The position numbers and the translations under genes were made by a program. This document shows positions 1 through 64,000 of a DNA stretch of 64,000 nt, piece by piece. Below the pieces are notes generated by a model, which worked only from the letters and a program-made list of their open reading frames with translations, made no database searches and had not been told where the DNA came from. Within the stretch, counting starts at the first letter, position 1, and every line of letters starts with the position of its first letter. The stretch is from Octopus vulgaris (Eukaryota), in NCBI GenBank assembly GCA_951406725.2, contig OX597815.1:106702001-106766000 (forward strand). Reading direction: 5' to 3'.

Positions 1-406
1 AATATGTAAACATATGTAAGATATGTGTTGTATGTGTGATTGTACGTCTATTTCCATGTTTGCATTCGTGTTTACATATCTCTTTATATTCACGCAAGCG
101 TGGAATATTGTCTGGCACCCTCTTCGTTTCACTGTTGACTGCTTGTCCATGACTACCGATTTGTGAAAGTACCTATTCTATGTTTGCTTAAAATATTTGC
201 AGCAAGTGCGTAATGAGTGATGGCTCTCTTTATTACCTATCAAGTTGTCACGAACATAATTGCTACAACGACGTAATATAAACTGTTTATCTGTTATTAT
301 ACAAGAGCTGCTGAATGTTGGTTTAAGAAATGATTACAAATTAACGATTACTTTTAAAAACAATTGCTGGAGATACATGTTCGGTAACGGTACATATAAC
401 GCCGCC

Positions 407-439
<33 letters not shown>

Positions 440-1704
440 TCAGGATGTTATCATAAATCATTTCATCAACGCTCTGGTTTAAGTTTACTTTTTGTGATAT
501 TTTTGTTTCAAAATTAGATGACTCAACGAAATGTGAACACCACAAGGTTAACCACGAGACTGGGACCAATGTTGCTGCTAATGGCCGTGACTCTCACTCT
601 TGGGTTGTGCTGGGCATGTACTGGGGTACAAGCCTATGAGTGTATTTCACTATCTCTACTTAACGTTTTGCCTTATCTTCGAACTCAAAAACAAGACAGA
701 CTTTTTTTGCAGGCATTTCCGACATCGCTTTGAAATTCGCAGTTGTTTGCACAACAACTGGAGAGCTAAGAGAAGTCACAAAGGAACCACGCGACCATAT
801 CAGAGAAATTCAGTGCAGATAAATGAGATTATGAGCCTGTGAAAGACAGGATATTAATAATAGTATTAAAAAATCTAAGAATTATTCGAAGAACTTTAGG
901 TAAACCATAGCCAAGACGTGAGCATTTTTCTTGCCAGCCGCTCCGAAATTGCTTGCAAGTATTTTTGTAACAAGCAAGTACGTGGGCTACCAAACCACAA
1001 GAAGATGGCTGAAGTAGAGGTTTCGTTTGTAGATTTTATCTTGATTTTAAAAGATTTTAAAATTCTGTAGACCCTAACCCTAACTTCTTCGAAAAGTTTG
1101 GAGTTCACTACCATTAACCGGAATACAGGAAAAGATTTTTTGAAATTTTATAAATATATATTATTTTATTTAAAATTATTGCGGTCATCTCAGCGAGCGA
1201 GACTGACTACCCTGGACTGATGACGAGCAATTCACTTCAGGTGCTAGTCCCAGCTGGCGGGGGTGATTGCTTCCCCTTTGCATATATAAGGACACCGAAA
1301 AAGTGTCAAAGCCGACAGGAAACGTCGTTGTTTCCTAGGGCTAAATGGCGGTGGTGTAATTCCCTTACGTTGAGTTGACAGTATACAACCACTATATCGC
1401 TCCACCACCGCTCATGTCTCTCTGAGACATTTAGAAATTCAGTATTTCTAATATTGCTTACAAGTAATTTTAATATGGTTGTCCTAGCTAATCCAGAAGA
1501 GGTGGTCTTAGAAAATGAGGCAGCCCCCACTACACCGCTACCCAATATTTTTGAAAATAACAAAAAGACAAACAAGAAAAAAGAAATGAATATATCTGAG
1601 CAAATATACAAAGCAGACATCTATATTTAAAGAAAGGAAGAATACTTTCAATAACATTAAAATGAAAAGCCGTTTTGTTAGCATTATTAAACAAAAGGAT
1701 GCGC

Positions 1705-1880
1705 GCCGGTCAAAATACTTAGCGACGTTTCGTCCGTATCTACGTTTTGAGTTCAATTTCTGCCGAGGTTGACTTTGTCTTTCATCCTTTCGGGGGTCAA
1801 TAAAATAAGTACTGGGGTCGATGTAATCGACTTGGCCCCTTTGCCAAAAATACTGGCCTTGTGCCAAAATTTGATACCAG
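1705..1880 (+). mobile_element. tRNA-derived SINE, family C (5'-truncated) with ~20-bp target-site duplication
   Basis: B-box-like GAGTTCAATTTC and core GCCGAGGTTGACTTTGTCTTTCATCCTTTCGGGGGTC...AAGTAC are shared with many other copies in the window. Flanked by TATTAAACAAA(A/G)GGATGCGC at 1685-1704 and 1881-1900. Confidence 0.85.
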
Positions 1881-2879
1881 TATTAAACAAAGGGATGCGC
1901 TGAAGAAAAAACATGGAAGAAATATACTCTCTGGAATTAATTTACTGTTTATAGCTACTCCGTAGGCGTTGTCTAAGAAAGGTTGAACATAAACCGATCT
2001 AGGAGGGCATTAAAGACCATGGGCACCTTCTCTTTTCCAGACCCACCAAATAAAAGAAGCTTGTGCGTACGCACATACATACATACATACATACATACAT
2101 ACATACATACATACATTCGTACACACATACATGCGCACGTGCGTGTAAATATATGTTAGATTTTATAGATCCTTGGAAAATGAAATTTTAGAAGGAATTT
2201 CAATAGATATTTTAAGAGTTGATTTGTAAACTGTAAGGTGGTTCATATATGTAAAAAAGAGTCTATATGAATCACAACCGCACCATTCCCTCTCGCTCTT
2301 TTTCGCTCTAGTAATAAGAAATAGATGGTATTTGCTATAACTGAGTTTCTCCTTCTCACTCTCTTAACCTATCTATCTGTCCCTGTCTGTTTGCCCGTCT
2401 GCCTGTCTGCCTGTCTGTTTGTCCGTCTGCCTGTCTGTTTGTCTCTTTCTACTAAGATCTGCTTTTCGAGGAATTAAATCCCAAGTCAACGTTATTTGGA
2501 GCAAAAGTTACAAGATATTAGTGGAGTATAGTCCTTTAAAATGTATCTTGTATGCCTTATAGATAAATAATAGACATACTGATGTAGTAACGGCTGGTGA
2601 TATTAATGAAACATACACGTTCGTAAAATTAGTTCCGCATACACGCATCCGTTTGATAAACTGCTAATTATTACACAGATATCTAGCATCATTTCCATGG
2701 ATACTTCGGAAAGAGATAAATGGACAGTATAAATCTTATTGGATAAAATGTATATTTCTCGTATCGTTGTCTGGCAATTTATTGCAGTGAAATAAAACAG
2801 AGATTAGTGATATTTCTTAGTAGTGTAAAAAGAAGAAATTTAGTTGTGAAATAAAACAGAAAATGATCTGCACTTCGTT

Positions 2880-2982
2880 GCTTTGTACCCAAATCGAACC
2901 TATGATCAAAAGTGTTTTTCTAGCTGTGATACCCTGTTCTGTTTTAAGAACTGTGTCTACGACTACACTATCCACACTATTC
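2880..2982 (-). repeat. old dispersed repeat, family D (degenerate)
   Basis: Reverse strand GGATAGTGTAGTCGTAGACAC...CACAGCTAGAAA...TTTGATCATAGGT resembles the GATAATGTAGTC...GCTTGAATGCCATTGATCATA motif at 58960-59035. Confidence 0.5.
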
Positions 2983-3278
2983 CTAAAACAAAACAACACA
3001 AAACAAAACAAACGGTAGAGCTTAATTTAATGGAGCTTTGACTAAGAATTTTAGCTAGTCGAATAACTATTTTTATTTTGCAATTCGTGTATAATATCTG
3101 ATGTTGACTTTATAGAATTTGTTTTTGTTATTGTAATTTGATGACAGTGGTTCATCTTTATAGTTCGTCTATTTTATTAACGTATAATTTGTTCGTTGTT
3201 GTCCCGTTTGACTATCAGAGATATATTAAGCAATGTGGAATAGAATAAAATATTTTCAATTTACATTTTTAGTTAAAT

Positions 3279-3923
3279 TAAGGCTTCCCAACCTGGAACA
3301 TTCGTATTCCTGGGGTTGCGAGATTGCATTTGATTGCGACAAAGCAGAAAAGTATTCTATCAAAATCGCTTTTCAGATTCAAATTATTTAGTAACTTAAA
3401 AATAACTATATTTTATTAAGTACAAAAATAACTCTATTATTTTACACATGTAAGTTTAACCATTAAGAGATTATTACCAAGAAGTGCATTTGCAACGACA
3501 TACTTGTGTGTGTCTGGATTCCGTTCTTTTTTATCGATCAAGATAAAATTTAGAAATCACTTGAATCCACAAGGTAGACCCGTGGATTTTTTTTCTTTCC
3601 ACGTTTTGTTAAAGCCATGAATGAAAAGCAATAACAAAGGAATTATTGAATTTTATGTTCACAATTTCGATTGATTTTACTGTTTATAGTGTTTTTTTCT
3701 AACTACTCAATTTACATTTGTATTTGATACGCTGAGTCAAAGCTTGTTTTTCGAGTTTAGTTTGTTCATCTACAATGCTGTAAATGTTCAATTCAAATAC
3801 AAAATAAATTATCAGAAAATTTACTTTTCGTCTTCAGTTGTGAAATTAATTTTGTAGGGGAGCATAAATTACTCAAACATTTTATATTGGGGTGTGGCGT
3901 ATAGAAAAGGTTGGGAAATCATG
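3279..3923. mobile_element. degenerate hAT (Charlie-like) non-autonomous element
   Basis: Imperfect TIRs: GGCTTCCCAACCT (~3282) and AGGTTGGGAAATCATG (3908-3923). TSD not clearly preserved. Confidence 0.45.
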
Positions 3924-4159
3924 GGTTAGTTGAAAAAAGAATGACCTTTAGAAATAGTTTGAATGTTTACTCTCTTGATAATGTTTGCAGAAGTGAAGGT
4001 CAACAAGAGAAAGGGTTCGAACCCACTGTAAAATTATATATAAAAAAGACAAAGCTAGAAAATGTAATTGCTCTGTTGGAAGATTTGTTGTAACTATAAA
4101 ATTCTTTTATAAATAAGCTGAGTGAATGAGTTAGCCGACATGGTCATTGTTGTTGACGT

Positions 4160-4335
4160 CTGTTGTTGTTTAGCTGTCGGTCATGCCTACTATCAAAGGC
4201 TTTCTGGTTGCGAGAGTCCTCTCTTGTCAAACATAACTAATGTTCTTAGCTTTTATCCCCAAAGAGAAGAATGTGATATGAGGGAAATTTAAATGCTAGT
4301 TCCAACAGGTCGAGCAACCAAATAAAGGCCTCCTC
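4160..4335 (-). repeat. old dispersed repeat, family D
   Basis: TGTTGTTGTTTAGC...ATCAAAGGC...GATATGAGGGAAATTT...CAGGTCGAGCAACC; similar copies at ~42008 and ~58030. Confidence 0.55.
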
Positions 4336-4499
4336 ATTTTCTAAGTTGCTGTTTCAAAACAGGTAAGAAATAAGTAAGGACTATCACTTGCTAGAGATGT
4401 TGTGAAGAAGTCAGGGTAACTTCTTTACTCTTCAGTAACTTCGGCTGTTATAAAATTTATTGTCTGCCATGAAGTCAGAAAATGAGTCAACGAAAAACA

Positions 4500-4710
4500 C
4501 TGCCTCGGGATTGCTCAAACTGTTAGAAATATCAGCCAAATTGCTCTCAGATCACAGACCACTTTAAGAATGAATGTTATATCAACATAAAATGACAAGA
4601 TGATCATAACTAGAACATGTTTGTTTTGATCACACTTTAAATGTTTTTGTTCATACATAGACCTGCCCTTCTAGGGCTGACATACAGCTTAACAACATCA
4701 ACAACAAAGA
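4500..4710 (+). repeat. old dispersed repeat, family D
   Basis: TGTTAGAAATATCAGCCAAATTGCTCTCAGATCAC ... GGGCTGAC...AACAACATCAAC; opposite orientation to the 4160 copy. Confidence 0.55.
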
Positions 4711-5075
4711 TAAAACTATTATGATGTCATGAGAAACCAAGGTTGCCCGTGACATTACATTATTACTGGATGCTATTGATATGAAATAATGTAGGTTTAT
4801 CGCAGTCACTTATTTATATGGTTTCAAATATTGATATTACATTATTGGTTACTGCCAATGTTGTTATCGATGTTCTTGGTATTGCTGCTGTTGCTGCTGT
4901 TACATAGCTTTAACTGACTACAAATCATCAAACCTATTACAGGTTTTTGGAGCCTGACAATATGCCCTAAAGCTAAACTCTTTATGGACAGGAAACCTAA
5001 AATAATCCTATAAACCGGCCTTCCCCATTTTTAATATATACTGATTCTTCTTTCGGATTTATGTTTGCTAAAAAC

Positions 5076-5110
<35 letters not shown>

Positions 5111-8100
5111 GGATGCACACATATGCATGTACGTATGTACGTATGTTTGTCTATGTAATTATGCATCCAGGCTCTTTCACATGTTCCGTGAGACTCAGAG
5201 TCAACTTCTTAAAAATCTTAAGTCACAAAAGGATATTTTTGCTTTGTTTATGGAAGACTAGCAGTTGCCCACACTTACAAAACCACTTACTATGCCACAA
5301 TGAGTTCTATAGATATGATAAATAACTTTGCAATAACACCTACGGACTAGAATGCAAACAATATCATCACCACTGGCTTTGATCCAGTCTCTTGACGCAC
5401 ACCATTTAATGGAATTTGATAGCTTTTGATGATTAGTGTAATACATTTGAAATAAGGATAAGACTATACGGAATCGTAAAACTTTATCTTTTTGCAACTG
5501 TTTGGAAGGCAATCTTTATCGTCACCTGAATAGCTTGAAATAAGCAATGAGTATCAACTTATTTCATTTCCTGTACGATAAATCAGAATAAATACTTTAA
5601 TACTTTAAAGAAAATAGTATGATAATATTTCAATGGTTTTAGATAACATATAACATTTTATTGGTTAAAAATAGTTTTGCATCCTGTCATACAAACAAAT
5701 TAAATATGGCAAATACAAGAGCCAGACACAGTGTTATATCATTTCATTGGCTGAATGCGGTATTACATCATTCGGTGATTAGTTAATACCTTATATCACG
5801 AGTTTATCATCGTTTCACGCAGTATCAGATACGGCGTTATATCGTTCCAGTGATTGGAAATAACATGAGATAACACAGCATTATATGATTCGTCCAGTTG
5901 AGTAAGTTTGATGTTTAAAACAAAGAAAATAGATTGGATGTTGAGTTTATAGTTCAGTAAGGCTGAACAACTTCCAATTTTAAAATGAAGACTTTAAAAA
6001 AAAATTGTTTTGCTTGTTTTATTTTCTATTCTTTTACTGTGATGTCTATGCTCAAATGAGAATTCCAATAATTTAGTTTGCTCGTACAATTACTTTGATT
6101 TAAACAGGAGATGAACAAAACTAAGAAAATATAAAGATCAGGGAGAAAAAGATAAGATACGGAACAAAGGAAGAAAAGAGAAATTTTATTCTGACACTTG
6201 GATAAATTTGCTTTGAAATGATTTCCTTATCCATGGCTTTTGATTTTTATTATGACTTTTATACGGCATAGAAGTTAAAACATGTGTGTACATGCCTGTA
6301 TGTGTGTATAAGTGTGTGTGTTTATGTATGTGTGTGTATGTTACACACACACATATATATATATGTGGGAATTTGGATCAATATGTATGTGTTTATATAT
6401 ATGTATATATGTGTGAATATATATATGTGATAAATACGAATATATAGGAAACGTAAACACACACACACACTCACACTCACACTCTCTCACACACACATAC
6501 GAATATATATATATGCACTCTTATAAAATCGATCACATATACTCGTATGCTTATGAAAATCACTCACACATGCACCATACATACATCTCAATCATCATAC
6601 TAGCGTACTTATCAAAAGGCATACATAATTATCCGAACACATATACTATGTATGATTTCTGCTTGATTTCTTTTTATAGTACTTTCTACTCCATTAACCA
6701 AATAACATTGATCAACATTAAAAAAATGTTTGTGAATTGAAAGATAGATTCTGTTAAAATGTCAGCGTTGGGGTTACCAAAATTTACAGACAAGGAGCGT
6801 GATTTTAATGAGTATCGAAGTATTTAAAGGGGAAAGACAAAAGGATTGCCTTTTAAAGGAACCATTAGTTAATAAGATAAGCTTTTCCCTTAAAAACGTA
6901 GGATAACTTTAGAAGTGCAATACAAGATAGAACATATATTCAGAGAAATATTTCAAAGGCTTTGTGTGAATTTTGTGAAATGTTGTTTGTTATGTAAAAA
7001 TAACCTTATTTATGTGACGTTCTTATTTCATGAGGAGGTTATAGCAGTGGATTACAATATGGAATTTATCCATTCTAATCAATGAATCAACGCGGGGACC
7101 TCCACATGGTCGTGCAATCTACTTAAAATAGCGCCCAAGTCTTCAATTTACATCATACAACATTAAATATAAAATATACACTTGACAATGTAGCCGCCTC
7201 TGATAAAAAAAACGATAGAATGATTGCGATTGGAACTTTTTTGTGATTCATTTAACCTTAGAATAGAGAATAACGGAAATACCGATGATGAGGAGAGCAA
7301 TCAGCATTGGAATTATAGTTGAGGGATTAATATAATCCAGTTTTACAACAGGTTCTTGATTATATCTCCTGCCTCGGAAACTTTATTCCCAGAATAGATT
7401 GGTTAAGGGTTATATGCTTCCTATAAGAGAGAATTTCAATTTTGCATGGTAATCAAATGCCATACTCATCTCCATAAGACCGTTTTGTAGCACTTGTCTG
7501 TAATGAAGTGCACTGGCTCATCAAGAGTTAAGTATTGTTGCTGTAGGTTTCAAACCACAAATCTTTCAATGGGCCGACGAAGCCAGTTGGTGTTTATAAA
7601 TAATAGAATGATAAGATGTAGCCCTGATTCTGAGAAGACGAAATATTTCAGGTGTTCCTATAGTGAGATTTATTCACTTTCGAGAACAAAATCGACTAAC
7701 TGGTGGAATGCAAACGCAAAATTACCTTGTACAAAGAAGTTAGAAGCTGGAATGGAATGATAAGACGATCAAAATAAGCATCAAAGAAATTGCTGATATC
7801 CGACAGTTATTGTTATCTCGAATATAATTTTACCGTTTAATGTTTATCATCTAGTTGTAAACCACATCTATTAACCTTTACCCCTACTCTAAAATTTACT
7901 TTACTTACTCGACATATAAGAGCGTTTATTTATTACTACGTGAAAGCGTTTTGGAAGATATAATACATCGATAAATCTTGGCAATTAGTGACCTAAATTC
8001 CTTTCGATGGAACCACTTAAGTTCTTTAATATGCTTCTCAGAAAGTAATGAGCGTTCAAAAACTTTCTTTGTCTCTGTTTTACATTAAAAATAATTTACA

Positions 8101-9912
8101 ATTAAGATTAATATGTCTACAGATAATTAAGACATTGCATTGTAGTAACGATGGTTGAAGTTTATCCATGGTGATCAGGGATATATAGTTTAACACTTGC
8201 GCTGCTCTGTATGTGAGTTTCTTTATCAAAAGTACAAATCCAAGGGAAGTAAAATTTCCATGTAGATATCACAAAATTATAGAAGCAATTACTTCGATCG
8301 TTTAGTTGGGTATGATATTGAATAAATGTTATATCCTGTTCTTCTCTCCATATCATTCAAAATCGATCAACCACCCAGAAAAATAAATGATAATAAGGGT
8401 TAATGGATTTGAGAAATGAATGTTATTGATGAGAAGTTGATGGGTCAATGTTGTTGTAATTACTTGTCAAGTTTGACTTTTATATATTTAACTCATATTA
8501 ATATTCATATTAAAGTATGGTAAGGTCTGCAGACTATGGATAGGAAACCTCATAGCAAATCAACTTTATGGCCGCTCACATTTCTTGGTTGAAGATAATC
8601 CTGTTAAAGTGGATTTGATAAAAGTATGAACATCACAACACATTCTGCTGGCTGTAAAAATGGAAATGCAGGAAGATAACGGAATAGTATTGCAAAATGT
8701 TTATTTGCATGCGTTGAAAAAGAGTAGTCGTGTCAGTAAAAGAAAAATTCGAAACACGTTTGTATGACGTCAAATTCTGTTTTTGTATATTCTTCTGTCT
8801 CTATCTAATCTTTCTCTGCCTGTCTGTCTCTCAGGAATAGTGGAATAGAAGTAGATAGAAAATGAAAGACACACATGGAAAAACATAGAGAGCAGAAGTA
8901 TGCTGGTTATGATAGCAACGAACCATTCTCATGAGTAATTTGTTGTGAAACTCTGAATAAATTCTCAAATTGAAATCTACCTGCTCGAATAATATAAGAA
9001 AAATAGCATGATCACAACTGGAAAGCCTTTTCACTATATGTTTCCTCCTTCAGGATTTACTTGGGGTCTAAATAATAACTACTACTGCATAATCATCAAC
9101 AATGAAATCAATTAAAGAGTACAAAATCAAAATTCTGTATATGCAAAATTATCGACAAACCTGAAATGGAATGTCTGTTTCCACTTATGGCACCCCTTAA
9201 ATGCGACAATATATAACTCACAACAATAAACGGTGTCTATGTTTGTCTTCTGAATGTATTTAAAACGTTGTCACATTAACGACCTCTGAGATGCTTTTAT
9301 TTTACTTACCAACATCACCTTCGTTATAGTGGACAAATATTAGACAACAAACCAGCGGCGGACTTTCTTGATGATATCCTGACTTGATAGGCATAACAAC
9401 ATGTAAACTCCCTTCCATTGGCTATTACATCCGTGTATGTATGATCCAACGAGACCCTGTACATTTTTGCCACATCAGAGGAAAATAACATCAAATTTTC
9501 CTTCAAAGCACAAACCTACTGTCAGAGTCAACTAGAATGACACCACAAGGTTTGCTTTAATGTTAGAAATAGTAGTCAAATTATCCTCAGACCACGTATA
9601 ATATTCACCATTGTACAGGGGTTTGTATAAAATATATTTTGGTAAATGAAAAGTATTACGGTTTATTTTCGTCTCCGTACAAGAAGAGTGAAGATGAGAA
9701 GTGAAAGGGAGCTAAAGAGAGAGAGGGTGAGAGATAGGAGAGAGATAGAGCAGGGAGAGAGAAGGAAAGAGAGATAGAGAAGAGAAAGAGAGAGAGAGGA
9801 GAGAGACAGAGAGGACATGAGGACGAAAAAAAGGAAACGAGGTGTAAGAAGAGAGAGAAATTCAACAAAAGAAAAATTCAATATTACATTTTGTAATAAC
9901 TCAGACCTCAGT

Positions 9913-9983
<71 letters not shown>

Positions 9984-10012
9984 ACACATACAGATATGCA
10001 TGCATGTAAATG

Positions 10013-10053
<41 letters not shown>

Positions 10054-10079
10054 ATACGTACATAATACATACATACATA

Positions 10080-10567
10080 TGCATACAGTTGTGGAAATTA
10101 GCTGCCTAGCCGATGTTAACATAAAGGTGAAGATCAGTCAAAAAGAGAATACCTCCGCTGAACTATCGAACCATCTGCACTTACTTTATCCATATTATAA
10201 GTTCAGGTTTATACCTGTAATTGTTGGGGCCCTGGGATATGTAACACACTGCCCAAATACCAATCTTGAGAAATTAGGCTTCCCGAAACCAGAAAGGAGA
10301 AAGTTAATTCGAAGACTACATATCTAATCCATCACTGGAACTGTAAAACTTTGTAAAACTTTCCAGACTTTTATCATTTGAATATATATGAGCATGTCTA
10401 GATATGCAACTATATGCATGAGAATACATACGTAAAACGAAAATACATATCTGCACATATACATACCTACATGCGTACTTACATACCCTGTTGTTGATGT
10501 TGAAATTCTAATGAAACCGGCCCTTTGTCTATTGGCAAGAAATTTTGAAACAAAACTGAACAATGAC
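10080..10567 (+). mobile_element. 3' fragment of an R4/Dong-type non-LTR retrotransposon (RLE C-terminus plus 3'UTR) in a (TACA)n tract
   Basis: Translates TVVEISCLADVNIKVKISQKENT...YKFRFIPVIVGALGYV..., which carries the RLE-type E..K..Y and PVIVGALG motifs. A premature stop follows at ~10325. (TACA)n-like repeats lie on both sides. Confidence 0.75.
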
Positions 10568-10620
10568 ACACATACACATACATATATTTCTATACATGTA
10601 TGTAGGTGCGTATATATGTA

Positions 10621-10782
10621 TGCAGGAGTGGTTATGTGGTAAGTAGCTTGCTTACCAACCACATGGTTTCAAGTTCAGTCCCACTGCGTGGCACTTTGGG
10701 CAAGTGTCTTCTACTATAGCCTCGAGCTGACCAAAGACTTATGAGTGGATTTGGTAGACGGAAACTGAAAGACGCCCGTCGC

Positions 10783-10870
<88 letters not shown>

Positions 10871-10996
10871 GTGTGTGTGTGTGTCTGTGTGTGTATATGC
10901 TTGTGTGTCTGTGTTTGTCCCCTACCATCGCTTGACAACCGATGTTGGTGTGTTCGCGTACCTGTAACTTAGCGGTTCGGCAAAAAAGACCGATAG
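10621..10996 (+). mobile_element. tRNA-derived SINE, family A (internal microsatellite)
   Basis: Head TGGTTATGTGGTAAG...GTTCAGTCCCACTGCGTGGCAC, body GGATTTGGTAGACGGAAACTG, internal (TATC)n(TG)n, 3' part CGCTTGACAACCGATG...CGGTTCGGCAAAA. Confidence 0.85.
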
Positions 10997-11179
10997 AACA
11001 AATCAACTCGAAGACTTATTATTTGAAAGCCTAGTACTCACTCTATCGTTCTCTTTTGCCGAACAGCAAAGTTACGGGACGTAAACACACCAACATCGGT
11101 TGTCAAGCGATGGTGAGGACAAACACAGACACACTAACATATACATACCTACATACATACAAATATATATATATACATA

Positions 11180-11249
<70 letters not shown>

Positions 11250-12033
11250 AGAAACATGTTTCAAAAAGAAAATAGAAAGTACACGTGGAAAAGATATGAG
11301 GAAAGTAAGAAGAAAAAGAGGATGTTCTGTGGGTTGTATTGTACTATCTTCTCATAGTAAATATTGTATTCCAACAAGGAGAGTATCAAATTTTTATAGT
11401 ACTCGATGTCCGTCACTACTACCGCACTTCCTTTATCAGTTTCTTTAATAGTCAGGTTTATGTCATTTTAAACTCGGTCAGGTTTTTCTGCTGATTTGTG
11501 TTAAGGTATGATATATATACTTGTTTTTGTAGGGTATTGAAAGGAAAATTGGTATTGTGTTCACAAAAATCATCAAGTACTTTATTTCTCACTTTTGTAG
11601 GACAGTATTCGCTTTTGTTTTTTACTATTGAGTCATCTTCGCTGGTGTAGTTGTGAAGTGCTTCTGTGAGGGGCAATTTGCGACAAAAATCCATAGTGTT
11701 ATCCTTAATTTCATTCGAGTTTGATCTGCGAGGGGTTGGTGTAAACTTTAAACCTCTTGCTAGAATTTTAGTTTGTGTAGTACTTAGGATTTTCTTTGAT
11801 AAGTTGATTATTTTCGGTTGTCCTCGTACATTTTGTTTTATATATATATATATATATATATCTATATATATATACACGACAGGATTCTTTCAGCTTCCGT
11901 CTACCAATCCACTCACAAGGCTTTGGTCTACACGAGGCTATAGTAGAAGACACTTGCCCAAGGTGCCACGCAGTGGGACTAAACCAGGAACCATGTGGTT
12001 GGTAAGCAAGCTACGTACCACACAGCCACTTCT

Positions 12034-12037
<4 letters not shown>
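10997..12037 (-). mobile_element. SINE family A, tail-to-tail with the previous copy, with a PLE fragment inside its internal microsatellite
   Basis: 3' part at ~11000-11132 and head at 11876-12037 are reverse complements of family A, separated by microsatellite plus the 11248-11837 insert. Confidence 0.8.
11248..11837 (-). mobile_element. Penelope-like retroelement fragment (pre-RT N-terminal region), frameshifted
   Basis: IINLSKKILSTTQTKILARGLKFTPTP followed, in another frame, by TIKETDKGSAVVVTDIEYY. The NLS..GLKF.P and DKG motifs are typical of the PLE region just before the RT. Confidence 0.8.
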
Positions 12038-12088
<51 letters not shown>

Positions 12089-12754
12089 AAACAAACTTAG
12101 AAGCTGGCTTATGTCACTATCTGTAAATAGCTAGACTGTAACAAAATAGCTGCACAATGAAGTAAAAAAGCAAAAATGGAAGAATCAGTAAATTCGAAGT
12201 AGAAAAACAAAGAGTAATTTGGTGTTTCTCTTGAATTTCTGAACAACAGCCATAAAGTCTATCAACTTCGGTGAGTTACATTTTCTCTCAGTTGTCGGCA
12301 TTAGACATTAAATTATGCCGAAGGCATTGCCATCGATTTTAATGATTTCATCAGTACTTTTAGTGTCTCCTAACTCGTGAGAGTCACAAGACCGAGAAGT
12401 CAACATTTTGATTGTCTGGAGACGAAGTTGAACAAAAACAAAAAACAACGAAAAAACAAACAAAACATACACATAATGTAGATTTAGCTGAAAGGTAAAA
12501 TGGTAGTAAAAAAAGATGGACAGTGGTGCCGAATATTGGCAGTATTACAGCCTTGAAATCTTTGAAAAAGTTGGAAGGAAGAAATGGCATAAAATGAAAT
12601 ACGATCAGCGTATATAAAAAGTATGAAACCAGATAAGCAAAATAATAATGAAAGGCCATATTGTGTTGCATGTGTGAGTATGTGGTGTGCAAGTGCGTGT
12701 AGACAGATATACAGATATATATGTGTAGACAGATATACAGATGTATAAATATAT

Positions 12755-12802
<48 letters not shown>

Positions 12803-12876
12803 TTTATATATATATGTATGTATATACATATATATATATGCATATATATATATACTTATATATGTATATATATACG

Positions 12877-12921
<45 letters not shown>

Positions 12922-15900
12922 TGAGAGAGAGAGAGAGAGAAAGAAGGAGAGAGGGAGAGGAAGAAAATGTCTTTGGAGATAGTTGAAGTGAACGTAGACA
13001 GTATATAAAATTTGTATTCATCTATGAAATATGCCATAAGGAAACTATTGAGAGAAAGTCAGAAAATGGAGAAAGGTAAATGAATAAAGGTTGAAAAGCT
13101 ACAAAATATATGTTTGATTTGAATCTAATGTTAAGTGCCAAAATCCTCTGCTGAATATGGCGCCATAGTGGTTCGATATTTTGGGAAATGGACTGGTTGT
13201 TTTCCAAATAGATGACCAAGATAATCGATTTAAAACTCAATAGTAATCAACGCCATATATGATTTGCTTGTGAAACTTGACACTCTTTTGTTCGATCGTT
13301 ACTATAGATAAAAACATTGAACATTTGGATTATTGTTCATAGATTTTTTTTTCTTTTGTCGCTAAATGTCTCGCATTTGACTATTCAGATCAAAGAGGTG
13401 AAGCACTTCTAACAAGCTAGTGCTAATATCATGGAAATAATTTTCAGGAGTGAATAAATATCTAACATAGCTAAAATAATTTCTATTTCCCTTGGCCGTT
13501 TCATAAATACATTTTGAACAGTATATTTCCAAAAGAAATACACTGTTTTGGAGCTCGGTGACTCTTTTCACTTTGGGTGTTTTATAAACGCTCCTCTTCA
13601 TATTTTGCGATCCCTAAACAAAAAGACAAAAATAAAAAAGAAGAAAAAATCAGATTATTTTAATCAAAACCTTATGCATTGAAAATTTATTGGTTCTTGA
13701 TGGATAATCACCCTTTTTGGAAACTGATAACAATTTTCTAATCCAGACAAAAATTTGTTTCGCAAATGTGCTTAAAATATAAGTATTGGACCTGGTTTAA
13801 ATATCTTATTTCTAAGAAAAATCACGATCCACTCAAACACCCACTTCTCGTGATACTACCTTTTTGACATTTGTCGTCTCCATGTATGAGCTCCCAATGC
13901 TCCCAAGGGAGTACGACTGCCCAAGTAAGAAATCGCTGATTTAGAATAATTAGATTAAAGTTGCTGATCAGTGTTCAACCGTAAAAGTAAATCAGGTCCA
14001 TTACCTGCTTTTGAACACCGGTTGTTGCCAGACTTTATTTCACTCATACCCCCGTCGACGATTGAAAAAGAATGACTTTCACATTTTCCTCTTCATTCAC
14101 TGAAATCAATTACACTAATCACCATTATAAATACTAATCAGAAATACAAGAAATTCATGATGCATTGCCTTCCCTGCTAACGATATAGATAATAATGATA
14201 ATAGGCTACTAGGATTTAATTATACAGGAAATTCTGTATATTTTAATAACCCTACATGGACAAAAAGTTGTTTCAACCATCTTTATGCCGATTCATTTAT
14301 ATAGGGTTAGGCATACATTATAACGTATTTGAAGTTAATGATGTTCAAACTCTTTAAACTGACTGAATTTTATCAAGGCAAGGACATCTGAAATTTTATT
14401 TCAGAGATAGTGAGAGAAAAATATAATTTTATATGATAGATATATTTAAAATGCATGTTGCTTTGAAAAAAAAAATTGTTTCAGAAAGGTATTGGAAGAT
14501 AATTGAAAGTAAAATAGAAACTGATCATTTCAAAATCTACTCCATATTTTTACTCATGTACCATTCCTCATGAAAACGGAAAGACGGTATGTAATGGCAC
14601 TAGAGACGAAATTAGAAGCAGAATATTAGAAAATGTGTTTTGATATTTACAAATATTCTTTCGCATTTGTGTGTGCATTTAAAAAATAAGTTACACAGAA
14701 TAAGAGAATCAATGCTCACGCTCTAAGCTGTTGTGCAGAAAAAGACTCATCTTTCTTAAACGACAAAGAGAGAGGAAATGTATATGGATATATGTGACTC
14801 GCAAAACGTAATCTCAATAGTATAAATTAATAATGAATTGGTTGATAATTGCAATTATTGCTATCCCCTGAGTTACATAAAATTTCAGTTTGGTAAAAGG
14901 GGATTTGACATGTGTGTCCGTGCAGGGGAAGAACAGCACCAGTGATGATATATGAACTCTCATCTTCATTGGGAATCTATTCACTCAGCCATTGTTATTC
15001 GTCCTCAGTTTTAAAAGACATCATAAAATTATTAGATGTCATATAACTCCATATAGCAGTCAAAAGGTTTTTCAGTATGATTCAGAGATTGATTATTGCG
15101 TTGGTTAAGCATTGAAGCTGATTTGTTGAAACAATTTACATCTCTCACGTGTAATGTCATTATTTCTTGATACGAAAAAAGAAAAAATCTCATCTATTTT
15201 TAACTTATTAGGTCTATTTTTATTTAAAAATAAGCCTAAAATGGAATTAATGTAAACGTCTGATATTAGGAACACGATACAAATGAATTCAAAAACCTTA
15301 ATATTCGCTGACCTGGCTGTTCTAACAATGAAATCGGAATTGTTTGTAATGCATTTCGTCAAATTGTGCCGTCAAAATGTGAAGGCAATCGTTTGAAATG
15401 TTGACTCATTAGGTTACTGTCAAGATAGTAATGATTTTGTTTGATTTAGTATTCAGCGAGTTAATGCTAAAACAATCATTTCAAGCAATTGCCCTTTTCG
15501 TATATTTATTTTTGAAAATGGTTAACACTGAAATAAATTTCAATAATTATGACAATAATTGTCATAAAGCGTATGTGAAATAACAACTAAAATATTTACG
15601 AACACTCGATTATGTATGCTTAAAAAAATGTACGCGCACACACATAGACACACACGTGTACATACTCACACACACACAATGGTACGCATATAGAGATATA
15701 GACTAGAAAATTGTTGAATGTGAAGATAATACTGATACTACTGATAAGTACGTTGAGAGATAAGTACGTAGGGATAAGTAAAGCGATAAAAGAAAAGGAG
15801 AAGTAAAGAGAGAGAAAGAGAGACAGATATATGCAAGCACTGGGTCAAATACGCACGTTCTCTTAAGACTTAAACAAAGAATGGCTCTGCGATGAGATCA

Positions 15901-16050
15901 TTACTGCATAATCAATAACATGATTTAATTTGATCTCATCAAAGCGTGTGCAAAAATAACTTTTTCTCTCCAATCATATAGCTTAGAAACATAGAAACAG
16001 TTAAACGGTTGCTTCGAAAGGCTGTAATTACTTCGCACTTGTTTATTAAG

Positions 16051-16382
<332 letters not shown>

Positions 16383-16831
16383 AGTATATATGCTCATATA
16401 TATATATTATATTTCTATATACGTGTATATATTTATATACATACACACACACATTTCCATATACATATATCTAATAATCAATAAACACATTCTCACATAT
16501 TCAATCTTAGGTGTGAATCTTTGTTAAATGACTGTGCAGGTCTTTAGAGTCCATTGAGGAATCAATACATAGTTTTAATTTTTTTTCCAAAACATATGCG
16601 AAGTTTTAAAATCCATAGCCGCATACTCTTTATCTGTTCATATATCATATATATATATATATACATATACATAGAAACATATATATATACATACATGTTC
16701 ATATATATGTAAAACTGTGTGTGTATATAAAATATGTATATATAATATATATATGTACATAATATATATACTTATGCATGTATACATAAGTATAAATGTA
16801 TATCTCTAAGTTTATGTATATCTGCATTTAC

Positions 16832-16864
<33 letters not shown>

Positions 16865-17689
16865 TGTATGTATGTATGTATGTATGTATGTATGTATGCA
16901 TGTATGTTTGTATGCATATGTGTGTTCATAAGTGTGTGTGTGTGTGTGTGTCTACTATCCCTGTTCTCTTGTCCATTGTTAGTTAATAAACTGGAAATGT
17001 CACATTCCAGGAACATTATTGATCATAAAATCAATAAACATATTTAATTTTTTTAGATGAAAAAAATTGTTAAATTGTGATAAAAGAAATTTTCAAACAA
17101 CTAACACACAAAACGGTATTATGTCACTCCCTTTTTATTTTAATAAATTTTAACGCTTATCTCGAAGTTTTATTTTATCTTTCTTTTCACTTTATAATAA
17201 ATTGGTATTCAAATACCTTTTATTAATATTGGAAAGAGCTTTTTCTATTCTTTTGTAAAGTGATTTGTGAAATCCAAGGCTAAAAATATATGTTTAGGTA
17301 TTGTAATGTTTTTAAAAAATTACTTGCAATATTTTTTGTTTTGTTAACTTTTGTATTTTTGTTTTTACATATTTTCCTGTCATTGTTCGCAACAACATCA
17401 AACAAAATTTAGTGTTTTAGTTACAATCTAAATTTAATTATATATATAAATGATATATTTTAGTCTACTGGCAATTTTTTTCCAAATTGGTAAAACCCAA
17501 ACTATGGTAACGTCATCTGAATGGTCTGCAAATTGTCAGTATTCAGTGGCCACAAAAATGAATTGAAAGGTTATATGCTACACTGGTTTGAGTGATTTAA
17601 TGCTTTAAGAATATTTTATATAAAGCTACAAACATCTGATTTTGTTCCCCTTTCGCTTGATAACCGAAATGATGATGGTTTGTTTATGC

Positions 17690-17840
17690 CATCGTAATCT
17701 AGCAGTTCAGTAAAAGAAATCGATAGAATAAATGTCAAACTTAAAAAATAACTACTGCGAGCTATTTGTTCAACTAAACCATTTAAAGCAGTGCTCCAGC
17801 GTGGCCGAAGCCGTGTAACTGAAACAAGTAAAAGATAAAA
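17690..17840 (+). mobile_element. SINE family A 3' half, degenerate
   Basis: CTTAGCAGTTCAGTAAAAG...GATAGAATAA...GTGCTCCAGCGTGGCCG...ACTGAAACAAGTAAAAGATAAAA tail. Confidence 0.65.
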
Positions 17841-18479
17841 AAAAGATAATATAACCGAGTTAGGGGATGAAATGATATTCTCAGCCATAAATAGCCTTTG
17901 GTAAAATATGGCCAGACTCTATTCGTCACTTTATAGTCTTCACCCGCAGAAAATATATATTAAGTTCAGTAAGATATTGTAAAATTCGAAGTCGTAGAAA
18001 ATGACGTTGTTAAATTGCCAGGGTCTCAAAGAAATTTTGTCTTATGAGGAGCTGATAATATCTGAACAAGATTGGCAGGATAAGAAGCTATAGAAGCACT
18101 ACTTATTCCATTCTATTTCACTGCAAAGAATTTGACTATATGATTGGCACTTTGTGAGAAAGGACTGCAAGATTTTGCTGGACTGCATGACTTTGCTTCT
18201 CACGATCCTAATCGTAAACGTAACATAAATGTTACAGGAAGAGTTTATTATAAACTCAAATCCTGTAGTGAGCTATAAAAAATATAAATGTCATACAACT
18301 TTGGATAAGTTCGTCACTCATGTAACAAATGCCATTGCTGATTTACAAAGCAGAGAGTAGGTTCCCGTCTTCCTTCAGTAACTTATAAATACCACTTATT
18401 ACACAACAGTCAGTAACTTTTCTATTAAGTATGTACCGAACAATGTTACTGCATTCCCATTTAATTCCTAATATATATA

Positions 18480-19733
18480 CAGGGGTTGGACAGAATAATG
18501 GAAGCACCTAGCATCATAATTTTGAAATATCTATAAAACCGTCAAAAGCTTGTTTATTTTTATGTTTTTTGATTTATTATTAGTGTTGCTTAATATATTT
18601 TGCTAAAATTGTTGTTTCTTTTCAGATATCAGAAAAAGGTTATTAAAATTCATTAAAATCACAGATCTATCGAACTTTCAAAGAGGTCAAATTGTTGATG
18701 CTCGTATGGCAGGCGTTAGCATAACGAAAACAACCGAAATGTTTGGTGCATCACGAGGTACTGTCCCGAAAGTAATGACAGCCTTTGAGAAAGAGGGAAA
18801 AAACTTCGTCGAAACAAAACTCTAGAAGAAGACCTTTCAGATAGGGACCGTTAGACTCTTCGGCGAATTGTAAGAAAAGATCATAAAAGAACAGCTCCCA
18901 GAATTACTACAGAGCTTAATGACCACCTTGAGAACCCAGTTTCCACAAGAACTGTTCGCCGGGAACTGTACAAAGCCGGATTCCACGGGAGAGCTGCAAT
19001 CAGAAAACCACTACTTTCAAAAATAAACGTTGCAAAGCATTTAGAGTGGAGTAAAAACTTACAGAATTGGTCCCTAGAGCAGTGGAAGAATGTCATTTTC
19101 TCGGACGAGTCATCCTTTACCTTATTTCCGACCACCGGCCGAATATACGTGTGGTGACAGCCAAAAGAAGCATTTGGCTCAGACTGCCTTCTTCCAACTG
19201 TTAAACATGGAGGAAGATCTGTGATGATCTGGGGAGCTATATCTTGGAAATCCGCCGGCCCAATGGTTTCCCTTTATGGCAGAATTAATAGTCAAGACTG
19301 TTTAAGCATTTTATCTGATCAAATTCATCATATGGTTGCAGAACTGTTTCCGGAGGGAAACGCAATCTTTCAGGATAATAATGCGCCAATTCACACGGTA
19401 AAGTTGTTACTGAATGGCACGAAGAATATTCTAGTGAAGTTGAACATCTCATCTGGCCATCACATCCTCCAGACCTCAATATTATTGAACATTTATGGTG
19501 CATTTTAGAAAAACAAGTAAGGAGTCGATATCCTCCACCATAATCACTACAAGAACTGGAGACTGTTTTAGCCGAAGAATGGACAAAAATTCCTTTTGAA
19601 ACAATTCAAATTTTGTACTAGTCCATACCTCGTGGAATTCAAGCTGTAATTACTGCCAAAGGCTGTCCTAACCCATATTAAAATGAATTTTTTTGAAGTT
19701 TTAAGGTGTTTCCATTATTTTGACCAACCTCTG
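18480..19733 (+). mobile_element. full-length Tc1-family DNA transposon, inactivated
   Basis: TA|CAGGGGTTGGACAGAATAATGGAAGCACCT ... AGGTGTTTCCATTATTTTGACCAACCTCTG|TA inverted termini; ~1.25 kb. Confidence 0.93.
18658..19681 (+). pseudogene. Tc1 DD34E transposase pseudogene
   Basis: DLSNFQRGQIVDARMAG (HTH region), WKNVIFSDES, VKHGGRSVMIWGAISW, FQDNNAPIH, PDLNIIEHLW and AKGCPNPY*. Frameshifts and in-frame stops are present. Confidence 0.9.
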
Positions 19734-19761
19734 TATTTTGAAATATCTTTATTCTATTATT

Positions 19762-20103
19762 ATTTTACTTGATTCAGTCATTTGATTGTGGCCATGCCGG
19801 AGCAACGCCTTATCGCTTTAAAGGGTTTTAGTCGAGGAAATCTATCCCAGTACTTATTTTATCGGTCTCTTTGCCAATCCGCTAAGTTACGGGGACATAA
19901 ACGCATCAGCATCCGTTGCCAAGCGATGGGGGAAGTTACACACACACACACACACACATTTTCCATCTACCAAATCCACTCACAAGGCTTTGGTCGGCTC
20001 GAGGCTATAGTAGAAAACAATTGCCCAAGGTGCCACGCAGTGGGATTGAACACGGAACCATGTAGTTCGGAAGCAAGCTTCTTACCACACAGCCACGCCT
20101 GCC
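19762..20103 (-). mobile_element. SINE family A
   Basis: Reverse complement of the family A tail, body and head (CACACAGCCACGCCTGC) with internal (CA)n. Confidence 0.85.
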
Positions 20104-21432
20104 CCTATATGTATGTATATATCACGTATTTAAAAATTAATATTTCATGCATTAAAGAAAGTGATTTTATTTCTTGGTTGTTGATTTTGTTTTTGCAAAA
20201 ATTCCATTGAACACGTCCCAATTTAAAACGTGGAAAATCAAATAGAAAATAGATATTACGTTATGGAATTCTGCGGTACGACAAGGTTTTTCTGGAACGT
20301 GCTATTCCATAAAGCGCAGAATACTTGGACAATAAACAAATGTCGCCAAAAATAGCTTGTAGTTTGTAGCATTTCTTTAAATATCCACCTGCTCCGGAAG
20401 TTGTTATGCTATGAAACTCTGTATTCTTATCAAAAGAGAAATTTAATGCTAATCGTATGTACAACGCAAATATACAACTGTCTGAATCAAGCTCCTTTAT
20501 ATTTACAGAAGAATAAAACATTGAGAATTTAAAAAAAAAACACGCCAACACAATTACGTGGGATAAGCAGTAACATAAATATTTACAGCAACAATTTACC
20601 CAATGAGTTTGATATGCGAACAGGCAGTAGCCCGATAAATTACTTACCCAAATATATTACAGGCAGACCACATGGCTAAGACTAAAACAAACAGTTAATA
20701 TAAGACTAGTGAAATCTAAGAGGGTTGAATGGCGCATTCAGGCGGAAAGTGTCATATTAGTAGAATATGCAAGTTTTGGGACCACATCAAACACTAAACG
20801 GTCCTACATTACATTTCACAACATTTTTACACAAATGCATTACATTGCACCACATTTTGAAACGAAATATCGCACTATCTCAAGGGTACCATTTTAAAAT
20901 TGCATCCGTCTCTCTTCTATAAAATAGTTGCAACAGCGATATCGTTAGCTGTCTAATACGTGTAGTATTAGTATTACAGTTTTCTTCGCACAAGTTTTTT
21001 AACAGTTTGTTAAACGAATTTTTCTTTAACACGACAAAGATGACTTTGTTACAGAAATTCAAACTTAGGATTTACTCACATGAAGGATATAAGAAGCCAA
21101 ATATGATCCACGATGTATTAGGCCTCTTGAATTCAAGGCACCATACTAGACAGTATGCAGCTGACAAAATCAACAGAACTTTAGCGAGTATTCGCAACAA
21201 ACCTTACCCCCCCAATAAAAAAAACTTAAACTGATTTATCGAGACATTGTGACTTAAAACTGCTTTATCGTAGGTTTCGTACAATAATGATACCGTTGTG
21301 TTGTCATTTGTGTTTTCACTTTTCTTTCTGAATGATACATACTCAGAAACATAGAAATGTACGAGAATGCATTCACATGTACAAGCACACATGTGTCTGT
21401 AATTACAGTGATGATGATGATGATGATGATGA

Positions 21433-21472
<40 letters not shown>

Positions 21473-21476
<4 letters not shown>

Positions 21477-21787
21477 GGGCTGGAGAATTTCTATTTTGGA
21501 TATATTTGGGGTACTTAATTGTGCTCATGACTTAGTGTTTACTTCTCCCATGGGTATAAGTATTTCATTTATTCCTTTGCCGCATTTATCACTGACGAAA
21601 AGAAGGTTCTTATGGACTAACTCTGAAATCGGGTCCGATATCGTAATAACGGAATTTGTTTAGAAATTTCTGTCGGCTTTCTTCGAGACGCGTATTTATA
21701 GTGATGAATTATATGGTTATGGACGATGTGTCTAATTTCGGTGTATTTGGCATTAGAAATTTTTTCTTTTGCCCTTGTTTATAAGTT

Positions 21788-21791
<4 letters not shown>
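21473..21791 (+). mobile_element. PLE pseudo-LTR-like insert (family P1) between two (TA)n tracts, with a degenerate hammerhead
   Basis: Closely similar to 26820-27135. Contains ATTTATCA-CTGACGA...TTC-GAGA-CGCGTA...GTGATGAAT (GAAA mutated to GAGA). Confidence 0.6.
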
Positions 21792-21840
<49 letters not shown>

Positions 21841-21851
21841 TAAAAAAACGT

Positions 21852-22070
21852 GTAGTAAATAAACAAACGAACATATACTAAATACACAGGCGAACAGAAA
21901 ACACAGGTCACCCACTCTTCATCAGTTATCGGCCGAGGGTCAAACACAATGTTATCGATAATGGGGGAAATCGCGTTTGACCCTTTGGCCGATAACTGAT
22001 GAAGAGTCGGTGACCTGCGCTTTCTGTTCGGCTTTTGTATCTAGTAGATGTTCGTTTGTTTATTTACTAC
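21852..22070. repeat. long inverted repeat (arms ~21852-21945 and 21975-22070) between (TA)n tracts
   Basis: GTAGTAAATAAACAAACGAAC...CTCTTCATCAGTTATCGGCC vs GGCCGATAACTGATGAAGAG...GTTCGTTTGTTTATTTACTAC. Confidence 0.9.
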
Positions 22071-22107
22071 GGGTTTATATATATATATATATATTTTTTT
22101 TTGCTGA

Positions 22108-22166
<59 letters not shown>

Positions 22167-22250
22167 AGTTCAGCAAAAATTTAGATTCAGATGAATCTAA
22201 AGGCACCAGAATTTGGTATGCTATTATCCATATAAGTCAAATGGGGTGAT

Positions 22251-22300
22251 TATAATCGAAATAAGCAACAAGGATATCCTTGTTGCTTATTTTGATTATA
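22251..22300. repeat. 50-bp near-perfect palindrome adjoining (TA)n
   Basis: TATAATCGAAATAAGCAACAAGGAT|ATCCTTGTTGCTTATTTTGATTATA, one mismatch. Confidence 0.9.
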
Positions 22301-22601
22301 TATATATAAATAAATATATATAGGTATGTTGATTATATATATATAAATATATATAGGTATGTTGTCTTATTTTTCGTTTGTTGTCTTCTTTTTACTTAAT
22401 CCTGAAAATATTGTTTATGTAACGCACGCACTCATTGATTTTTTTACCTATAAATATGTATATGTATATATATATATGCAATTAAATAAGGGTAGAAATT
22501 GATATTAATCAATTAAAACCAATGGCCTAGTATATTTTAAAAAAATCCGAAGATTAAAAATTTTTTAGTCCTCTAAATTTTGTATATATATATATATATA
22601 T

Positions 22602-22836
22602 TACTCTTTTACTCTTTTACTTGTTTCAGTCATTTGACTGCGACCATGCGGGAGCACCGCCTTTAGTCGAGCAAATCGACCCCAGTACTTATTCTTTGTA
22701 AGCCTAGTACTTATTCTATCGGTCTCCTTTGCCGAACCGCTAAGTTACGGGGACGTAAACACACCAGCATCGGTTGTCAAGCGATGTTGGGGGTACACAG
22801 ACACAAACACACATATATATATATATATATATATAC

Positions 22837-22867
<31 letters not shown>

Positions 22868-22873
22868 CATACA

Positions 22874-22907
<34 letters not shown>

Positions 22908-23044
22908 CGACGGGCCTCTTTCAGTTTCCGTCTACCAAATCCACACACAAGGCTTTGGTTGGCCCGAGGCTATAGTAGAAGACATTTGTCCAAGGTGCCA
23001 CGCAGTGGGATTGAACCCGGAACCATGTGGTTGGTAAGCAACCA
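22602..23044 (-). mobile_element. SINE family A, near full length
   Basis: (TTACTCT)n tail, body, internal (TA)n(TACA)n and head ...GGATTGAACCCGGAACCATGTGGTTGGTAAGC. Confidence 0.88.
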
Positions 23045-23322
23045 CATTTCGAAAAGCATTTACATGTATGGAAAATATCACCGTTAAAAATTCAAAGATA
23101 TGTAAGAAATGAAGAGTTCGAAGAATAAAAGCTACTCCCAGAAATATGTAGATTTAGAGAATTGTGTGTATGCTTATACACAGGCGCATTATCAATCTTT
23201 ATGTAAATAATTATTCTTACGTACACATAAAAGCTCGATACAATACTATGTTAATACCCAATAAATATGATTGAATGCAAGAACCGAGACTAGAAAAAGC
23301 CAATTGAAACACAGAAAGAATC

Positions 23323-23386
<64 letters not shown>

Positions 23387-23853
23387 CAAAAAGAGAACGA
23401 TAAAGATACAGTTAGTCGTATGTACAATATGTATTAGCATAGATATTTTGTTTAGCTTTTATGCATGCGTGCGAATAGTTATTTACATAGGGGTCCATCA
23501 TGCGTCTATGTATATAAATACATAAGATTATGTAAGTCTACATATTTCTGGGAGTGGCTGTTATCCTTCAAATTCTATTCTCCATTTCTGATGTCGACGG
23601 TGTTGTTTTATATATATGTAAATGTTTTCCCATTAAGCATGTACTTCATATTAGAAGCTCCAAAGAAGTTATAAAGTGATACAAAAGCTCTGAATGTATT
23701 GCATTCATGTATATATACAGTCATAGAAGCAGTTGTATGCTAATGAAGTTCATTGCATAATTTCCTGTTTCCTTGTCATTTATTTAATCCTATATTACAC
23801 TCTATACTTGATTATTAGTATTGATTCGCCTAAGCGAACTATTAAAATACAAG

Positions 23854-23931
<78 letters not shown>

Positions 23932-24023
23932 GCTATCTGTCTATCTATCTGTCAGCCTGTCTATAAATATATGTATATATTAAAGTAGATGCATGTATAC
24001 ACACACATATTAAAATAGATGTG

Positions 24024-24091
<68 letters not shown>

Positions 24092-24462
24092 GGATTAGTA
24101 ATCCAGGCGAAATACTTCTTAATCTTTCTGAAGATAAAACTACACCAGGCTAACAAACAAGTCCTGTGATTAGTATTGTACTCCAGGTAATCCGCAATCC
24201 ATGTCCGTCACTTGTCAAATTTATAAATCCATTGCTCTGTTACGAAGTTAAGATGGTACATTTTTACAGAAAATAGAAATAATGGGCTATATACATTTAT
24301 TTATTTGTTAGAGGCTTACATCTGTTTCAGATATGCGTTTAGGTGGGTTCATTGTTCGTTCTTAACTGCCAAAGTTGCTTCATTGCGACTCTGAAGAAAA
24401 TATCTTATGGTGGCGGTCTCCTATATTTTCAGTCGATAGATCGATCGTTTGATAAGACTGAA

Positions 24463-24540
<78 letters not shown>

Positions 24541-24552
<12 letters not shown>

Positions 24553-24800
24553 GAAATAAGGTACTCAAACATCTGGATGGTTTTATATTTACAGATTTTT
24601 ATTAATATGTCACATGTTTTTATAAATCATATATTAGCGTTTGTATCCACTCTAGTGGATCCTTCAGATTGAAGAGCGGTGTTCCCAAGAGTGGATGCAA
24701 GCGCTATTATATGATTTATAAAAACATGTGACATATTAATAAAAATCTATAAATATAAAACCATCCAGATTTCTGAGTACCTTATTTTGTCTAATATATA
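24541..24800. repeat. long inverted repeat (arms ~24541-24653 and 24688-24800) adjoining (TA)n; PLE pLTR-like
   Basis: AAATAAGGTACTC...CCACTCT vs AGAGTGG...GAGTACCTTATTT. The GAGTACCTTATTT terminus recurs at ~52964. Confidence 0.88.
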
Positions 24801-24844
24801 ATACCTGTACATCACCTCCAAACCTTCCAAGATATATATATATA

Positions 24845-25402
24845 AATTTGATGTAGTTACCCTCATTTGCACCTCTTGCCGTGAGGTAGATTTGTCTGGG
24901 ATTCTCGACAGGAAGAGGTCCAGCCTTGATTTAAAAACGCCAACATCTACCTTGTGTAGGTTCCTCAGGCTCTTTGGGAGAATATTAAAAAGCTGTTGGC
25001 TCCTGAAACTCAGGCTGTTGCAGTAACTGGTCCTGAAGCGCGATGGCATTAATGGGATCTTTGGCACAGAGGCTGAGGACATGCTGTATTTTCTGCGAGA
25101 CTATCCGGGTAGTTGAGGGCATATCTGAGAGGGCCACTATGAAAAGCAGTGGTCCCAAGACAGTGCCCTGTGGAACACCGCTCACTATTTATGTTTTCAT
25201 TGAGGTGGCTCCATTGGCCACTACTGCCTGACTTCTGTCTAAAGTCATGTAACCGCTCTCCAAGTTTTCCAGCTATGCCGAGATCACACAGTTTGTGGCA
25301 TATCCACTTTGTCAAAAGCTTTTGCAAAATCAAGGTATATTACGTCCACATTTGAGTTATTGAGTAACTGCCTCAACACCCAGCCATAATGTTGTAAGAG
25401 CT
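24845..25402 (-). mobile_element. CR1/L2-type LINE, internally deleted RT and 3' fragment
   Basis: NVDVIYLDFAKAFDKV, SGVPQGTVLGPLLFIVALSDMP and 3' FNILPKSLRNL...FKSRLDLFLSRIPD; segments joined across deletions. Confidence 0.85.
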
Positions 25403-25640
25403 ATTAAGGAAAAGTGTCGTAAGTCCAAAACGTTGATTTTTTTTCAGAAAAGGAAAAAATAATTTCACCGTTCCATAGCAAAACCGTTGTACCACACTTT
25501 GACAATTTTTGATATCTTGACACCTGAAACAGCTGGAGATACTGTTTGACAAAAAGAATCAGCTATGGCAAGCAAAAATAAATATTGAAAAAATCTCATT
25601 TGGCCAAATTTAGGCATACAACAGTTTAACATAATAGCAA

Positions 25641-25745
<105 letters not shown>

Positions 25746-25774
25746 GTGTGTGTGAGTGAGTGTGTACTAAATCT

Positions 25775-26035
25775 TAATTGTAAGTAAACCCGAGGATTCT
25801 TTAAGTTTTGTCCACAGATAATGGAAATACTCTAAAAATATCATCAGCATTCCTAGTTAACGATATCGTACTTAGTAGACTGTCTAATCTCTCAGCTAAC
25901 AAACTAATTTTTTTACTGATTTCAGTAATTGTTACAACGATGCACTTTCCAGAAGCAGGTTCAATGAGAAAATCACGTATACTGAAGACATCACTAGAAC
26001 TGCAACCAATAGAAATTGGAAAAATTTCTGTTGAT
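25775..26035 (+). mobile_element. highly degenerate Penelope-like element fragment (thumb/linker region)
   Basis: SKPEDSLSFVH..., SRLSNLSANKLIF and, in a shifted frame, CYNDALSRSRFNEKITY resemble PLE KP..L.Y...SNHP...RISNLS.N..IF...YN.AL..SGF. Confidence 0.5.
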
Positions 26036-26819
26036 CTAATCTTCCGTTTAATCTAGTGGTGGTTGTCCTAATGGAGCGGTTGACTTTGCATTTTATCCCA
26101 CTGTAGTTAGTAAATTAAATCATAAGACGAACACCTTCCCTCATAATTGCTGGTTTTCTGTCTAAATTAGAAACAATTATATTTATTTGTAAGCATGTCT
26201 TTGTAATCACATGTTTACATGCCTTATAACGTGTATGTACATGCCTACATTTATTCATTAATCCATTCATACATATACAGACGTATCGGTATCTGTTTAC
26301 GACTGTATATGTACATAAACTCGTATAATTGTATTTGCCAGTATTAATATCTTACATGAATACCATACATATTCTGGCCTGCTTTTATTTACTTAATTAT
26401 ATACACTGGTGAGTTCTGTTTTGGAAACACATCAGTCCAATTATGATTAAGTAAAGAAAATTTGTTTGTTAAGAAATATAAATCAAACGAAATAATTTAT
26501 AACAACACAGTAAAAGGCGGAAACACAGTTAATTGGGCTCAGCCAAAATAGAAGCAACAAAAATGATAAAAGTAAGTCAAAAGTTGAAGTAACGAGCTTC
26601 CTTTGGGATTCGAAACCTTGTATTCAGGCTAATGGGTGTTTACTGTTTTGCGCCCCCATTTGCTGACGCTACGCTAGGATCGATCAATTGTATATTGGTT
26701 TTGGTTAAAATCGGACACAAAGTAAAAATAGTGATGCTGTTAAACAATACTATTAAATTAACATTCTGGATTCTCTCACTTTACGAGAGTTTTCTAGTTC
26801 GAATCGCACGTGTTTCGAG

Positions 26820-27135
26820 ATGGGCTAAAGAGTTTCTATTTTGGATATATTTGGGGTACTTAGTTGTGCTCATGACTTAGTGTTCACTTCTTCCATGGGT
26901 ATAAGTAAGTATTTCACTTATTTCTTTGCCGCATTTATCACTGAGGAGGGAAGGTTCTTATGAACTAACTCTGAAATTGGGTCCGATATGGTAATAACGG
27001 AATTTTTTAAGAAATTTCCGTTGGCTTTCTTCGAAACGCGTGCTTGTAGTGATAAATTACACGGTTATTGACGTTGTGTCTATTTTCGGCATATTTTGGC
27101 ATTAGAAATTTTTTATTTTGCCCTTACTTATAAAT
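26820..27135 (+). mobile_element. PLE pseudo-LTR-like element (family P1) ending in (TA)n, with a hammerhead-like core
   Basis: ATTTATCA-CTGAGGA(26941)-GGGAAGG...CTTTCTTC-GAAA(27033)-CGCGTGCTTGTA-GTGATAAAT; homologous to 21473-21791 and 31471-31721. Confidence 0.6.
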
Positions 27136-27147
27136 GATATATATATG

Positions 27148-27211
<64 letters not shown>

Positions 27212-27327
27212 AGAAGCAATACTGGAAAAATCCCCGGCTGCAGTAAAGGCGCTGCACTAGCATGGCCTCAGCCTCTGGCTAAAACCTGTAATGTATATAT
27301 ATATATATATATATATGCATATATGTG

Positions 27328-27403
<76 letters not shown>

Positions 27404-27785
27404 AGTCTATACATACATACATACATACATACAGGCACGTGTATATGTGTGTCTTTATTGGGACAGGTATCTGGGATGAAAAGGAATCTTTTATAGTGCA
27501 TCGACACTTACACCTATGTTAATGTATTTTTATACTCGTATTTGTTGGAGGAGAGTTTGATCTTCACATTATTCAATTTATACATTCCTTTGTAGCAGAA
27601 AACCATTTAACTGAAATCCAAACGGATTTATACCCATTTGGATTTGATCTGAGGCATATTTTATGTCATTCACCACAAACTTCGCACGCACGCGCGCGCA
27701 CGCACACGCACACACGTATATTTATGTATGTATGCATACTGTTCTGTCTGTTCATCCGTTTATACATCCACACACACGCACGCAT

Positions 27786-27867
<82 letters not shown>

Positions 27868-27933
27868 AGGCACGCACACATGCATAAATGAATTTGCTCT
27901 ATAAATATTTTCAATGGAATTGATGAATTACTT

Positions 27934-28450
27934 TCGACCTCGGCGGAATTTGAACTCAGAACGTAGCGGCAGACAAAATACCGCTAAGTATTTTTCCCGT
28001 CGTGCTAACGTTTCTGCATCGCCAAACATTCTTTTTTTCTCTAGGCACAAGGCCCGAAATTTTGGGGGAGGGGAAAAGTCGATTAAATCGATCCCAGTGC
28101 TTAATTTATCGACCCCGAAGGTATGAAAGGCAAAGTCGACCTCGGCGGAATTTGAACTCAGAAGGTAAAAACAGACGAAATACCGCTAAACATTTCACCC
28201 GGCGTGCTAACGTTTCTTATTTCTTTATAGCCCACAAGGGGATAAACAAAGAGGGGACAAACAAGGACATACAAAGGGATCAAGTCGATTATATCGACCT
28301 CGGTGTGTAACTGGTATTTAATTTATCGACCTCGAAAGGATGAAAGGCAAAGTCGACTTCGGCGGAATTTGAACTCAGAACTTAAAGACAGACGAAACAC
28401 CGCTAAGCATTTCGCCCAGCGTGCTAACGTTTCTGTTAGCTCGCCGCCTT
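27934..28450 (-). mobile_element. nest of three SINE family C copies
   Basis: Three repeats of TCGAC(C/T)TCGGCGGAATTTGAACTCAGAA...CCGCTAA...GTGCTAACGTTTCT. TSD-like CATCGCCAA(A/G)CAT at 28017-28029 and 28451-28463. Confidence 0.85.
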
Positions 28451-28659
28451 CATCGCCAAGCATATTAATCACTGGAGTACGCACCTTTCAAAACACACTC
28501 AAACACATACATACATATATTTTATTTTGCAATTTAGTTGTTGAATATATGAATTATAATGTTTCTTCTGTTTTTATTTTAGCATTGTGCTATTTATTTT
28601 TGGCATTATGAGCCTTCGAGAGAATAATGTATTTGTAGGGCTCGTAATATTACAGTAGA

Positions 28660-28866
28660 AGGAAGGTGGTGAACTGCAGAATCGTCAGCACGCCGGGCAA
28701 AATGTTTAGCTGTATTTCATCCGTCTTACGTTTTGAGTTCAAATTCCGTCGAGGTCTACTTTGCCTTTTATCCTTTCGGGATCGATAAAACCAGTTCAGT
28801 GCTGGGATCGATGTAATCGACTTATACCTTCCGCCGAAATTGCTGGTTTTGTGCCAAAATTTGAAA
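28660..28866 (+). mobile_element. SINE family C
   Basis: AAGGTGGTGAACTGCAGAATCGTCAGCACGCCGGG...GAGTTCAAATTCC...GTGCCAAAATTTGAAA. Confidence 0.85.
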
Positions 28867-29170
28867 TTAATATTACAGTAGGAATCATGAACTTTAAAAC
28901 TTATTTTCACTAATTCGGGTAATAAAATCTACCTTAATGACATTTGTTTTACCATAAAAAGAAGCACATACATACGTTAATAAGCGTTTATGGAGATTGT
29001 AGAAGTTTGTTCATGGATTTTAGTACGCTATTGTTTTTAGCGAACTACACGAGAATTATGCGGAAATATGAAATAGAATACTTAATAGATGAGCAGAATT
29101 ATGTTTATGTCATAAATATTTATGCATTATATATACTGTATTACTTATTTATCACACTCGTACATACACA

Positions 29171-29204
<34 letters not shown>

Positions 29205-29818
29205 TTATTATATAAATAGATTTATGTAATCGCTTGAAGTTAAAGACTTCAGAAGGAAAAGTAGTGTCAAAATATATTTGTTAAAACTAAGTGACTTTGA
29301 ATGTTCACGCCTCCTATCTATGAAAGCAATTTGTTTAATGATCCTGAAAACCGTTAATAAGATTTTTCAGATAACAGAAACAAAAAGAAAAAGGAAGCAT
29401 TTGATTCGTTATACGTGTAAAGATAACATCATATAACTAAAATAAAACACAAATGAATAGATATCAAATAAATGAATAAAAACATAATTTCAGATATTTT
29501 AAGCCTTCATAAAATATCATCTATGTTGAAATACTACATAATACTATAATAAGAAAGAACGTAATTAGTTGCGAAGAAAGTGCGAGAGCAATATTATAGA
29601 GTAAGAAAATAAATAACGATAACTCGCTTAACAGTGTCAGAAACGATCGCCATTCATAAAACAGCATACAACGCGACAAAGAAAGAACAGAAGAAAAAAT
29701 GAATATATAAACATAGAATATGATAGTGCTGTAAATTTCTGGTTGATCATATTCCATGATGGAAATTTCTGACTATGATATTTCTTGTCAAACATTTTAA
29801 TGAATAGAGGGTGTTTCT

Positions 29819-30030
29819 TTTTTTTTTCTACTCTAGGCACAAGGCCTAAAATTTTTGGAGAGAGGCCAGTCGTTTAGATCGACCCCAGTACGCAACTGGT
29901 ACTTAATTTATCCACCCCGAAAGGCAAAGACGACCTCGGTGGAATTTGAACCCAGAACGTAAAGACAAGCGAAATACCGCTAAGCATTTTGGCCGGAGTG
30001 CTAACGTTTCTACCAGCTCGCCGTCTTGAG
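29819..30030 (-). mobile_element. SINE family C with 14-bp TSD
   Basis: Family C body flanked by TAGAGGGTGTTTCT at 29805-29818 and 30031-30044. Confidence 0.88.
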
Positions 30031-30404
30031 TAGAGGGTGTTTCTGACAGCGTTTTGAACGTTATTTGCTTTTCACGTTATATATTTCACTCGCTTCCTCA
30101 CTTCCTCATTCATGTCGTTACTGTTCTTCTTTCTGCAACATTGGAGATTTAGTAGTACTTGAAGAAGAACGCTGTTTTGTGAATGACTTAAATACCATCA
30201 GGTAATTATTGATTTACATCGTTATTTATTTATATTTATATTTATTTTATTTTTATGAATTTGTTTTTTTATAGTTTTTGTCATTGCATAAACATCCAAT
30301 CACATGCTTACTTTGTGATTTCGTTATCTTAGTAATATTATTAACTGTATCATTGCTCAAATCGATTATATATAATCAATTTGTCACGTTATATATATTT
30401 GTGT

Positions 30405-30547
30405 GTGTGGTTGTGTGATAAGAAGCTTGCTTCCCAACCTCATGGCTTCGGGTTCAGTTCCACATCGTGGCACCTAGGGAAATTGTCTTGTTCTATAACC
30501 CCAGGCCGATCAAAGCCTTGTGAGTGAATTTGGTCCTGAAAGAAGCT

Positions 30548-30619
<72 letters not shown>

Positions 30620-30620
30620 C

Positions 30621-30654
<34 letters not shown>

Positions 30655-30843
30655 GCACATATCTATGTGTGTACGGCTTTGTGTCTGTGTTTGTCTCCCG
30701 CCACTGATTGACAACCGGTGTTGGTGTACTTACGTCCCTCTAATTAGCAGTTCAGCAAAAGAAACTGCTAGAATAAGTACTACGTTTGTTCGACTAAACC
30801 CTTCAAGGCGATGCTCTAGTATAGCTGCAGTAAAATGACTGAA

Positions 30844-30845
<2 letters not shown>
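30405..30845 (+). mobile_element. SINE family A with long internal (TA)n
   Basis: Head GGTTGTGTGATAAGAAGCTTGCTTCCCAACC...GGGTTCAGTTCC and tail AAGGCGATGCTCTAGTATAGCTGCAG...TGACTGAAAC. Confidence 0.8.
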
Positions 30846-30879
<34 letters not shown>

Positions 30880-31185
30880 GTGTGTGCGTGTATGTGTATA
30901 TGCACACATATATACACATAAATGCTTTTTCATTTGTAGTAGACATGAAATTATAATAGTGACTGAAGTGCCGGGAATTAGGTGCATGGCATTTATCTCA
31001 GTTATCAAAGTGTGGTATGTGCAATACGCAGAATCCTCGTCCTTTGACTCATTTATATAACTTTTTGCTGATTAACAAAATATATGTATATATATATTCA
31101 CGTATATTTCCTTTGTTTGTGCTACCAAACCCTCTTTCTGTTTGTCTGTTTGTCCATACTTATATTTATTTATATTTGTGTGTGA

Positions 31186-31229
<44 letters not shown>

Positions 31230-31266
31230 ATATATACATATATTTAAATATGCATATATATATATG

Positions 31267-31372
<106 letters not shown>

Positions 31373-31470
31373 AATATATAACTAATGTAGGATAAAATTT
31401 TTTTTTTTCGGGAAAAAAATTTTATCAATGGCCAGCATATCAAAAATACCTTTAAAGGTTAGATTTATCA

Positions 31471-31714
31471 ATAATTTACAAAATAAGGGCCAAAGAAAAA
31501 TTCTAATGCCAAATATGCCGAAAAAAAGACAAAAATTGTCAATAACCATTATAATTTATGTGTCTCGAACCAAACCGATAGAAATTTCTAAAAAATCCGT
31601 TATTACCGTATTGAACCCAATTTCGAGACGCGTAAGTTATAATGGTTATTGACAAATTTTGTCTTTTATTTCGGCATATTTGGCATTAGAATTTTTCTTT
31701 TGCTCTTATTTTGT

Positions 31715-31721
<7 letters not shown>
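31471..31721. repeat. head-to-head inverted pair of family P1 3' ends between (TA)n tracts
   Basis: Arms at ~31471-31569 and 31622-31721. The loop is the continuing minus-strand P1 sequence (CCGTTATTACC...CCCAATTTC). Confidence 0.85.
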
Positions 31722-31750
<29 letters not shown>

Positions 31751-33554
31751 AACATACCATCATAAATATATACATGAACCTACATTACACACATACATAT
31801 GTACGGCAATTTCATCGAACCTTTGAGTAGCAGTTTGTGAAGTTTTTCAGCTTTAATAATGCACTATCTATCTATCTGTCAGTCAGTCAGTTTGTCTGTC
31901 TGTCTTCTGTATGTATGTATGTATGTATGTATGTATTTAGCAGATAGAGCGAACATCGAGAGGCTGTATTATTGGCTTACGCAATATCAATTGGTATTAT
32001 TGGTAATATAGTGTCGGTTTGGGGACACCAAATGCTCTCAAGATATTTAGCTTCGCCATCTAAATTCTACGGTCTTATTTCAATTCCTGACCGGGCCGAT
32101 GCGGTTTTTTCATGCTTCCCATGCCGGTAAAATAAGATAGAATGCAGTCTCAAAAGATTCATCATATGCTCTTCTCTGACAAAATTTGGCCTTGTAACAA
32201 TCAGATATATATAAACTGAAATTAATATTCTTTATCTTATAAATGTTTTACTGTTATAACGAATAATGATTTCTAAGATAGCAACTTTAGGAGATGCTAT
32301 AGACAATTAAATCGTCTCTATTACTTGGCTAGTATTTAACTATAAACCTTGGAAGGATGAAAATTAAAGTCGACTTCTTGAGTGAATTTCAACACTGAAT
32401 GTAAAAGAAATATGCTTTTTTTATATTTTTCCTTTTATATAATTCATATTTTCTTTTCGAAGTGTCTTCATAGAGGCTATACAGCAAGGCAGGATTACTC
32501 GCAAAATGCAAAATAGAACTAATATTGATTCGCTCTGATTAAGGTACAAAAACCTACTAATTCGACCATTTTCCGTTTTCCATGATTGGTAATATTAACG
32601 GTAATATTAATTAGTAACCTTAATACTACTAATAACCGGCATCGCAGAAGAAGACTTGAATAAATGTCAAATCTTTAATGAAATCGTAATTTTTGCTTGA
32701 TTCCATTTCAGGTTACACAGTACATGTTCTTGAAAAAAGGCATGATGAGGACAATATTCTATTTTTCGCCTTAATCTATAGAAACTTATTCCCAACAAAA
32801 GTAATTTATATTATTTCCGTTAGTGTGGTAAGTAGTCTAAAGCAAATGATATACTTCCGGTAGCCTCAATTGTAAGTCAGTTCCAATTTCCTGTTGTAGC
32901 CGTTTCACATCGCTAAGGTTGTAAATATATTTTAAAAAGAATGAACGCCATGTATTCTTATCCTCAACACCTATAGAATATGACATTACAAGAAAAAGAA
33001 ATAGAACAGATTTTATTAGAGAAGTGTTGTGGTGAAGAAAATTATATGGCGGACTGAATCTTTTTAATGAAGCTCACTTGACTCATTTTCCTTTGTCAGC
33101 TGAAATGTCATTTGAATTAACTTTATTCATCTGCATGATATCATCTGTATGATAGTCTATAAAGTAGTACCAGCAATATATACTAATCCGACCAACCATA
33201 TGACTCTCTAATAAATTTGTTGTATTGCCTCTGAGCTGAAACAATTTCGTAAGTGTTCGAGTTGAGATCTTATTTTAATTTCATTGTCGTCATTAAACAT
33301 ATGCAGTATCAAAGTATCAGGCCAAAACGTGGGTGTATCGGGAATAAAGGGAGAATAGCGTGCTCTACAAAAATGGCTTGCTGTATTGCTTATATGTTCC
33401 TTTACGTTTATTGTTCAAATCTCACTGAAGTCAACTTCACCTTTTATACTCCAGGACTTGATATTTATTAGGGTCAATTTAATTAACTACATTCTCGCCA
33501 CAAAAAATAAATAACCACGTGTCTATTTTAGAAATCGATATATTAGGATAGATT

Positions 33555-33755
33555 TAAGGCAGCGAAATGACGGGCAAAATGCTTAGCGGCATTTCTTCCA
33601 TCCTTACATTCAGAAATAAAATTCTGCCGAGGTCGACTTTGCTTTCCAATCTTTTGGAGTCGATGAAAAACGTACAAGTTGAGAACTGGGGTCGATGTAA
33701 TCGACTTACCACCTACTCTGAAATTGCTGACCTTGTGCCAAAATTTGAAACCGAT
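33555..33755 (+). mobile_element. SINE family C
   Basis: AAGGCAGCG...ATGCTTAGCGGCATTTC...GCCGAGGTCGACTTTGC...GTGCCAAAATTTGAAACC. Confidence 0.8.
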
Positions 33756-35958
33756 ATATTATGATAGATCCAGGTGTCTATACTATCAGCCATCTGGAAA
33801 TTGACCTTGCATCAGTTTTTCTATAATATGCGCTTTGGAAGTAATTAAGACTTGCAAAATGTCTATAAAAAGAACTGCATACGAAAACAGTAAATATAGA
33901 ATATTAAAAAAAGTAAGGAGGAAATTATCGCATCCGAAACTTATTGCTTTGAATAGTTATTTGTTGTTGGTTGTATTTCCTAATTCCTTTACCTCGATAC
34001 ACACACCTCAAACAAACGGAAAACAAAATACAAAACAAGAAATTTGAAAGAAACATATGGTGAGGAGATAGTTGGTGAAAAGAATAAATAGATGACTAAT
34101 AAAAATAACAATAACTTCCTGCTAAAGTTTGAAACCTCGTGAGAAGAGAAACACAATTTTGTGCATTTCATAAGATAATTAGCGTAGGGAACTTGTAAAT
34201 GTAAATGGAAACTATATCGTTATGGAAGATTCAATAAAAACAGCTACAGTCATTGGTAAAAACAAAACCCCAAAAGTAACACAAAAAATAAAACAAAAAC
34301 AAAGACGATGACATACATACAAATAATTTATAATTTGGCAGAAAGCCATAAATTTTACTTGATGACGTAGAAAGGGTCGATAGAATTCAGTACGTAAAGG
34401 GATGTAACTAAATACCACAAGCCATTTTCTCTGATGCTCCTTCTTTCCACATACTCTACTGTCCTATCAGTAATGATAATGATTTCTTTACATTGGTACG
34501 TTAAAAATATGGATGAGTACGAAAGCTGTGAGGACATGAAGCAGGTGGGAACCATTAAACTATAGAAAAAGAAAGACAGGTTTGCAACGGTTGAAATACC
34601 ATTAATTGAAAGTATTCTCCGTTAGAGCTGATTTGGGTATAATAGTTAGCGCCAGACAAAATGTCTGCACTATTTAGTAAGAGTTTTTTTAGGCTCCTGT
34701 GTGCCAAAACTCGTTGGGATCTACTTTGCCTTTCAACTTTCCGGGATTGACAATAAGGTAGCAATCAAGTACTGGATTCGATTTACTGTTCCTATAAAAC
34801 ATTCTAAGTGTGAATGGAATTATAATAGAAGACTGAGGCTGAAAAAATCTTTTGGTACAGTTTTCCAACCCAAAAAAGCACCTGTGATGTAGAGAACAAT
34901 TTGTTTTGACTAGAGTCAAGACTCCATATTTATAGGAGTTGAGAAATGGGCTTCCATTCGGAATGGTTGATAAATGCTATGTAAGAAGTAGGACCATACA
35001 TAACACATTACAAAAAAAAAAGAAAAAAAAGGCAATAACAACGACAGTTTGTTGCTAAATGTTAAGCGTGATAAATTTATGCCAGTAAGTTTCTTGTTTA
35101 CCCTTCTCACTTAAACATACTCTCCGATACCAAAATCTCATTAACTCAAAAACGAGAAAAAACAAAAAGAAAAAAATAGCAGAAAAATTCAAGCAATATA
35201 AAAAAACAAAACAAAACAAAAATAAATACAACATCAACGAGCAAAAACAGTAACTCGATAGATTGTGAAATCTTGTTAGAAGGCAAAGTATCTTCACTTT
35301 TGATAAGAGACAAAAATTATATATAAATACATACATACATATGTGCGTATGTATATGTGTATATGTATGTATTTATGTATGTATGTATGTATGTATGTAT
35401 GTATGTATGTATGAATTTACACGCGGGTACTAATAAGCAGAAACCCAACAAATGAAAAAAAAACGTGCACCATGATTACCTCCTCTTTTGTTTTTTACTC
35501 TCTCTCTCAACCTCTGTTTCGCTCACTTTGTCGTTATCTCAGTATTTTTATCTCTTTCTCTCTGGTGCCCTTTACTTTATTCACAGTCTGTGTTTTTCTT
35601 TCAAATATCTCGAGAAATTTCTAACTCAAAATTCTAGATATGAATACTATTATATTTGCTAAACGTTTCTTTTTTTGTTAGAACACTTGGTGATTGTTGC
35701 ATTTTTTAAATAGATTCATATGTGGCTATTTTAATGTCATATCACATAAGAAAAAGAAACTTACATAGTATTCTCACCATTCTTTAATATTTATTATGGA
35801 ACTTTTTTTTCTTCTAATCATTTCTCATTATTAGCAGATCAAGATTCAAAGAAGTTCCAGGAAACATAATTTCTGGGGTTTCAAATACGATAGTTTCAAC
35901 GTTCTGTTGCAGCCGTAGCTTACAGCGAGACAATTCTTAATTGAAGCCATTTTAGCTA

Positions 35959-36034
<76 letters not shown>

Positions 36035-36138
36035 CGCACGCACACACACACATACATATATACATGTACTCGCACACATACACACGCGTACACACACATT
36101 CATCAATCTATTTATCTATCTATCTACCTATCTATCTA

Positions 36139-36190
<52 letters not shown>

Positions 36191-36469
36191 AAGAAAGAGA
36201 GATAGAGATAGACAGATAGAGAGACAGGGAGTGAGAGATAGATAGAGAGATAGAGAGAGAATTCATTGCGCATCATTATATATTATACGGATTTTTTAGG
36301 TTTATATTTACAACATGCATTCTGACGGATAAGGAGAAAATGATAGTACTGCAGTGTTCATAACATTAATAGGTAAATGAAAGATGGCAGCATAGAATAA
36401 AATATAGCTGGAATAGAATAGAAAAGAATAGAATTTTATTCATAATAATTTGTATTTGCATTGTAGCAC

Positions 36470-36680
36470 CAACAAGGAGACATCTACCTTGTTGCTCTAA
36501 CTTAGAAAAATTGCTGCTAAATTTTTCACTAATCCATTCCTAACATCTGAAAAAGGCTGGGGATATGTAATGTTAGTCCTGGGTTCACTATATTTTAAAA
36601 GTAAAGAATGGTGACGATTGGAACACTCTGTATAAAAGTCTGCTCAGTAAGGAACTGCTCTCAGGTTTCCCAACAAAAAT
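36470..36680 (+). repeat. old dispersed repeat, family D
   Basis: CTTAGAAAAATTGCTGCTAAAT...TAATGTTAGTCCT...GAATGGTGACGATTGGAAC...GTCTGCTCAG. Confidence 0.45.
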
Positions 36681-36727
36681 ATATTTTTAAGTAAGACCCT
36701 AATAGGACATAATGGCTTCTTCGGCCG

Positions 36728-37175
36728 CAGGGAAGTTCACCAACAGTAATTCATCGACGGATATATCGATATTCTTAAAAGAAAAACATATCGAAAATAT
36801 CGATTAAAAATCACCAATTAGTAAATTGATTGGTTTTTATCTTTTCCAATGCTAAATTAATATATCTTAATGAATATCACAATTTCAATAATAAGCTAAA
36901 AATGAAAAGTAAGTACTTATTACTCGTAAAATTAATTTTAATAATTTGAACACTGATAAATCCTTGAAAGGATTTCTATAATGAGACGTCATGTGTTAAG
37001 CTTCCTTAAATATGAAGCGATAGATTAGTTAAGCTCGTAGTTTGCAACTCATTCTATCGTTTGAGCACACTTAAGATACGGTATTTTCATCTCTTCAATG
37101 GAGGCTCTGATAATCAGCGAATTGTTCGTCGGTGAATTGCCGTTTGTGGATTGCTATCGGTGAATTATCCACACA
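36728..37175. mobile_element. possible MITE with subterminal AATTCACC/GGTGAATT repeats
   Basis: Left GTTCACCAACAGTAATTCATCGACGG is roughly inverted relative to right CGTCGGTGAATTGCC...ATCGGTGAATTATCC; the interior is AT-rich. Confidence 0.35.
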
Positions 37176-37480
37176 TGGAATTCTTCACGTTAATAACATT
37201 ACTTTAGTATTCTTAGAAGAGAGAAAAAATTATCAAATTTATCGTCTTCAATTAATAAAATCTTCACTATAGGTTTTATGTTATATTCTATTCAGGTCTT
37301 ATTTTATTCTTTTGTGCCATATTCTATCCTCCCATTACAGCTAAGAGCGCTGCTCAATCATCTTCCCCCAATCTGTCTAAAATGACCATCTAATGTGTGT
37401 TGTGAATTGTATAACCTAAAATGACGTGCAATAAATTCTCTCCTTTCTCTCTATTTGTCTGTTTGTCTCTCGGTATCTAT

Positions 37481-37601
<121 letters not shown>

Positions 37602-37617
37602 TACATATATATATACA

Positions 37618-37650
<33 letters not shown>

Positions 37651-37730
37651 TTAGATATTCATTTATATACACATTTATATACACATTTATATATACGAAT
37701 ATATGTATACATAGTATGTGTGTGCATCTA

Positions 37731-37822
<92 letters not shown>

Positions 37823-39526
37823 GGAGTATATCCATTATATATATTACACTCTTACACATATACATACATATCTGTGTGCGTCTATGGTTGTGAATTTTAG
37901 TTGCTTACAAAGTAGATTACAGTCAAATGAAAATCACTAAACTCCCTTGACCCACCGCCGAATATTTACTTGCGATTTCATTCAGATTTAATGCTAATTT
38001 AGCATTCCTATTTGCTGATTTTCTTATGATTACTCTAGCAAGTACTGTGGGCACTATGATTTGCTGTAGAGGTCTAATAAGACCCAACCGCACAGGAATC
38101 AGCTCCTGTACTTCCAATTAAATATTTGATGTCACGTAATAAATATGCTCACCTATACTTGACTTTTAGTGCTTCTTCAGATGGCATATCTGATAAATTA
38201 ATTTCAATAAATATTATTCACATAATTAATGACGCTGCTGTTTCATCAAAGAGCATAGAATAAAATGAAAATCAGCTCATCTCTGAAAAAGCTTTTCCTT
38301 GTAACTCTTAACGGAAAGTAGAAAACAACGGTATTTGAATACAGTTTAACCTGCTCATATAAATAGAATCGTTAGAATTTATAAGTTACTGAAACTAACT
38401 GCGAACACGTTAATTTTTCTAATATTTTTTCCCCACACATTTATCTACATTTATATATTTTAGAGACAAAAAGAAACCTGATCTTTGATTTAAACCTAGT
38501 CTTTGATTTAAACAAATAATATATTATCTTAGTTAAAGCTAAGTGCCATAAATTTCTTTCGTTACCGATACTGCGTCATCTGGTCCAGCCTGCTCAGATT
38601 TACTCGATTCGATCTTGCGCCCCATCACGAAGTCATATTATGAACTTTTGCCTAGCCCTACAACAATGTCTTGCGAAACGCATATCCTACCTTTTTAATG
38701 ACAACAATTGACAGCAATTGCAGCAAGAATATCGTACTATCATTGTTTGGTCGTTGTTTTTTGTCACGTGAATCTCAGTACAAATATCTACTGCACAGTT
38801 GTAAAAATATGAAACAAAAACCAGAAATAAATGCTTGTAATTATGTAGCTCTGTGTGGATGGATATAATTTTAGTTGAATACAGTAAATAAGGTTAGGCT
38901 TTTACTTTATAGCAAAGTTAGTATTAAGAGTACGGGACAAGATAAAGATAGTGCAGGGTCTGTAACATATATTATAAAGGGTCCTTAATTTCCTTAAAAA
39001 AAACGTGCTCTTAAAATAAGACATATTTGAATAGCCAATATGTTTAAATCAGACAGCAGCACATAGTCGAATTGTAGCTACGAATCTCACTGCATATTTG
39101 AAGCAACAATACAGATAGATTATTTAGCACGTGAGGAGGCGGCACAGGAGCCATTCGCTGTTGGTTTGCTAGACATATATTCCAGAAGAGAGTGGACTAT
39201 AACTAACAGGACCATTGGAAATTTCATGTTTTGTAAGCTTTCTTAATTATGCCTTGATGCATACATCATAACATTGTTTCACTGTGTAACAAATTTTGAT
39301 AACGTCTTCAATTTCCTTCGAAAATTAAGTTCGTTCGAAGCGAAACTCTCGAATACACGGACGTCATGACAAGCAGAACAATACTGTAGAAGAGTCTCAT
39401 GGATCCAACTCTATACTATGAAGGTCCAATGTATAAAGATCAACTAGCACGGTGATTGGTAATGAAAATGGGTACGATGGTTTGCATAATGTTTTGCCTA
39501 AGCATGATATTTACATAGAGAAGACA

Positions 39527-39820
39527 GGTGTGTGGTTCAGTAGGTAGAGTATTCTGCTTTAGATCGTAAGGTAGTGAGTCTGATACTCGGAAGCGCAAGA
39601 CACTTTATTTCTTGTTCTTCCAGTCCACTCAGCTGGCAAAAATGAGTTCTGTCTGCAATTCAAAGGGTCAGCTTTGTTATGCTCTGTGTCATGCTGAATC
39701 CCACTACGTTAGGGGTACGCATGTCTGTGGAGTGCTCAGCCATTTGCGCGTTAATTTCATGAGCAGGCTGTTCGGTTCATTGGATTAACTGGAATACCCG
39801 TCATCGTAACCGACGGAGAG
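39527..39820 (+). mobile_element. tRNA-derived SINE, family B
   Basis: A-box-like TGGTTCAGTAGG, GCAAGACACTTTATTTC core shared with 50841, and 3' GAGCAGGCTGTTC...CGTAACCGACGG shared with 60820 (-). Confidence 0.75.
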
Positions 39821-41513
39821 CTAGGCCATATTTAGCTACCAGCCGACGTGGCCGAAACATTTACAAGTTTAATCTTGGAAGATGATGATTTAGAGACGGT
39901 AAATTACGAAGTAAAGTTGTGTCGATGGAACCTTCCTCTACAAACGATAATTTAGTTTTAAAACAGACCTAAAATCCTAAAAGTGAAATACTAGAACATT
40001 ACACGAATTCTCTAGTATATGGCATTGTTACTTGAGCAACTAAGTTACACAAGTTAAATTATCCACACCTCATACAAAACCCTAAATATAGAGAAAATTT
40101 GTTTTTGTTGTTCTAACATTGAAAATGTAATCATATCAATTTAAGGTTAATTGCGCTAAACAGGATAAGGCTCAAGTAGAAACAGTACACAATACAATTT
40201 AGGCGGGATTAGCAATACTGTGTCTATAATAGACTAATAGCAATTAGATTTCGGACTTGTTTATGAGGAAAATAATAATTAGCTTAATTATTGTATGGCG
40301 TGTTTAATAAATCAAAATAAAGAAATAAAATGCCAACCAATTAGTTATGATGTCTTCCCATTTACTGCTGCCATTCATTTTGTAATTTGTTTGATTTAAT
40401 GTATATAGAAGAATCTCAAATTCTTCTGAGTGTTGGCTGTGCTTAAACACTCAGTCCTATGACATAGTCGTATAATATACTATAGTTTATAGGATTGAAT
40501 ATTATAGTAATTGAGTAAATATAGAATCATCGAATCAGAATCAATAACTTACACGCACTGAATTGCTCCGGATCATTCTCAAAATCCCAGTTGTTTAGAA
40601 ATGTTGACAGCAGTAGAATACTGCAATAATAAAGCATTTCATGCGAGGTAAACGGAAATGCAGGGTCCTAAAGCATATATTACCCTTACTACTAGGTTTA
40701 TCCGGTACTGCATATGTAGATACAATTGTTCAATTGTTCATATCAACAACTAGCCCATCGGAAAACGTGCCAAAAGTACTAACAGCGTCATAAAACTGTG
40801 CTAGCTAGTCGGACAAGGTATCATATTGTACCAGTTTAAATCAATGTCCTTACGTGACATGAAAGGAGAGTCCGGTTGTGTTTCTCTATTCTAATTATGT
40901 TAAAGCAAAGATGGCATTTTTCTAATTATGCCTTAAGAAATATTAGATGGCCTTCAAAACACTTCGAAATATAAATAACATGATGCTCGCCAGTAAAGAA
41001 TCCAAGCAGTATTTCATGTGCACATATAAATGCAAATATATTCACTCAGAAATACACACACACTCATACACACACACGCACACACAGACACATACACACA
41101 TACAAGCACACAGACACATACACACACACGAACACACACACACACACAGACACACACACATACACACACACATACACACACGAACACACTGTTGAACACA
41201 ACTTTTAAAACAACTTTCACAGATTCTTATCCCCCTTTTGGATAATTCATAAACAATTTCTGCAGTAGCCGTGTTTATTCGCTAAGATTATTCTGTAGTC
41301 TATTATTAATGAGGTTGAGCAAGTAGCTACTACAACTGGCTTCTAAATGCATAATTCTTCCTTTAAAAATAGAAGCTACGTGAATAGACTACAAATAAAG
41401 ATTAATTAGAGCCAAGCTGAAACAAAGAGTTCAGTACGAAGTCAATTTATCTGCCATTGACTTGTTTTTTATAACTTCCATCATGTATTTAATGGTCCGG
41501 TGCTTATTCATTG

Positions 41514-41554
<41 letters not shown>

Positions 41555-41799
41555 AGTTATTATTACAGTTATTATTATTGTTACTGTATAATCTTGGTCA
41601 GTATTCACCAAGTGAACCTGAATGAGGAAGATTTCTCAAGATGCAACCCACAGTGCTAGTGCTCCAGTTATATATCATACACTACTCAGTTGTGAACAAC
41701 ACTGCAATTCAACGTTGAGTGATTTATCTTATGAGGTGGCGCCTAGCCGTCTGGGCAGTTGGCATATTTTCTACTGACCCTTCTGTCTCCCTATACCTG

Positions 41800-42200
41800 C
41801 TGTTGTTGCTGTTTAACTCCAGTCAACACAAAAAGAGCAGATTTATGATGAAAAGAGTTCCATCCATCATCATTCTGTCCGCTTTTTGAGATATAGTTTA
41901 TGTATTTTCTGCTGTGCTCATTAATCTTTTGGGATGGTGTAGTATGCTTTGAGAAAAATTTAGCTACGATTTCTTGAAGTTCAAACTCACTGTTTGCTTC
42001 ACTTGGTGTCGTTGTTTAGCTCCAGGTTAACATTGACTGAATATATCCATGATAAAAGGCATTCCAGCCATGTCATTCCATTTTATAGTATATTAAGAAC
42101 TACATTTTCCAAAGTGTCCTTCATTTTTTTTAGATAGCAGCGTATGATATGAATGAAATTTGGTTGCTGTTATTTCCTCAACCGTTAGGCCTTCCCTCTT
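41800..42200 (-). repeat. two tandem old family D repeats
   Basis: GTTGTTTAGCTCCAGG...GATAAAAGGCATTCCAGCC...ACTACATT...AATTTGGTTGCTG, with a second degenerate copy upstream. Confidence 0.55.
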
Positions 42201-42352
42201 TGACTTGCGCTTATATACCAATACGTTCTGATGATAGTCGTAGCTGAAGCAGATAAACTACACTCACGTAGAGGGCAATAGTAGCTCTCACTTCAGACAG
42301 TAGACGATGGACTTAAAAGATTTGTTAGTTATTTTTAGGTTGGAACATCATG

Positions 42353-42615
42353 AGATATTTGTTGAGAAAGTATTTCTGTCATTCCTTTCTCCATCAATTT
42401 ATCCATTTCCAGTATTCCCAAGTACTTATAACCCGTTCTTTCTATTTGCTTCATAACTTCCCCCGATCGTATCACTAACCCGTCCATACATTTAATTTTG
42501 CCTCTCTTCAAGGCTAACACACCACACTTCTTCAGTTCGAACTCCATTCTGATATCAGCACTGAAACTATATACCGTATCTACGAGGGAACTGACTTGGG
42601 ATTCATCTTTTATCA
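42353..42615 (-). mobile_element. R4/Dong-type RT domain fragment
   Basis: KDESQVSSLVDTVYSFSADIRMEFELKKCGVL...GYKYLGILEMDK, i.e. the region after the catalytic DD motif including YKYLG. Confidence 0.85.
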
Positions 42616-42721
42616 TAAAGTTTGAAGTCGTCCATGAATAACAAGTGGTTGACTTATTATTATTATTATTATTATTATTGTTGTTGTTGTTGTTGTCGTC
42701 GTCGTTGTTGTTGTTGTTGTT

Positions 42722-42937
42722 ATTCAGTAGTCTTATTTTTATCACGTACTTTCACTGCACAACCGAGCGCAGCTATGTATGCCTTGGGTACGTGCTGTGG
42801 TTTGTTGTGATGCTCTTATTTTTACCATATTGAAAGTGTTTTACGTAGGATGTGTGCGGTCGTAGCCTAGTAGTGCTATTTTCTGTATGTTATCTATACT
42901 TGTTAGTCCTGGTGTTTTGTTATATATTTGTCTGAAT
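42722..42937 (-). mobile_element. R4/Dong-type 3' end with (TAA)n/(CAA)n tail
   Basis: Minus strand TPGLTSIDNIQKIALLG...AHILRKTLSIW*; the 3'UTR is similar to 45209-45330. Confidence 0.8.
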
Positions 42938-43033
42938 ATCATCATCATCATCATTATTATTTTCCGATTGAATTGCATTTTATTTTATCTTCTGACTGGG
43001 TCTCAACCAGAGACCTAAGGCATATATATATTA

Positions 43034-44289
43034 TCAGGTCATCCCGTAAGTTCTGTCCGAATTTTGAATAAAGAAAACAAGTGAGCAAATGTTATATTTA
43101 ATTGAAATTTAATCATCAATGTACTTTCCCTGATTATCTATGACTTCCTTCCATCTATTTACAAGCTTTTTAATCCTATCAATGTAAAACTCTTTTGGTT
43201 TCAAAGCGAAGAACTCTGAAATGTCAGTTTCAACCTCCTCCTGGCTTGCGAAAGTTATGTCCCTTAAATGATTCTGTAGACTACGAAACAAATGGTAGTA
43301 TGAAGGAGCAAGGTTGCGAAAATAAGGTGAATGATGAATTTTTTTTACCCAGTGAAGCTCTTCGATCATCTGTGATGTGATATTTGCAGTGCAGGGTAGT
43401 GCATTGTCCTGATGAGACATCACTCCTTTTCGATTCACTAAAGCGGGTCTTTTTTTCTTCAAAGATTGGTTCAAACGCTCTAATTGCTGGCAGTAGACTT
43501 GAGCATTGGTTGTTGCATTAGGTGGTAACAATTTAAAGTGAATTACTCCTTTGCAATCCCACCAGATAGAGAGAAGGACCCTTTCCCTTTGAAGTTTCCT
43601 TCTCAGTTGTGGTTGAACTTTTCCCCTTTTACCAAGCCACTGTCTACGACGTTTAACATTTCGGTAGAAGATCCATTTTTCGTGACCAATCACAAGTCTA
43701 TCCAAAATGGGTGAAATGAGTTCGCGAGAATGGAGAGAAAAGCAGATGTCAACTCGGGATTTGCGGTTGCTTTCGGACAATTCATGAGGCACCCATTTTC
43801 CAAGCTTAGGAACCTTTCCAAGTTGTTGAAGATGACGATGAACAGTTGTATGGTTTGAACTAAGCTTTATTGCCAATTCTTCAACTGATTAATGCAGGAT
43901 TTTCTTCAAGTAATGTCTCAAGGAACTTATCCTCAAACTCAACTGGACGTCCTGTTCGATCTTCATCTTCAAGGATGAAATCTCCACTTTTGAATTTTGC
44001 AAACCATCTTCTGTAAGTTCTGTCATTCAAGCATTTTTTCCCATAAACTGAGTGTATGCTTCGAGTCGCCTCAGCTGCAGAGTTTCCTTTTCTGTACTCA
44101 TAAAGCATTATGTGCCTCAAATGCTCGTTGGATACTTCCATGTTAGAAAGGGTTTTAATCAAAGAAATTTTAATTCTATTATTCTGTAAAATAATATTTA
44201 ATTAGTTTCAATGTACACAAATGCATAAAAATAATTTTTAATTCCATTAGACATTCTAAAATACTATTAAATCTTATGGGATGACCTGA
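43034..44289 (-). mobile_element. full-length mariner DNA transposon, inactivated
   Basis: TA|TCAGGTCATCCCGTAAG ... CTTATGGGATGACCTGA|TA inverted termini; ~1.26 kb. Confidence 0.95.
43109..44141 (-). pseudogene. mariner DD34D transposase pseudogene
   Basis: MEVSNEHLRHIMLYEY..GNSAAEA, WFAKFKSGDF.LEDEDRTGRP, WVPHEL and HQDNA are present. Catalytic residues are lost (TGDEKW->IGHEKW; YSPDLAPSDY->YFRNLAPSYY), and the frame breaks at ~43880. Confidence 0.93.
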
Positions 44290-45079
44290 TAGATAGAGAG
44301 AAACTTCCTGAAAATGTAGGCGATTGATGTCAACAATAATTTTTCGAGTTTCAAAGGTTGATGGTTTCCCAGTACCATTCTTGGTCATTCCTGGGACACC
44401 TACAACAACAGGGATGGTTTTGGTTTTTAATTGCTACGTCCTACATATCTCAATCTCAAGGTCCTTATATTTCGACAGTTTTTCAAATTCTTTTGCTGAG
44501 ATGTTTCTATCCGTAGGTACTGTCATGTCAATTAACGGGTATGTTTTTGTTTTAGGTCTTTTATAGCAATGTCTGGTCTGTTAACATTTATTTGCCTCTC
44601 TGTATGTATTCCATAATCTCATAGGATGGTAGCATTCTCCCCCTCAGTGACTGGCTCTGGGTGGTGTTCATACCAGTTTTTAGGGTGTGGGATACCATTG
44701 TAATGGCATATTATCCAGTGCAAGTATTGGCCAACTCAATCATACCTAGTTAAATATTCTGTAGGAGCAAGGACAAGCAACCGGCAACAACGTAGTCAAT
44801 ACTCTCAAGTTTGTCATTGCAGAGTCTACACTTTGTGTCTACCTCAGTGTGTGTGACTTGATAGTTCCAGGTGAGAAGAATCTTTTTCTTGTGCTGCTAG
44901 GATGAATCTTTCTGTTTCGGCTTTCAAACCACACTCTGCAACCACTGATGGGTTCTTCTCCTATCTACATAAGCTTCCTCAGCTCGTTTGAGGTATTGTC
45001 CATGCAATGGTTTTTCTTCCCATAGTCTTGATATTTCCTTCAAGCTTACCTCTGGCTTTTGTTTTGCACTTTTTTGCTA

Positions 45080-45330
<251 letters not shown>

Positions 45331-45358
45331 TATTATTATTATTATTATTATTATAATA

Positions 45359-45429
<71 letters not shown>

Positions 45430-45442
45430 TCTTCTTCTTCTT

Positions 45443-45526
<84 letters not shown>
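45331..45526. repeat. compound trinucleotide microsatellite (ATT)n(CAT)n(CTT)n(ATT)n
   Basis: Directly visible in the sequence. Confidence 0.95.
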
Positions 45527-45527
<1 letters not shown>

Positions 45528-46310
45528 TATGTTTGACTTTTGCTTTATATTTGTACAAGAGTTGGCTCCAAGTCTCACCCAGAGACCTCAAGAGACAACA
45601 GGTTGGAAGTTCATGTTGTTCTTATGCCTAGTGTGCCATATATTTGATTTTGTATTTAGCGTTGTACTAGTGAATGTCTAAAAAAAACAAAAACAAAAAA
45701 ACATACGAAAATTTTGTTTGTTTTAAAACTTGAGATTACATAGACAGTATTTTGCGTAGGATATGAGCAGTTCCCATGAGCAATATCTTTTGAATTTCTG
45801 CCATTTTGGGGTTTCCTGGTATCTGAGCTACGTAGCAATCAGCCCCTTTTGCTATCATTCTCAGGGCACCTATGACAACAGGTATTGTTTTAGTCTTCAA
45901 GTTCCACATTTTGCTGATTTCTATTTCAAGATCTTTATATTTGCTCAGTTTTTGGTAGGTCTTGACAGATACGTTTATATCGATTGGGACAGTCATATCA
46001 ATGAGGAGGCATGTTCTTTTTCTGAAGTCTTTCAATATGATGTCTGGCCTATTTGCATCTATCTTTCTGTAAGTTTGAATGGTGAAGTTCCAGAGGAGTG
46101 AGATGTGGTCATTTTCAAGCACTGGAGGTGGTTTGTGTTCCCACCAGTTTTTTTCATGGGGCAAATCCAGGTTTTTGCAAATTACTCAGTGAATATATTG
46201 TGCAGCTCTATCATGCCTGTTGAGATACTCTGTAGGCGCAAGAAGACTGCACTTGGAGACAACATGATCAATGGTTTCATTTTGTTGTTGACATACACGA
46301 TATGTTGGGC
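45527..46310 (-). mobile_element. 5'-truncated R4/Dong-type retrotransposon (CCHC + restriction-like endonuclease + 3'UTR) in (TAA)n
   Basis: RVCQQQNETIDHVVSKC...YLNRHD, then ORF 45736-46164 with NRPDII...LIDMTVP...KLSKYKDL...PVVIGAL...TAHILRKILSM. (TAA)n lies on both sides. Confidence 0.9.
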
Positions 46311-46368
<58 letters not shown>

Positions 46369-47364
46369 GAGGGAAAAGGCATACTTGATTCTCAGCCCTA
46401 TAAAATTTCCGAAATTTTGAAATTTGTGTGGGTTTGGTTTAAGAATTTTGTCTAGAAGAATTGTCTGTGGATCAATTTTGTTTTGTAAACTGGTCTGTTT
46501 TACTTGAAAAAATGTACGTTTGTAAAGAAATAGAAGTATTCGTCACTCAAGAATGTAATACAGAAGGAGTGAAAGAGTATTTAAATGAAAACGAAAAGGA
46601 GAGAGACTGAGCTATGCTTTAATTCAAAAAATTCCGTTTTACTAGAAACACTGCGGAGGCAATCATGACAATGACAGACAATCTCAAGAGAGGAAAACAT
46701 ATTTGTGTCGTCTACTTGTGATTTTGAGAGAAAAAAAAATAAACAAAAAACAAACAAACAAACAAAACAATAACAAAAAACGGAAAACATAAAACAATAA
46801 CGAAACCAGAACTAAAACTTCGTTTTCTGCGATAACTAGCAATGAATGGTTCAGTCACTTGATCGGCAAGGAAGAAAATGTGAAAAGTTATAAATGCAAT
46901 ATCATACACCCGGGACTGATGAAACTTCTAATCGTTGGGGTATAAAACACAAAAAAGTTTGTAATTGTATAAACAGAAAAGAAAACCACAGTATTCCATT
47001 CCAGCACAAGGGGAAAAATGTCTGCAGGAAGTGTGCTCTACAGTAGGATATGTGATAAGAGCCTAACAGCATGCGACGGTTACTGTTTGCAACAGCAAGG
47101 TGGAAGCCAGATCTGTGGCTTTAACCACTTACTTATTACATCAGTTTATCATGCACCCATTATATATGAGAAGTCTTGTAAGGAACATTCAAGTCACTTA
47201 TTTGTCACTCGTCAGGGAACAAGACAGAGTGGTAACAATGGTGGATGAGCAGAGAGAGATGAAAGCATTCAAATCCAATCTCCGGTAAAATTAAATAGCG
47301 ATGTGGAACCAATAAAAACTTATTTTCACTATTATTAATATCATCATCATCATCATCGTCATCA

Positions 47365-47850
<486 letters not shown>

Positions 47851-47856
47851 TTATTA

Positions 47857-47910
<54 letters not shown>

Positions 47911-50032
47911 ATTATTATTATTATTATTATAATCATTTTAACTCTTGTAGTGGGAAGATGCCGCTTTGTAAAAAGAATTATAATTGCCCAAGGAAAGCCC
48001 GCTCTCGATATATAAGAGTAGACGAAAAAGAAAAAAAATTGAGGTTTTGTTTCATAAACTTTTAAAATTTAATTAACACAATTACATTTTCCCATCCAAA
48101 ATGGTTGCTACGCATGATTATGCTACAAGACTAAATACTACAATAGAGAAAGTAAAACAAAAAATAAAAAACAAAAACAAAGGCAAAACACAAAGCACAC
48201 TCCTGGCTGTTTGGGAGAAAAGGAGAAAGTGAAAGTTTAGGTGAACGATTAATAGAATAAAATGTCCAAAACACTTAAGCAACATCATCGTTAACATCTC
48301 ACACGAATCACATTACTTTGATTCAAAGTTGTGTAAAGGCAAACCTTCCCTTAATACAGACTGATCAATTTTTAATCCTATCATAGTTTGAAGAAAATAT
48401 GTAGGTGAAAATTTTGTCAAATAGAATGGCATTTCTTTGCCACATGAGCTAATCCTGGAATGAGCAAAGAGAAAAATAATATACCTCTGCTTTCGAAAGG
48501 ACGGAAGCAAACTAAGTCTTTCCTCGCATCAAATAGTAGTCTCCTGGACTTATTGCGAGTTCTCTCACACGAAAAAGGCTGTAGCTTTAAAACTGAGGAC
48601 ACAGTCGCAATACAATCTGAAATTGTCAGACATTCCTCCAGCTATACATTAGTGCCCCAGTACATGGTCAATGAAACGCAATGACAACAAGAAACATCGG
48701 AGACAATTTAGATCCATGATTTGCGGTCAGGTTTGTGTTAGAGTTAGTGAGTTTGAACAAAGCAGGGCTAATAAAAGGTGACAAGTACTCGAGAAGCATC
48801 AGGATGAAGTTGTGAGTATTTTGTAACATTTGAAGGCCACAAAACTATACCGGAAACGCAACGAGATACAGGTCATGAGATTAATGGTACAGAGCAAAAA
48901 GCATTTGTAAGATGAGAACTCACCACAGAGCTGAATACTAGGAAGAAATTGAAAGATATTGCAAAAAAAAAAAAATGTAAGAACGGAAATAATGATTTTT
49001 GCAACCACAAAAACAACAAAAACTCGTTTCCAGAGTATCACCAGCCATAATTCTTGGAGATGACAAGTAAAATATCTTTAAATCCACTTTTAAAAAAATA
49101 GATGGACAAAGACCTCGTCCATGAACAGTGTCAACCTGTAGTACCACAACTTGTGGTATGACACACATCGTGTGATGAAAGAGAAATAAAAATTACATAT
49201 GAAAATTTAACAATCGTCGGCGAAAAGAAGAAAAACTCACAGAAAAAGGAGACTTAACATAAAACAGCGAAAACAATTGAGGAACAATTTCTTTTAAATG
49301 ACAAGCAAATTCTTTCTCAGGAAAATAACGGAGAAAAAGAAGAAAACAGAGAGGAACAAAGATTCAGCATTCTTCAAAAATCAAGCAAACAATTAATTCA
49401 CAACATTACGCAACTATAGTACCACAGACTTTCTGAAGAAGTTAGAATGATGCAAAGAACGTTTAGATCCAGAATTTAAACAACTCGTAAAATATAGATT
49501 ATAAGTAAAATTAAAGCTAAAACATTACACTGAACCTATTCTCAAAATTTATGTTGCGCTTTCCCCTTAAAAAGGAAATGTTTCCAAAAATGCATTCATA
49601 AACAATTTGAAAAATGATATCTGGAATGGATTTACCCAAGATAAGAAATTATTTATATGTTTTGATTCCATTTTATTATATATTGCTTAAATTATTATGT
49701 ATAATTGTAACTTTATATATTTATTCTAGTGCAAATGCGTGTATTTATGTATACAGATATCATGTATGTGTAAGGTTTATGAATATGTATATATACGTAT
49801 CTATAAGTGTATGTGTGTGTTTGTATGTGTATGCGTATATGTGTGCATATGTGTTTATCAATAAAATCTTAATTTTCCATGTATTGTGTAATGTGTCTTC
49901 TTCACTCCGAATAAGTGAAGGCTTTTTTTCTTCACACTCCATGTTTCTATTTTCGTATTCTGTCTTTTTAATCCTTAGTGAAGATTTCTTTATTCTGTCT
50001 ATACTGAAGACCTTGTGGTTAATAAAAGAGAC

Positions 50033-50084
<52 letters not shown>

Positions 50085-50124
50085 GTTATTGTTGTTGTTG
50101 TTGTTGTTGTTGTTGTTATTATTA

Positions 50125-50200
50125 TTATTTTCATTATCATCTTTCAATTCTGTTTCCATTTCTTGCCGAGTGTCTTCCTGACACCTAGGGCAGAAAAATG
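50125..50200 (-). mobile_element. short R4/Dong-like 3'UTR with (CAA)n(TAA)n tail
   Basis: Minus strand CCCTAGGTGTCAGGAAGACACTCGGCAAGAAATGGAAAC...AATAATAAT resembles the CCCAAGG...GCTCGG 3'UTR of the other Dong-like copies. Confidence 0.5.
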
Positions 50201-50443
50201 CACTATACATTGGTAGGCCATTAAAATAAACACACCAAATTGTTGTTGATGCTAAATTTTTCAACCCAACTCTATTCAACAATCACATTTGTTCCAATTA
50301 TAATGAGTTACATTTTAATTTTCAATCGACATTCATCTGCGAAATTCAATTGATATTTGTTTTCATTGAAATACCATTTTCATTAAACATTAATTTTCAG
50401 CATTGGAAAACGTCACACATACATTATAATTTCGGGCTATATA

Positions 50444-50489
<46 letters not shown>

Positions 50490-50797
50490 TATTTCTTTTA
50501 TTGGTTTTTACTTGTTTCAGACATTAAACTGCAGCCATGCTGGGGCACAGCCTTGAAGAAATTTTCGTCAGACAAATCGACAACAGCATTTATACTATCA
50601 CGCTTTTATGTCAAATCGTGTTTGTCCCCAACCATCAGAGCCAATGGTTCGAGACAGACACATATACAAAGACACACATACCCGTATGTGTGTGTGTGTG
50701 GGTGCGTGTGTGCATATATACACACCCTCTTTTGTTATATATATATTATCTATACATAAATATACATACACACGCACACACACACGCGCACACACAC

Positions 50798-50840
<43 letters not shown>

Positions 50841-50842
<2 letters not shown>

Positions 50843-51173
50843 GCACATGGCTTAGTGGTTAGAGCATCGAACTGTCTATCATAACGTAATGAGTTCGATT
50901 CTCGGACCGGGCTGTGTGTGGCATCCTTGAGCAAGACACTTTATTTCACGTTGCTCCAGGTCACTCTACTGTAGAAATGAGTTGTGTCGTCACTGGTGCC
51001 ACGCTGTATCGACCTTTGCCTTTCCCTTGGATAACATTAGTGGTGAGGAGGGGGAGGCTGGTATGCATGGGCGACTGCAAGCCTTCCATAAACAACCTTG
51101 CCCGGACTTGTGCCTCGGAGGGGAACTTTCTAGGCGCAATCCTATGGTCATTCATAACCGAAGGGATCTTTAC
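50841..51173 (+). mobile_element. tRNA-derived SINE (family B head) inserted in the microsatellite of a degenerate family A SINE (~50495-51280, -)
   Basis: A box TGGCTTAGTGG, B box GAGTTCGATTC and CCTTGAGCAAGACACTTTATTTC. Family A remnants lie on both sides. Confidence 0.8.
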
Positions 51174-51552
51174 ACCCCAACCCCACCCACACACATTTAA
51201 AACACATTTAGATATCTATATAAGACGGCTTTTTAAAGCTTCCGTTCCATGAAGTCAACTGTCAAGGTTTGGGCTATAATAAAATATTGTTATTAAATTA
51301 TATTTCATTAATATTTAGCAGAAGCTAACGCACGAAACACTCGGTTGTTGAGTCACTCAGTTACTTCTACTAAATATCTAGGTTAATATTATTATTAATA
51401 ATAATAATAATATATATATATATATGTATATGTATATTTTCGTCCTTAATTTTCGCTTCTTTATCTATATATCTATTTATTTATATTACCATGTTTTTTT
51501 CACGTCCGCGTGTATTTATGTATATATATTTATATATTTATTTATATATTTA

Positions 51553-51939
51553 CTAGCAGTATCGCCCGGCGTTGCTCAGGTTTGTAAGGGAAATAACTAT
51601 AAAGCATCTTTAGAGAGTTATAGCCAAAAAATAGCAAAAAAATGGAAAAAAAATGATGGTAAATTTTTTTTTGAGAGTAAAAAAAGGTTGAGTTGCGTCC
51701 CCTAGACAGTCTGTGGTTTGTTTTTTTTTATTCTCGACCCCATGTCGAATTTATCGATTTTTTTCAGAACTGGGGGAACTTTTCAAAATTTTCGCTGCGT
51801 TAGTTTTGAATTATGACATTGGGCTATGCGTGTGTCAAGTTTCATCAGAATCGGTTGAAAGCCGTGGTCAGGGTGAGGGTACGAGAAAACAGACACACAG
51901 AAACACGCACAGACAAACTGCCGTTTATATATAGAGAGA
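51553..51939 (-). mobile_element. non-autonomous Helitron
   Basis: Minus strand begins A|TCTCTCTATATATAAAC and ends with the GC-rich hairpin CCTGAGCAACGCCGGG, then ...CTGCTAG|T. This gives 5'-TC, 3'-CTAG, an A|T target and no TSD. Confidence 0.8.
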
Positions 51940-52305
51940 TATACATAGATACTTTTTTTATACTCTTATATATATTTTTTATATTCTTATATATTTTTTT
52001 ATATTCTTATATCTTTTTTTACATTCTTATATCTTTTTTTATATATTTTTAAAAATTTTACTCTTTTGTAATCTTTTACTCTTCTACTCCCCCTTTGTGA
52101 GCCCTAACTCACTAAAGATTCAACCCCCCAACCCCTTCCCTCTCTAGCTCAATATCCAAACTTCCCCATTCTACATCGAGTCAAAAGCGGGATGGACGCT
52201 TCGATTTCGTGTTGGTGCCCCACTCTGTCGTACGCAACTATGAGGATTTGCATCCCCAACGTAAAACTTATAATGTAATATATGTCCTTGAAGTAGTAAT
52301 TGTAC

Positions 52306-52393
52306 GCGGCTGAAGAAGGCCATAGACACACATTTACATCAATTATGCATTGTTATAAAACCGTCTAATAAAGGCCCGAAACATATGTACCGC
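52306..52393 (+). ncRNA. minimal type I hammerhead ribozyme in a PLE pLTR-like element (~51950-52500)
   Basis: GCGG-CTGAAGA-AGGCC...GGCCC-GAAA-CATATG-TA-CCGC. Stem I is GCGG/CCGC, the core is intact, stem II is GGCC/GGCC, stem III is short and palindromic (ACATATGT), and the cleavage triplet is GUA. Confidence 0.75.
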
Positions 52394-52495
52394 TAAATCC
52401 TTTGAATCATGTTTTTATTTTGATTAATATACTCTATCACCTACACCACTAAATGGTATATACAGGTGCTTACAACTATCAAGTATTCACCCTGA

Positions 52496-52555
<60 letters not shown>

Positions 52556-52564
<9 letters not shown>

Positions 52565-52716
52565 GTGTATAAAAATTATACACAAAGGGAAAAGCCACTA
52601 AGTGGTTTTCCAGCACGCTATAAATGGGAGTTAAATCCCAAACCACGAAAAACCTATTCTTATTTTAAATAAGTGGCTTCTCCCTTCGTGTATAATTTTT
52701 ATACACATATAATATA
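52556..52716. repeat. inverted repeat adjoining (TA)n
   Basis: TGTATAAAAATTATACACAAAGGGAAAAGCCACT vs AGTGGCTTCTCCCTTCGTGTATAATTTTTATACA. Confidence 0.8.
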
Positions 52717-52810
52717 TTTGCAGTCTAGGGATATTTTTACTCACGTTGGTCACTGGTAAAAATTAATATTTAAATGTTTACCCTTTATTCATATATATAT
52801 ATATATATAT

Positions 52811-52942
52811 ATTTATTTTATAGAAGGAGCTTTTACAAGACTAGAACTGTTTCATTCAGATGAAATCTTCAGGAAGCTTCCTGAAGATTTCATCTGAATG
52901 AAACAGTTCTAGTCCTGTAGAAGCTCCTTCTATAAAATAAAT
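52811..52942. repeat. 132-bp near-perfect palindrome (two mirrored hammerheads)
   Basis: Centred on AAG|CTT (52876/52877), with two mismatches between the arms. Confidence 0.95.
52875..52925 (+). ncRNA. type I hammerhead ribozyme (mirror copy on the - strand at 52828-52878)
   Basis: AGCTTC-CTGAAGA-TTTCATCTGAAT-GAAA-CAG-TTCTAGTC-CTG-TA-GAAGCT. It has a 6-bp stem I, an intact core, a weak 3-bp stem II, a 4-bp stem III and a GUA site. Confidence 0.75.
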
Positions 52943-53022
52943 TACTTTATTCTGCAATGTATTGAGTACCTTATTTACTGTGGTTAACCCCGACTCAACC
53001 CGGGACCTACATATATATATAT

Positions 53023-53284
53023 AGTACAATAGTAATGGCTTGTTACTGCTCCAAATGTGTCAGGAACTAGATTTATGCCATGTTCCAGCAGAAAGATACT
53101 GAACCATATGGTTACATTCAGGCTCGAAGCAGTGGGATATAATTGATTTTGTTTTTGCTTGTGAGCGTGATGTTCATGATGTGTTGAATCAGCATAGACG
53201 GGGAATTTAATGCTGGACTGGCCTTTGTCTTGTTCGTGTAAAAGTGAACTTTATTATCAAACCGAGGGTAAGAGCCAATGATAT

Positions 53285-53290
<6 letters not shown>
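53023..53290 (+). repeat. 268-bp duplicate of 55055-55322 inserted in a (TA)n tract
   Basis: AGTACAATAGTAATGGC...GATATGACTAT appears identical by eye to the downstream RTE endonuclease segment; (TA)n lies on both sides. Confidence 0.93.
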
Positions 53291-53343
<53 letters not shown>

Positions 53344-53680
53344 CATGTATTGAGTTTTCTTTTTCTTGTTTGCGTCACCAAACTTATTAAATTATGTCAA
53401 TTTATTAAGAGTGGATTCTATTACTATCAACTTTTATTTGCTTATATTTTCTATTCATATATGTAGAATATCTTGCTAGTGTTCTAGAGCAGCTATTTCT
53501 CACGTTTTTATTAACTTGATGTAATTAGGTCTATATTTTTACCGTGCAGTTGGTATGTGTATCAATATAACATGCAGAAGTGAGTCACAAGCCGAGAGTT
53601 TCGTATCCGAAACTTATAATAATTCAATAACGTGTGTGTGTGTGTATGTGTGTGTGTGTGTGTGTTGTTTGTGTGCGTGA

Positions 53681-53717
<37 letters not shown>

Positions 53718-54222
53718 CATGCATATAAATACACACACACACGGACATATATGAGTGGACGTGTGTATATGTGCATGTTCGTATGTGTTTGTGTGTGTGT
53801 GTTTGTGTCTGAGTGTGTGTATTCGCATGTGTTTGATACATACAGTGAAGTTTCAATTTAACGGGCCAGTTGAGGAAATTTCTTCGTTACTGCAGAGACT
53901 GTTAAATGGAAAATAACCTAGTACTTACACATCCACTTGCACTCGCATACACATTACCATTACATGCATGAACACATGTGCCACTCTATATAAAAACACT
54001 GTATGGATTTAGTACACACACACACACACATACATACATACATACATATATACCTACATACATACATATATATTTTTATATATACTGACTGTATGTATAT
54101 ATGTATATATGTATATACATACAGACTATATATATATATACAAAAACATATATATCTATATATCTATATCTATCTATCTATATAATATATATACAAACAT
54201 ATATATATATATAAATAAATAA

Positions 54223-54271
<49 letters not shown>

Positions 54272-54899
54272 TCGCCATACTTATATGCCAGTCTTATAAA
54301 TATAAATACACACACACATATATATACGGAAAAATTTTTGATCATGGCTGACCTGTTTATAACAAAAACGATCGTTTAGATTACATAATCATGAATGCCT
54401 TCTCTCGATCGATAATATAAATAATAACAAATTTTAATTAATCAGTTCTAGTATTTAATTGAAATAGTTGGGTATGACGTACGCTAGGCAGTGATTTAAA
54501 AAGCTTCGATTAAGTTACATTATCCATGAAATGAATATACTAAAAATCTAACTTGGGGATCTTTAAATACCAGGCAAGATAGATAACCACATTTTTGGAA
54601 AATATAAAAAAATACAGTAAAGCAGTGGAATTGGTTTTAAAATAATGAAAGTAACTGAAATATTTTGGTTTTATTAGATCTCAAGGAAGCATATTCTATT
54701 CAGTTAGGAAGACTAGGTTTGATCAATATATAGAGAAATAAGGAGAATGTAGTGGCGCTAATTATGAATATCTTAGGAAAATATCCTCACGAGTTTTTTA
54801 ACAAATTTAGTACAGATATGGCAAGGCCTCGTATATGTAATGCAGTGTTTTGACAAAACGCTCAATGAAAAATTATAATAATTTGTAATTTGCAAATGA

Positions 54900-56535
54900 T
54901 GGCAATACGGACTCCAGAACGGATAATAAAAGAGTCTGGCTCGGCAGGTGCAAGATTCTTTGTGCTGATAAAGTTGTCACATTTGGTGACGTCAGTGCAA
55001 AATTTGACAAGGATTACTAAACCGGGAATGAAGTCGGGAAACATAGAGCTAGAAAGTACAATAGTAATGGCTTGTTACTGCTCCAAATGTGTCAGGAACT
55101 AGATTTATGCCATGTTCCAGCAGAAAGATACTGAACCATATGGTTACATTCAGGCTCGAAGCAGTGGGATATAATTGATTTTGTTTTTGCTTGTGAGCGT
55201 GATGTTCATGATGTGTTGAATCAGCATAGACGGGGAATTTAATGCTGGACTGGCCTTTGTCTTGTTCGTGTAAAAGTGAACTTTATTATCAAACCGAGGG
55301 TAAGAGCCAATGATATGACTATCTAAAAGAAATTAATTGTAACTCGTTTGAAAGATGATGCTATTAAGGAAAAGTTGGCGAAGAGAATGGTCAACAAGGA
55401 ATTCAACGACTCGCGGGAAGCATCTATGTGTTTAGAGGAAAGAAAATATTGAAGATGGTTTCATGAAAATGAAGTTCAGACACTATTAAATGACAAAGAT
55501 GTAGCGCTTACAAGAATCTTTGGTAGAGAACCAGAAAAGCCTAAGAACGAACCTTGTACATGCAGATGAAGTGTAAGGTACAGCATCGGTTTTGTGGCAT
55601 ACTAAATACTTTGTGGGAATAAAGTACACTGTACAGTATATCCGATGGCAAATGTATGTAAATGACATTGAAGTTCTCGAACGTTCTCAGCCTACCAGTG
55701 CAGAAACTCTCGTACTTTAGCACCGATTATGAAGGAGTGGTCATGTGATGATAATGGAAGATAATCAGGTGCTCAAACAATTATTTCTGTGTGGTGAGTT
55801 AGCCCAGAGTAAGAGACCGTCACACAAACAAAAATTAAGGTATAAGGAAGACATTAAAAATATACTGGAGAAGGTCAAAATCTTGGAAATTGGATAGGAA
55901 TTCCTTGCTCTAGATCAGTGAGGGTTCCCCGGAACCTTAGGGTTCCGCCAGTACAGTCCAGGGGTTCCGCAAGAAGTTACAAAATTGCTAAAATCGGCAG
56001 TAATTTTTAATTCTCCTGTGCAGATATGTGTGCATAAAACTATTAAATTATTGCACAAGGGTTCCTCAAGCCAGTGGAATGTTTCCTTGGGGTTCCGCTC
56101 CAGCAAAAAGTTTGAAAAGCACTGCTCTACATCATTCATCACGGAAGAAAGCAGTCCATGGTGAGAAGAGAGAGTTTGAATCAAATCATATCAAGCATGA
56201 ACAGCTCAGGAGAGATATTCATAAGGATTTTGATGTGAATTTATCTGAGTATACTGGCGCACAGCCTGATGAAACATATAACGAGTGTGGTCGTTTCTGT
56301 CTCAGTAAGGCAAGTCTTAGAAGTCATAAGAGAAGACGCAGACATAGGAAACTTGTTTTCTGTGCATTATATGGCATCCCTGCATGCTAGGTGTGCACAA
56401 AATAATGTGCATCAGGAGGTGAACTGAAAAGTTATCAGAAGTTTCACCAAAGTGGTACTGCAAGATGCACACGTTGTTACATCAATGCAATAAAATGTAA
56501 GTCCCTAGCAGGATTCACAAGCCCAATCCATTCTT
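54900..56535 (+). mobile_element. RTE-clade LINE remnant: APE endonuclease + C-terminus, RT deleted, interrupted by a MITE
   Basis: DKVVTFGDVSAK..GKH..KYNSNGLLLLQMCQEL, FQQK..WLHSGSKQWDIIDFV and WFHENE..LL, then IRWQ..EVLER..GHVM.MED..KQLF.GEL..KR..KLRYKE and the C-terminal ECGRFCLSKASLRSH. Confidence 0.88.
55916..56124. mobile_element. hAT-Charlie-type MITE
   Basis: CAGTG...GTTTGAAAAGCACTG termini, internal GGGTTCC repeats and an 8-bp TSD CTCTAGAT/CTCTACAT (NTCTAGAN target). The LINE frame resumes after it. Confidence 0.85.
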
Positions 56536-56631
56536 CTAATTAGGAGAACAATTAAGGGCATAATTTGAAATCATGTATACATGTATATATGTATGTATGC
56601 ATGTATTTTCGTCCGTCTGTCTGTCTTTCTG

Positions 56632-56760
<129 letters not shown>

Positions 56761-57109
56761 ATGTACACACACACATACACACACATACACATATCTCTAT
56801 TAACTGTAAAACTGTATAAGTGACTCAGGCACCTCGAGTTTCGTACATGGACAGTGCGTTTTATCTTTGAACAAAGCAGCTCATTTCAAAATGCTCTGGT
56901 GAGCTCAACTGTAATGAATACCAGTTGAATGGTTGTCGTATAGCCCTTCCTACATCGAGCTGCCACGTCGTGAAGTTCTGCCAGGTCAAGGGAGAGGAAG
57001 CCCATGTCTATTCGCGATTACATAAACAGGTGAAGCAATTAGCGAAAGCATGGTGTTATCAAGTCTTACTCGTGTGCAACTGACAGCTGACTGTACTTCA
57101 TATAATTCG

Positions 57110-57182
<73 letters not shown>

Positions 57183-57262
57183 ATTATCTATCTATCTATC
57201 TATCTTATCTATCTATCTATCTATTTATTAATCTATCTGTCAGTCTGTCTGTTTGTTTCTCC

Positions 57263-57287
<25 letters not shown>

Positions 57288-57295
<8 letters not shown>

Positions 57296-57367
57296 TGTTA
57301 TAAAAAGAAAATAGAAACTACACGTGGAAAGGTAAGGGGAAAGTATATATATATACTTTCCCCTTAC
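57288..57367. repeat. short PLE-terminus-like module with a hairpin, adjoining (TA)n
   Basis: ATAGAAATATGTTATAAAAAGAAAATAGAAACTACACGTGGAAA matches 11248-11292. It is followed by the palindrome GTAAGGGGAAAG-(TA)n-CTTTCCCCTTAC. Confidence 0.7.
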
Positions 57368-57705
57368 ACACATATATATATATATATTTATGTATTTATG
57401 CATGATTGTTTGCATGCACTTGTATGTGCACACAGATACAAAAGCGAAAAGAATCAAACATCACCTAGACTACGAGTGTTGTCTTAATAATAACCATCTG
57501 CACTTACCTAATCCTTCATTATCTTTGTAAACACAATTAAAGATGACAGCTTCTGCCATCACCATCCACACATGTTCAGCTGTTTAACTTTGAGAGATAT
57601 TAGACAGGGAGAGATTTGGAGATGAACTGAGAAAAAAGAGAGTAAAAGAGAAAGAGAGAGCGAGGAGAGAGAGGGAAAGAAAGATGAGGAGGAAGAGACA
57701 AGGAA

Positions 57706-57797
<92 letters not shown>

Positions 57798-58029
57798 ATG
57801 ATATAAAGTAAGAAAGGATGAATGGGAACTGTAGGAGGTGGCAGGGACTGATAAACACGATTGTAAATAATGAGTGAAGTTAGCTGTTGATATTAAATCT
57901 GTTGTATGAAGTATATGCTTTGAGATGAAAGGTTAATACATTTGATATAGAGCGACAAACAGCTACATAGATAAGACGTACAAAACCGATGCAAAAACTG
58001 ATTTATGCATATGTAGGTATGTATATGAT

Positions 58030-58220
58030 TTGTTTAGCCCTAGGTAAACCTCGTTTGAGCGACCTATGATCAAAGGCAATCCAGCAATGGATTTCATGTG
58101 TTGTTGGGGTGTCAAGTACTTTAATCAATATGTCTTCCGTTGCTTAAAATGTTATGGTTGGATATGAGAGTAAGTTGACTGTTATTTTAGCACATTGACC
58201 GACTACATTAAGGCTCCACC
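58030..58220 (-). repeat. old dispersed repeat, family D
   Basis: TGTTTAGCCCTAGG...GACCTATGATCAAAGGCAATCCAGC. Confidence 0.6.
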
Positions 58221-58859
58221 TACATGCGTGTGTGCGTGTATGTGCGTGTGTGTGTGCGTGCGCGCAGGCGTGGAATATATGTTTGGCTGTTTGTTTCTAA
58301 AAGTGTTTATATATTCAAGTTGAGTATACATGCGTACCTATGCACGTAACCGTAGATAAGCGCATTACCTCTAATGCACACAAAATACACAGTTATATGT
58401 GTGGTTGTTTCTGTGTTCATGTACATATGTGTGTGAGAGCGCATGTGTACATATGCTTATAATCAAAAACATATTAATGTTTACACGTGTATGTATAAGT
58501 GCGTGTATATGTGCTTTTGAGTTTGTATATGCACACAACATAATAGAGATATAATTCTTTTCCCCTATATAAGAAGTAGGCATCAGCAGACTCTATAAAT
58601 ATACAGAAATAAATTAGATATTAGAAAGGAACAGATTGCGTCCATATTGCATCGTGCTTACTGGAATGCTCTGAAACGTTCTGAACTAAGTAGAGGAACG
58701 GAATATATGAAATAGTGGATCTGAAGATCGCGCCCAACTGTGTTATCATTTCCCTTTGCTTCAGTTTAGCCTTTCACGGTTTGCAACACCTTGTTAGGAT
58801 TCTTATCTGAGAGACATGAAAAAAAGCACCTCGTATATTACAGGAATTTGAGACACTGA

Positions 58860-59070
58860 CGTTATTGCAGGGATACACCCCCTTAAACTATTAGCTAAGA
58901 GAAATAGTAAGCCAGCTGTCTTTCAAACCATATCCTTATCTTAAACAAGAACTCATTAGATAATGTAGTCTGTGATAAATAAAGAAATGAAAAAGGATTC
59001 GAAGATCTCCGCTTGAATGCCATTGATCATATGTATGCTCGATCATGGCCAGCCTAGGGTTCAACAACAG
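58860..59070 (+). repeat. old dispersed repeat, family D
   Basis: GATAATGTAGTC...GCTTGAATGCCATTGATCATATGTATGCTCGATCATGGCCAGCCTAGGGTTCAACAAC. Confidence 0.6.
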
Positions 59071-59784
59071 CAAGAACAACAATGATAATGACGATGACAA
59101 CAAAAATAACAACAAGCAACATATAATAGCAAAAGACTCTTATCAGACATGGTGCGAAGCCATCAATCAGCCAAGAGATCAGTTGCTATTTGTGCATTCA
59201 AATACAATGGTATATTATTACTACAATACAAAATGATACAACCAATTAAAAAAAGGGAAAACGTAAATACGGAATAGCTTTAATTCTCAACATGACTTCA
59301 AGGTTAATGTGACATATCTTGCGTTAACATTGATTTTTCGTAATAATAGGTAATACATTGTGATAAATTGCGTATCAGACTACTGTGCGTTCTGTTGATA
59401 TGATTAGATGAAATGCGGGCAATACTTTAAACAGTATTCTGGCCATTTGATTATCTAGTGTTTAAAGTTTATTCGCAAGCTTTTCAAATGTTACATTCAA
59501 GAAACTATTTATAAACATATTTACATGCATTGAGCTGGTAATTAATGGAATGATGGTTTAAGTAGCTTTCTTGTCATGTAATCCGATAGTTCATGTTCAC
59601 GATACGCTAACCAGAAAATGAATAGCAACAATAGAAAATACATTATATCATATTATATTTTATATATATATATATAGTAATTATTTTAGACTTGGTTATA
59701 CACCTGGTAGCATGCCGATTAAAGCACGTTCACTGTCTGCGGCTACATTAGTTGATGACATCTGGTAGCCGCAGATAGTAGACG

Positions 59785-59889
<105 letters not shown>

Positions 59890-60819
59890 TGATCTGTCTG
59901 TCTGTCTCCGTAGACACCAGGCTACCACCTGATTTTCCGAGGCATATATCTATAGTTCCATAGAGTAGAGAGGGGTAAGAGACAAATCTCCCTCTAAATA
60001 GGACATCAGACTAATGCAAGTGGTACCTATTACTTAAAATTGGTGTAGTAGATGCGAAATATAATGAAGGCCTCTGCATAGTAAAACAACGGAGCGTCAA
60101 CAGCAGATCTTGATTTGTAACTCCGGGTCAGATATTCAATCTATTTGACCATTTTTCTCTATACATCGACAGGTAATATGCGGAGAAATATTATTTGAGT
60201 CAATGTATTTCTATCATCAAACAGCATAGACATGATTCTCTATTTTCCCATCCAGTCAATTGTAAGGTGTCATCATTGTAGACAAGTTAATATGTCGATC
60301 AAGAGGCTGGAGTTTTTGATGTTCATAACCCCCGTTCACCCGCAGGAGAGTTATTAAAAACAGAGAAAACTTAGGAAAAGCTGGATAAACTAAAAGCCAG
60401 TGATTCACAGTACATAGAACGAATTGCCTATCGTGGTATTGGAAGAGATTATTGTAATTATCATTTTCGTGGTGATCATTGACCGAATTAGGATCATTAC
60501 CAGTCTTACCAATACAAGTTTTAAACTTTCATCGGCCAAGGTTATGATTACTTTTCCGGAGTTATTCTATTAAGAAATGTTGTAAATCTGATTGATTAGG
60601 TCTCCGTATATTCTTGGTCTTATTCATTCTGACATTATAAAGGATAAATTTGATCTGTGTAGAAGTCATAATTTTAAATACTTCAGTACATTTGAATCAA
60701 TATTCCAGAGTTCATTCCAAACTTCTCCATTATTGAATTGAAATGCAATAGAAAAAATGACTGATCCGAGATGAAATGCTGTTGTTAAGACAAATTTCGT
60801 GCGTATATTTATAATATAT

Positions 60820-61130
60820 TTGGTTACGACGACGAGGGTTCCAGTTTATCCGGCCAACAGAACAGCCGGCCTGTGAAATTACGTGCAACTGGCAGAGCAT
60901 TCTACAGACACGCGTACTCTTAGTTTTCAGGGAGATTCAACGTGACATAGGATGTGACAAGGCCGACACTTTGAAACACAGGTACAACTAGTTCCTTTCA
61001 GCTGAGTGGACTTGGGCCACATGAAATAAAGTGTCCTGCTCAAGGACACACGCACCACTGGGTATCGAACTCACGATCGTAAGTTCGTGTGCCGAATACC
61101 GTAATCACTAAGCCACACACACGCGCCTTC
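60820..61130 (-). mobile_element. tRNA-derived SINE, family B
   Basis: GGTTACGACGACGAGGGTTCCAGTT...GAAATAAAGTGTCCTGCTCAAGG...ATCGAACTC...CACTAAGCCAC, the reverse complement of the A/B boxes and core. Confidence 0.8.
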
Positions 61131-61487
61131 ACATATTTTTTCTAATATAGATACAAAGCCAGCCATTTTGAAAGGAGGATGTTAGCTGATTACATCTGCA
61201 GGATGAAAAGTAAAGTGACTTCGGAAAAGAAAGAACCGGAAGGCATTTTTTCCGATGCTCCAATGATTCTACTCTCGTGTATATTTATACTATTTACATT
61301 TATATAGCTTTGTGGGTAAACATTACTACTCTTACCTTAGAGACAAAATTTCCTTGTTCGAATTCAGTTTGGATTATAGTACGCACTCAGGAATGAGACG
61401 TTCGATGAAATTCGGCAGTCTCTAACCTATTGAAGCTTAATGTAAATGTAAATTGTCCGGAAAATCATGTTAATAACATAGAAATTT

Positions 61488-61700
61488 AAGGCGGCGAGTT
61501 GGCAGAATTGTTAGCACGCCGGGTAAAAAGCTTAGTAGCATTTCGTTCGTTTTTACGTTCTGAGTTCTAATTCTGCCAGGTTTAAATTTCGCCTTTCATC
61601 CTTTCGAAGTTGATAAAATAAGTACTAGTTGAGCACTGGGGTTGATCTAATTGACCTACTCCTCCCCCAAAATTGCTGGCCTTGTGCCAAAACTTGAAAG
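61488..61700 (+). mobile_element. SINE family C, full length
   Basis: AAGGCGGCGAGTTGGCAGAATTGTTAGCACGCCGGG...GCCTTTCATCCTTTCG...GGCCTTGTGCCAAAACTTGAAA. Confidence 0.85.
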
Positions 61701-61994
61701 CAATACTATAAACATTTATAGATTCTTTAACAGATAAAAAAGAGAGGAGAGGAGGGAGAGATTAGTTATATATTTCCAGTTCGTTACTATAGTCATAAGG
61801 TATATTTGGCCCGTGTGCATGCGTGTAACTGTATGTACATGGACGGACGACGGTATGCTTCGATGTTGTAGCAAGAATATTGTTGTCTGCCAAGAAAATA
61901 TAACGCAGTATACTTCCAGCATCACAGTAGAACATATTTCAACGAGATACATTGTGAATTAACAGATATAAGTTAGTGAACAGATAAAGTTATA

Positions 61995-62030
<36 letters not shown>

Positions 62031-62099
62031 ATAGGTGTATATGTATATATATATTTATTTTTAATACATGTATATGTATATATATACACACACACACAT

Positions 62100-62130
<31 letters not shown>

Positions 62131-62147
62131 CATACACACATACATAC

Positions 62148-62200
<53 letters not shown>

Positions 62201-62382
62201 AACACACACACACACACGTATGAACGTATAAACAAATATATAGGCTTTCGAATAAATAAATTATAGTTATTGGGGAAACGAAGTAAATTGAGGATAGCTT
62301 AGAATTCTTAATCCGGCTTACAAACTTTCATAACATAACTTCCATATTTTAAAATCCTCCTCCTCCTCCTCCTCCTGCGCGC

Positions 62383-62383
<1 letters not shown>

Positions 62384-62420
<37 letters not shown>

Positions 62421-62473
62421 AATTAATAATAATAATAGCAACAACAACAACAATAACCACAACTATAAAAATA

Positions 62474-62504
<31 letters not shown>

Positions 62505-62730
62505 AATTAATAATAATAATAGCAACAACAACAACAATAACCACAACTATAAAAATAATCTTAATAGTAATCATAATAATAATTGTAACAACAACAACAG
62601 CATCAGCAGCAGCAACAACAACAACAGCAACAACAACCACAACCACAACAACAATAACAACAACAACAAGGAAAAACAATAATAATGATAATAAAAATAA
62701 TAATGACGATGATGAGGATAGTAATAATCA
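62384..62730. repeat. compound (AAT)/(AAC)/(AGC) low-complexity tract with an internal ~80-bp duplication
   Basis: ATGATAATGAAATTAATAATAATAATAGCAACAACAACAACAATAACCACAACTATAAAAATAAT occurs twice. Confidence 0.9.
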
Positions 62731-64000
62731 CCACCATTACTATCATATTCATTAAAAACATCAATGTCTATTCCGATCGGAAAGACACGTCACACTTATG
62801 AGCGCGCACACACACACACACACACACGTGCATATGTATTCATACGCACGCATTCCCCCTCTCTCACACACACACACGAACGTCCACACACATGAGAACA
62901 GTTACTAAAATTCCCACTCCTACACGTTTACATGCACTTACACAGAATACCATACACATACAAATTCATGCAGAAGACGCATGCGTAAACACACACATAC
63001 ACAAATACATGTTCGTTTTCCTAAAATACTTTTTAGGGGGAAGTATTATCCAACATATTTGTTGCCACGTTTTTCGTTTTATTTATTTATATTTTTTAGC
63101 AAAAAGTAATTAGAATATTTCTATAAAAAGAATCAAATACTATTTTAAATTGTTCCATATTCCTGAGAATATTGCATTTATATGTATGAAGATAAATATT
63201 TGTTTATCACATAGCAATATATGTTTTTATATCTTTTATCTGAGAGAATTTGTTATGCAACCTGAAAGGATATAAACTAAATCTAAGTAACCATTTGATT
63301 TTTTGTGCCTTCTATTGCGAGATTAAATACCTAAACATATAACCAATCTCTCCCTCCTCTCCTCTCTCTTCGTCTCTCTCTCTTTCTCGCTCTAATGTTA
63401 TACACACACACACACACACATACACACGCACTAAAGCAGTCCAGTAGCCATCATAAAGATACCAACTACCAGTACCACGTGAATCTCGCAACAAAGATAC
63501 GTGAACTGATATAAAGAACCAATATAAAGAAAGAATAATTCATTTAAATATATTTAAGTTATTTTCCCTTCTTTTGCAACATCACTAAATCGGATTTTCA
63601 AACGACTGAAACTGGTAGCATATTTTAATATTAAAAGTGAATATTGTTTTTTCTTTTGTCCATGATAAAGTTCTGAAAGCATTCTCTTCTTTATGATTTG
63701 TATATGTATATGTTTGTGTTTGTTTGAGTGTGTGTGTGTCTGTGTGTGTCCCTCTCTCTATATATACGCACACACGCGCATAAATGCATATGTGTGCGTG
63801 AGTACATGCTAACATGTATGTATTTATACACATATGCATGTATTATGTATGTGTGCATGTATGTGTAATGGTATTTGACATAAATCTGCGTTGCCAATTA
63901 TAAACACAGGCACAGTGTGACAATCAGAAGGATCCAATAAGAAAGGATCTTATACATGGTTGATCCATCTTTTAGAAACAGCAACCAAATTTCCCTCAAA

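Follow-up and report, generated by a model that had tools for sequence, protein, structure and literature searches.

A type I hammerhead motif with a long stem II in Octopus vulgaris, probably at the 3΄ end of a truncated PLE

Introduction

Hammerhead ribozymes at the ends of Penelope-like elements (PLEs) are established and number in the thousands per animal genome, so that one more lone copy changes little in itself. The locus described here, at positions 52306–52393 of a 64-kb stretch of Octopus vulgaris DNA (hereafter the window), raises a more specific question: is a hammerhead whose stem II encloses 51 nt, lying in DNA with no PLE ORF, a genuine motif and, if so, to what kind of element does it belong and how would it work? 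A literature search that took in few of the subscription journals returned only one relevant source on cephalopod hammerheads, Craig et al. (PMC8557442), in which a PLE hammerhead is already listed for Octopus bimaculoides. Within the same scope, no hammerhead described as having a 'long stem II' was found, and the word 'ribozyme' is absent from the main text of an O. vulgaris repeat paper (PMC13282606). 

An intact type I hammerhead with a palindromic stem III

The 88-nt stretch 52306–52393 of the plus strand shows the full layout of a type I hammerhead with all core bases intact: C3–A9, G12–A15.1 and U16.1 are unchanged, and H17 is A. Each of the parts listed in a first-pass annotation, which had been made from the letters alone, was found in place. 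The same annotation had reported a stem III of only 2 bp within a palindrome, and indeed the 8-mer 52381–52388 is its own reverse complement. The stems are GC-rich amid DNA of 33% GC. The parts of the motif are as follows.

52306..52393, +, whole type I hammerhead motif; taken in isolation, its 88 nt have the junction as their MFE fold
52306..52309, +, stem I 5΄ strand GCGG; four G-C pairs with 52390–52393, pair probability ~0.9 in the isolated motif
52308..52321, +, competing hairpin, a predicted inactive fold of –5.8 kcal/mol that hides C3, U4 and the stem II 5΄ arm
52310..52316, +, core box C3–A9, CUGAAGA, intact in the sequence
52317, +, extra nucleotide N10 (A52317), unpaired, opposite C52377; permitted by the published descriptor
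52318..52321, +, stem II 5΄ strand GGCC, a self-complementary 4-mer; pairs with 52373–52376
52322..52372, +, stem II interior, 51 nt; predicted inner helix 52323–27/52363–67
52367..52372, +, AATAAA hexamer inside stem II; last base 17 nt ahead of the predicted cut
52373..52376, +, stem II 3΄ strand GGCC, from sequence and fold
52377, +, extra nucleotide N11 (C52377); permitted by the published descriptor
52378..52381, +, core box G12–A15.1, GAAA, intact in the sequence
52381..52388, +, palindromic stem III region; 2 bp and a 4-nt loop in the monomer, an 8-bp duplex in the dimer
52382..52387, +, CAUAUG, the six bases between GAAA and UA in the sequence
52387..52389, +, GUA triplet; cut predicted at 52389/52390 from hammerhead numbering
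52388..52389, +, UA after CAUAUG in the sequence
52390..52393, +, stem I 3΄ strand CCGC in the sequence

We compared the window with 1000 dinucleotide-shuffled windows using descriptors of increasing tolerance. Under a strict descriptor, which requires both core boxes, four or more Watson–Crick pairs in each of stems I and II and a spacer of at most 100 nt, 52306–52393 was the sole match in the 64-kb window, and 2 of the 1000 shuffled windows matched (0/1000 with a palindromic stem III). When G-U pairs were allowed, 18/1000 shuffled windows matched, one of them with the palindrome, and under the loosest descriptor (3/3) the counts rose to 143/1000 and 10/1000, respectively. The loosest descriptor gave three matches in the real window, at 26935, 52306 and 52875; further degenerate hammerheads with one core mismatch were not found in the window. 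The hammerhead motif at 52306–52393 is thus confirmed as real and above chance. The match at 26935–26994 (+) is a weak, hammerhead-like one, obtained with the loosest descriptor only; it has a 3-bp stem II and no palindrome, and lies within chance expectation.

Type of hammerhead

The motif had been described in the first-pass annotation as near-intact and minimal. The catalytic core is in fact fully intact, whereas the word 'minimal' does not hold by the strict published definition, given a loop 3 of 4 nt and a loop 2 of 51 nt. With the strict min-HHR of metazoan PLEs (PMC4209133 Fig. S7) the motif shares the core boxes, stems I and II within the 3–7 bp of the descriptor (4 bp each), the optional N10/N11 and the dimer logic. 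It departs from it in having six bases (52382–52387) between GAAA and UH, where the descriptor has two and loop 3 is absent, and in its 51-nt loop 2, where the descriptor has 3–10 nt; a search with this descriptor would miss the motif because of the two loops.

The extra nucleotides flanking stem II fall within the type. The published PLE descriptor permits both an extra N10 and an extra N11 (PMC4209133 Fig. S7), an extra base after A9 is a named hallmark of PLE hammerheads (PMC4209133), and 15 of 26 Hydra-clade rows are unpaired at 10.1/11.1 (14 U-U and one U-C; PMC8557442 File S2). The core can therefore be regarded as intact and the A52317/C52377 apposition as belonging to the type, although an A-C apposition at 10.1/11.1 itself occurs in 0/26 Hydra-clade rows of the available part of that file.

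Of the 56 motifs in Figure S3 of Cervera and de la Pena (2014, PMC4209133), five have a small palindromic loop 3 of 4 nt, and the 52306 motif, as judged from its sequence, fits this published variant, in which helix III is small and palindromic. With the variants of this kind from Aedes aegypti, Drosophila willistoni and Saccoglossus (PMC4209133) it has in common type I, a short stem I, the extra base after A9, the 4-nt palindromic loop 3, AU-rich flanks and occurrence as a lone motif without an ORF; it differs from them in its 51-nt loop 2 (theirs ≤9 nt), in an extra base before G12 as well and in the absent link to an ORF. With the PLE hammerheads of the Hydra clade (File S2 of PMC8557442, Craig et al. 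2021) it shares the unpaired 10.1/11.1 position and the palindromic stem III and, with the elements themselves, a likely end 25–150 nt downstream and perhaps the (TA)n target. It differs from that clade in having A-C rather than U-U or U-C, a stem III one pair shorter than most and a much longer loop 2, in a sequence other than that of Hydra-1_Obim, and in offering no ORF by which the clade could be fixed.

The long stem II is the single oddity of this hammerhead. No loop 2 as long as 51 nt occurs among the 56 motifs of Cervera 2014 (≤9 nt; PMC4209133) or, in the available part of the source, among the 26 Hydra-clade rows (≤10 nt; PMC8557442). Precedents for a wide spacing of the core boxes in PLE ends are provided by the Selaginella PLE-X1 hammerheads and the Naiad 'HHR_half_core' cases, from which the sequence of 52306 differs: two spike-moss PLE-X hammerheads, flagged as deviating, have loops of ~35 and ~29 nt, and in eight Naiad cases the half-cores lie 35–50 nt apart (PMC8557442). 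The stem II interior at 52306 can make a 5-bp inner helix (52323–27/52363–67). Among shuffled versions of the interior, 249/1000 were equally stable, so that selection on this helix is unsupported. We also considered an ancestor without stem II that paired through the self-complementary arm, and set it aside for lack of evidence.

Folding and predicted activity

The MFE structure of the isolated 88 nt is a three-way junction with its ends in stem I, in which the pair probabilities are ~0.9 for stems I and II and ~0.26 for stem III. As a hairpin, stem III is predicted at +2.4 kcal/mol, against –7.0 kcal/mol for the 8-bp duplex of two copies. For the whole motif, the predicted dimer (–34.1 kcal/mol) is favoured by ~12 kcal/mol over two monomers (2 × –11.1 kcal/mol, together –22.3). 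The double hammerhead is also the MFE of two 108-nt copies, and in predicted two-copy folds with longer flanks (141 and 249 nt) the 8-bp duplex is kept and stem I is lost.

From these folds, the 52306 motif is predicted to work like a dimer-type PLE hammerhead. Two copies would exchange strands, so that the 2-bp stem III hairpin of each becomes part of an 8-bp duplex, with the GUA and the stem I strand of either copy completing the core of the other; the cut after GUA would take place only once two copies are paired through stem III. In tandem PLE transcripts, judging from the literature, cleavage would free a unit-length RNA with 2΄,3΄-cyclic phosphate and 5΄-OH ends, which may then be ligated or reverse transcribed by the RT and GIY-YIG nuclease of the element.

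The active fold is predicted not to dominate in the native flanks. When 20–80 nt of upstream flank were added, the hairpin 52308–52321 reached a predicted probability of 0.77–0.99 and that of stem I fell to 0.00–0.09; the upstream sequence would thus trap the core in a 4-bp hairpin, and this inactive form would prevail. The 64-kb window holds no second compatible copy, and dimer cleavage is therefore impossible in cis at 52306. A heterodimer with the 52875 motif was rejected, as the stem I strands differ and cross-pairing fails. With no partner and an inactive hairpin in its genomic context, this copy is predicted to be largely silent. Of the earlier suggestion that the hammerhead is of the dimer type, the dimer fold itself is borne out by the predicted energies, whereas the partner is missing and the predicted structure in context is inactive. 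Even where partners exist, activity may be low: tandem PLE-type motifs cleave only weakly in vitro (PMC4209133), and 8 of 9 frog retrozyme dimers tested showed no cleavage (10.64898/2026.07.22.740005).

The probable 3΄ end and its surroundings

The segments that flank the motif are as follows.

51430..51553, +, T-rich tract by composition (T 56%), preceded by a short (TA)n
51941..52090, +, T-rich tract (T 61%, G 1%) containing a tandem unit of 20 nt; possibly part of the 3΄ UTR of the element
52091..52305, +, upstream segment of 215 nt, unique and non-coding, likely the 3΄ UTR of the element; no Pfam match or PLE motif in any frame, single copy in the window
52394..52498, +, AU-rich 3΄ tail, 105 nt, likely the end of the element; no stable fold (z 0.02)
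52499..52557, no strand assigned, (TA)n tract, likely insertion target; starts 105 nt past the motif

The element had been said to terminate about 105 nt after the hammerhead at (TA)n, and such a tract was confirmed to begin at 52499. By arithmetic on File S2 of PMC8557442, the distance from hammerhead to end is ~25–150 nt in 23 of 24 Hydra-clade families; the 105-nt tail falls inside this range on the assumption that the element stops at the edge of the (TA)n tract. The same source gives (TA)n as the target for 19 of 21 Hydra-clade families, with one further family whose target is left blank, and for each of the three Octopus Naiad families that it lists. The 52306 element abuts such a tract, yet dozens of (TA)n tracts are present in the window, and the abutment alone is therefore weak evidence.

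Several neighbouring features were observed. The two T-rich tracts were likely once continuous, to judge from their composition, before an insertion at 51554–51940, which is 387 nt long, differs in composition and splits the tract; its ends resemble those of a non-autonomous Helitron-type element. Downstream, at 52554–52717, an element of 155 nt with 46-nt terminal inverted repeats (89%), presumably MITE-like, is inserted at the (TA)n edge. Three neighbouring segments end in ACCC (52489, 52780 and 52998), 6–9 nt before (TA)n, with no significant homology by local alignment.

We then examined coding traces of PLEs. No RT or GIY-YIG match by Pfam was obtained next to the hammerhead among all 124 listed frames at 43.9–62 kb, and a Pfam scan of 338 of the 437 listed frames of the window, plus one added, returned no RT core, GIY-YIG or host exon; the matches that it did return were to transposase and zf-RVT domains, together with weak low-complexity matches. 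In a six-frame scan for PLE motifs, no GxKF and DKG pair lay within 19 kb of 52306: the two occurred together only at 11.4–11.8 kb (–), with isolated matches at 33.1 and 43.1 kb. The lack of RT/GIY-YIG is weak evidence, because Pfam also missed the real PLE remnant at 11.5 kb, and absence of the ORF is expected for a 5΄-truncated copy. A direct or inverted repeat of the 52306 segment that could serve as a pLTR was likewise not found, the segment being single-copy in the window. With neither an ORF nor a pLTR found, PLE membership is unproven. The proposal that the segment is the pLTR of a second PLE family is therefore retained as far as the PLE-type hammerhead is concerned, but not for the pLTR, for which there is no second repeat, no upstream RT/GIY-YIG remnant and no paralogue in the sequences searched. 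The accompanying claim that the segment is unrelated to the 52875 ribozyme was upheld: 491 of 500 shuffles align equally well, and only the core box is common to the two.

Searches for relatives were similarly negative. In the 64-kb window, blastn of 51900–53100 and 52090–52498 returned self and microsatellite matches only. In prokaryotic assemblies (searched as host contamination) the long-loop pattern had 0 matches, and six matches of a short-loop pattern were discarded, with a stem II of 0–1 bp and no homology beyond the pattern. A spurious minus-strand frame, used as a proxy for paralogues, had no protein homologue. A spurious plus-strand frame had one match in 1.84 billion proteins (26 residues at 36% identity, a stretch repeated four times in a 3582-aa protein), which was taken as chance, and a protein search with a frame that we assume to be SINE-like found no match. 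A tRNA-derived SINE head upstream was rejected as well (ARAGORN, 0 genes), and so was a relationship of the element to 52713–52791 or 51240–51410, for which 370/500 and 64/500 shuffles, respectively, score equally. Within the available part of PMC8557442, no match to the 3΄ ends of Hydra-1_Obim, Naiad_Obim, Naiad_Ovul or Naiad_Omin was seen by eye; the Octopus Naiad ends carry the core boxes in reverse order and show no resemblance to the 52306 element. A short-word search of the available supplement gave no family-level match, one 10-letter word lying inside an oyster Naiad, and the 52306 tail bears a by-eye likeness to some Hydra-clade tails (PMC8557442).

Origin of the motif

We consider it likely that 52306–52393 is the 3΄ end of a 5΄-truncated PLE, or of a non-autonomous derivative of one, inserted at (TA)n. 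The ribozyme type, the tail length, the T-rich upstream tract and the (TA)n abutment favour a PLE 3΄ end, and two other PLE traces in the window (52811–52942 and 11330–11840) support it. The ORF would have been lost here by 5΄ truncation, and no tandem copy is present; in genomes, PLE hammerheads are mostly lone motifs belonging to truncated elements (PMC4209133).

It is rather unlikely that the locus is instead a solo non-LTR retrozyme, that is, a non-coding unit of ~400 nt (52091–52498) that cleaves elsewhere, either singly or within tandem arrays, and that is circularised and re-inserted by PLE enzymes. The length of the unique segment, 408 nt, agrees with retrozyme repeats of 150–450 bp and with mussel units of 350–390 bp that lack the usual tertiary contacts, and the segment has no ORF. 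Invertebrate retrozyme hammerheads are said typically to have a 2-bp stem III with a tetraloop (PMC7229834); solo copies exist and derive from PLE ends (10.64898/2026.07.22.740005). The element thus resembles the metazoan non-LTR retrozymes of these two sources in being non-coding, ~400 nt long and of type I, with the same stem III and loop. However, it is not tandem, no tandem units of 150–450 bp being present in the window, and it is without the short loop 2 needed for the loop 1–loop 2 contact. Stem I has 4 bp rather than the canonical 6 and the extra N10/N11 are present, both of them PLE traits, and the (TA)n end and the T-rich tract upstream are in keeping with a PLE 3΄ end.

A second alternative concerns stem II: the hammerhead would be an otherwise ordinary PLE hammerhead, now dead, whose long stem II is a copy-specific accident. 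Such an accident could have been an insertion of 49–50 nt with a 5–6 nt target duplication (52316–21 = 52371–76) or the expansion of a short loop. The stem II arms do repeat each other exactly, in direct orientation, over 6 nt; the interior, no more stable than its shuffles (249/1000), has short imperfect inverted ends. Nevertheless, a self-complementary arm yields a direct repeat by itself, and a Culex motif has the same repeat around an 8-nt loop (Cervera Fig. S3, PMC4209133). Moreover, if one repeat unit were removed, the core boxes would be only 6 nt apart, which is not enough to make a stem II hairpin, and loops of ~29 and ~35 nt are on record in the two spike-moss PLE-X hammerheads (PMC8557442). 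We regard an accident of this kind as improbable.

That the layout arose by chance in AT-rich, repeat-rich DNA, without any ribozyme ancestry, appears very improbable, despite several null results that are consistent with it. The folding energy of the isolated motif was no better than that of shuffles (z +0.42; 127/200 equally stable), and the same was true with flanks (z +0.95; 164/200). Rfam gave 0 hammerhead matches at gathering and none among 25 matches at E ≤ 10, missing the short-loop 52875 motif too, and no relative was found in the window or in prokaryotic assemblies. A rate of 0.2–1.8% per window, multiplied by the tens of thousands of windows in a large genome, would also give many false matches, and the loosest descriptor, matched by 143/1000 shuffles, picks up the likely chance site at 26935 as well. 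Against this, the palindromic stem III was found in addition in 0/1000 strict and 1/1000 G-U-tolerant shuffles, and the extra N10, the GC-rich stems, the tail length and the (TA)n abutment all lie outside the descriptor. Recruitment by the host, with the ribozyme acting within a host transcript from an intron or the 3΄ UTR, is extremely unlikely: the core is intact though the ORF is gone, AATAAA and a U-rich stretch frame the cut, and a hammerhead of the discontinuous kind functions in the 3΄ UTRs of mammalian Clec2 (PMC6765202), but no host exon was detected with Pfam in 338 of the 437 listed frames, the site sits in a pile of young repeats and the fold in context is predicted to be inactive.

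A possible poly(A) signal inside stem II

Near the predicted cut we observed, besides the AATAAA hexamer, a U-rich stretch at 52410–52422 and UGUA words at 52301 and 52386. Poly(A) signals act within known spacing rules, and since AATAAA (52367–52372) ends 17 nt before the predicted cut, the poly(A) cleavage window would coincide with the ribozyme site. This placement was noticed after the fact, and 2.6% of plus-strand sites lie 10–30 nt behind such a hexamer. In the available literature, searched with few of the subscription journals, no case of a poly(A) signal paired with PLE hammerheads was found.

A PLE family in which a long-stem-II hammerhead doubles as a 3΄-end switch can be imagined on this basis, although we consider such a family very unlikely. 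Lone transcripts would then adopt the inactive hairpin, leave AATAAA exposed and be polyadenylated; tandem transcripts would dimerise, bury AATAAA and cleave themselves. If this were true, long-arm hammerheads would go unseen by published descriptors, which stop at a loop 2 of ≤10 nt, and might make up a class not yet counted. The 51-nt interior is caught neither by Rfam nor by the published descriptor, which suggests that long-arm variants are missing from present counts. Relatives that keep both the long arm and the poly(A) signal would provide a handle on the role of PLE hammerheads and on the control of their weak cleavage.

Other elements of the window

The palindrome at 52811–52942 is 132 nt long (97%) and holds the second type I hammerhead, 52875–52925 (+), which resembles Hydra-clade rows in its U-U at 10.1/11.1 and in its stem III arms; the minus-strand copy of this hammerhead carries two changes relative to the plus-strand one. 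Over 52811–53011, the tail of the plus-strand copy is 69 nt longer and runs to (TA)n, which is the inverted-pLTR-with-tail layout of PLEs. Diverging repeat-end copies at 24546–24680 (–) and 24680–24800 (+) have a 13–14 nt word in common with the tail of the 52875 element; they end at (TA)-rich sequence, and no hammerhead core was found in them.

At 11330–11840 (–), a frameshifted remnant of an N-terminal PLE ORF, with GxKF and DKG, starts at (TA)n. These motifs point to a non-Hydra clade; among longer proteins the remnant had no match, and the Atlas leads were all sub-0.9.

A GAAAC-containing stretch at 51325–51365 (+) resembles the 3΄ half of a decayed hammerhead, with no 5΄ core box at ≤1 mismatch and no homology to the 52306 element. 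An identical direct duplication of 264 nt (53024–53287 = 55056–55319) has its copies 2 kb apart, the second amid LINE-like fragments, and LINE 3΄ remnants with zf-RVT matches lie at 44753–46542 (–) beside (ATT)n tracts. Broken transposase genes of the mariner and Tc1 types are present at 43112–44201 (–) and 18607–19505 (+), respectively (Pfam PF01359, PF01498 and PF13518).

Follow-up and report, generated by a model that had tools for sequence, protein, structure and literature searches.

The window, which is the whole 64,000-nucleotide stretch of Octopus vulgaris DNA under analysis, carries at positions 52811-53010 an insertion of about 200 nt, made up of a short arm in inverted orientation, an arm in forward orientation and a tail of 68 nt. 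The palindrome formed by the arms (52811-52876 and 52877-52942) counts 66 nt on each side, 97% complementary and with zero spacer, in agreement with the original prediction of a near-perfect palindrome of 132 bp. Its placing inside (TA)n holds for the left flank and fails on the right, where the tail intervenes down to 53010. The unit is related below to a Penelope-like element (PLE), and positions with a plus sign are those of the element. The features are the following.

52790..52810, no strand: left flank, (TA)n target tract (from sequence)
52811..52878, minus strand: short inverted arm, element +1 to about +68, with its outer end in the AATAAA region and base changes at +41 and +46 (from sequence)
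52828..52878, minus strand: hammerhead motif of the mirror arm, in which G+46>A weakens stem I (from sequence and fold)
52875..52878, no strand: AGCT joint common to both arms, equal to +1 to +4 of the parent RNA (presumed microhomology)
52875..52925, plus strand: putative type I hammerhead of the Hydra-PLE form (CUGANGAU...UGAA), with the layout of Hydra hammerheads in the available supplement of PMC8557442 (from sequence)
52916..52934, plus strand: local 8-bp hairpin, alternative to stem I, over the predicted cut site and including the G+46/G+49 hot spots at 52920 and 52923 (from centroid structures)
52943..53010, plus strand: one-sided 68-nt tail; in parents, the start of the open reading frame (ORF) lies about 45 nt beyond
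53011..53023, no strand: right flank, (AT)n, whose first 4 nt also match the continuation of the parent RNA (microhomology)

An inverted insertion with two hammerhead motifs

The tail is present on one side only, as it is in 16 of the 16 sister copies examined, and the window copy has neither TATA-like box nor ORF. The short inverted arm (52811-52878) matches the parent copy L297 at 90% over 68 nt; at the position of the AGCT joint, parent copies run on into unrelated upstream sequence instead. Both substitutions previously read in the left arm are confirmed: +41 C>T results in a G-U pair, and +46 G>A breaks the first pair past the cut site. The view of the insertion as young and coding-free is likewise upheld, sister copies being 95-98% identical and the 713-aa frame of the parent still open.

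Each arm had also been described as a complete type I hammerhead. In the right arm, stem I (52875-80/52920-25), CUGAAGA (52881-87), stem II (UUC/GAA), GAAA (52900-03), stem III (ACAG/CUGU) and a GUA ending at A52919, with AATAAA next, can be read from the sequence, and the motif spans +1 to +51 with a predicted cut 3' of A52919, i.e., after +45. The type I core (CUGANGA, GAAA and NUH) is thus present by sequence together with three stems, and the U-U at position 10.1/11.1 is the same as in the Hydra motifs listed in the available supplement of PMC8557442. The Rfam scan that had been proposed as a check gave 0 hits at the gathering score and 28 hits at E<=10, none of them a hammerhead family, and ViennaRNA predicted stem I on the isolated arm with no three-way junction (z -0.66 to -1.0). 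Since Rfam and folding give no support, the call is based on core sequence, by-eye pairing and family context, so that the description stands for the core and the stem pairing and does not extend to an Rfam match or a predicted junction. The two motifs being on opposite strands, they never occur together in one RNA. Conservation of the core across copies, which had been expected of a true hammerhead, is found among five subfamily references, where all 5 variable hammerhead positions fall in N7 or in loops (p about 5e-4); upstream of the hammerhead, 16 of 45 positions are variable in the same references. This distribution suggests selection on the hammerhead motif in the parent lineage.

The parent Penelope-like element

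The parent ORF was found by walking upstream from the 3' region of the family itself. In at least 14 of 30 loci, the hammerhead and tail lie directly upstream of a 713-aa ORF with reverse transcriptase (RT) and GIY-YIG endonuclease motifs, and the intact 5' end is ordered as a TATA-like box, the hammerhead at +1 to +51, AATAAA, the end of the tail at about +136 and, about 45 nt further on, the ATG of the 713-aa frame. The TATA-like box begins at -29 in all five subfamily references, which points to +1 as the likely start of transcription.

By eye, the motifs LDIEDYY, SMGA, YRDDGL and a C-terminal VYxC..SYIG can be recognized in the frame, which, as in the Hydra clade, is a single ORF joining RT to a C-terminal GIY-YIG endonuclease. 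The likeness to Hydra-clade EN+ PLEs (PMC8557442) extends to the presence of DKT rather than DKG, to the linker CNC-5-C (CxCX5C), to CDLC (CxxC) and CMH (CxH) flanking the E and N of the endonuclease, to the absence of CCHH (no cysteine pair lies between the GIY and YIG equivalents of the 713-aa ORF), to insertion into (TA)n, and to a canonical type I hammerhead layout in the pLTR. The octopus parent differs from the clade by RWR at the place of RWK, a conservative change that was counted as agreement, and by its length of about 3.3-3.9 kb (an ORF of 2.14 kb plus 1.1-1.7 kb from the last 180 nt of the ORF to the 3' hammerhead), which a microsatellite-rich 3' region carries beyond the Hydra-clade value of less than 3 kb, a tendency and not a strict criterion (PMC8557442). 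In addition, its hammerhead sequence is unlike that of Hydra-1_Obim, the cephalopod family listed in the available part of that paper, and most sampled insertions are stubs of 60-300 bp. A Pfam search with a 492-aa part of the parent ORF returned no RT or GIY-YIG family and only a weak, unrelated VtrA_C match, and a PDB search with the full ORF gave 0 hits; because neither gave a supporting match, the domain calls are made on motifs. Judged by protein motifs, (TA)n target and hammerhead layout, the stub arms are the 5' end of a Hydra-clade PLE, and the Penelope-like origin first proposed for them is supported by their equivalence to the 5' end of an element with a 713-aa RT/GIY-YIG ORF.

A 779-aa RT ORF in locus L092 was considered as a parent and rejected, being the ORF of another PLE family (family B) that is nested in a TA tract. 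Family B (L092 1970-5880; L239, L240) is a 4.4-kb tandem unit with many open 784-aa RT/GIY-YIG frames. An intron-like acceptor sets off an upstream frame, and the hammerhead of the unit is minimal, with a U3-A8 core and 589 core matches. Further related RT families (G000, e.g., C12:44420206 and C19:23217853) are about 50-57% identical to the Hydra-type query and have open frames of up to about 1,090 aa.

Stub census, joints and a route to the insertion

In the 2.8-Gb, microsatellite-rich genome, the arms have at least 8,480 pattern matches, a 27-mer from the tail has 2,060 exact matches, the exact central joint (16-mer) is found at 706 places and a joint 20-mer of two subfamilies occurs 313 times, with arms paired in inverted orientation at separations from 33 bp to over 6 kb. 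The proposed check of arm copy number and linkage to a PLE ORF thus has a positive answer, parent copies carrying the hammerhead and tail upstream of the 713-aa frame. The palindrome is not a rare object but the commonest product of an autonomous PLE family; the single window copy is an ordinary member of its stub family, and a stub that lacks the TATA-like box is probably a dead end. The first 100 tail matches listed for contig 1 supplied 90 insertions, or 89 once a duplicate was dropped. An inverted short arm lies within 330 bp in 64 of these 89 tail-selected insertions; of the rest, 12 are long copies and 13 lack a short arm. Tail ends run straight into (AT)n in 104 of 119 cases, and the short arm has its outer end inside a stretch of about 11 nt at the AATAAA region in each of the 119 anchored cases.

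Perfect palindromes are a known artefact of long reads, and an assembly fold-back had been raised from the outset as a possible source of this one. The asymmetric tail and the 706 identical joints, along with two fixed biological ends and arm-specific differences, rule it out for practical purposes and leave it a negligible probability; moreover, both ends with their (AT)n are also present in contigs of independent runs, which show neither the joint itself nor start sites.

The inner arm ends of the 64 stubs pile up at one position, an arm ending at 0 to +2 in 35 of the stubs. The full AGCT joint of the window is found in 11, and the fact that so few of the stubs ending at +1 have it indicates that the end point is not just a matter of microhomology. 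Overall, 39 joints have microhomology, 8 are blunt and 17 contain inserts, some of which match nearby element sequence. The 706 identical joints, with the 95-100% likeness of the first 40 scored copies across the entire palindrome, would also be expected of a self-propagating, non-autonomous palindromic element, retrozyme-like or MITE-like, that is copied as a unit. However, several subfamilies have this same joint, and in each of them the loops show the variants of the respective parent, 53 of the 64 sampled stubs carry other joints, and stubs have no TATA-like box and do not form tandem arrays as non-LTR retrozymes do (bioRxiv 10.64898/2026.07.22.740005), all of which makes such an element improbable. 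Non-LTR retrozymes and minimal PLE hammerheads (PMC4209133; bioRxiv 10.64898/2026.07.22.740005) do share with the stubs a PLE-derived type I hammerhead in a short non-coding repeat. The octopus stub, in contrast to the former, is head-to-head and not a head-to-tail tandem, with one sense motif per strand, and in contrast to the latter has a stem III of 4 bp with an 8-nt loop; the suggested kinship with retrozymes, which are defined by head-to-tail tandem units with sense hammerheads, is therefore not borne out.

The two arms of an insertion nearly always have source variants in common. Subfamily sites are concordant between the arms in 70 of the 75 pairs with both motifs (L001-L016 being excluded as chosen for likeness), where random pairing would give about 15, and at the dimorphic +34 site 32 of 33 pairs are concordant. 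A test for target-site duplications gave 6 of 35, which is not above the control (mean 3.5, maximum 7). In L058, L005, L182 and L217, duplications of interrupted TA of 15-16 nt flank the stub on both sides, and the target-site duplication possibly has this length.

Built on the parent structure, the fixed outer ends, the pile-up at +1 and the concordance of the arms, our favoured and fairly probable reading is that the window holds a short head-to-head Hydra-clade PLE insertion in (TA)n, generated by two-strand priming, 5' run-off and AGCT joining. The enzyme of the element would cut both strands of the (TA)n target, these strands would prime two cDNAs at two sites close to the RNA start, both cDNAs would run off the 5' end of the RNA at +1, and they would then be joined head to head through the self-complementary AGCT by microhomology end-joining. 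Arm concordance suggests a single RNA, or a single source locus, for both cDNAs. That two cDNAs meet head to head at the 5' boundary of the ribozyme had been proposed from the start, and it is our preference too. In vitro, the anole PLE cuts and extends both strands, uses two adjacent internal RNA start sites and is a predicted dimer (PMC11167929). This element, the PAc Poseidon of Anolis, resembles the octopus family in its AT-rich target, in the two internal RT starts that define a tail and in a hammerhead just upstream, whose cleavage is dispensable in vitro; the PAc steps were measured in vitro, and head-to-head products and joints are not described in the available part of that work, whereas the octopus mechanism is deduced from genomic copies.

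A different origin of the inverted arm would be self-priming, in which a strand end folds back and is copied, with the variety of joints due to later deletions of an unstable palindrome. It is near to the published proposal of self-priming on the antisense template for head-to-head Penelope palindromes (PMC3846280), and it accounts for private variants common to both arms (4 cases). Arm concordance, too, fits fold-back or hairpin-mediated repair equally well and to that extent counts against the two-strand model. Nevertheless, a perfect AGCT centre leaves no hairpin loop, the fixed outer end of the short arm and the tail on the other arm go unexplained, and the arms do not overlap in 10 of the 64 stubs, an arrangement not directly obtainable by fold-back copying; we thus consider self-priming unlikely. 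Non-overlapping arms could also result from later deletions at the palindrome centre, and since such deletions may mimic non-overlap and the duplication test is not above control, confidence in two-strand priming is moderate. In the same genome, family B also forms head-to-head pairs, but with scattered joints among the 14 short pairs listed.

PLE insertions in inverted form, with the tail on one side and hammerheads on opposite strands, have been reported before (PMC8557442; PMC4209133). Indeed, Penelope-13_HM has an inverted, 5'-truncated copy with a hammerhead on both strands (available supplement of PMC8557442), and Schistosoma has opposite-strand hammerhead pairs 100-700 bp apart (PMC4209133). 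The pLTR and tail arrangement of Penelope/Poseidon, Neptune and Naiad (PMC3846280, PMC8557442) is alike in its head-to-head arms, joint palindrome and tail at one end; the octopus family differs in a tail of 68 nt versus 30-40 nt and in inner ends that pile up at one position, likely the start site. What goes beyond the known cases is the share of stubs (64/89), the piling of arm ends at +1 and the arm concordance. A literature search, with subscription journals, Repbase and bioRxiv supplements outside it and possibly holding the family, yielded no account of PLE twin priming or of such stubs, and none are described in the available parts of PMC13282606 and PMC12910113. The formation of tandem and inverted PLE structures and the role of the hammerhead are named as open questions in PMC8557442. 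With thousands of short insertions that can be scored and have fixed outer ends, and with a parent ORF that is still open, the octopus family makes two-strand priming directly testable against self-priming.

Cut-site variation, read-through RNA and neighbouring repeats

Differences between the two arms of one insertion concentrate at G+46 (14 of 75 pairs) and G+49 (17 of 75), never in both arms, while other positions differ at most 3 times, bar an edge effect at +6. These changes are arm-specific losses or substitutions adjoining the predicted cut site, and G+46>A in the left arm of the window belongs to the same class. In the 10-nt segment at the cut site, 887 of 8,480 arms genome-wide are variant, versus 393 of 7,986 in the adjacent segment, whose reference pattern is one base shorter (odds ratio 2.3). 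Stubs have hot-spot variants more often (22 of 197 arms) than do arms next to parent upstream sequence (2 of 85; p 0.018). For the same 5-mers, ORF copies have 1 deletion in 749 sites, and other palindromes have 4 in 1,839 similar triplets, which argues against a general base-calling error, a local one being conceivable. Of the 589 matches listed for family B, the first 100 include 1 variant at the cut site, and the hot spot is hence no general trait of the PLE hammerheads of the O. vulgaris genome.

RT crossing a ribozyme nick would explain the changes at +46, but not easily those at +49. There is no pile-up of cDNA arm ends at the predicted cut site (4 of 128 arm ends at +44 to +50), in line with uncut RNA as the usual template. 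We tentatively raise a broader picture, which is possible rather than probable: the stubs would be a natural record of inverted PLE insertion (one RNP, both strands, two RNA sites), the loss of G+46/G+49 would be the scar of RT crossing a hammerhead-cut template, and a cephalopod-type genome would have been seeded with ADAR-edited hairpins by the thousand. If this is true, the hot-spot scar is genomic evidence of PLE hammerhead cleavage in vivo.

RNA reading through the palindrome had been expected to fold either as a self-cleaving ribozyme or as a hairpin. The hairpin is predicted at -99.6 kcal/mol, with 0 of 200 shuffles equally stable (ViennaRNA), and the isolated arm at about -10 kcal/mol, i.e., the hairpin is predicted to be more stable by about 90 kcal/mol; in addition, the antisense arm is transcribed first, whichever strand is read. 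For both reasons, the fold predicted for read-through RNA is a 66-bp hairpin in which the putative ribozyme would be hidden, and a switch between the two forms is unlikely.

Editing was looked for in contigs of sequencing runs aligned to one parent copy, which are not assignable to the window locus. A>G differences at +37, +45 and +48 amount to 12%, 6% and 7% in run X1 and to 1%, 8% and 8% in run X11, both guessed to be RNA, and are near zero at the same sites in the large runs X15 and X20. T>C inside +1 to +66, the sign of editing of the mirror arm, is not listed among the contig differences. As the runs come from different organisms, have no matched DNA and lack T>C for the mirror arm, the data give a weak hint of A-to-I editing of family RNA. 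A ribozyme/dsRNA switch selected by the host at the window locus would draw on this hint; yet the locus is one among thousands of young copies, its left motif is already damaged, the hairpin dominates, and the A>G signal belongs to a parent copy, and we hold such a switch to be very improbable. In X15 and X20, summed contig depth over the hammerhead and tail is roughly 100- to 2,000-fold above the ORF, which suggests that stubs are abundant in relatives too, contig depth being no copy number.

Other repeats lie close to the insertion. Another PLE-like repeat has its 3' end at 52306-52497, where it reaches a TA tract at 52497; its minimal hammerhead motif has the core at 52310 and a palindromic stem III near 52380; an ankyrin exon considered near 52300 was dropped, the stretch being this PLE end. 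A second head-to-head-like inverted repeat occupies 52557-52790, with arms of about 50 nt (52557-52712) and, on one side, an extension that runs to a TA tract; it showed no hammerhead core, nor any match among the loci compared. A CCCT motif 6-7 nt before the TA tract is common to three different repeat ends, at 50723, 52488 and 52779 (family D12), and the tail end of family B resembles them. A further dispersed repeat, which has a CUGANGA...GAAA motif, is present twice, at 21592-21645 and 26941-26993, and has relatives in L222, L095 and L248, one of them as an inverted pair. Finally, 53009-53293 and 55041-55325 are a direct duplication of 285 nt with 98% identity.
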